Positions 1-64,000 of a stretch of 64,000 nucleotides of DNA are shown piece after piece. A program made the position numbers and the translations under genes. The notes beneath the pieces were generated by a model. The model was not told the DNA's origin and ran no database searches. It saw nothing but the letters and a program-made list of their open reading frames with translations. The DNA lies in contig NW_005201403.1 of assembly GCF_000372725.1 (NCBI RefSeq), positions 186,001 to 250,000 of the forward strand, written 5' to 3'. Each line of letters starts with the position of its first letter. Positions within the stretch are counted from its first letter, which is position 1. The stretch is from Emiliania huxleyi CCMP1516. Taxonomy: Eukaryota.

Positions 1-783
1 GGTCCTTGCGCGAGGGGAGCTCGATGGACTCGAGGGGCCAGGATACGCCGCGAGGAGGACGGAGTTGCGCCGAAAGGCGAAAGAAGCCGCGAGAACAAGG
101 GACCGGCAGGCGGCGGCGTCGCAGGACGAGGCAGAAGAGAACGACGCGACAGAGGAGGAAGTGACAAGGGAGAGAACGACGAGAGTGGGACGACCGCGAG
201 GTGGCATGAAGGTTGCAGCGAGAATCGGCGAGAGACTGCGAAGAGAGATAGGAAGAGGCAGACTCCCTAGGGTGGGCGACGGCTAGCGCACCACACACCT
301 CTCCTTAAAATCCCTGTGTGGTGGCGGCGTGCCGTCCTCCCATCCCTCCCTTGGGTTGTCTGTTTTCTTTCTTTCTTTCTTTACTGGGCACGGGACTGGC
401 TCGCACTGGCACTAACACAGGTACACCACGGGAGCCGCCTAAGCGACTCCTGCGAGGGCGGCGAGGCACTTAGCTCCGTGCACCCGCCCACCCCCGCCAC
501 AGGCAAGCTCATTCACAACCTGCTCTGCGATTGCCGTGTGAAGAACGACACTGAGATACGCTGCTTCTGCAGCCCCAGCCAATTCTTAGTGGTCCAAGAA
601 GAAGAAATGCTGTGCGCGGAAAACGGTGGCATAACGGCGTGAGCCTTGGCCGCCTCTGTCAGTGTGCCCGTGATAGTGAGAGACTGCCAGTGAGAAGCCG
701 GAGGAAGGTCGCTAGTCGAGAGAGATCGCCAGTGGAGTAGGGAGTCCACCGTGCTGCGAGCCTGTCGCTGACAACCCTTGTCG

Positions 784-1219
784 TTGGCCTGTACGAGGTT
801 TTCCGGAAAACAAAAAGGAAAACAGAGGGTCCCCAGCACTTTGCGTTGCCGGAAATTTCCAGGGAAAACAGAGGGTGTTTGGTGCTCCATTCTGGAAACT
901 CGCGAGTTTCCCTGAGTCTGAGAGCTGGTCTGGGGCAAAATCTGAGGCAAAATTGAGGAATCGACAAAATACCCAGGCGGTCGCAGGGTAATTTCCAGGT
1001 CTACACGGGTTCTCCGCAAAATTCCCGGCATTTTGACGATTTGGCCTAAAATTTGGCTGATTTTGGGCCCAAACCAGCCTCAGACTCGGCTCAGAGCCAA
1101 AAATTTGACGATTTCCACGGAGTTTTCTCGGGAAAATAGAGAGGAAAAGAGAGGGTGCTGTAGAGAAAAAAGGAAAGGAAAACAGACGGGGTGCGAGAGG
1201 AAAACCTCGTACAGCCTAA
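784..1219. mobile_element. MITE (non-autonomous DNA transposon, hAT-like) with 21-bp TIRs and 8-bp TSD
   Basis: The left end TTGGCCTGTACGAGGTTTTCC (784-804) matches the reverse complement of the right end, TTAGGCTGTACGAGGTTTTCC (1199-1219). An identical CCTTGTCG flanks both sides (776-783, 1220-1227). Partial copies lie at 3627-3707 and 43593-43710. Confidence 0.9.
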
Positions 1220-1351
1220 CCTTGTCGGGAGCAGGAGAACTAGGAGAGCGCAACCAGTAGGAGGCCCGCGCCTGCCCCCGGTGCCGCCGGGTGCAACCTG
1301 TCCTATACGAGAGGGGGGGGATTCCTGGAACCCTGTCGTGTGGGTGAACCC

Positions 1352-1579
1352 TCAGCCCCCCTCCGTGTGACCGTGTCGCGATGCGCTCCAAGAGAAGGAG
1401 AAAGGGTTTCTAAAATCTTTCCCGCTCCCGTTCCTTCCCCTGTGTCCCTGATCGTCCTTACAAGATCTCCTGCCTGCTCGTGTCCTTCTCCCACCCCTCG
1501 TTTGGTGAATACTTGCGGTAGACCTACATTTCAGACCCCCGTATCCGCAAGGAGCCTGAACCCACTCCGCAGCGGACAT
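1352..1579 (-). CDS. Possible array cassette 6 (75 aa)
   Basis: The ATG follows a partial repeat CTAAGTTCTAAATAAGCAT-ATG. No recognisable motif. Confidence 0.25.
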   Translation of the reverse strand: MSAAEWVQAPCGYGGLKCRSTASIHQTRGGRRTRAGRRSCKDDQGHRGRNGSGKDFRNPFSFSWSASRHGHTEGG

Positions 1580-1583
1580 ATGC

Positions 1584-1706
1584 TTATTTAGAACTTAGCA
1601 ACTTCCGCAGTGGAAACATCAGCCTCATAATCAAACCTCTCACTGCGGCTTGTATCTTAGTGTTCGCGGTCAAAAACGATCTGAGCAAGTCCCGAGGTGC
1701 ATCCAT
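1584..1706 (-). CDS. Array cassette 5: 40-aa IQ-motif peptide, related to cassette 1 (below the ORF-track cutoff)
   Basis: Hand translation: MDAPRDLLRSFLTANTKIQAAVRGLIMRLMFPLRKLLSSK*. The ATG is in repeat 1704-1730. Confidence 0.6.
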   Translation of the reverse strand: MDAPRDLLRSFLTANTKIQAAVRGLIMRLMFPLRKLLSSK

Positions 1707-1757
1707 GTGTGACACTGCCCTTAGAACATTTCTTTTTCAATCTTGATGCGTGATCTG

Positions 1758-1997
1758 TCAGAACATGCCATGGCGCCGCTTCCTTACGGTCTGCGACCTA
1801 ATGCCCAAGTCCTCTATTGCTGCTACTTGCATCATCTTGTTAATGTTGCGTCGAGCCAATGCTAACCACCTCCTTAGGCGTTTGATCACGGAGAAATACA
1901 AGCCAGTGGCCGCCCGCACCCCGCCTCCCGCAGAGAGCCCCGTCGTCACCAACTCGTTGCCCATGTATCCGACACCAGAGATCTCAACGGGGCGCAT
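1758..1997 (-). CDS. Array cassette 4: 79-aa basic micro-protein
   Basis: The ATG is in repeat 1995-2022 and the stop TGA lies inside degenerate repeat 1745-1766. It has a basic amphipathic segment IKRLRRWLALARRN. Confidence 0.55.
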   Translation of the reverse strand: MRPVEISGVGYMGNELVTTGLSAGGGVRAATGLYFSVIKRLRRWLALARRNINKMMQVAAIEDLGIRSQTVRKRRHGMF

Positions 1998-2045
1998 GCG
2001 TGACACTGCAGTCAGAACTTAGCGCGGACCCACCAATTCCATCAC

Positions 2046-2249
2046 TTAACCTGCGGCCATGGCCCCACCGAGTTTGAGTTTGTATAGCATCCACAACTTC
2101 TCCAGTCCGGTGACGTGGAACATCTGGTCAAAGGACCACAGTAACTTATAAAACAGTCGATGCATCTGCCAGTAGATCCGTGCGGTCAAGGCCTCCTGCT
2201 GTCTGAACCTCGCCTGATCTTCCTCTGTCCATCCCCAGACCAGATCCAT
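2046..2249 (-). CDS. Array cassette 3: 67-aa micro-protein, paralogue of cassette 2
   Basis: The ATG is in repeat 2247-2274. Sequence WTEEDQARFRQQ...HVTGLEKLWMLYKLKLGG. Confidence 0.65.
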   Translation of the reverse strand: MDLVWGWTEEDQARFRQQEALTARIYWQMHRLFYKLLWSFDQMFHVTGLEKLWMLYKLKLGGAMAAG

Positions 2250-2270
2250 GCGTGACACTACAATCAGAAC

Positions 2271-2492
2271 TTAGCCCAAGCCAGCAGCACCGAGTTTGAG
2301 TTTGTAGAGCGTCATAAATCGCCTCAGTCCGGTCGCGTGGGCTATCACATGCCAAGCGTGCAGGAAGTCCCAGTAGAGTTCCAGCAATCGCCACTTGATC
2401 TGTACGAAGAGGGGCTGCTGCTGTCTCCACTCCGCCTCATCGGCCTCTGTCCATCTGTTTCGCTCCCAGAACTCATCCAACTCACCATTCAT
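2271..2492 (-). CDS. Array cassette 2: 73-aa Trp-rich micro-protein, paralogue of cassette 3
   Basis: The ATG is in repeat 2490-2517 and the stop TAA lies inside repeat 2247-2274. Sequence WTEADEAEWRQQ...HATGLRRFMTLYKLKLGA. Confidence 0.65.
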   Translation of the reverse strand: MNGELDEFWERNRWTEADEAEWRQQQPLFVQIKWRLLELYWDFLHAWHVIAHATGLRRFMTLYKLKLGAAGLG

Positions 2493-2512
2493 GCGTGACA
2501 CTGCAATTAGAA

Positions 2513-2773
2513 CTAAGTGGTCTGGAAGCCAAACTGTGCAAGTGTCTCCTTTGTAATGGGCAGACCAGCCTTCTCAGCGAGGATCACCGCCCTCCGGAAC
2601 GGCCACCATAGCCTCTGAAGCAAGCCTCTCGCTGCGGCTTGTATCGTGCGGACAGCTGCACGTACCGCCCTCTCCGGAGCTCCATAATTTGTGAATCTCG
2701 CGTCCTTCATTAAGGAGCTAACGCGTCGGTGACCGAGGTCTCTGGCACGGAGCATTTCGGGGTCCGAGTCCAT
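2513..2773 (-). CDS. Array cassette 1: 86-aa IQ-motif micro-protein
   Basis: The ATG is the last codon of repeat 2771-2798 and the stop TAG lies inside repeat 2490-2517. Contains IQAAARGLLQR (IQxxxRGxxxR). Confidence 0.65.
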   Translation of the reverse strand: MDSDPEMLRARDLGHRRVSSLMKDARFTNYGAPERAVRAAVRTIQAAARGLLQRLWWPFRRAVILAEKAGLPITKETLAQFGFQTT

Positions 2774-2931
2774 GCGTGACACTGCAATTAGAACTTAGCG
2801 TGACACGCTCCCAAACTTAGCGTGACACGCTCCGAGATCGCAATCTCCCCAGGGTTCGGCTCCAGTGTGGGTACGGGATCCCCTACCCCCAGGGAGGGGG
2901 AACCCGCACTGGACGCGCGTCTCGGCACCAT

Positions 2932-3444
2932 ATGCCTCTCACCGCGGCCAGCAAGCGGCGGGCCATCAAGGTGGCGCTCCTGGGTTTGGTTGGCCTCACA
3001 ATCGCCACGTACGCGCTCTCCGTCGAAACGCAGATGCACGAGCCCGGCTACGAGGCTGCGTGCGACATCGGCGCGGGCTTCTCCTGCACGGCAGTCTTCT
3101 CGAGCGAGTACGCGCACCCGCTCTCTCACTGGGGTCTGGTGAAGCAGGGCGACGCCCTCGATATCGGCCTAGCAGTCGCCGGCATGGCGCTCTACTCCGC
3201 TTACTTTGTCGCCGCGTGCCTGTGGAGGTTGAACCTCGTCCCGTACCGGCAGCCGCTCTTCCTGGCGGTCGCGACCGCCGGCGCGTGCTTCTCCTGCTAC
3301 CTGCTGTACGTCCTCAAGTTCATCCTTGGCGATTTTTGCATCGTGTGCACCGGCTTCCACTGCGTCAACTTTTCGATGTTTGCAGTCGCGCTGTTTGAGT
3401 TCTTCGATAGCGGCACCAGCGGGAAGGGCGGCAAGCGTGCCTGA
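2932..3444 (+). CDS. VKOR: Vitamin K epoxide reductase (VKOR) family protein
   Basis: Loop cysteines AACDIGAGFSCTAVFSSEY, about four hydrophobic segments and the redox CxxC motif FCIVC. 170 aa, intronless. Confidence 0.93.
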   Translation: MPLTAASKRRAIKVALLGLVGLTIATYALSVETQMHEPGYEAACDIGAGFSCTAVFSSEYAHPLSHWGLVKQGDALDIGLAVAGMALYSAYFVAACLWRLNLVPYRQPLFLAVATAGACFSCYLLYVLKFILGDFCIVCTGFHCVNFSMFAVALFEFFDSGTSGKGGKRA

Positions 3445-3626
3445 GGACAGTGCTGCGCCCGGGGAGGGCGCCGGTGGTGGGGCTCGACGCTCCACCGAGC
3501 TATTGCTCTGTGACGGCCTGTGTGTGGGCTTTCGCTTGCTTCTCCACGGGGGGATGTACTGCAGAGTGGATCTTGTTGCGTCGTGGTGCTCTAACCGCCT
3601 CTATTTATCGCCACCCTCCGCACCGG

Positions 3627-3707
3627 AAATTTGATTGAAATTTCCACGGATATCCGGAAACTAGAGAGGACACGAGAGGGTGCTGTAGGGAAGAAAAGAA
3701 ACGAAAC
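3627..3707 (+). mobile_element. Internal fragment of the 784-1219 MITE family
   Basis: TTTCCACGGA...TAGAGAGGA.A.GAGAGGGTGCTGTAG matches 1112-1163. Confidence 0.65.
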
Positions 3708-3792
3708 TAGGCGGGTTGGCGCCGAGGTTACATGTATACCCTAGAGCGCGCGCGACGGGCAGAATCTCTCGGTCTCGCGCCGTCCGGCGAGC

Positions 3793-5535
3793 CTACCTAA
3801 ACGGGATGGGGCCAGGAAGGTGCTGCACAGGACGCCGGTGGCAGTGGCGCACCAACCGCATCACGGCGGCTGCACGCATCGCCCCGGATGGCCCCGAGGC
3901 CACCTGCGCTCGCGCCGCTTGCACGGTCGCGGAAAGCACCTGGCAAGCTGTGTCGGCCTCCTCCTCCTCCTCATCGCTGCTCTGTGCCATTTGCCGCACC
4001 GCAGCAAGCTTGTGCCGAGCGGGAGGAGGCGGAGGAGGCGGAGGAGGCGGCGGGCTCTCCGAAGCGTTCGCCTTCGCCGGCGGCTTCCCCGCCGCCGCCC
4101 CCCGCCGCCTGGTGGCAAGCGGCCGGCCCTCCTCTGAGTCGGAGCCGGCGCCTCCCTCTGCGCCGCCCGCCCCTCCCTCGCCCCTCCCTCCCTCGCCAGC
4201 CTGCTGCGGGTCGCCTCGCGCGCGCTTCTTTGCGCGTGCGGCGAGGGGCCGCCCCTCCTCCTCGTCCGAGTCCGGCGCCGCCTCTTGGCTCGCCTCGCGG
4301 CCGGTCGAGAAGCCAGCAGCCGGAGCGGCGGGCGGAGCAGGCGGAGCAGGTGTCGCGGGCGGAGCGGGCGGAGCGGGCGGAGCGGCCGGTCGGGGGGTTG
4401 CGGTCTTCGCCGCGGGCGGGGCGGCGGCGGCGCTGCGCGGCGAGCCGGCTTGCAGGAGGAGGCGCGCCGCCGCCGCCTCCCTCCTGGCGAGGGCGAGCAC
4501 CTCGCACTTGCGATGCACGCAGCCCTTCCGCTGCTCGATCGCACTCTTCGTCCCTCGGCAGGAGGCGCACACGCCGCAGCCGGGAGAGACGCAGCCCGCG
4601 CACTCGCCACATCTTCTGCGCGGGGCCTGCCTGCGGGCCTGGCGAGTCGGCTGGGCTGCGCCATGGAGCGGCAGAGAGGGCGGCGGCCCAGACGGCGTCG
4701 GCCCTGGCGAGGCGGCGGGCGGCGGCGGCTTCGGCTGCGGCCTCGGCGGTGCTTGCGGTGGCGGGCGCGGTGAGGGGGCCGGGAGCGACCGCTCGGCTGG
4801 CCGCGACGCGACCGACGGTTGGCGAGGAGGCGGCGGCGGCGGCGGTGGCGGCGCGGCGGTCGTCTCGTCTCTCCGCACGAGGATGAGCCGGTCGAGCCAG
4901 GCCCTGCGCTTGCGCAGCGCCCCCGGCGGCAGCGAGAGGGCCACCTCCAGCTCCGCCCGCAGCGCCCGCGCCGTCAGCGACGCAAAGTCGCTCGACGGCG
5001 TGATCCGCGATCGCAGCCACCCGGCAGCCTTCGCCTCGGGCAGCCGGGCGGCGAGGTCGGCGCCGTTTGATCCGGTGGTCCGCCAGCGCACGGAGGCGAG
5101 TGTTGCGCGCGCGCGCGCGGCGGATGCCCGGTCGGTGCCCTTGAGAGCGAGCAGGGTCGGCAGGTCGAGCCGTCGCATCAGCTGCAGCGACGCCTCCTCG
5201 CAGAGCGTCTGCCACGGGCACAGCCGGCGACGGAAGGCTGCCACTGCCGCGTCCGCACGAACGGCAGCCGCCGCCCGCTCTGCACCAGCCCGCCGCGCCG
5301 CATCGGGGTGACGCTCCGCCGAGCGCTCGTGCAGCGTTTCTTGGCCCGGTCCGCTCGGTGTCAGGTGCGGGACGGGCTCGCGGTGGCACTCGCGGACGAA
5401 CCGCATGATGGGCTCGGCTGCAGGGCCAGGAGGAGACACGAATTTGCTCGGCGGCAGCGAGGCGCGCGCCTCAAGAGGCGTGAAGCGATCGAGGATCGAG
5501 AGGAGGGGGTCATCGCGTGGCGTGGTGGGTCCCAT
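3793..5535 (-). CDS. Putative chromatin protein with DEK-C-like and zf-CXXC domains
   Basis: RRCGECAGCVSPGCGVCASC...KGCVHRKC at about 4504-4620 is a zf-CXXC pattern. DFASLTARALRAELEVALSLPPGALRKRRAWLDRLI is DEK C-terminal-like. Pro-rich and acidic linkers. The ends may involve introns. Confidence 0.7.
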   Translation of the reverse strand: MGPTTPRDDPLLSILDRFTPLEARASLPPSKFVSPPGPAAEPIMRFVRECHREPVPHLTPSGPGQETLHERSAERHPDAARRAGAERAAAAVRADAAVAAFRRRLCPWQTLCEEASLQLMRRLDLPTLLALKGTDRASAARARATLASVRWRTTGSNGADLAARLPEAKAAGWLRSRITPSSDFASLTARALRAELEVALSLPPGALRKRRAWLDRLILVRRDETTAAPPPPPPPPPRQPSVASRPAERSLPAPSPRPPPQAPPRPQPKPPPPAASPGPTPSGPPPSLPLHGAAQPTRQARRQAPRRRCGECAGCVSPGCGVCASCRGTKSAIEQRKGCVHRKCEVLALARREAAAARLLLQAGSPRSAAAAPPAAKTATPRPAAPPAPPAPPATPAPPAPPAAPAAGFSTGREASQEAAPDSDEEEGRPLAARAKKRARGDPQQAGEGGRGEGGAGGAEGGAGSDSEEGRPLATRRRGAAAGKPPAKANASESPPPPPPPPPPPARHKLAAVRQMAQSSDEEEEEADTACQVLSATVQAARAQVASGPSGAMRAAAVMRLVRHCHRRPVQHLPGPIPFR

Positions 5536-5625
5536 ATCGTTGCCCCTCTTCGCCGATCATGGCGCGAAATGTCGTGTTTTTTTTGAGGTTAGCCTTCGAT
5601 GTGATGAAACAAACGCAACGCGGAA

Positions 5626-6375
5626 ATGGCATATCGCTCTCGGGCCCACAGACATCCCGCACACCCGCCGCCCCCGCGCGCGCCCCACCCCGGCCGGGAG
5701 AAAGGGGAGTGCGACAGTTTGGGGCGGAAAGTCGAGTATTTCGCACTCCATGTGCGAGAACGCAGAGAGAAATGAAAGCCGTCCGGCCCCCAAGTCCGGC
5801 TCACGCGCCCCGAGCTCACCGTCTACCGCACTGAACACTTTCGCCCCCTCGCTCCCAACCCATCCACCTCGCCTCGGGCCGCGCCGCGCGATCTCGGGCG
5901 ATCTCGCGCTATCTCGGGCGATCTCGGGGCCGCGCCGCGCTATCTCGGGCGATCTCGGAGCGTCGCTCGCGCGGCGGCACACCTGCTCAAAAAAGGAAGG
6001 GCCCGGTTGGAGCCACGGGGCTCACGTGCTCGCTCGGTGCGCCGCCTCACTCTGCGCCATTTTTGAGGCGTTGGCGAGGGCCGGTGAGGCGGCGCCCCGC
6101 GCGGCGCGTTCATCGCCCTCCACGCCGACCCCTGCGCGCACCGCTCATCTTGGCCCTCCTGGGGTTACTCTCGCGCTCGCGCAGGACCCGGGGGACTCCC
6201 TTCCCCCCACCTCCGACGGGTTAGGTCGGTTCTGCGCCCCTTGGCGCCTGTGCATGTCCCGCGTGCCCGCTTTTTTTGAGCTGCCGGGTAGCCTTCGAGT
6301 TAGGAAACAAAGCAAGGACACGTATGGCATATCGCTCTCGGGCCCACAGACATCCCGCACACCCGCCGCCCCCGC
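5626..6375 (+). repeat. Pair of identical 52-bp direct repeats (5626-5677, 6324-6375) with similar upstream flanks
   Basis: ATGGCATATCGCTCTCGGGCCCACAGACATCCCGCACACCCGCCGCCCCCGC occurs twice, each preceded by TTTTTTGAG...TAGCCTTCGA...GAAACAAA. Confidence 0.85.
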
Positions 6376-7208
6376 TTTTTCCACGCCCCCGCCTCCCCCG
6401 GGGGCGCGGTGAACACGCTTTGCTGCGAAAAGGCGCTGCATGCAGTGGTGGTGGTGCGTGCCCGATTACTCCCTCCAGGCACGAAGGGGGGGCGGTGCAG
6501 GTGACTCGTCCGTCAAGGGGCCGAGCTAGGGAGCGCGCTACGCATTGTGGAGAGAGAGACAGAGAGAGAGATTATCATTGTTGTACGACTGTATCGAATT
6601 GTGGTAAGTTGTACAGGTATATATTGTTGGCAAGTCAGGAGCTCAGGACACAGACCTCACTCACATAAACGCACAACCCCGGTAGATTTTCTTTTCTCTC
6701 TAGTTGTGTGCAGATCGTACATATTGTTTGCGCCCGTTATGACGGCTTTTTAGTTACGTGGCGGGTTATAGCGGATCAGGTTTCCGTTTTACCGCGGCGG
6801 ATCACCCACTTCTGAGGTGCGGACCCATCGACCCAAGGAGACACGGCCGACACAAAAATATTTGTGAATTGGAAATAACATTGCAATATATGGCCGCAAT
6901 GCGCAATCTCGGGCTCGAGCTCTTCGCCCGATGCATGTGTATATGCTGCCTCGCGCCTCCGCGTCTCGCGCCTCCGCGCCCCATCTGACCAGCAATCTCA
7001 CTCTCTCCAGCCACAGTCGGCCCCGCGGCTCCGATCCGCCCGTCCCCGCCGCCCGCACCCCAGACAACATCACTCGGCCCCTCTCTGAGACAGCACACAA
7101 TCGCACGCACGTTGATCATCTGTCGAGACTCGAGACTGGGCGCGACACGCGCCCTCCGGCGCCACGCCGACGCCGAGCCGAGGCAGAGCCGAGGCAGAGC
7201 CGTCGGCA

Positions 7209-11796
<4,588 letters not shown>

Positions 11797-12243
11797 TCGT
11801 GTTAATACGTGAAGTTGTACGGCACACGTCGATACGACCAGCAGCTGGTAAGGCCGCCTCGGGTCGGCCAAGGGCGTCGGGCCGCCAGCACAAAAAGTAA
11901 TTCCAAGGCGACCGACCCAAACGCTATAAGAGCAAATGCGTTAGTTTTCTGTTTTCTTTTTTTCATATGTTGCGTTCTTTCTTTCTTTCTACCCGCCTTG
12001 ACTTCTTTTTCCGTCGCGTGTGTATACTGTCTGAGAGAGAGAACGTGTCGGTACTAACACCAAAAAACAAACACTCTCTCTCTCTCTCTCTCTCCAAAAA
12101 ACTACTATGTCTTGCAGTGAAAAGTAATCCGAGCCGGCCCGCGGCCGCAATCTCAACGTTTCTAAACAGCACGTAGCCCGCAAGGCTCGAGCCGCAAGGT
12201 CACGCTACGCGCGTACGGGCAGCGCCTGCGCAGCAATGCCTCT

Positions 12244-35800: not shown

Positions 35801-37967
35801 GCATCGAGTTTCCGACGCGGGACGCGGTCCTCGCGGGGGGGCAGGAACCGTACCGCGCCTACCTCGCCGACGACCTCTCCCTCGACTGCAGCACGCCGGA
35901 GTACGCCACGGCGCAGCGGTGGGCGTACGTGCTGCTCTTCGTGTGGCCCATCGGCGAGATGCGCCGAGATGAGATGCGGCTGAGATGCGCCGAGATGCGC
36001 CGAGATCCGCGAAGACTCGCGGAGACTCGCTCGCCCCTGCTATCGTCCCAACACCGCCCCAATGTTGTCCTAACACTGTCCTCAACACTAGCCCCTTCCC
36101 CTGCCCTTCCCCCCTTCCCCTGCCCTTTCCCCCCCCCGGTCGGACACCCCCCCTCCCCCCCCCCCCCGACCCGGCCAGGCGTGCCGCTACTGTACCTCGG
36201 CTTGCTGCTCGCCTCACGGCGCGACATCATGACGCGCCAGTCGACACCTCTCTTGCGTGCGACCGACTTTCTCTGGAGGGACTACGAGGACAGCGCCTTC
36301 TACTGGGAGCCGCTCGACCTCGTCCGCAAGCTGACGCTGACCGGCTTCGTGCTCATAAATACACAGGGCTCGAAGCAGCTCCGCGTCATCATCGCGCTGC
36401 TCGTCTCGATGCTCTTCCTCACCCTGCAGTACGTCCTCTCGCCGTACAAGCGCAACCTCGACGGGCGGCTGGCCATGTTCGCCAATATCGGCCTCGTCCT
36501 CGTCTACCTCGCCACGCTGACCATCAACTCGTGCTCGCTGCTCGAGACGGACACACAGACGTGCGCCGACGAGTTTGGGCTGAGCCAGCTCGGGCTGTCG
36601 TACATGTTCCTCTCCTTCACCACCGCCCTCCTCGGAATTGGGCTCATCCTCGTTCTGTGGCTCTACACAGCGGCAAGCCGCGCACCCACCTTCCGACTCG
36701 TTAGCAGCGGGCGCGAGCCGCTGCGAGACGGAGGGACGCTCCCGGAAGGCATACGGTGGCACCTATTTCTGAGCCACATCTGGTCGACGGGGCAAGACGC
36801 GGCCGCGGTGATCAAGAACCAGTTGCGGTTGCTTCTGCCTGGTGTCGAAGTCTTCCTCGACGTGGACGACCTTGAGAGCATCGCCGCTCTGGAGGAGTAC
36901 ATCTCGAGCTCTCGTGTCGTGCTTCTGTTCCTATCACGGGGCTACCTTCGCTCGGTGAATTGCCAGCGCGAGGTGCGTGCTGCTTTAGCTAACAACAAGC
37001 CCATTGTGCTCGTTCAGGAGGTGGATCCGGAGAAGGGAGGCGGTGCACTGGCCGAGCTCCGCGCGGAGTGCCCCGCTGAGTTGCAGAATGGAGTCTTCGA
37101 CAATCGTCAGCCAATCCCTTGGCATCGGATTCGTGAGTTCCAGCTCGTCTCCCTAAAGCTGATTGCCGAAGCGACGCTACTGCAGACGCCAAGATACTGC
37201 GGGAAGAGCAACCTGCCGCTTTACCTCCCTGGTGAGCTCCGTAGTGAGGGCCTTAGCTTCACGCAGCCACTCATTCTTTGGACATCGACCGCAAACCGCG
37301 GCGCGCGAGCTCTAGCCGAGGAGCTACGCGTTGCGTTCCCCCGCATCGTCCTCACCGAAGTTCCACCTCCAGGGCTTCTCGATAAGCAAGAGAGCCAGGC
37401 GACCAATGCGCTTCAATGGCTCAGCCGTCGAGTGAGTAGTAGCAGCATCAATCAAGACGGCTCCAACGGAGAAGCTACCCATATGCTGCTCTACCTCAAC
37501 TCGTCAACCTGGTCTGACGAGCTGCTAGCGAAGCAAGTCACAGCGGCGCGCGCGGCCAGACTGCCCATCATCATGGCTCATGAGAGGGACCCAGCACGAG
37601 GCGGGTGCCTCTTTGCGCGCATGTTCGAAGTTACGCCTCAGCAGCTGATCGTCGACGGCCTCTACAAGAACCTCGCGCGCTCGTGCTTTCCCGATCCGCA
37701 CCGCGGGGTACACATGAGTACAATCCTTTCTCAGCACCCAAGTATCTATCATGAGGGTCCCCGGCAACGTTTCAATAGGTGTCGCACATGCTCCTGGCTA
37801 AGGACCTCGGTGCGAGGACGCGAACGTGCGTGGCACAGCTTTGCAACCACGCGATCTTTCCTCACGCAGCGACGAGACCCCGGCGGGGGCGGCCCATCGC
37901 CGAGGGAACAGAGATGCACCAGACACGAGTGTCGATCCATCATATCTCGCAAGGCGCTGACGTGTAA
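32898..37967 (+). CDS. Large receptor-like protein: signal peptide, polyproline, GGA(I/V/L) beta-helix repeats, Cys-rich repeats, multi-pass TM region, cytoplasmic TIR domain(s)
   Basis: MFAALSLCALA and (SPPPP)n. Repeats DGGAV, SGGAIY, WGGAI and KGGALY. CPVGQRCP, CTEGNFCP and CPEGSYS repeats. About 7 or more hydrophobic segments with FYWEPLDLVRKL. TIR: HLFLSHIWSTGQD...VFLDVDDL...FLSRGYLRSVNCQREV. Several introns. Confidence 0.85.
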
Positions 37968-39461
37968 GGGAAGGCGGTCTGGACACCAACACACAAATTT
38001 ATTCTGCGGAGATCGTAGTGTCTGAGGTGTATCGGTATCGGATACCGTGGTCACGTCCGGTCCAATTGAGTGTACGGCTTTATGAGACGGTTAGGTTTCT
38101 TGCCGCCGTCCCTGGGCAGGGGCGCGCCCCGCGAGCCTGACTGTTCTTCACCTTCCTACCTACCTACCTGCCCCGCACACAGCGGGTCCCCAAGGGTGAA
38201 TCTCTCTGTGGCATGGAGGTCTGCGACCCCCGGGGCCCCGACCGAGCGAAATTCATATCACTCACTAGCTGACGTCGAGAGCTTCGTTTGCATGTATGTT
38301 GAATGAAGCCTACGAGTCCCTGACAAATGTGTGTCGCGTGCAGTTGCGCGCCTTGGGGTTGTTCTGCGGGGGGGGGGGTATAGCGGAAAGGAAAAATAAA
38401 ATCCAAGCACCAAGGAAAATCCGCGCTGATTTGCAACGAAAAACAACTTAGTGTCCGCCGCAACTGGTGGTGACGTTGCCGGCTCCCACCGGCGAATCTG
38501 GTTTTCAATCTAAATCTCCGGCGAACCATTTCGTGAGGCCTTACAGTCTGTTGCGGGCATTAAAGGCCTATTTCCAGCTTGGGGATTTGCGCCGACCGTG
38601 CGTCATTGGGACTCGTGGCGCCTCCCAGGCCCGCCGCAGCGGTCCCATGGGTACCTGCCGTCCGTACCGGTCCACGGGCTGGCCCTGGGCACATTCGGAC
38701 CGAACTCGCTGCGCAATCCGGTCTCGGTATTGCTGTCGGCGGCCGGCAGCCCTCGGGGGTCGAGTCGCAGGATGTCGCAAAACTTTGCCACACGTGCTCG
38801 AGCGTCGAGCTTCCGGTGTCCCCAGTCGCAACTACCTCCGGCGAGGTGGCTGACGTTGCACAATCACATCGGTGGCGCATGCGGAGAGCACCAGTGCTCT
38901 TTCGGTGGGCTGTCGTGGGGTGGTGCACGACACGCATTGAGAGGAGCCGAGAGAAGCAGCGGCTGTGGGGCTTCCACGGCTGCCAAAGGGTGGTTCACGA
39001 CTACTCTGAGCAGGGCTGTGCTTTGGTGGGGTTGTGCTTGAGCATGTGTGAAGTGGGAGTGCGTGCCGGCGGTGTCTGTGGGTGAAACGGGCGTGTATGA
39101 GGCCGTAAGAGCCGTGGTATGAGCCAGAGTGGGCTGCATCACCCAAAATAAGGACGGTTTGGGACAGCTCAGACTTGATACTGATGGGACTGGGCCAGGT
39201 GAGCGACAGAGAAGGCGAGGTGGTGAGCTGGGAAGCCGCTTTGTCGGCACCTGGACGTGTCGCGATGAACTGCCGAAAAGCACCTTTTGCGGCTGTTGCT
39301 CGAAACTTCGGGAGACAAGGCCTACATATTATGACTGCATCGATGCGCCTGGTGCATGAGGGCTGCGGGTCGGGACATTTCACGGTCGGTGGCGCCGGTG
39401 ATGGCCTCCGGAATGCCCTCGCAATCGCCGTCGCGACAAGGAACTGCAGACCGAGGCCGCC

Positions 39462-40296
39462 ATGGGCACCGCCGTCGGCACCGAGATGGCGTCAGATGTC
39501 AAGGGCGCGCTCGGCAGCGTGTTTGGCCGCCGGCAGCTCGTGCTCGACCACGAGGACGTCTCGCTAGTCAAGGTCGCTGTTGCCCCCGCCGCGGTCAAGG
39601 CGGCCGTGGAGGGTGCAGAGGCGGTCGCCAAGACGAACGAGGCGTCGGCGGGGCTCGAGGCGAAGGCTGCTGCCGCGCACACGATCAAGAGCATCTTCGT
39701 GGGCGACGACAGCGAGGATGACGCTGAGAAGGTGCGCGAGAGCACGTGCGCGAGCAGGTTCAGGAGCAGAGTATCATCGCGCTCGCGCAGGCGGTGAGCA
39801 GAGTCGAGCAGGATCGCGAGGCGGACAAGAGGGGGCAGCAGGCGCAGCGATGCTCCGGTCCGGCGTGCAGCCTGGGCCTGTCTACCAGCGGCCCTGTCTT
39901 CGAGAGGGCGCCACCCACGACCCTGCCGCCGCCCGGGGCTTGCATTCCACGAAGTGCACAGGCGGGCCGTGGCTGTGCGCCGAGCATGGCTGCCCTTCAA
40001 TCGCGGTCAGCTGCGAGCAAATCGCCGCGGGAGAAGCATGCCTGAAGCCGTTTTCGACGCTCTGGGACACGCCCCCGCCGGGTGTGGGCAAGGATATTGT
40101 GGGAACCCACTGCCCCCGCTCCTGTGCCGCGGCGGCTGGCGTGGACTGCCGGGCGTGGACGAACCTAGCGCGGAAGGAGCAGGATGCCTTCGCCCTTCCG
40201 GGCGAGCGGGCTGGACAGCGAGGCCGTGTGGGCTGGCTGGGATGGGGCCTGGGTGAGCTTGAGTCTGAAGGCCAGGAGGTGGTCGGGCGCATCTAG
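39462..40296 (+). CDS. Hypothetical protein(s), exon structure unclear
   Basis: An Ala-rich ORF, then a Cys-rich segment (CAEHGCPSIAVSC...HCPRSC) in another frame. Confidence 0.3.
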
Positions 40297-40628
40297 GCAC
40301 TGTGGTGGAGAGAGGGGGGAGGGGGATGTAGTCTCGTGTCTGCATGGATGTGTGCATGACATGCGCATGCGCATGCGCACATGCATACATGCTACGTTGT
40401 GCGTACATGTATGCATTATTGTGAGAGTGTGGCATTGTGGGTGTGTAAACACCCACATGCCACACATATATGTGCATCTCCATGGGGCTTCGTGGTGAGC
40501 ATTACGGCTTTACCTTGTCATTCAGCAACAGCATGTGTCTATCGATTGTTTGCTTTGAAAATTGGAACAGTACGGTATGTAATCAACCATGCGCATGCCA
40601 CCACCTATACCCCTTACTTACTACTGAC

Positions 40629-43456
40629 TTACGACGCCACCTCCCACACGCGCACGTACTCCATGCTGGCGCGGTCTAGCTCCCCATTCTTCCGGAAGCG
40701 GTTGATGTCCTTGGCACCGCCGAGCGACACGCCGGAGCCGAACGCCAGGTTGAAGATGAGGAACATCGGGTTCCTCGGGTCGTCAAACGGAGCCCAGAGC
40801 CCGTCCCCGAACTCGCCGCCCCACCATCTCCCATTGTGAATCCGCATCCGCACCTGCCCGCCCCCGTTCCACGCCTCGGCGACAGGCCTCTCATTGACGA
40901 ACCACGCGATCTTGTTTGGCATCTTCACCCAGCGGTAGTCGTTGTAGCCGTGTGGGTCGTACGTGCCGTCGGCGTAGGCGCCCTCGTTGTAGGACACCTG
41001 CGACGGGCGGGGAGAGCGGCGTGTGTCCTGGGTGTGTCGGGGTCGGGCCGGCGCGAGGGGAGCTGTCGATGAGCGGGGGAGGGCGTCTCGGAGAGAGCTC
41101 GCCCAGGCTTGCTTGTTTGCCCTCGCCGCGGCAAAGTCGCCCGGGACGGAGTGGTAGGAGTGGAGGGTGAAGGCGGGCCTCATCGCGTCTCCCACTCCGT
41201 CCTTCCACTTTGACCACTGCGTCGACGTCGTCCACATCTCGGTGATCTCCGACTCGCCGCAAAAGGGCCACCCTCGCGAGCCGACCTGCGGGCGGAGGGG
41301 GTCCGGCCTCGGGGTTCAGGGGTCGCCTCTACCACCACTGCCCTCGCGAGCCGACCTGCGTGCCGAGCGCCCAAAAGGCGCTCCACGAGTAGTCGTTCCG
41401 GTCCGCGAGCTTGACCCGCGCCTCGACCACGCCGTGCAGGACCTCCACCTATAGAGATGCGACGCACTCACCTCAACCCAGACGAGTCCCGCGCCCCCGA
41501 CCGCGCCGTGCAGGTGACACACACACACCTTGTCCTTTGTGTTGATGCGGCCCGAGAAGAAGCCTGTCGGATGGCGGGCGGCGCTCCGCTCGCAGATGGA
41601 TCGGCCCGCCGGCTCCGTGCTGTACCTGCATGCAAAACATTGTGGGCGGTGGGTTGAGACAGGTTGAGAGCACAGGGGGGCAGTCTGCCGCGCGCCTCAG
41701 CTCGTCGGCGTTGCACCTGAAGGTGCGCAGAGGTGCGCGGGTGAGGTGCGGTGGAGCTGAGAGGGGGAGTCTCACTTGGGGCGGCTCCTCTCCGGCGCAA
41801 GGCGGGCGGGTGGGCGTTCCAGGCAAGTGGCGGGCTAAGGGAGAGGCAAGTGGCGTGGGACTGAGGGAGAGAGGCAAGCGTGACGCTCGAGCGGCCCGCC
41901 TGGCGCCCTGTGCGCTTGTGCGCGACGAGTCGTAGTAGAGCTTGAGGTGCACCTGAGCTCGGCGGATCTCGGCGAATCTCGGCGGATCTCGGCGGATCTC
42001 GGCGGATCTCGGCGGATCTCGGCGGATCTCGGGAGGAGTCTGCTGCACAGCTTCAGCGGCACACCTTCCCTCCCGACACCTCCACCCCGTCGCGCACGTA
42101 GAACTGCTCCTGCGGGCCGTGTGCGGGGCGAGAGGAGTCGGGCGGGAGGAGGCGAGAGGAGTCGGGCGCGCGCACTCGGCTGGTCGGGCCGTGACACAGC
42201 CGCGTGCGTGGTGTGTGGGCGGTGTGTGGGCGGTGGTGTGGGCGGTGGTGTGACTGCCGTGGTGATTCACGGTGAGGGTGGCTGTGACAGCGGCCGTCAT
42301 CAAGCCCACCCGAGACTCTGTGACGCGGCATATGACGCGGCATATGACGCGGCGCGCGCCTCGTCGCCATCGCCGCGAATCCCGTCGTTCCGCACCTCGA
42401 CGTTCCACTTTGCCTCGTCGAGGTAGCCTACTCTCGGCGGACCTCGGCTGGCCTGTGGCGATCTCGGGGAGATGCTCCACGCTCTGCTCGTCGGGTGAGC
42501 CCGACTCGAAGCCGTCCTCGTACTTGAGCCGGCAGCGACGGCCGTACGAGAGACACGGGTCGAGGAACTCGGGCGGCGGCGGCGGCGGAAGCGGCGGCGG
42601 CGGCGCTGTCGGTGGCAGCCGCGGAGGCGCGGGCGGCGGCGGCGGCACTGCAGGCGGCGTCGGCGGCGATGGCGGTGCCGGCGGCCCTCTCGGCGGCGCC
42701 GGCGGCGATGGCGGCGGCGGAGGCAGCGGGGCGGGACGCTCCTTGCAGACACGGGATCACAGCGGGCCGGGGTATCGGTTAGTGTTGGGTCAGGGGCCGG
42801 GTCGAGGGGCCGGGTCCGAGGGTTAGGGGTTGAAGACACACCTTGGTCAGGCAGAGGACCGGGTGCATCAGCGGCACGGCCGACGTGATCTCCGCGCGGT
42901 GCAGCTCGCCTAGGGCCACAGGTCAGGGTCAGGGCCAGGGCCAGGGTGGCAGGGTGACGTGATCTCCGCGCGTGCAGCTCGCACAGCGAGTGCGACCGCT
43001 CCGGCCGCCGCTCGTGTACGTGTGGTGCTCGATTGCCACACAGGCGAGGCGCGAGGCGCAGCGCTCCTTGCACGCCTCCACGGACGTGTCGTAGACGTCG
43101 TCGAAGGAGCCCTCCCCGCCTGAAGCGGTGCGACATGCTCCGCTCGACTTGCCGCCACCGGGCCCGGCCCAGACGAAGGACGGGACCAGCTTTGCTGCCG
43201 CAGCGGCGCCGGCTGGAGCGCAGGCGCCACACTCAACGGGGAACTCCGTGCCTGCAATTCGCTGGCACGCCTCCGCCTCGCCCATCCCGCGGTTCGCGCG
43301 CAACCACTCGATACGCGCACCGCACGTGAAGCTGCCGCCGCGGTTGGTCGCGTATCGCCGGAGTGCGGCGCCCGTGCAGGTTGGGCCGCAGGGCGCGCGC
43401 GCGACGTGACAGAGGGTCGCGAGGAGAAGCAAGCGGCGGTCCGAGCATCTCTCCAT
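40629..43456 (-). CDS. Secreted GH16-family glycoside hydrolase (beta-1,3-glucanase-like) with Cys modules, PAN-like domain and polyproline linker, multi-exon
   Basis: GVVEARVKL, WPFCGESEITEM, IAWFVN, APFDDPRNPMFLIFNLAFG and MEYVRVWE. N-terminal LLLLATLCHVARA, TCGARIEWL and ACKERC...CVAIE. Confidence 0.8.
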
Positions 43457-43592
43457 TTTGGCTCAGACGAATGTGCAGCCGGACAGATCGCGACAACACG
43501 TCCGCACACATGCAAAACAAGACCACTCAGCAAAACTGTGAACAGCGCCTCAGCAATCACGACACAAAACTCGATCCTCCAGGGCCTCTCTC

Positions 43593-43710
43593 TTGGCCTG
43601 TATAGGAATTCCTATACTTTTCCGGCAAACAAAAAGGAAAACAGAGGGTCCCCAGCACTTTGCGTTTCCGGAAATTTCCAGGGAAAACAGAGGGTGTTTG
43701 GAGCTCCATT
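43593..43710 (+). mobile_element. Truncated left end of the 784-1219 MITE family
   Basis: TTGGCCTGTA...AACAAAAAGGAAAACAGAGGGTCCCCAGCACTTTGCGTT.CCGGAAATTTCCAGGGAAAACAGAGGGTGTTTGG matches 784-890. Confidence 0.9.
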
Positions 43711-44095
43711 AGGGTGCCCACAGGACCCAAAAGAAAATAGCTTTCCGGCTCAAAAAGGGACGCACGAGAGGCAAATCTGATGTTGGCCAGTTCCAATAGG
43801 AGCGAGGCCTCTTCCGTTGGGGGACCGAGTTCATAGGAAACGAGGGTTTCCCATTGTGTCCCGCTCCAGCGCGAGCGTGACACCGCACTTGGCGCCGAGC
43901 GCCCGCGGCTCAGACCTTGTGCAGGCCACCCCTCGGTGACCACGCCGGTCCGGACCGATGGCGCTCGGTGTGGAGCAAGCAAGACCCCCCCCCCCACTGG
44001 CGGACTGACCTGCAGGGAGGACGGTGTGTACCACTGACTGACTGGCGGACTGACCTGCAGGGAGGACGGTGTGTACCACTGACTGGCTGCGGACT

Positions 44096-44405
44096 GACCT
44101 GCAGGTTGATGACGTCGTCGAGGAGCTGGGGAGATACAGATATGGGGAGATATGGGGAGATATGACCTGCAGGTTGATGACGTCGTCGAGGAGCTGGGGA
44201 GATACAGATATGGGGAGATATGGGGAGATATGACCTGCAGGTTGATGACGTCGTCGAGGAGCTGGGGAGATACAGATATGGGGAGATATGGGGAGATATG
44301 ACCTGCAGGTTGATGACGTCGTCGAGGAGCTGGAACGCCAGCCCGAGGGCGAGGAAGTAGTCGCCGAGGGCAGCCTCCTGCGTCGACCACTCCTTCGTCT
44401 CAGTG
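44096..44405 (-). pseudogene. Polyprenyl-synthetase-like exon fragment with the exon end amplified in a 68-bp tandem repeat
   Basis: LGDYFLALGLAFQLLDDVINLQ resembles the second Asp-rich motif region. GACCTGCAGGTTGATGACGTCGTCGAGGAGCTGG recurs at 44096, 44164, 44232 and 44300. Confidence 0.6.
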
Positions 44406-45387
44406 ACGGAGTGAGTGTGTGTGAGTGATTGTGTGTGGGCTGCTCCGAGGGGGCCCTCTGTGCGATCCGACGGGTAGGGGGGTTGTGCCCGGGCGGTGTC
44501 CGGTGTGGAGTCCCCTTCTGATCCCGCCTGGGATGTTGGGTGTGAGGTTGTGGCGGCTTCGATCCCAAGGGGGGGAGCTGATCCCACTCAATAACCAACT
44601 CTCAGGGGCAGTAGGTGGGCGAGCTTCAGGCACGCTCATCTCGATCGTCAAGACGTCGCTACGCGCGGTCTTCCGCGGGGGGAGCTGCGTCGACGGGTGC
44701 GGGACCGCGGCGCAGCCAGTGCCGCGGCGAGGCCTCCGGCTGTTTGCGGCGGGCGGCTTGCTGCTCGCTGCATGGCGAAAAACTCGTCTCGCTACACGCC
44801 AAGGGCTTATGCTCTGGCGAGACGTGAGGCGCATGCGCCCAGGAGGGGAGGGGGCATGTGTAACGACACTGCTAGAGATGCCTTTCGGGGCCCAGAGATA
44901 AAACTTCTGTGATGCCATGCGTGACCTAGTAGTGTCCCCAGCTATGGGCGTGTCCACGTTGGAGCCAGGTGTGGTGTGGGCGCGAGAATAGCTCCGCCGT
45001 TCATGGAGGCAACCGATGCGAGTCGACTGGTGTGTGTCGTCGTGGTTTCGTATCAAGAATACTCACTCACACACTGACGGAGTGACTGAGAGAGGGACGC
45101 TTTCAGCAGTCGCCAACCACGGCCTCCTGCGCGCATTCACTCCTCGACCAAGCAACCGGCTAATTCACTAACTTCAGTGCCGAGGGCGGCGGCTTCCTGC
45201 AGAGGCTTTTTTGTCTCAGGCGCCGTGCCCAATCTTACCTTCGCGCTGGCAGGTGGGGGCTTGAGCCAAAACTCAGGCTGCGGACCCCGTGTTGCATGTC
45301 TGACTGTCACTGTGCGATTTCGGGGTTGTGCGTTGATGTGAACAGCGCCTTTTTGCCCGCCGTGAGTCGGAACCACAGTGTAGATTC

Positions 45388-45501
45388 ATGTCTGTGCTTC
45401 TGCTGCATGCGTGGCAGCTCACCGCCCCTTTGGCCGGAGCGGAGCTCGCGAATCGGTCGGCGACGCCTCCGGTTCGAGCGCTAGTATACCGGGGGGGCGA
45501 C

Positions 45502-45535
<34 letters not shown>

Positions 45536-48502
45536 GAGAGGGCAGCGCTAGCATACACCAGATGCGATCCCTGCAGCAGGCACAGGCACCGTACTGGCTA
45601 GCGCCGGTCCAAACTGGCCCGCGAGAGCCGCAGTGGCTGGCTCCGGCCAAGCAAGGGGCTTGCAGGACGGCCGGCGGCAACCAAGGGTCGTACATCGAGA
45701 AGTGGGGCGTCACGGAGAGCAAGTGCGGGGAGGAGTGCGTGACTACTTATTCGCATGAGTGCGTGGTGCGCGCCGCGGCAGGCCCTCTCTCCGCCTCGGC
45801 CGCGCGCGCGCGCGAGTCGCCTCTCCCTGCCGCGGGCATACAGGCGTGGGAATTCACGGAGGTCAAGCCGAAGCAGTGGGTGTGCGAGCTGCACAAGGAC
45901 CCAGTCAAGTCGGTGTACCCGATCCCGACCTCGCGCTGCTACATCATCTTCGCCCACAAGTCCTCCTTCGGAGGCGCCCTCTCGATGCCCATGCAAGCGG
46001 CAGCCCCCGCCGCCGCGGCGGTGGTCCCCACGCCTCAGCCGACGACCAGGCCAAAGGGCAGGCCAAAGGGATACGTCGAGCGGCCGCCGCCGCCGCCTCC
46101 CCAGCCGCCGCCGCCGCCGCAGCCGCCAAACCCGCCGCCGCCGTTTCCTCCCCCGCCGCCCAACCCCTGCCTTCTGCTGGTTGGCCCTGGTGCGGACCTG
46201 AGGGCGACCTCTTCTGCCTCGGGCAGCGGCCTCGCCCTCTGCTCCCCATGCTGTGACGGTGTGCTGTGTGTGAGCAGGGGTGCCTGCACCTGAGGAACGC
46301 AGACCTGCGATACGCCGACCTCTCCAAGGCGAGATGGAGCCGAGATCGACCCGAGATGTACCCGAGATCGACCCCTCAAACAGCGCACAACACAACACAC
46401 CGACCTCTCAGGCACTCCTCGACGGCCTCGACATCTCCGGCGCTAACTTCGCCGGCGACCTTGACCCGCGCCCACCCCGCCCCCCCCCCCCTCCCTCTCC
46501 CTCCACACGCACCTCGTGCACGAGAGGAGGAGGAGGTTCCGCACACACACCACTAGGCAGCAAGCTGTCCGAGGCTTCCATGACGGGCGTCAACGCCACC
46601 CGTGCTAACTTCTCGGGGGCGGTGCGTGCCCCGCCTGGCCCCCTCCTGGCCCCCTCCCCTCCTGGCCCCCTCCCCTCCTGGCCCCCTCCCCTCCTGCCGG
46701 GGGTGCTTGGCGGCGTGTGGGGGCGAGGCGTGGTGTTCACGTGAGTGGTGCTCGCGTGAAAGGCGTTTGACTCCGCGCCCCTGCTAACCTCGGATTGCAC
46801 GAGGGCGGCATTCAGAGGCGCTCCCCCCCCCCCCCCCCTCCTCCTCCCGTGCCCTTGACGAGAGCCGGAGACCTGTTACCCGTTGAAAGAGCCGAGAGGA
46901 GCCGAGAGGGGCCGAGGTTAGGCGCGATGCTCGACAACACTGATTGGACCGGCGCGACCATCAACCATGTGGACTTCACCGGCGCTTCCTAGACACTTCC
47001 TAGACACTTCCTAGACCATCAACCATGCGGACTTCACCGGCGCTTCCTAGACACTTCCTAGACACTTCCTAGACCATCAACCATGCGGACTTCACCGGCG
47101 CGCGGCTCTCGCAGTTTGGACACACTCAGGGAAGGGAAAGGGGGGGGGTTGACTGAGTCCGGCCGCTGGCCTGCTGCCTCCCCAGGGGCTTCGATGCAGA
47201 TGATCAACATGCGGAGCATCCGCGGCGCTAAGCCGATGGGAGTCAACGTCACTTTCGACAGGGCGATCATAGTTCGTAGTTTAATTAGCAGTTAATTAGC
47301 AGTTAATTATCAGTCAACGTCACCTTCTCAAAAGGCGATCATGAGGGACGCCTCCATCACCGACTCCGACTTCCCGTACGCCTCCTTCGACGGCGCACAG
47401 CTGACCGGCATGTGCGCCTCGACACTTCCTAGACACCCCCTAGACACTTCCTTCGACGGCGCACAGCTGACCGGCATGTGCGCACATGCACATGCGCATG
47501 TGCCCGAGATGCACCACAGCCTCCCTCCCCGCCCCCTCCCTCCCCGCCGCCTCCCTCCCCGCCCCCTCCCTCCCCGCCCCCTCCCTCCCCGCCCCCTCCC
47601 TCCCCGCCCCCTCCCTCCCCGCCCCCTCCCTCCCCGCCCCCTCCCTCTCGCGAGCCTGCGCCACCCGTAGAGCCACCCGTAGAGCCACCCTCTCGTAGAG
47701 CCACCTCCAGAGGCGCCCGTGCCCTGTGCACGACACAGGCGCGTCGAGGACATGCAGATGCCGTTCTCGACCTTCCGAGGCGCGGCCTTGGCCATGGGGA
47801 AGGGGCGGGGGGGGGGGGGGTCGTCAATGAGTCTCAGAAGCGGACGAGCCATCAGCAGCTCGGCCACGGACTAGGCACGACCTTCGACGGCACCGGTTTC
47901 GTCGACTCCAACTTCACGGGCTCGATGATGCAGGGCGTCATCATGATCCGGGTGCGCGCGTGCCGGAAGGGGCAGCCACTCCGTCGCTCGCCGAGCCCCC
48001 CCCCCCCCCGCCCCCGCCCCCCCTAACCTCGCCAGTCCGACGTCGAGAAGCTGCAGCTGCAGAACGCCAACCTCAACGGGGCGACTCTGCGCGACTGCAA
48101 GCTGCAAGAGCTGAACATGATCTCCGCCACGTGCGAGCCAGCCGAGACCCCGCCCAGATTGACGTCGCAAGAGAGCGGGGTCCTCCTCGGAGCCACGTGC
48201 CTCCCCCCCCCCCCCCCCACACTCCCCGCAGGGCGGTCGGCGCCGACTTTTCGGGCTCGGTCCTCAACATCGGCTGCTTCGACAAGGCAGACGTGAGCTA
48301 CTCCAAGTTCATTGGAGCGAGCGTCCCCGACTCGACCTTCAACAACACAGTCATCAAGGGCACCGACTTCACGGGCGCGCTTGGCACGTTGAAGGCAGAC
48401 TTCTACCATGCGATCGGGGTGCCCCTCGTGTGCGACGGGTGCAACTACCCGGGAAGCGGCTTGGCGCCCCTACCGGCGCCGGTGGGTCAACACATAGGCT
48501 AG
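45388..48502 (+). CDS. Secreted pentapeptide-repeat protein with PAN-like domain and polyproline linker, multi-exon
   Basis: Signal-like MSVLLLHAWQLTA, ACRTAGG...KCGEEC...WVCELH and polyPro. Exons LRNADLRYADLS, LDISGANFAG, NTDWTGATINHVDFTGA, FVDSNFTGS, LQNANLNGATL and ADFSGSVL...TDFTGA. Confidence 0.8.
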
Positions 48503-48589
48503 TTCCATTTCACTGTGGCACAGCTCGCGTTACAAAACCTTGATTTGACCACATTTGCGCGCACTATTGTACCTCTCGGTGCCTTCCAG

Positions 48590-48679
48590 AGGCAGCTGCG
48601 GACCCCGCCGAGTGGACGGGCGCACACAGCAGGTGGCGCGGAGTGCACCCCCGTCCACTCGGCGGGGTCGCAGCTGCCT
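48590..48679. repeat. 30-bp near-perfect inverted repeat (hairpin)
   Basis: AGGCAGCTGCGGACCCCGCCGAGTGGACGGG (48590-48620) pairs with 48650-48679 with a single-base bulge. Confidence 0.9.
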
Positions 48680-49465
48680 GCCTCTGCGCGTCCTGGGGAG
48701 GTACCAAATTGTCGCCGCCGGAGACGACTCGACGCCGCTGAGATCGGAGATCAAGCTCTGACAGGTCGCACGTCGCTCCTTTGACGCCGACGTGACTCAA
48801 CCGTGCAGATCACATCAGGACACGGTCTCGACGCGCTCGGTACGACGCCTGCGACCCGTCTTGGGTCAGGTGGCACGACGCTCATCGCGCCTGCCAGGGC
48901 TGCCGTGCAGGTTGCCACGACGAGGTCGAGCACGCTTCTATACGCTCGCCCAGCCTTCCTTTCCATCCCATTAGGCAGCCTGGGAACGGTGGCGGCCAGA
49001 GGCAAAGCCTACGAGGGTGGTGGAACCACATGTCACGGCTACTGCCGGCTCGACCCCACGATAGCCTCCGAAGGCTGACTTTGCGGCACCATCATCGGAC
49101 GATGTCGACGAGTTGGGTCGCTCTCGCGGTAGCCAGGTAGCCCCCCATACTAGTAGCACCGGCCATGGCCGCAGGAAGCTCGGGGGAGGGCGCTGGGAGC
49201 AACACGGAGCTCCGTTGGACGCGTTTTCAAGATTAGCGTGTCAGAGTGAATTGGAACTAGCCATACCAGGTCGGTTGTGAGCGGGTCCGGGGCGTGAAAC
49301 GGAACTTTACCTTATTAAAGTTTAAAGTAGGTTGTCTGTTTTAACTTTTATTTAGAGCCCCGTAGCCCCACACGGCGCTCGCGGCTCGGCGGCGGTGGTT
49401 GTTGTTGCGCTTACGGAGCTTTGTTTCGGACCACGCTCGAACTGCAGCATACGGCGCGCTCAGGG

Positions 49466-49909
49466 AGGTTTCGGAAGCCCGCATGAAATGCGGTCAGTTC
49501 CCCCCAGGTTTGACTGCGTAGGTCGCGGAACTCGTTAAGACTTAAGTACGCGTGCCTTTCTGCGGACTGCGCCTCCGTCTGCATATCGGCTGCCGTGCTC
49601 TGCGGCAAGAGTTGTCTTTCCGGAAGATATCGACGATTTTCGAGAGCCACCCGCTTGGGAGCGATTGAGCGCGTCACGGAGGACTTCAGGTTACCCCTGA
49701 AGCTCCTCTGGCGATCTCGCTCCCCATCGATCTCTTCTTGCCGTACGGCTCGGTTCCTGTTGCTGGCACAGAGCTCCGTGCCAGCCTCCCTCCAACGTGA
49801 TGGGAAGGAGTGAATCACTTCGACGGATCGACCAAAAGTGGTCCTTCGCGGTTTGGTCCCTACTCGAGTAACCAAAAAAGCACGATTCTGAAGTTGGGTG
49901 GGCCCTCAG
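49466..49909 (-). repeat. Dispersed repeat family, inverted copy C
   Basis: Reverse complement of about 19217-19564, joined to the reverse complement of 18878-18910. Confidence 0.8.
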
Positions 49910-50141
49910 TCAGGGCCCTCAGCGCTCATGAGCTTCTCGTGGCAAAACCTCAACCAGGAGTGTCGATGGGATTCTTTTGTGGTCTGCCGGTGTGTGTGCC
50001 AGTCCGCCAAAGAAAGAAAACACGCGGCAAGGGAGGGCCAGTCCCAGAGCATTTGGCCATTTTTGTGTGTCTCTCGGCTCACAAGCCATTGGCCGTCAGG
50101 TACTGTCTACTGAGCGCGCAGCTGGAGGTGGCGCGGTCCGA

Positions 50142-50921
50142 ATGTGGAAGGTCCAGTCGGAAAAATACGCGGTCGAATTTGCGCCGACCACGGCATTGCC
50201 CTTCTCGCTGGGCCGACTCGACGGCATGCCTCGCTGCGTCTCGCGGCAGCAGGCCACGCTCGAGCCCGCTCCTGACGATGAGGCGCGACTGCTGCTCACT
50301 TCGCGCGGCCACGCTGAGACGGGCGTGCGCACGAGCAACTCCTGGATCTGGCTCCGGAAAGGCGAGTCGGCAATCATTGCGAGTGGGTCGGAGATCGCAC
50401 TTACCTGCGGCGTGCCTCCCAGCCGTTCAGTTCAAAAGCCCGAGGAGCCGCTGGAAAACGTAGTGCTCAAACTCGTTGCGTTACAGTCTCCTCAGGCAGC
50501 CATGCCGCCACCAGCCCGCTCGCCGGCCACCGGCAACGCAGCCTCGCGCACGGAACCACGGTACAATGCGTGGGGTTCTCCAATCCGCTCGGACGATGAC
50601 GACGAGGAGGAGAAGGATTCGCCGCCAGCGAAGCCCCCGCCGCCCGAGTGTCCGTGCGGCGCCGGAAGTTTCGTGGAGAAGCTCTCCCGGAGTGAGAAAA
50701 ACTACAATCGCCGCTACTACGAGTGCCCTCGCCGCTACATCGCTGCCGGTTGTCCCAAGAAGCACGACTTTGAGTGGGCCGATCTCTGGGTCGACCACGA
50801 CACTGCAGAACGGCGGAAGCGGTCGAGATCGGTGTCTCAGAGCAGCAACGGCCGGCGGGATCAGTGCCACCGCTGTCTGCGCTTTGGCCACTGGGCGAGA
50901 GACTGCCGCATGCGCTTTTGA
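50142..50921 (+). CDS. FHA-like + zf-GRF + CCHC zinc-knuckle protein
   Basis: FHA-like LGR...VSRQQATL. GRF-like CPCG...SRSEKNYNRRYYEC...FEWAD. Knuckle CHRCLRFGHWARDC (CX2CX4HX4C). Confidence 0.8.
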   Translation: MWKVQSEKYAVEFAPTTALPFSLGRLDGMPRCVSRQQATLEPAPDDEARLLLTSRGHAETGVRTSNSWIWLRKGESAIIASGSEIALTCGVPPSRSVQKPEEPLENVVLKLVALQSPQAAMPPPARSPATGNAASRTEPRYNAWGSPIRSDDDDEEEKDSPPAKPPPPECPCGAGSFVEKLSRSEKNYNRRYYECPRRYIAAGCPKKHDFEWADLWVDHDTAERRKRSRSVSQSSNGRRDQCHRCLRFGHWARDCRMRF

Positions 50922-51817
50922 CGCGCTTCACAAAGGCGTCGGGTCGAGGGAGACGCCACATGAAAGGCACACGGCCAGAAGGCAGTGCGCGGTTGTGCGG
51001 AGTGCTCCCCTGGGTGAATGGGCGCACGAGTGAATGGGCGCACGAGCCGCGGGGGGAGGAGCGGGCGAGGATACGGACTCCAAGCTCGAATCACCCGCGC
51101 TGCATGCACAAGAGGATCAAGGGAAGACCGCCGGGGAATATGGTCTTCCAGTTTCGGGTGCTGGCCTGCGTGTCTCGTGCGTGTCATATCGGCCGGGGGC
51201 CTCGGTGTGCTCACCGCCGGCTTCGCTCCCTTTGGCGGCACCGAGGAGGGTGCACTCACTCCTCAACATACGGCCCTGCGCGGTTAATAAATGAAAACGG
51301 TCAAACTCTCAGACGAGATTGGATACTTCTCGTGCGTGTAGAGGGATCGCGTCACAACACGACACAGATGAGTAGAGTCAAGAGTGGTAAGTGTTGTACG
51401 GCATGGGGCGCGGCTACTGGCAGTACAGAGTACTGCGAGCACCGGAGCAGGCGCACATCGCTTACCCTTTTACACCTCATTCCGCGGCATTTTTTCGAGG
51501 AAAATGTAAATGATCCTTGTCTACTTGGAGCTACATGAGGATTGAGGTCATGTCTCATGGCACATATATAGGAGACCCTGGTGGCTGGTGCTGGTCGATT
51601 CTCCAAGATATTGAACTTAGTTTGGGTTTTGTATATAGCCGATTTGCGATTTCCCCATTCGATTTGGTTTTGCTCGCTCCCCGTAATGCGTAAAGCCGTA
51701 GTGCCGAGGGCCGAGAGAGGAGAGTCTCTCTCGCTCTTCACATGTCTGTCCTACACGTGAGACTCAATAAGTACATCATAGTACCACACGCTCGCTCCCT
51801 GAGTGTGCACAGCGGGC

Positions 51818-54800
51818 TTACTTCAGCCACTTTTGGAGGAACGAAAAGACCCGCTGCTCCATATACACGCGGTCCTTGAGGCTGCGCGGCGAGTGCCGCT
51901 CCTTGGGGAAGCACAGCAGCTCGTAGCTCTTCTGTGCCTCCACCATCGCCTGCGTCAGCCGCGCCGTGTGCCGGAAGTGCACGTTCTCATCCATCAGTCC
52001 GTGCACGAGCAGCAGCGCGCCCTCGACCCCGTCGACGTGGCTCATCACCGAGGACCGCTCGTACGCCTCCGGCGCGGACTGAGGCGTTCCACCCATGTAC
52101 CTGCGCGCGAGACAGGGGCGCGGAGGCGGGCAGCCTTCAGGGCGTGGAAGCGGGCGGGGGCTCAACGGCGCGTCGTCTCGAGGCGCGCACCGCTCCGTGT
52201 AGTGCGTGTCGTAGCCGTCCCAACTCGTGACGGGTGCGCCAGCCACGGCGCAGCGGAAGGTGGACGGCGCGCGCGCGAGGCACATGGCCGAGAGGTAGCC
52301 GCCGTACGACCACCCCATGATGCCGACGCGGGCGGGGTCGGCGAGGCTCTGTGCGACGGCCCACTCGACGGCGGCGACCTGGTCGTCCACCTCGAGCCTC
52401 CCGAGGTCGCCCTTGATCGCCCCCTCGAAGGCAAGACCGCGCCTGCCGGGGCGCAGTGGCGGGGACGACTCACGGGGGCGAGGCACGGGGCGGTGTCGCG
52501 CAGCGGGGCGTAGCGGTGGCGAGCCCGTAGCGGTGGCGAGCCTGTCGGAGCCGCGGTTGTCGCACTTGAGGACGAGGAAGCCCTGCTCGCGCAGGAACTG
52601 AGCGCGCAAGTCGGCGGTGGCGAGGCTCCAGCCGTTCTGCACGTACTGCACGTGCGGCCCGCCGTAGCAGGAGACGACGGTGGGGTGCGGTCCGTGACCA
52701 AAGATCGACTCGTCCGGCTCGTAGACCGCCGCCTGCCCAAAAGTTCCGGGAAGGGTCCTGGAGAGGTCTAGGAGGCGCCTCGCCGTGCTCGCAGACCGCC
52801 GCCTGCAGCGTCACGGCGCCGTCGCTCGAGGGGAAGGAGACGAAACGCGGCGGCCGCAGGACCGCGCCGAGCGACGCCACGCGGGCGTCTGCGGCGCGGG
52901 CCGAAAACAGCACCTTCTCGGCGGCGGCGGGACGCGCGGAGGATGCGGCTGGCTGCGGCAGCGCTGCGAGTGCGGCGGCGACGGGCTCGCTCGCGGACGA
53001 GAAGGAGTCCACGAATGCGGAGTGGTCGTGCGAGAGGGCGATGCCTGGGCGGTCAGCCGAGCGCATCAGCCAGCCAGGAGGATGAAGGGGAGACGCGTCC
53101 GAGAGGGGTGGGCACCGGAGTGAAGGCCAGCCTGCGCGGTCAGTCTCTCTGGCGAGGGGTCGGAGCCGTCGCATCTGACGCGGTAGAGGTGGCGCTCCTA
53201 CTAGCACATCGTTAATTCACACAGCACCCATCAGCCATTGGAGACGTGACGCGGCAGAGGTGGCGCTCCGTGTACTCGCCCGCCGCCAGCGGACCGCCGT
53301 CAGGCGCGGTGCGTGGGTTGCCCATGAAGTAGACGTGTCCTCGCTCCTCGTCTACCGAGAGCAGCTCCTCCACACACCACTCGCCTACAGGGAGACCTGG
53401 GGAGATGTGGGGAGATGCGGGGAGGCAGAGCGGCTCCTCCGCCGCCCGACCAACCGCTCGTCAGCGCGCGCAGGCAAGCGCCGTCTGCAGAGTGCACGTA
53501 CAGGTGGCGCCAGCCTAGTCTCGGCTGATCTCGGCTGACCTCGGCTGATCTCGGGGAGTCGAGACGTGCAAGCGGCGCAAACCCGTGCGCTCCGACGCCC
53601 ACACCAGCTCCTCTCCGCCTAGTCTCGACCGATCTCGACCGATCTCGACCGATCTCGGCTGACCTCTGGCAGCCAATCTCCGCCCGCTCGCCGCCCAGAG
53701 GCGCCAGCATGTCGTGCAGGTTGACCCAAGTGTCAGACTGCTCCGTGAGGACGGTGCTTACGCGCCCCGTCGCTGCGTCGCACCGCAGGAGCGCCAGCGA
53801 GCGCTGGTCCCGGCTCTCGACCTGCGGAGTGTCATTGGTGTGAATGATTTATTACCTGTTATGCAGAGTGGGCCGAGGAGGCGAGAGGAGGCCGAGAGGA
53901 GGCGAGAGGAGCCGAAGTGAGCCGAGAGGAGCCGAGGTGAGCCCGAGAGGAGCCCGAGAGGAGGAGGAGGAGCGGGCTGCTGCGCCTGCACGAGCAGCGA
54001 GCTTCCCCCGCAATCCCACTGCACGCGGGCGAGGTAGCTGTCTGCCCCAAACGGGCCGGACAGGTCGAACCACGTCGGCGCCTCGCTCGGCGCCGCCTCC
54101 TCGCCCACGTCCGCCGCGCCGCCGGCCTGCACCAGTCCGAGCCGGACCTGTTGGGGGGGGCGGCCGGTGAACCGTGGCACTGGCTCGTGGCGCGTGGCGG
54201 GCGGGCCGGCGGGCGGGCTCCTTTGGGTTTGCTGCGCCCGCGAAGGGGTAGTGGTGCTGCTCGTTTTGCTCGTGCGGCGAGTCGACGCCCGCGTTCATGA
54301 TTGCGAAGGGGGGGATGTGAGACTCGTCCACCTGTGGCGGGTCCAGTCACCAGTCAGCCCAGAGAATCCTTCGACAGGACGCGAGGGCCAAGGGGAGCTC
54401 CTCTGCCCGCCTCCTCAAACGCAACCAGCGCCCCGCCGCCCGGCGAGGGCCAGTAGCCGCTGTACCGGCTCATCTCCTCCTGCGCGCAGTAGTCGGCAAG
54501 CCCATTCGACCTCCCCTCCTCCCCGCGCGCGCCGAGCGTGAGGCGGCGCGGCGCGCACGCGTCGGCGGCGGAGCCAACCTCGCAGGCGCAGACCTCGCCT
54601 AATCTCGGCCGATCTCGGCTGATGTCGGCCGATCTCGGCCGACCTCGGCCGATCGGCCACCCTCGCAAGCAGGTCCTCACCCCCCCAGACGAAGAAGCAG
54701 CGCGCGCCGTCGTCGGACAGCTTCGCGTCGAGGAGCGGGCCGGTCCCGACCTGCAGGACACGTCCGGGACATGTCACGATCCGGCGGTGTGTATGCATGC

Positions 54801-55399
54801 GAGGAGCCGGCCTGAAGTCGACCTCGGGAAAGGCGTCTGGGTCGAAGAGACGACGAAGGCTGTCTGCGGAGCCCTCTGCGACGCCGTCCTGGCAGCAGCG
54901 AGGTTGGGCTGAGGCGTGGCGAGAGGGCAGCGACTCGCACCCTCCTCTCGAGGCGCGCCTGGACAAACAGAGCGCCGTCCATCGGCACGAGGAGGCGGCA
55001 GGCGTTCTTCGCCCAGCTGTACTCGGTCACGCCGGTCGACATGATCCTCGCCCGCTCGCGGCGCAGCGCCTCCTCCTTGGAGAAGCTCTTCTCCTCGCCA
55101 GAGCCCTCGCGTGGAGCGATCACCAGCGACGTGCTGCCCGTCTCCCGGTCGTAGACGTAGAGCTGGCGCGTCAGGCTGGCGGCCTCGACGCTGCCGAGGT
55201 AGGTCACGTACCGGTCGTCTGGCGAGAACTTCACCATGCTGAGCCCCTGAGCGCCAGGCCTCGGGATCGCTGCCACCTCCTCAAAGGTGAGGACGGATGC
55301 GGTTGAGAGCTGTGGCACGAGCGAGGCTTGCGGCTTGATCCCGACGGTCATCGCCCGCCCGACGGCGACGAGAAGCGCAGCTGGCAAGCGGCGTTGCAT
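51818..55399 (-). CDS. Dipeptidyl peptidase IV / DPP8-9 family (peptidase S9B), multi-exon
   Basis: GWSYGGY nucleophile, [11 protein letters not shown] and FPKERHS complete the triad. Also [34 protein letters not shown] and [10 protein letters not shown]. Confidence 0.95.
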
Positions 55400-55966
55400 T
55401 TCCAGCGAGCCGAGGCAAAAAAAATGCGATGGGAGTCCCGGATGGCGCGTCCAAATCCTGCTCGTGCAGGTGGGGACCCTGTCCTCGTCGCATCCCGCGT
55501 TGGCGTGTTTGTTTTCTTTCTTTTACTCACACGGGACTGAAAAAAGAATATTACCACGCAAAATCCAGGGCGACGATCGGTGTCCCGGGGGCGGCCGTCA
55601 TGTGGCGAGGAGGGAGGACGACAAGTGCGCGTCGTACGGGTCGCTCTTCAACTTCATCGGCCAGTCGCGTTACGAGTGTTTGAACCAGTCACTTCGTCGT
55701 TGGGAGGTGGGTCTAACCCCACCGTCCCTGCCGACGAGCCTGGGTAGTGCACGCGGGAGCGATCGCACACCCTTTGTTGACTCGTTACTTTTTCGAATAA
55801 TAAACGCTATCACATGCTAAAGCGCCACACCTCGTGGGACTGATGTTTTCGTAAACGTAGTCGTGGCCCCCCGCTAACGTCGCACGAGTGCAACCGGTAG
55901 CTCGTCTCTTGATCCTCTTCTTGATTGCCATACAAACTCTTGCGTGCCGCGGGCATTACAACATAT

Positions 55967-56746
55967 TCAATGCCACTGTACTAAGGCTACAGTGCATTCC
56001 TCACGCTGCTTTAACAACCACTTGAACGTCTCAGACGCATTCACAGGCAATCCTAAAGCTGGCATTGCGTGCCACTCCACAGCAAGGATATCGAGCCCGC
56101 ACACAGCAGCTGGCTGTGTGACAATGACATGCCGCAGCACTTTGTACTCATGGCCTTCAATATCCAACTTGACGAATACGAAATCGCTCGCATCTACAAT
56201 CTGTGCGAGGAACGACGTGGCATCCATTGTGTGCACCGTTTTTGGCACGAAACCCTTGCTGTCAGAGATAGCGACCTGGCTGTTACTATGCCATCTTCCC
56301 TTCGCATCTTTGTAATGTTCCGCTTTTGAGCTCTCGAGGCTTGCATCCACGCCTGCACCCTGCATTTCAACGTATAAAGTACGATTTGTGGTGCTGCTCA
56401 CGCTCAATGCAGTTCCAACGAACAGCTTCACGTGGTAATCCCTGGAAAGTCGCTGCTCATACAAACTCAAGCGAGTGCTCCATCTTGGGTTTGCCTCAAA
56501 GCCATAGTAGCAGTTCTCCCGAGGCCGTGATTTACATTTGTGTAAATTACGGGACTGCTTCTGGGAGAGCCGGTCAAGCGCTGGATCCCGCCACCATTTC
56601 ATCAATGAGCTGCCATCGTTCAGTCCAACGTCGACAAAGGTGCATTTACAGCGGCAAACGCCGAAATATTTTTCATGCAGCGTTGATGAACGCATGCACG
56701 AACCAATGGAGAGTAAGGTCATGACCGAAGTAGGCATCCGTTGCAA
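55967..56746 (-). CDS. FkbM-like SAM-dependent methyltransferase
   Basis: FVDVGLNDG, YGFEANP and FVFVKLDIEGHEY. The true start is uncertain. Confidence 0.7.
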   Translation of the reverse strand: MQRMPTSVMTLLSIGSCMRSSTLHEKYFGVCRCKCTFVDVGLNDGSSLMKWWRDPALDRLSQKQSRNLHKCKSRPRENCYYGFEANPRWSTRLSLYEQRLSRDYHVKLFVGTALSVSSTTNRTLYVEMQGAGVDASLESSKAEHYKDAKGRWHSNSQVAISDSKGFVPKTVHTMDATSFLAQIVDASDFVFVKLDIEGHEYKVLRHVIVTQPAAVCGLDILAVEWHAMPALGLPVNASETFKWLLKQREECTVALVQWH

Positions 56747-57594
56747 CGACCTGGCGGGAGCGGGCTAAAAGCCCTGTCTCGCCCGAGTCCTGGGAAAGTA
56801 TAGTAAGTTCGTATCGGAAAGGAATTTTACCTGTGCACAAGAGAATTTTACGGATAGAGAAGTGAAGAAGTCCTCCAGCACAAACGCGACCGTGCTAAAG
56901 CATGCGATGGTCCCACCCATCCACGCAAGGAGCCAGTTAGAATTTTACAACAAACGATCGCTCCTCATCGCAAACCCCGTCAGCAGTCCTCCTCCGGGAA
57001 TGTACGTAAGAGCTACATACACTGACAAAACTCCCTCGCACGACACTGGGCACGGAGCCAGTTAGAATCGTTACCAAAGAAAGTCGCCCGACCGAGGCCC
57101 ATCCATCCATGTCCGTCCGCGAGCCCCCAGCTCGCCGACGGCGAGAGAGATGCCACGAGGGGTCGCGGTGGCGTCCATCGCCAGGCTCCCTAGCTCAACC
57201 GACGACCCTCGTGCCTCGGGATCGACGGCCGATCGTCATCAGACAATGAGGTCGAGAACCGCATCGGCGGCCTCAGCAGCGTCTGCAGAGAGCCGATCAG
57301 ACTCGGGTCCACGGTGAATGTCAGGTCTGCACTAGGCTCACACACAAGTCAAGGTAGATCTAAATACCGGGGGAGGTATTTCCTATGCTTCACAGCCTTG
57401 TTATTGAGAAGAAAATACGTCCTACTTCACACCTGGCGGACGGGACTGCGCACACCGTGGCGCACACCGTGGCGCACAAAGAAACGTGAACAGGCCCCAC
57501 TGCCACTCACCTTGGGTGGTGCAGGTTAGGACTTCCGCGGCGCCGCTCTGGGCGGCGGGCTGAGCCGATCGTAGCGGCGAGCCTCGGTCGAACG

Positions 57595-59650
57595 ATGCAT
57601 GAGGCCCGTCACGGACAGCCGCTGAGCAGTGAGCTCCTTCTGCTCGTGGGCGCCGGCGAGGGCACGCCTGTGCTGCCGGCATCGGGCGAGCAGCAGCGGC
57701 GCCCGATCGGCGTGGTCCTGGCGGACGAAGCCTCTTCCGTGGCCGCAAAGCCGGCCGCCGGCTCACGCTGGTGCTTCTCCGACGCGGTCGAGTCCGACCC
57801 GGCCGGCCGCGACTTTGCGCGCTCCACCGACTGCTGCACGCTCCGCTGGACGCCTGCAAAGGGCCGTCACGCCACTGCGACCCGCGAGATCTCGCGTGGA
57901 CGCGTGCTTCTGCGGGCCTCGGCTGCGGCAGTCGCCAACACGGCTGCGAGCGGCGCGGCGACGGCCCTCCTCGCGGAGTCGTCGGGGCGCGACGGCGCGG
58001 CGGCCTCTGCGGACGCGCAGCGCGTCGGGCTGGACGCGTCGACGCTCGCTCTCTCGCTCGAGCTCTTGCGGTCGGGTCGCGAGGCGGCCGAGGAGGCGGC
58101 GGGGTCGCTGCTGACGCACCGCGAGCACCTATCCGCCGCCGAGGCGGAGGCGTGGGAGCGCACCGCCCAGAGACTGCGCTCGGCTGCGGCCAGCTCTGGT
58201 GGCTCTGGTTGCTCTTGTGCGTCCGGCTGGAGTGATGAGGCGGTGCTGCGGCTGCTGCTCGCGGTGCACGCGAACGCGCACCCGGTCCTCGACGACGCGA
58301 CGGCGAGCCGGACGGTCGGGCTCGGCCTCTTCCCCGCCGCCTGCCTGCTCAACCACTCCTGCGCCCCGACGGGGGTCCTCTCCTTCGAAGCCGGCGGCAA
58401 GGTCCTCGTCGTGCGCGCGCTGGTCGACTTGCGGCGCGGGCAGGAGGCGGCCAGCTCTTAGACACCTCCTAGACACTTCCGAGACCCTTCCTGGACAGTG
58501 CAGGAGGCGACCAGCTCTTAGACACCTCCTGGACACTTCCGAGACCCTTCCTGGACAGTGCAGGAGGCGACCAACTCGAGGCCTCGAGCCGCAGCTCCTT
58601 CCTGAGGACGTGCATCACAGGGTCCGCCACTGGCGAGCAGGTCACCTACTCGTACCTCGACGAGCCCCACCTCTTCGCCCCGTGGCGGCAGCGGAGGGCG
58701 CTCCTGCGCGCCGCACACCGCTACGAGCCCTCCCAGCCTCGCAGCAGAGAGGAGAGCGAGGCGGCGGCGCTCTGCCGATCGCGCCTGCCCGCCGCCGCGC
58801 TGGGCGAGCCGGCGGATGAGAACGCGGCAAGGTGCTGGACCCTTCCCTGACCCTTCCTCGAGCCCTCCTCAGGCGAGCTCGAGGCGGAGGTGCGTGCTCT
58901 CTGCTCCGAGGCGGCCGCCGCGGCGGAGGAGGCGGAGGAGGCGGCGGCGCGCGGCGACGGGCCGCTCGCTCCGTCGGCGGAGGAGCGGCTCGGGTCTGCC
59001 TGCGAGGCGGTGCACTCGCTGCTCGAGGGGAGGCTGCTGCAGGCGGCGCCACCCGGCCCCGCTGGACCGGACGTAGTTGAACGAGTCAGACCGTACTCTC
59101 GTGCAGCAGGCGGCCCGCGCCCGCCGACTGCGCCTACGAGGCCCGGTATGAGCATCTCCCGGTATGAACATCTCACCCCGTCGCTCTCGTGTCGCAGGCG
59201 GCGCACCCGGCCCACTGGCTCGCGCACGACTGCCTCGCCGCGCTCTCCCGCGCCGCGCGCGCCCTCGGCGACCCGGAGCGGCTCGCACACGCGTCGATGC
59301 GATGCCGGTGGCATGTCCATGACGTGTCCGAGACGTGTCGACAGGAGCGGCTCGCGTACGCGTCGATGCGGCTGATCGCCGCGCGGGAGCAGGTGATGCC
59401 CCTCGGCACGCCCGGCCTCGCGACGCTGTACGCCTCGCACGGCTCGGCGCTGGTCCGCCTCCTCCGCGCGGGTCGCTTCTCGGCCGCCGGCAGCGCAGAG
59501 GCCCTCGGGCAGGCGGAGCAATCCCTCGCGGCCGCCTGCAGCATCCGCGCGAGCTGCCTCGGCGACGAGCACCCGCTCGTGGCCGCCACAGCCCGCGCGC
59601 TCGCCGACGTGAGGCAGCGCCGGAGGCAGCGCGCGGGGGGCGCGACGTGA
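57595..59650 (+). CDS. SET-domain (SMYD-like) methyltransferase with helical/TPR-like C-terminus, multi-exon
   Basis: KGRHATATREISRG, GLFPAACLLNHSCAP, VRALVDLRRGQE, VTYSYLD and CLGDEHPLV. The start is approximate. Confidence 0.85.
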
Positions 59651-59856
59651 CCAGAGAGTTTCCATTCCTTCTTTTGCGACCGCCGCTGAGCGCTGTGAGG
59701 TGTGAGGTGTGTGGCGCGCAGCTGCGGAGCGTGCGGCCTGCGGCCGGTGTGTGCGGAGCGGATCGATTTCTTTACGATTGAACGTTCTCTCTCTCGACCG
59801 CCCGCAGTCGCACGCCGTCTCCCTCAAGGCACACAAAAGAGGGGGGGTTTCAAGCA

Positions 59857-60863
59857 TCAGACCGCATTGCGCATACCGCCGCCGGCTCCGTCTGGCTCTG
59901 CGACTGCGTCTCTGTCGCGCTCTCGGTCCTTCCTCTTCTCGCGCTTCCTCAAAGCCTTGTTAGCTTTCTTCAGCTCCTTGGCCAACTGGGGCGCAGCCTG
60001 CGCCTCCGCCTGCTTGGTCCGCTTCTTCTCGTCCCGAAGCAGCAGCACCTCCGCCCGCGCCTTCTCCTCCTCGCTCAGGCTCTCGCGGTCAGCAGCGTAG
60101 CGCTGCAGCAGCGACTGATTGATCTCGCGCTTCCACTTCTCACTCTTCTCGAGCAGCCTGCGCCGGCGGCTCTCCTCGTCGCTCTCCTCCTTCTCGTCGC
60201 CAGGCTGCCGCCGCCGCTTCTTCCCCTTCTTGCGTTGCTGTCTCGCCGCCTCTGCTCCCGCCGCCGCCCCTGCTCCCGCCGCCTCCTCCGCCGCCAAGGA
60301 GGAGGAGGGACGACTGGCCGCATCCACGTCACTCAGCCGGCCCACGTCGGCAGCGCACCCAACCACCGTCTTCTCGTCGTCCTCCGACTGCCCGCCGCTC
60401 GGTGACTCGTCCTGTGGGAGCGCCGGCGGCGGCTGCGGCGGCGGTTGCGGCGGCGGCGGCTGCACGCACCGGATGCGCCGGGTGCGGCCCGTCTTCCGGT
60501 TCCGCTGCCAGCTCTGATGGAGGTCGACCGAGTAGCTGAAGCCTCGAGCCTCGTACTCGCCGCGGCCGCCCGCTTCTGCGTCCGAGATGGCGGCGAGCAC
60601 GCGAGCGTCGGCAGGCACCCACCCGCCCTTGAGCTCTACCTCCCACCGCGGCGCCGGCACCGCCGCGGGAGCAGCCGCCGCCACCGCGCGCGCATCGGCA
60701 GCCGGGTCCGTGTTGGGCTGGAGCGTGGCGGGCTGGAGCGTGGCGGGCTGGCAGGCGCTGGTTGGTGGCTGGCCGTGGGCGGGCAACGCCGGCGCTCCGC
60801 TCGTGGCAGCAGGCTGTCGGCCATCGACGCGGGCAACGCTGCCACCACTGCCGCCAATACCAC

Positions 60864-60905
<42 letters not shown>

Positions 60906-61377
60906 CACTCCCCTCCCTTCCGGTGCCCACTCCTGCACGCTGAGGAGAGCGGGTTGCGACAGAGCCACGCGCGGCGTTTGCAGCGCAGACGGGGCAGGGC
61001 GGCGACTGCGGCTGCGTCCAGTGGTCGAAGAGCCGCTGGGCACACGCCCGCTGGCTGAGCGAGGCGGCGTCCGTGATCTGGTGTGCCAGAAGCGTGGCTC
61101 TCACAGCGGTCACCGGGAGCCTCTTCGAGTTGAGGAAGGCGAGCACGCGCGCCGCGACCAAAGCGTCGTTCTGGAACCGGCTCAGAGCAGGGTCGGGCTT
61201 GCCCCACACACTGTTGGTCGCCTGCTGAGCACAGCGCGAGCGCAGCGCGTCGCCCTTGATCCTCGGGTGGGACGTGTTCGAAAGCTTGGAGTAGAGGCGC
61301 TTCGCCTCCTCCTCCCCCTCGATGTGGCGGCACACATCGCCGAACCACAGGTGGAGCTGTTTCAGCAGGATTGTCAT
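59857..61377 (-). CDS. WWE-domain protein with low-complexity linkers and basic coiled-coil tail
   Basis: RWEVELKGGWVPAD...YSVDLHQSWQRNRKTGRTRRIR matches the WWE pattern. Confidence 0.7.
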
Positions 61378-62701
61378 ACGGCGCCGCGCCGGTTGCACGA
61401 GTCCGGCGTCAGCCTCGTGAGCGGCGAGGCGGCCACGGCGTCAGCCTCTCGATCGTCAGCAGAGGAGCGGGGCCTCGCGCGCTAGCGGCTTTTCTTTTCC
61501 GTACTAGTGGGGACCTGCGGCGGACCCGCCTCTGTTGAGTGTTGTTCGGGCAGTGAGAGACGCAGGATCTGCACGCCAAAGTGGGGCCACTCCGCATTTT
61601 CATTTTGGTTTTGGGTTGTCGGAGATCATCCATCAGCACTCATGTCTCATCAGTCAGTCACGTCAGTCAAAGCAGTCGTGGCACGTGGAGCAGTCGCTGC
61701 ATGCAACGGCGCCGCCACACGCTCCGGACGACCGACACACCGACACACCACGCACAATGGGAGGCTATCGCGCACGATCGGCCATCGCACCCACCGCAAA
61801 CACCTCGCCGCACAGATGGGGGGAGGCAAAATCCCACACACACCGGAGCAGCGCAGACACCTTACACGTCAGCGCTCGCTCGATGTGGCCGGCGCTCTCC
61901 CCTCTCCTATCGCCTTTTCAACCCGTTGGCTCCGTGCCTAAGGCAGATCGATTAGGGTGTGAGCTGCGGCAGCCACCGTTTCTGTACCTCGATCACGTGC
62001 AGGCCGTCGGAGGCCGCGCTGGATGGCCCAGGGCCGGCGGCGGTGAAGGCGTCCGTCGATGAAGGGATGTCGTCGAGGGAGCCATCGTCCTACACGGCTG
62101 GTGCACCGGTCCAGTTGTCGGAGTTCGAGATCGCCGTCGACTTGGAGAGTTCGGCCCGTTGACGAACTCACGGAATGTGAGCGACTTGGTGCACGCTGAT
62201 AGTCGAGCATCATGGCTCGCACCTCATCCTGAGCGCAAGGAATTCGCCCAGGGGCCAGCTGTTGGCGTCGCCGTTTTGATCGAGCTGCATCCACTGCATG
62301 GTTTCGTAGTCAAGCGTAAACGCCCAGGAGTTGGTGCCTGGTCGTAGGTTGTGCGGATATCGCTGAGCGTGAGAGGGACTGGATCGGCAGCAGCGCGGGC
62401 GGCAGCGGCCGGAGAGGCCGGAGAGCCGTCCGACGGAGGCCGGTCGTGCATCGGCGCGTCGGCCGTAGGGGCCGGGGGGGCGGCGGCATCCATTTACAAA
62501 TATCGCTGCGGGTCGCTGCGGGCCGACGATTGTGGACTGATCGATCGTCGGCGGGCGGTGTTCTCGAGTGTTCAGCTGGGACGTTCTACGTTAAAAGAGC
62601 GTCGGCGCCGACACGAGAGACTTATAAGGGTAGATTCCGAATTTTTTTTCCGACGTCACCGAAACTCGGCGCCTGCGGCGGAGTGGCTTACTGCGGCTAG
62701 C

Positions 62702-63730
62702 ATGCCGACCGCCATTGTGGCGCCAGCAGATGAACACGCCGACGAGGAGGTCCTCCGAGAGGCGTTGGAGGGCGATGCGCTGCGACCGACGGGCGGCGCT
62801 CCCGCCTCCAACGACGACACCCTCCTGCCGCAGACGACGTGCAAGCTGGTGATGACGCCCGCTCACGACGCCCTCTCGAGGAGTCGCTTCGCGCTGTATC
62901 GGCTGCTCATGACGCCCCCTCAAGGCGTCGTATCTCCGAAGGCCTACTTTGCCGCGAGCAACGAGCTCGTGGTGCTGACGCTAATCGTGTGCTGGATTGT
63001 CACGGTCTGTTACGACCGGTCCCAGGTGTGGGACCACCCGGCGCGGGTCTACGTGGGGCACTTCAACCCGTGCTTTGGGTGGGACTACGCGCCGGCGTCG
63101 TACATCGCCGTCTTTGCGATGTCGTACGACGTGCACCTCGCGTGGACCTACGCGAGCCTCGAGGCGATGCGCACCAAGCTGCGCGACGACGACGGCAAGA
63201 CGAGCAAAGCCGAGCGCTTCTCGCTGGTGACGACGTACCTGCACGGGCTCGCGAGCATGGGGTGGATGCTCCTGTGGCTCGTTGGCCCGCCCGACGGCCA
63301 GTGGGCCGCGCACCTCGCCATCTTCTCCACCGCCGTCGCCTTCCGCTACCTCTGCCAGCTGGGCAACTACGTCGAGTGCCGCTGGGGCAAGGCGTGGGAG
63401 AGCGGCCACGTGAAGCGCTCGCACACGGTCTACATCGTGAGCTACGGCCTGGTGACGCTCTGCCTTCCCATCCTCTACTTTATCGACGTCATCATGTACG
63501 AGGCGCAGGGGCGCACCGGCGTCGACCCGCCCATACCGCTCGCGATCATCCAGACGCTGGACGTGGTGTGGATGGTGCTCGTCGCGCTGAGCACGCGCTT
63601 CTCGGTCCCCGAGCCGCCCGTCGTCGTCAAGTGGAGCGTCCTCGAGTTCGACGACGTCGTCGACGCCGACGACTTCACGCCGGCGCAGATCGCGCAGCTG
63701 AGGAAGCTCGGGTTCGAGGCCATCGAGTGA
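62702..63730 (+). CDS. Hypothetical multi-pass membrane protein (342 aa)
   Basis: Intronless ATG-initiated ORF with about 6 hydrophobic segments and strong C/G third-position bias. Confidence 0.75.
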   Translation: MPTAIVAPADEHADEEVLREALEGDALRPTGGAPASNDDTLLPQTTCKLVMTPAHDALSRSRFALYRLLMTPPQGVVSPKAYFAASNELVVLTLIVCWIVTVCYDRSQVWDHPARVYVGHFNPCFGWDYAPASYIAVFAMSYDVHLAWTYASLEAMRTKLRDDDGKTSKAERFSLVTTYLHGLASMGWMLLWLVGPPDGQWAAHLAIFSTAVAFRYLCQLGNYVECRWGKAWESGHVKRSHTVYIVSYGLVTLCLPILYFIDVIMYEAQGRTGVDPPIPLAIIQTLDVVWMVLVALSTRFSVPEPPVVVKWSVLEFDDVVDADDFTPAQIAQLRKLGFEAIE

Positions 63731-64000
63731 GCTGCGGCTCGCTGCGCCGCCGCATCCTGGAGGACCCAGACCTTGCGCCGTGCGTGCTCCTTAAGACGAG
63801 CTGTGCGGGCACCCGGCGGCCGTGTGCAAGCGCTGGTCTCTGATCTGCGCGCCGCGCGGTGCCTTCGCTCGCCTCGTGGAGACTGCTGGCGACGCCACGT
63901 CGGCGCTGCACGCTGCTGCGCTCGGAGAGCTCAAGCGGCTGTCGGAGGCTCCTGCCACGCACGAGGGTGTCGTGGCTAGCAATCGCGCCACCCTCGACGC

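Follow-up and report, generated by a model that had tools for sequence, protein, structure and literature searches.

The window analysed here, a stretch of 64,000 nucleotides from the Emiliania huxleyi CCMP1516 genome (contig NW_005201403.1, positions 186,001 to 250,000), contains an array of small reading frames delimited by a 28-nt repeat. We consider it probable, at roughly 0.65, that this array is the truncated end of an endogenous Polinton-like (virophage-like) virus, in which promoter repeats let micro-genes shuffle. The array lies within a polymorphic insertion between two copies of CATATG at the start codon of a host VKOR gene, and other strains carry the empty site.

The repeat array and its reading frames

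A search with the repeat pattern gave four matches at no more than one mismatch, against none in 100 shuffles. Together with a fifth, more diverged copy and two degenerate ones, this bears out the five clear and two degenerate copies of the preliminary description (Table 1). The clear copies start 281, 243, 252 and 291 nt apart; three of these intervals agree with the range of 243-281 given before, and the last lies slightly beyond it. As had also been described, the final ATG of each clear repeat opens a reading frame (86, 73, 67, 79 and 40 aa), and in four of the five the stop codon falls within the next clear or degenerate repeat, ORF3 ending 24 nt before it. Under a simple mononucleotide model at the base composition of the array, five such frames would stay open by chance with a probability of about 1e-7. 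A GC content of about 45-47%, counted on two lines of 60 nt, does not hold for the array as a whole: its mean is 54%, with its 20 lines of 60 nt ranging from 40% to 65%, against 64% in VKOR and 65% in the remainder of the window.

The 68 longest of the 197 window frames of at least 150 aa include no recombinase, reverse transcriptase or transposase, in line with the earlier reading. No tRNA was detected in positions 1-6000, and Rfam returned two chance miRNA matches, both outside the array, and no CRISPR family up to an E-value of 1. The block had first been drawn from 1352 to 2833. Its array part stands, but its extent does not, as the element runs from 1584 to 2928 with a 130-nt leader past the noted end; the 75-aa frame at 1352-1579 lies outside it, in a different, very high-copy host repeat.

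Table 1. Features of the element and its flanks (window coordinates)
Feature	Position	Strand	Remarks
Whole inserted element	1584-2928	-	1,345 bp, 54-55% GC; truncated end of a likely Polinton-like/virophage-like DNA element
CATATG at fixed (leader) end	2929-2934		Contains the VKOR start codon
Host VKOR gene	2932-3444	+	170 aa; flank, outside the element; insertion at its start codon
Conserved multi-copy leader	2799-2928	-	Imperfect GC-rich inverted repeat (about 2861-2913), then tandem units
Two 13-bp palindromes, AGCGTG-T-CACGCT	2797-2831		22 nt apart; 2-3 in other leaders; a second, internal run in L002
Repeat 1	2771-2798	-	Tail of leader unit, TTCTAA motif, palindrome remnant and ATG
Cassette ORF1	2513-2773	-	86 aa, IQ-like family, paralog of ORF5
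Repeat 2	2490-2517	-	Pattern match
Cassette ORF2	2271-2492	-	Trp-rich protein of 73 aa; ENA assemblies contain intact homologs, of which one is apparently leader-adjacent
Repeat 3	2247-2274	-	Pattern match
Cassette ORF3	2046-2249	-	67 aa; paralog of ORF2, 44% identity over 57 aa
Repeat 4	1995-2022	-	Pattern match
Cassette ORF4	1758-1997	-	79 aa, basic
Degenerate repeat (position approximate)	1745-1763	-	Shortened, without ATG; contains the ORF4 stop
Repeat 5, diverged	1704-1731	-	A-rich AAAAAGAAATG just before; such a word follows the motif in L002-L004
Cassette ORF5	1584-1706	-	40 aa, IQ-like
Promoter-like motif of next gene (zinc-finger gene in L003/L004); second degenerate repeat	1584-1599	-	Element truncated here
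Second CATATG, at truncated end	1577-1582		6-7-bp direct repeat, target-duplication-like

Insertion at the VKOR start codon

Two runs gave the empty allele. In run X3 a joint leads from 1576 to 2929, with 7 letters that fit either side, and in run X2 a single 1,286-nt contig spans both flanks with about 42 other letters between them. CATATG was observed on both sides of the insertion (7 bp including one flanking base) and only once in the empty allele, as expected of a target-site duplication of about 6 bp. In the metagenome contigs L001 and L003, described below, this hexamer also lies next to the leader, and its last four letters stand at the contig end in L004. A second CATATG follows the first after 450 nt in L001, and loose ends bounded by CATATG occur in runs X1 and X11. 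Terminal inverted repeats at both ends were not seen in the window copy, which is truncated and has the leader at one end only. Ordinary Polinton integration does not explain copies that duplicate CATATG and are constant at one end but variable at the other.

An assembly chimera, which would have disposed of the array, was not borne out. One contig from run X1 covers 1540-2759 with no differences, matching 1,220 nt of the array exactly, at a flank-like depth (10, against 14 and 8.6 in the flanks). Since X1 may be the source sample of the window, this checks the assembly and not an independent occurrence. The host gene at the insertion point was recognised by Pfam as VKOR (E 4.9e-22) and has RNA reads in run X11.

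The leader and its relatives

The leader is multi-copy in the host, with a depth of 159, 680 and 159 in runs X1, X2 and X3 against 14-28 on VKOR. It also heads four marine metagenome contigs (L001-L004), each with its own first ORF, and is 84-93% identical in L001, L003 and L004. Its folding gave a z-score of -3.3; as compensatory changes were seen in 0 of 28 pairs of the hairpin among four sequences, a conserved RNA structure is not claimed.

Across these loci the first cassette, the number of cassettes and their order vary. The window and L001-L004 have five different first ORFs, no pair of which reaches a BLASTP E-value below 0.04. The distal order is kept: an IQ-like ORF stands directly before the promoter of a zinc-finger gene in all four loci that reach there (the window, L002, L003 and L004), L001 ending short of this region. 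The 3' part of ORF5 is 91-92% identical in DNA to the ORF preceding the zinc-finger gene in L003 and L004. L004, the longest contig, continues through this gene to a glycosyltransferase and an 837-aa protein; L002 and L003 are internally deleted forms. Relatives of the L004 interior genes were found in host runs, as a 2,639-nt contig on the 837-aa gene in X1 and as pieces matching the glycosyltransferase and zinc-finger genes in X2. Four protein clusters at 90% identity (glycosyltransferase, zinc finger, cassette b and a 94-aa protein) have longest contigs of 18,979-23,664 bp, which are contig and not genome lengths, for contigs known by length alone.

Scans of IMG/VR, with DNA patterns and with proteins and alignment, gave no true relative; the sole matches (L005-L009, five of 18-20 nt) were rejected as chance. 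The prokaryote genomes scanned gave 0 matches. Small shares of words in runs X4-X10 came from a query that included part of a high-copy host repeat, and were set aside as a guide to habitat. A 151-nt piece from the metatranscriptome X10 lies on an L004 cassette with 20 differences at a depth of 2, and was not taken as expression.

Shuffling of cassettes at the repeat

Joints in host DNA were mapped on the cassettes of L004 (a to f), and four were informative among the 15 listed of 17; they come from short-read contigs placed at 80% likeness, at which paralogous copies can be confused. In X1 the leader joins c directly, within a shared TAGTT word. In X2 a joins e at the TTCTAA motif, with b-d skipped, and another joint places b ahead of a, the intervening letters being undefined. 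Both runs also have the leader followed by a full repeat and a shorter, in-frame b, which matches 62-aa forms in the protein collection; cassette length changes in general remain in frame. One X2 joint, which goes back 551, is equally compatible with a circle, a tandem duplication and a change of order. Cassettes are skipped, reordered or moved to first place in host DNA, and the junctions lie at the repeat motif. It is likely that the repeats also serve as recombination points, where micro-genes are dropped, duplicated and reordered. Crossover or slippage in short shared words, at the positions observed, would swap whole promoter-plus-ORF units in frame, as happens in the PeSL cassettes of T4-type phages.

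Three options had been put forward for the array at the outset, one of them an integron- or CRISPR-like array that gains units. Half of this is borne out, as copies differ in the units they carry and in their order, the junctions falling at the repeat; polarised acquisition by a dedicated enzyme is the putative half. In that model a site-specific enzyme, binding the tandem palindromes, would insert new promoter-plus-ORF units beside the leader of the same virus and displace older units outward, in the manner of integrons or CRISPR arrays. We regard this as rather unlikely. The five first ORFs ahead of conserved distal genes, and a repeat that is most intact beside the leader and decays outward, are what it would produce. 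The repeat of cassette b is complete where b comes first (X1, X2) and degenerate where it comes second (L004), and P0002, an ORF2 homolog that reads through the leader unit, is apparently first there, whereas ORF2 is second in the window. However, deletion or duplication between short repeats gives the same pattern, and the b-before-a joint is a reordering, not an addition. ORF1, which comes first in the window, is not a foreign capture but paralogous to the distal IQ-like gene, no source for any cassette was found outside the cassette family, and no recombinase gene was seen among the 68 long window frames or in L001-L004.

A promoter-like motif before the genes

The core of the repeat, WTCTRA about 20 nt before the ATG, precedes most L004 genes on both strands, including a divergent, back-to-back pair 37 bp apart. 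It stands at 10 of 14 candidate L004 gene starts against 2.5% of all positions, an enrichment that is inflated by a manual choice of starts that was not blind to the motif; 14 of 202 ATGs carry it. The distance from motif to ATG is 18-21 nt in 15 of 17 motif-bearing starts. Five of the 17 read TCTG, and the 3' flank of the window-type repeat is GC-rich. On both strands, most of the hand-picked L004 starts thus have the TCTA a short way upstream that characterises late promoters of the CroV type. In the accessible parts of the sources, CroV, mavirus and type-4 EMALEs use TCTA as their late promoter (PMC8547959, PMC5294985, PMC13196603). The repeat resembles this promoter, and from its sequence it is likely to be a late viral promoter for each micro-gene. 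A helper giant virus would then supply the late transcription machinery that reads WTCTRA, and the cassettes would be silent in uninfected cells. No RNA reads were found over the cassettes in an apparently uninfected culture; this blank is uninformative if the strain lacks the allele, and fits silence without a helper as described in the accessible text of PMC10945749. Of the three original options, the shared leader, the motif and the penton-likeness described below best support an endogenous segment, viral or Polinton-like, in which every gene has its own promoter-like signal.

The remaining option, a polycistronic unit resolved by splicing or trans-splicing, is disfavoured. The repeat would be a fused branch point and 3' splice acceptor (CTRAY...YAG), at which the host spliceosome would attach one exon from upstream, or a trans-spliced leader, to each ORF in turn. 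All five window copies do read CTRA-N-YAG, four of them as CTRAY, and a YAG lies within 5 nt of the motif at 11 of 17 motif-bearing starts. Yet five of the 17 have AAG, GAG or no AG and one has its YAG 10 nt off, so that the AG moves from 1 to 10 nt while the motif keeps its tight distance to the ATG. The variant repeats in X1 and X2 carry GAG, the motif serves divergent genes on both strands, and host DNA shows no excess of the fused word (19, where shuffles average 30). Spliced reads were not seen, in RNA data with no reads over the array. Splicing is improbable as the role of the repeat.

A possible penton-like protein and the nature of the parent

The C-terminal domain of the 837-aa protein, a member of an 837/845-aa family, resembles virophage pentons. 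Its best Atlas match is the Sputnik minor capsid V18/19 cluster (score 0.90), and in a structure comparison with 48,161 PDB representatives the top four were virion chains of Sputnik (Z 6.1), mavirus (penton, 5.8) and PBCV-1 (5.2 and 5.2). These alignments span 100-109 residues at an rmsd of about 4, with all Z under 8 and a model pLDDT of 54. Foldseek of the model in PDB and BFVD gave nothing at an E-value of 0.001 or better, a sequence search for the penton likeness gave no match, and a second model (P0124; pLDDT 37) was unusable. The modelled structure weakly suggests that the protein carries a penton-like domain. The contigs read, none of them longer than 8.2 kb, showed no major capsid protein, packaging ATPase, polymerase or integrase, and Pfam detected no ATPase, polymerase or primase-helicase, integrase or tyrosine recombinase in the 18 ORFs of L001-L004, which represent less than half of a 20-kb genome. 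The parent would be a virus whose genome measures about 20 kb and includes a penton-like gene.

Alternatively, the parent could be a satellite or cargo-carrying transposon, transpoviron-like or rolling-circle-like, with acquired viral genes and promoters, whose one-ended movement leaves truncated copies. This would account for copies that share a fixed hairpin end but vary at the far end, where CATATG bounds them (the window, L001 and the loose ends in X1 and X11), for the internal deletions of L002 and L003, and for contigs in which no capsid or polymerase gene was seen. It is nevertheless quite improbable in view of the penton-like domain, the related clusters on 19-24-kb contigs and the dense intronless genes, most of them with the motif.

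Possible products of the cassettes

Pfam gave only sub-threshold matches for the five cassette ORFs, and PHROGs none; ORF4 has no relative among the 19 other cassette ORFs compared. The IQ consensus, IQxxxRGxxxR, is satisfied by four of the eight members of the IQ-like family, which score 12-17 bits with Pfam PF00612 against a cut-off of 20.3. Within the IQ-like motif, Q, A, A and R are invariant in all eight proteins, which are otherwise 31-56% identical. We speculate that the products could be fast-turnover accessory peptides, and that the IQ-like family may bind calmodulin-type proteins.

ORF2 and ORF3 differ at 18, 21 and 22 sites over the three codon positions, an even spread and thus no purifying signal; the zinc-finger gene has 8 synonymous against 2 replacement codon changes. 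Homologs of the cassette ORFs elsewhere are full-length, in a protein collection that holds called ORFs only and in which broken copies are invisible. That the cassettes are decaying duplication debris, open by chance or recent copying and yielding no useful protein, would agree with this absence of a purifying signal, with no expression seen and with no family match above threshold, but is hardly tenable against five frames that fill their units, the full-length homologs (as far as called ORFs can show), the in-frame length changes and the invariant IQ-like residues.

Comparison with known systems

In the PeSL cassettes of the T4-type phages RB49 and phi1, each small orphan gene follows a repeated promoter unit that extends to the start codon, and genes are lost, gained and exchanged at these units, according to the accessible part of the report (PMC2839356). 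Gains, losses and reorderings with junctions at a repeated promoter unit were likewise observed here. The present element differs in being endogenous to a eukaryotic host, with a late giant-virus-like motif and an array that starts from a fixed terminal leader. Its 28-nt unit has a TCTA-like core and the array is without sigma-70 boxes, Shine-Dalgarno sequences or a terminator hairpin per unit, so that it does not belong to PeSL.

The element resembles mavirus and the type-4 EMALEs of Cafeteria burkhardae, as the accessible text presents them, in being multi-copy and endogenous, intronless, lower in GC than the host and provided with a TCTA motif; hypervariable small-ORF regions and short target duplications are further likenesses, and silence without a giant virus, predicted for the present element, would be another (PMC8547959, PMC10945749). 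In contrast, EMALE insertion is not sequence-specific and truncated copies keep both terminal repeats, whereas here the target is CATATG and one end only is present. The same accessible text describes no repeat-delimited cassette shuffling in EMALEs (PMC8547959, PMC10945749).

Algal PLVs (Gezel-14T/PgVV and those of Tetraselmis and cryptophytes) are comparable as integrated 15-30-kb elements that encode a minor capsid protein and differ in their accessory genes, in the accessible parts of their descriptions (10.1101/2022.07.28.501842, 10.1101/2025.10.09.676808, PMC12220804, PMC10120064). Some of them, in the same parts, have 5-6-bp target duplications, and Gezel-14T has an early AAAATTGA motif, not the TCTA of the present element. 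No sequence link of the present lineage to a named PLV was found here, and the lineage could already be listed in PLV survey supplements. By description, the family A repeats of EhV-86 are also similar, in that many orphan genes of this algal virus are preceded by a repeated, promoter-like element; these lie in a 104-kb giant-virus region and serve early genes, and the accessible text describes no cassette exchange (PMC2211322).

Promoter-mediated micro-gene shuffling is known from bacterial viruses, and no report of it in virophages or PLVs was found in the open-access literature. Integron arrays are anchored at a leader and have variable first cassettes, together with attC hairpins and an integrase. 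The cassettes described here carry their own promoter-like motif and short direct repeats, not attC hairpins, and no integrase was found among the 68 long window frames or in L001-L004. CRISPR arrays are likewise a poor match, the units being 243-291 nt long and coding.

Implications

In its furthest-reaching form, the acquisition model would make this an undescribed endogenous Polinton-like virus lineage, whose leader-end array actively adds promoter-plus-peptide cassettes through an enzyme acting on the palindromes and whose one-ended CATATG copies stock the host genome with dozens of helper-induced cassette sets. We think this unlikely. If polarised acquisition were true, it would be the first integron-like gene-acquisition array in a eukaryotic virus, and the host cassette sets would be a diversified antiviral or anti-host peptide library.

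As for the host, the insertion separates VKOR from its own upstream region and may affect it. If confirmed, the preferred reading, a truncated Polinton-like virus with shuffling micro-genes, would show how orphan genes are turned over in these small viruses of algae. From the promoter word, the kind of helper giant virus that would wake the elements can be predicted. The family is a polymorphic, sequence-targeted insertion in a cultured marine species, and can be tested there.

Insertion and boundaries of the array

At no more than one mismatch, four matches to the 28-nt repeat were found, against none in 100 shuffles, and together with a diverged fifth copy and two degenerate ones (see table) these bear out the count of five clear and two degenerate copies made in the preliminary description. 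At the end of every clear copy is an ATG from which an ORF begins (86, 73, 67, 79 and 40 aa), as had also been described. The array has a lower GC content than the remaining window (54% vs 65%), which holds ordinary eukaryotic genes; the compositional contrast noted earlier thus stands, although the gap is smaller than was then counted. No mobility enzyme was seen in the 68 longest of the window's 197 long frames, in agreement with the reported lack of a recombinase, reverse transcriptase or transposase nearby. The array had been taken to start at 1352. However, 600-1487 is a distinct repeat with a depth in the thousands, so the system does not include the 75-aa frame at 1352-1579.

Coordinates of the array, of other features in the window and of two genes on related metagenome contigs
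Feature	Position	Strand	Remarks
Inserted block	1584-2928	-	
Leader	2799-2928	-	
Diverged fifth repeat copy	1704-1731		
Degenerate repeat copy	~1745-1763		
Degenerate repeat copy	~1584-1599		
VKOR gene	2932-3444	+	host flank
Host repeat	600-1487		depth in thousands in DNA-like runs X1-X3; RNA more than 1,000 reads deep in run X11
MITE-like insert	~771-1220		450 bp, 22-nt inverted ends; interrupts the host repeat, other copies of which lack it
Partial copy of insert	3640-3718		80% identical
Partial copy of insert	43618-43710		97% identical
Low-complexity frame	3793-5535	-	580 aa; weak CXXC zinc finger (E 6.5e-4)
Frame with TIR_2 domain	34888-38025	+	1,045 codons, stop-free; E 6.6e-9; possibly an immune-type gene; adjoins a 926-codon frame with no Pfam match
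Second low-GC island	55501-57000		50-54% GC; possibly foreign
FkbM-type methyltransferase frame	55967-56764		within the second island
93-aa protein, L003	1051-1332	-	nearest Atlas protein clusters (0.91) mostly viral hypothetical, commonest Nucleocytoviricota
Glycosyltransferase, L004	1884-3764	-	family 2, Pfam E 1e-28

Four public runs (X1-X3 and X11) were mapped onto positions 600-3900. In X1, which is possibly the source sample of the window, a 1,220-nt contig covers 1540-2759 with zero differences at about single-copy depth; in X3, 1576 is joined to 2929, and in X2 a single contig spans both flanks with the array absent. The block is therefore a polymorphic insertion. CATATG borders it at each side, and the insertion lies exactly at the CATATG (2929-2934) which holds the VKOR start codon. 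The inserted allele has the upstream region of VKOR replaced by the element. In the DNA-like runs X1-X3 the leader, the 130 nt beside VKOR, was covered ~6 to 50 times as deeply as VKOR, although contig depths added up in this way indicate copy number only roughly. Truncated endogenous mavirus-like elements (EMALEs), as described in PMC8547959, keep both ends and show no target preference, whereas the copies here keep one fixed end at CATATG and have variable far ends which again meet CATATG, in the window, in contig L001 and at loose ends of contigs from X1 and X11. One X2 contig carries a variant leader end at GTATAC instead. Another X2 joint runs from the leader end through CATATG into the middle of a glycosyltransferase gene (L004 8210 and 2325), which suggests a nested insertion or rearranged copies.

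Related arrays and cassette shuffling

Further arrays, which the preliminary description had proposed to look for, do exist: in one scan of the JGI metagenomes, four contigs (L001-L004) carry the repeat, and the first ORF after the leader differs among all of them. The leader is complete in three of them (84-93% identical); L002 has the tandem part of it. An IQ-like ORF is preceded by four cassettes in the window, two in L002, one in L003 and three in L004. After it, in all four loci, comes the promoter-like motif of a gene for a 121-aa Cys-rich (zinc-finger-like) protein, and the window copy is cut off within this motif. In L001 the first ORF contains another CATATG, 450 nt past the initial copy, so that this contig looks like a further truncated insertion. 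L002 and L003 are internally deleted forms, in which leader and cassettes are followed by a penton-like gene fragment or by a short ORF joined to a common 200-nt sequence (90% identical) with which both contigs end. The 93-aa protein of L003 may resemble Cren7-type small chromatin proteins.

Mapping of host runs on L004 (cassettes a-f) gave 17 joints, 15 of them shown; nine were placed on cassettes and four are informative, the order being drawn from short-read runs. In host DNA the leader leads directly to cassette c, with the joint within the common TAGTT word; cassette a is joined to the zinc-finger gene at a TTCTAA motif, b, c and d being skipped; and b stands ahead of a, with the intervening letters not known. 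X1 and X2 have the leader and full repeat followed by a shorter, in-frame b; the protein collection includes 62-aa forms of b, of which one comes from a contig of 18,979 bp. The five other placed joints, whose intervening letters are not known, show only that there are other cassettes in between. The N-terminus of P0002, a homolog of the window's ORF2, is the leader unit and repeat in translation, so this ORF is apparently the first cassette there. ORF2 and ORF3 are paralogs, as are ORF1 and ORF5, and protein P0131 has an ORF5 start with an ORF1-like end; cassettes are thus also duplicated and recombined internally. The cassette array is real, mobile and variable. It might be a polarised acquisition system, though we consider this improbable.

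Zinc-finger genes of L002 and L004 differ by eight synonymous and two replacement codon changes, and this gene is under purifying selection. Differences in ORF2/ORF3 are even across codon positions, so that the leader-proximal ORFs change fast, by drift or selection, with frames staying open. All eight members of the ORF1/ORF5 family have an IQ-like core, below the Pfam cut-off, and four of the eight match the full IQ consensus; calmodulin binding would be a guess.

The repeat as a promoter-like signal

The repeat is a composite of the leader tandem-unit tail, the hexamer TTCTRA, what is left of the 13-bp leader palindrome, and the ATG, and the hexamer occurs outside the array too. L004 has 15 WTCTRA sites, 11 of which lie ahead of an ORF of 35 aa or more (one such frame is probably spurious), while the motif stands at only 14 of 202 ATGs. 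It was present at 10 of 14 hand-picked gene starts against 2.5% of positions, an enrichment inflated by the picking. Genes of either strand have the motif ahead of them, among them the back-to-back pair that encodes an 837-aa protein and the glycosyltransferase. TCTA is the late promoter in CroV, ChlorV, mavirus and type-4 EMALEs, according to PMC8547959, PMC5294985 and PMC13196603. The repeat may, less probably, be a splice acceptor: a YAG lies within 5 nt of the motif in 11 of 17 motif-bearing starts. However, the position of the AG floats whereas the distance from motif to ATG is fixed, YAG is absent from five of these starts, and the fused branch-point and acceptor word shows no enrichment in host DNA.

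In RNA run X11, 1599-2708 had zero coverage and the L004 cassettes almost no reads. This is compatible with silence in the absence of a helper virus but proves nothing; elements of the mavirus/EMALE type are silent without their giant virus, as PMC10945749 reports.

The parent element

Beyond its cassettes, L004 (8,210 nt) carries a small membrane-type gene, the 837-aa gene and the family-2 glycosyltransferase gene, all intronless, and the 90% clusters of its proteins are found on contigs reaching 19-24 kb. The glycosyltransferase is not the usual cargo of a small virus; its nearest named relatives are a diatom protein (46%) and brown algal ones (37-38%), followed by those of fungi and green algae. 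In the 837-aa protein, the C-terminal 248 aa have a few distant relatives, and among Atlas clusters they match the minor capsid protein of Sputnik best (0.90). Foldseek and sequence searches returned nothing significant. With a low-confidence model (pLDDT 54), the top ranks among 48,161 chains went to Sputnik, to the penton of mavirus and to two virion chains of PBCV-1 (Z 6.1-5.2), with C2 domains only slightly lower (Z 4.5 and below); together these results lean towards a penton without proving it. X1 and X2 contain relatives of the L004 interior genes, so the parent family is present under the species label of the window's best-matching run. No major capsid protein, ATPase, polymerase or integrase was seen in L001-L004, the longest contig read being 8,210 nt. 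The parent is most simply read as a Polinton-like or virophage-like virus.

The principle of promoter-mediated cassette shuffling is already known from phages: the promoter-early stem-loop (PeSL) cassettes of T4-type phages show the same behaviour, according to PMC2839356. Searches of open-access papers turned up no account of arrays like these for virophages or Polinton-like viruses. Taken as a whole, the array would be, with a probability of about 0.65, that end of an endogenous Polinton-like virus which carries its accessory genes, and promoters would mediate their shuffling.

Follow-up and report, generated by a model that had tools for sequence, protein, structure and literature searches.

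An initial annotation of 64,000 nt of Emiliania huxleyi CCMP1516 DNA (contig NW_005201403.1, positions 186,001 to 250,000; called the window here and numbered from its first nucleotide) reported that two cassettes encode IQ motifs of the calmodulin-binding kind and proposed that the peptides could be effectors or decoys. Are these stretches IQ motifs beyond a superficial likeness, and what sort of DNA carries them? The two open reading frames (ORFs), called c1 and c5, belong to a series of five minus-strand cassettes (c1 to c5), whose coordinates are given in Table 1. The answer that we prefer, with moderate confidence, is that c1 and c5 are paralogous small ORFs of a 1,346-bp mobile element and belong to a conserved family with an IQ-type core, for which calmodulin or a related EF-hand protein is the predicted partner.

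Table 1. The element, its cassettes and its immediate surroundings, with positions in the window
Feature	Position	Strand	Basis or remark
CATATG, element 3' side (minus-strand sense)	1577..1582	.	Sequence; identical hexamer at other end
Whole inserted element	1583..2928	-	1,346 bp; boundary from alignment with L001, L003, L004
c5, 40-aa ORF with IQAAVRGLIMR, an internally deleted IQ miniprotein member	1584..1706	-	tblastn; Pfam IQ 13.3 bits; translation includes KIQAAVRGLIMRLMFPLRK
Head of c5, degenerate fusion of two head types (GAAAAAGAAATG + TTCTAAGGGCAGTGTCACACATG)	1702..1732	-	
c4, 79-aa ORF, no known relatives	1758..1997	-	Pfam, PHROGs, related loci
Head of c4	1993..2023	-	
c3, 67-aa ORF, paralogue of c2	2046..2249	-	
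Head of c3	2245..2275	-	
c2, 73-aa ORF, paralogue of c3	2271..2492	-	
Head of c2	2488..2518	-	
c1, 86-aa ORF with IQAAARGLLQR, a full-length member, WWPFRRALILAE subtype	2513..2773	-	ATG at 2773, stop at 2513; Pfam IQ 12.0 bits; translation includes TIQAAARGLLQRLWWPFRR
Head of c1 (GCTAAGTTCTAATTGCAGTGTCACGCATG)	2769..2799	-	
Two 22-nt repeats (GAGCGTGTCACGCTAAGTTTGG type), each with palindrome AGCGTG-T-CACGCT	2792..2833	-	
Structured terminal region (~95 nt), including 20-nt near-palindrome	2834..2928	-	Alignment; tens of copies per genome
CATATG, element 5' side	2929..2934	.	Includes VKOR ATG (2932)
VKOR-family host gene (vitamin K epoxide reductase), outside element	2932..3444	+	Pfam VKOR 4.9e-22

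The coordinates, strand and text first reported for the two stretches were all correct: IQAAARGLLQR corresponds to residues I44-R54 of c1 (2644-2612) and IQAAVRGLIMR to residues I18-R28 of c5 (1655-1623), both on the minus strand and both, as described, in tiny ORFs that stand alone. Each fits the full 14-residue consensus [FILV]Qxxx[RK]Gxxx[RK]xx[FILVWY], as IQAAARGLLQRLWW in c1 and IQAAVRGLIMRLMF in c5. The two cassettes were also rightly said to have a DNA stretch in common, since 1604-1656 and 2593-2645 align over 53 nt with 75% identity, the final 21 nt showing a single-base difference.

Homologues of c5 and c1 are present in four related loci found in marine metagenomes (L001-L004, described below), as a 72-aa ORF of L003/L004 and a 76-aa ORF of L002, and beyond these loci among unnamed metagenome proteins, giving a family range of 61-104 aa. 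The family is unannotated and has no named member. Its sole conserved core is A-x-T-x-[IL]-Q-A-A-x-R-x4-[RK]-x3-P-x-R. In an alignment of 12 sequences (c1 numbering), A40, Q45, A46 and R49 are invariant and T42, A47, P58 and R60 are at least 90% conserved; position 44 is I or L in all 12 sequences and position 54 is R or K in 11, and position 50 is occupied by G (6/12), M (4/12) or R (2/12). Identity to c1 is 19-56% overall, and an N-terminal block, DLLRSFL, is conserved at the protein level as well. The motif, on whose conservation in homologous cassettes the initial annotation had made its proposal depend, is thus kept across the 12 aligned homologues.

The two window copies differ in their state of preservation. 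In tblastn alignments, residues 1-16 of the family protein P0006 correspond to 1706-1659 at the c5 N-terminus with 94% identity, and residues 45-72 of the 72-aa protein of L004 correspond to 1670-1587 at the C-terminus with 79% identity; c5 lacks, by an in-frame deletion, the 30-60 residues that its relatives have in between. On these alignments, c5 is an in-frame internal-deletion derivative of the 72-aa family gene of the longer elements, and c1 is by the same comparison a full-length member of a different subtype. The view that both cassettes encode peptide effectors or decoys is therefore less apt for c5, which may be a remnant instead of a designed peptide. A similar action had been suggested for c4; this suggestion found no footing, with no significant match for c4 in Pfam (best E 0.24), PHROGs or the related loci.

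A Pfam IQ (PF00612) scan does match both ORFs, c1 at 12.0 bits and c5 at 13.3, but these values lie under the gathering cut-off of 20.3 bits; this cut-off is passed by one of the 12 family members (P0070, 21.0), and the remaining relatives have 16.7-19.5 bits or no match at E<=0.01. A profile of five members was searched against 1.84 billion proteins and gave 100 matches at E<=1e-3, the strongest of which outside the family were long proteins aligned in 7-25 stretches at the motif positions. Pfam IQ was present in all ten of the long matches tested (1e-46 to 1e-135), and the A-A-T-K lead-in of the family is also typical for the IQ repeats of these multi-IQ proteins. A profile search of the PDB returned IQ segments only, from Sp17 (E 0.016), RSP23 (radial spoke protein 23) and a calmodulin-neuromodulin IQ fusion (E 0.64), and the atlas clusters closest to c1 were small IQ proteins (0.88, a lead only). 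Given the family-profile and multi-IQ results, the original call of an IQ-type motif is therefore well supported at the family level, with the single copies sub-threshold. AF2 modelling of c1 with the family alignment predicted helices at residues 5-28, 32-68 and 75-80 with a pTM of 0.31 and no globular fold; the motif lies inside the best-predicted of these helices, residues 32-68, with a pLDDT of 76-81 over the motif. No EF-hand gene was found in the window.

These data also bear on the alternative that the miniproteins are made and that their IQ-like helix serves a partner other than calmodulin, for instance another protein of the element itself, a myosin-type light chain, membranes or nucleic acid, in which case the likeness to IQ would be that of a common basic amphipathic helix. 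Such a role would fit the sub-threshold Pfam scores in 11 of the 12 members, the glycine kept in only half of them, the near invariance of P58 and R60, two residues outside the IQ consensus, and the PDB profile search, where no resemblance to known calmodulin regulators was seen outside the motif. It fits less well with the identity of the best profile matches outside the family, which are all true multi-IQ proteins, with a lead-in that is typical of the IQ repeats in those proteins and with the agreement of c1 and c5 with the full 14-residue consensus. We regard a partner other than calmodulin as possible, although rather unlikely.

Regarding translation, it could be argued that the ORFs are untranslated and that what is conserved is a signal in DNA or RNA, close to where a gene block of the element ends, the IQ reading being a by-product. 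The five DNA copies do not differ in the Q-A-A codons (CAAGCCGCA) or in the R codon (AGA), so a degree of constraint on the DNA itself is possible. Likewise, the next head motif (GCTAAGTTCTAA) supplies the codons for the C-terminal LLSSK of c5 and of the L003/L004 gene, a collection of 15 billion proteins has no exact copy of c1, c2 or c4, and the family members in databases are predicted ORFs, so that their being always open is partly a matter of ascertainment. On the other hand, members that are as little as 19% and at most 56% identical to c1 have the motif residues correctly spaced among variable positions, the five DNA copies show synonymous third-base changes in their I, G, L and P codons, indels are in frame, and DLLRSFL is conserved as protein. 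Additionally, 18 residues in the N-terminal part of the 72-aa protein recur unchanged in a transcriptome-derived ORF (P0002); the IQ part is not shared, and this ORF is a weak hint that a related copy is transcribed. A signal in DNA or RNA is on balance an unlikely account of the conservation. As for chance, the 11-residue pattern [FILV]Qxxx[RK]Gxxx[RK] has two matches in the six frames of the whole window, in c1 and c5 only, a count that is by itself not beyond chance because 100 first-order Markov simulations of the window averaged 1.58 matches and 50 of them had at least two. Coincidence, in which GC-rich DNA with many Arg, Gly and Ala codons would have matched a short pattern twice independently, is nevertheless already refuted, since c1 and c5 are homologous over their 53-nt stretch, occupy open frames within a single element and are members of the same protein family, whose relatives elsewhere conserve the motif.

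The five cassettes share a common design. A head of 29-31 nt (consensus GCTAAGTTCTRAYTGYAGTGTCACGCATG) directly precedes each of the five minus-strand ORFs (86, 73, 67, 79 and 40 aa); the five copies are 243-291 nt apart and are absent from the rest of the window. The motif TCT[AG]A is found 12-25 nt before the ATG in 18 of 19 small-ORF upstream regions, or in 7 of 8 distinct head groups when homologous heads are grouped by the analyst; what comes next is TTGCAGTGTCACGC in some heads and an A-rich GAAA run in the others. From this arrangement we infer that the heads are putative promoter-like gene-start signals; a minor alternative to that role is that the head may be a spliced leader or splice acceptor (CTAAT...GCAG lies within it). 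The 22-nt repeats number 2-5 in L001-L004. As single-stranded DNA, the terminal ~95 nt has a predicted fold of -36.6 kcal/mol (z -4.0), and none of 200 shuffled sequences was equally stable. Rfam and tRNA scans of 1200-3100 and 1-4000 gave no match, a phage database search gave none, and no inverted repeats were found in 1400-3000.

The cassettes reported earlier do exist; what went unrecognised is that the five together form one insertion-polymorphic mobile element. The element is placed at 1583-2928 because CATATG occurs at 1577-1582 too, besides the leader end, and it ends 3 nt upstream of the VKOR ATG. Its GC content is 54.8%, as against 65.4% in the rest of the window, and GC3 is 54-70% in the cassette ORFs and 86% in the neighbouring VKOR gene. 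A CXXC-type ORF, with a sub-threshold Pfam match, also adjoins the element region, and this ORF and the base composition both suggest a eukaryotic genome. Contigs from public runs of the same organism (strains X1, X2, X7, X11 and others) were aligned to 1300-3600, and in X2 and X11 an empty site was observed in which 1570 is joined to 2929 with 42 other letters between and the entire array is missing; the empty-site contig of X2, a single one of 1,286 nt, also spans the VKOR gene. X1, the likely source strain, has both the filled form (an identical 1,220-nt contig, depth 10.1) and an empty-site joint (1569->2929, depth 6.4), which is consistent with a heterozygous insertion.

Further copies exist in these genomes. 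The summed depth over 2763-2916 is 151-1129, compared with 10-57 for single-copy neighbours, an excess that puts the leader at tens of copies per genome; loose ends of further copies in X1 and X7 run into CATATG. Contigs of other strains rejoin the cassettes in altered orders, and every joint falls at a head: 1715->2044 (c4 lost), 2248->2770 (c1 and c2 lost), 1727->2770 (leader plus c5) and 2517 back to 1602. Which cassettes are present thus varies, although the rejoined contigs may derive from copies of the element elsewhere in those genomes and not from the window locus. The position of these joints suggests that the heads also serve in recombination between copies, by which cassettes would be reshuffled.

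The four related loci were found by searching metagenome contigs for the head pattern. In L001, L003 and L004 the homology to the window starts two bases past CATATG, and upstream of the hexamer the flanks of L001 and L003 are related neither to the window nor to one another; the L004 contig starts inside the hexamer and L002 starts within the repeats. The first ORF after the leader differs in each locus (119, 62, 105 and 110 aa). L002 and L004 continue with more small ORFs and then with a 121-aa zinc-finger protein (PHROG endonuclease VII 9.8e-11, HNH 4.4e-9), a 78-aa glycine-rich protein and a convergent large ORF of at least 437 aa. The 72-76-aa IQ gene of these longer elements, which open with the structured end known from the window element, adjoins the zinc-finger (endonuclease VII/HNH-like) gene.

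The large ORF of L004 had no Pfam, PHROG or PDB match and no relatives among 4,556 candidates; atlas viral/capsid clusters were reached at 0.81, which is below the useful level, and the AF2 pLDDT was 31. The same ORF also occurs in the host organism, where X1 has one 2,639-nt contig with ~90% identity. In the strain contigs, depth on L004 declines from the leader to the zinc-finger gene and further to the large ORF, from which it follows that most copies are short derivatives like the window copy. The viral contig collection held no relatives of the head, the large ORF, the zinc-finger gene, the IQ family or the terminal palindrome, and for the second head type, the 84 loci listed of 119 in the viral contigs each had a single match, which is the chance level. 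No transposase, integrase, capsid or replication gene was recognised in the window element or in the L001-L004 fragments of 1.1-3.2 kb.

Other kinds of insertion were considered and rejected. For a cut-and-paste DNA transposon or MITE, CATATG does flank both ends, but the ends themselves (CTTATTTAG... and ...CTCGGCAC) are not inverted repeats. An introner or intron was rejected because GT...AG on the minus strand is found in the window copy only, L001, L003 and L004 starting with AT, CT and TT. A Helitron was set aside on account of a palindrome ~60 nt from the end and the lack of TC/CTRR ends.

In the explanation that we prefer, the mobile element carries small ORFs, two of them of the IQ family, each behind a head with TCTRA 12-25 nt before the ATG, and the heads would both start the genes in a promoter-like manner and act as recombination joints that reshuffle the cassettes. 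The miniproteins would be produced in the host, where they may hold apo-calmodulin or a calmodulin-like protein, as PEP-19 and neurogranin do, and such holding would alter host Ca2+ signalling to the benefit of the element. A more elaborate version is that these are possibly virus-derived algal elements with integron-like exchangeable miniprotein cassettes, bounded by repeats and placed behind a hairpin-and-repeat terminus, that include a calmodulin-sequestering IQ 'decoy' tuning host calcium; we consider it speculative and improbable as a whole.

We rate the motif as known, the miniprotein family as new and unannotated, and the mobile element as uncharacterised. Keyword searches of the open-access literature, which are not proof of absence, found no description of stand-alone IQ proteins borne by a mobile element; the combination of IQ motif, calmodulin and virophage gave no literature match, and nothing comparable was found among viral IQ proteins. 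Literature matches to the repeat sequences of the element were unrelated primers only, and the accessible portions of the coccolithophore transposable-element literature contained nothing describing the window element. If binding holds, a protein of 60-100 residues borne by a mobile element or virus would tap host Ca2+/calmodulin in a marine eukaryote, and if the decoy reading is true, this would be the first PEP-19/neurogranin-class mimic borne by a mobile element. The element also has an interest of its own: its insertion is polymorphic, it is flanked by CATATG (at the leader end also elsewhere), it lies 3 nt from a host start codon and its cassettes vary, and these traits make it a tractable case for the gain, shuffling and loss of small genes in eukaryotic mobile DNA.

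Compared with the IQ motif of PF00612 as it occurs in myosin necks, Sp17 and radial spoke protein 23, c1 and c5 are alike in consensus and in the A-A-x-K/T lead-in. Unlike those proteins, the family has a single motif in a 40-104-aa protein without any other domain, its glycine is often replaced by Met or Arg with Pfam scores mostly below the cut-off, and there is an additional conserved P-x-R at 13-15 residues past the Q. Closer in size are PEP-19/PCP4, neurogranin and neuromodulin, which are tiny. They are small IQ-only calmodulin regulators according to the available parts of the relevant reports (PMC5122967; PMC3589724; 10.1101/2024.03.21.586151), and as far as these parts go they are, like the miniproteins, non-globular with the IQ motif as the sole recognisable feature, and offer a model for a calmodulin buffer or decoy. 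The likeness ends with the motif, outside which the PDB profile search found no similarity (neuromodulin IQ fusion, E 0.64), and the known regulators are animal neuronal proteins, whereas the miniproteins belong to a mobile element of a marine eukaryote and their binding is predicted only.

On the side of mobile DNA, integrated polinton-like viruses are described in haptophyte genomes in the accessible text of one report (10.1101/2022.07.28.501842). Within what that text covers, algal polinton-like viruses and virophage-like elements resemble the window element as inserts of lower GC in a GC-rich genome, and they likewise have many small same-strand ORFs, upstream motifs of their own and copies that are variably complete (10.1101/2022.07.28.501842). 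They differ in that the 1.1-3.2 kb fragments studied here had no recognisable major or minor capsid protein, ATPase, polymerase or integrase. Bacterial integron arrays provide the other comparison. The array sits in a eukaryotic host, its repeat lies directly before each ATG and so resembles a gene-start signal, and the window element and L001-L004 have no recognised integrase; attI and imperfect inverted repeats of the attC kind were not found either. It is in layout only that the array resembles an integron: short unrelated ORFs are split by one conserved repeat, and the content and order of the cassettes vary between strains, with the joints falling at the repeats.

The ATG of the VKOR-family host gene lies 3 nt from the end of the mobile insert, and on the filled allele (the copy of the locus that carries the insert) the native upstream region of this gene has been pushed 1.35 kb away, so that its expression may differ between the filled and the empty allele. 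On its other side the insert directly adjoins a very abundant short repeat, which reaches a summed contig depth of 1,000–21,000 in all four strains compared to ~10–15 for single-copy DNA; numerous length variants were found within it in the strain contigs.

Coordinates of the features (positions in the window unless a locus is named)
Feature	Position	Strand
MITE-like unit	783-1220	
Partial second copy of MITE-like unit	3651-3718	
Abundant short repeat	1300-1530	
Length variants within abundant repeat	1389-1435	
Palindrome GGGTAGGGGATCCCCTACCC, window copy	2860-2889	
VKOR-family gene with the 3 nt before its ATG	2929-3444	+
580-aa ORF	3793-5535	-
Tandem repeat GCGATCTCGG	5888-5958	
Second repeat block, L002	~278-395	reverse
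Large convergent ORF, L004	2-1315	+
Large convergent ORF, L002	1-615	+

A MITE-like unit comprises two 22-nt inverted arms (91% complementary) separated by 394 nt and enclosing GGAAAACAGAGGGT-type repeats; its partial second copy shows 82% identity over 66 nt. The window also harbors a Pro/Ala/Arg-rich ORF with a sub-threshold match to a CXXC-type zinc finger (20.1 bits, Pfam cut-off 26.5) and seven copies of a 10-nt tandem repeat.

The terminal region of the element contains a 20-nt palindrome, perfect in the related metagenome loci L001 and L004 and with 1–2 mismatches in L003 and the window copy. In L002, one of the longer elements, repeat arrays bracket the first ORF (reverse strand) on either side, the second block (five 22–24-nt repeats) being located downstream; this ORF looks as if it had been inserted into a repeat array. 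The large convergent ORF of the longer elements (at least 437 aa) is 38% identical between L004 and L002. A search for its family and for PDB and sequence relatives found none; its closest atlas clusters are viral- or capsid-labelled, with a score of only 0.81.
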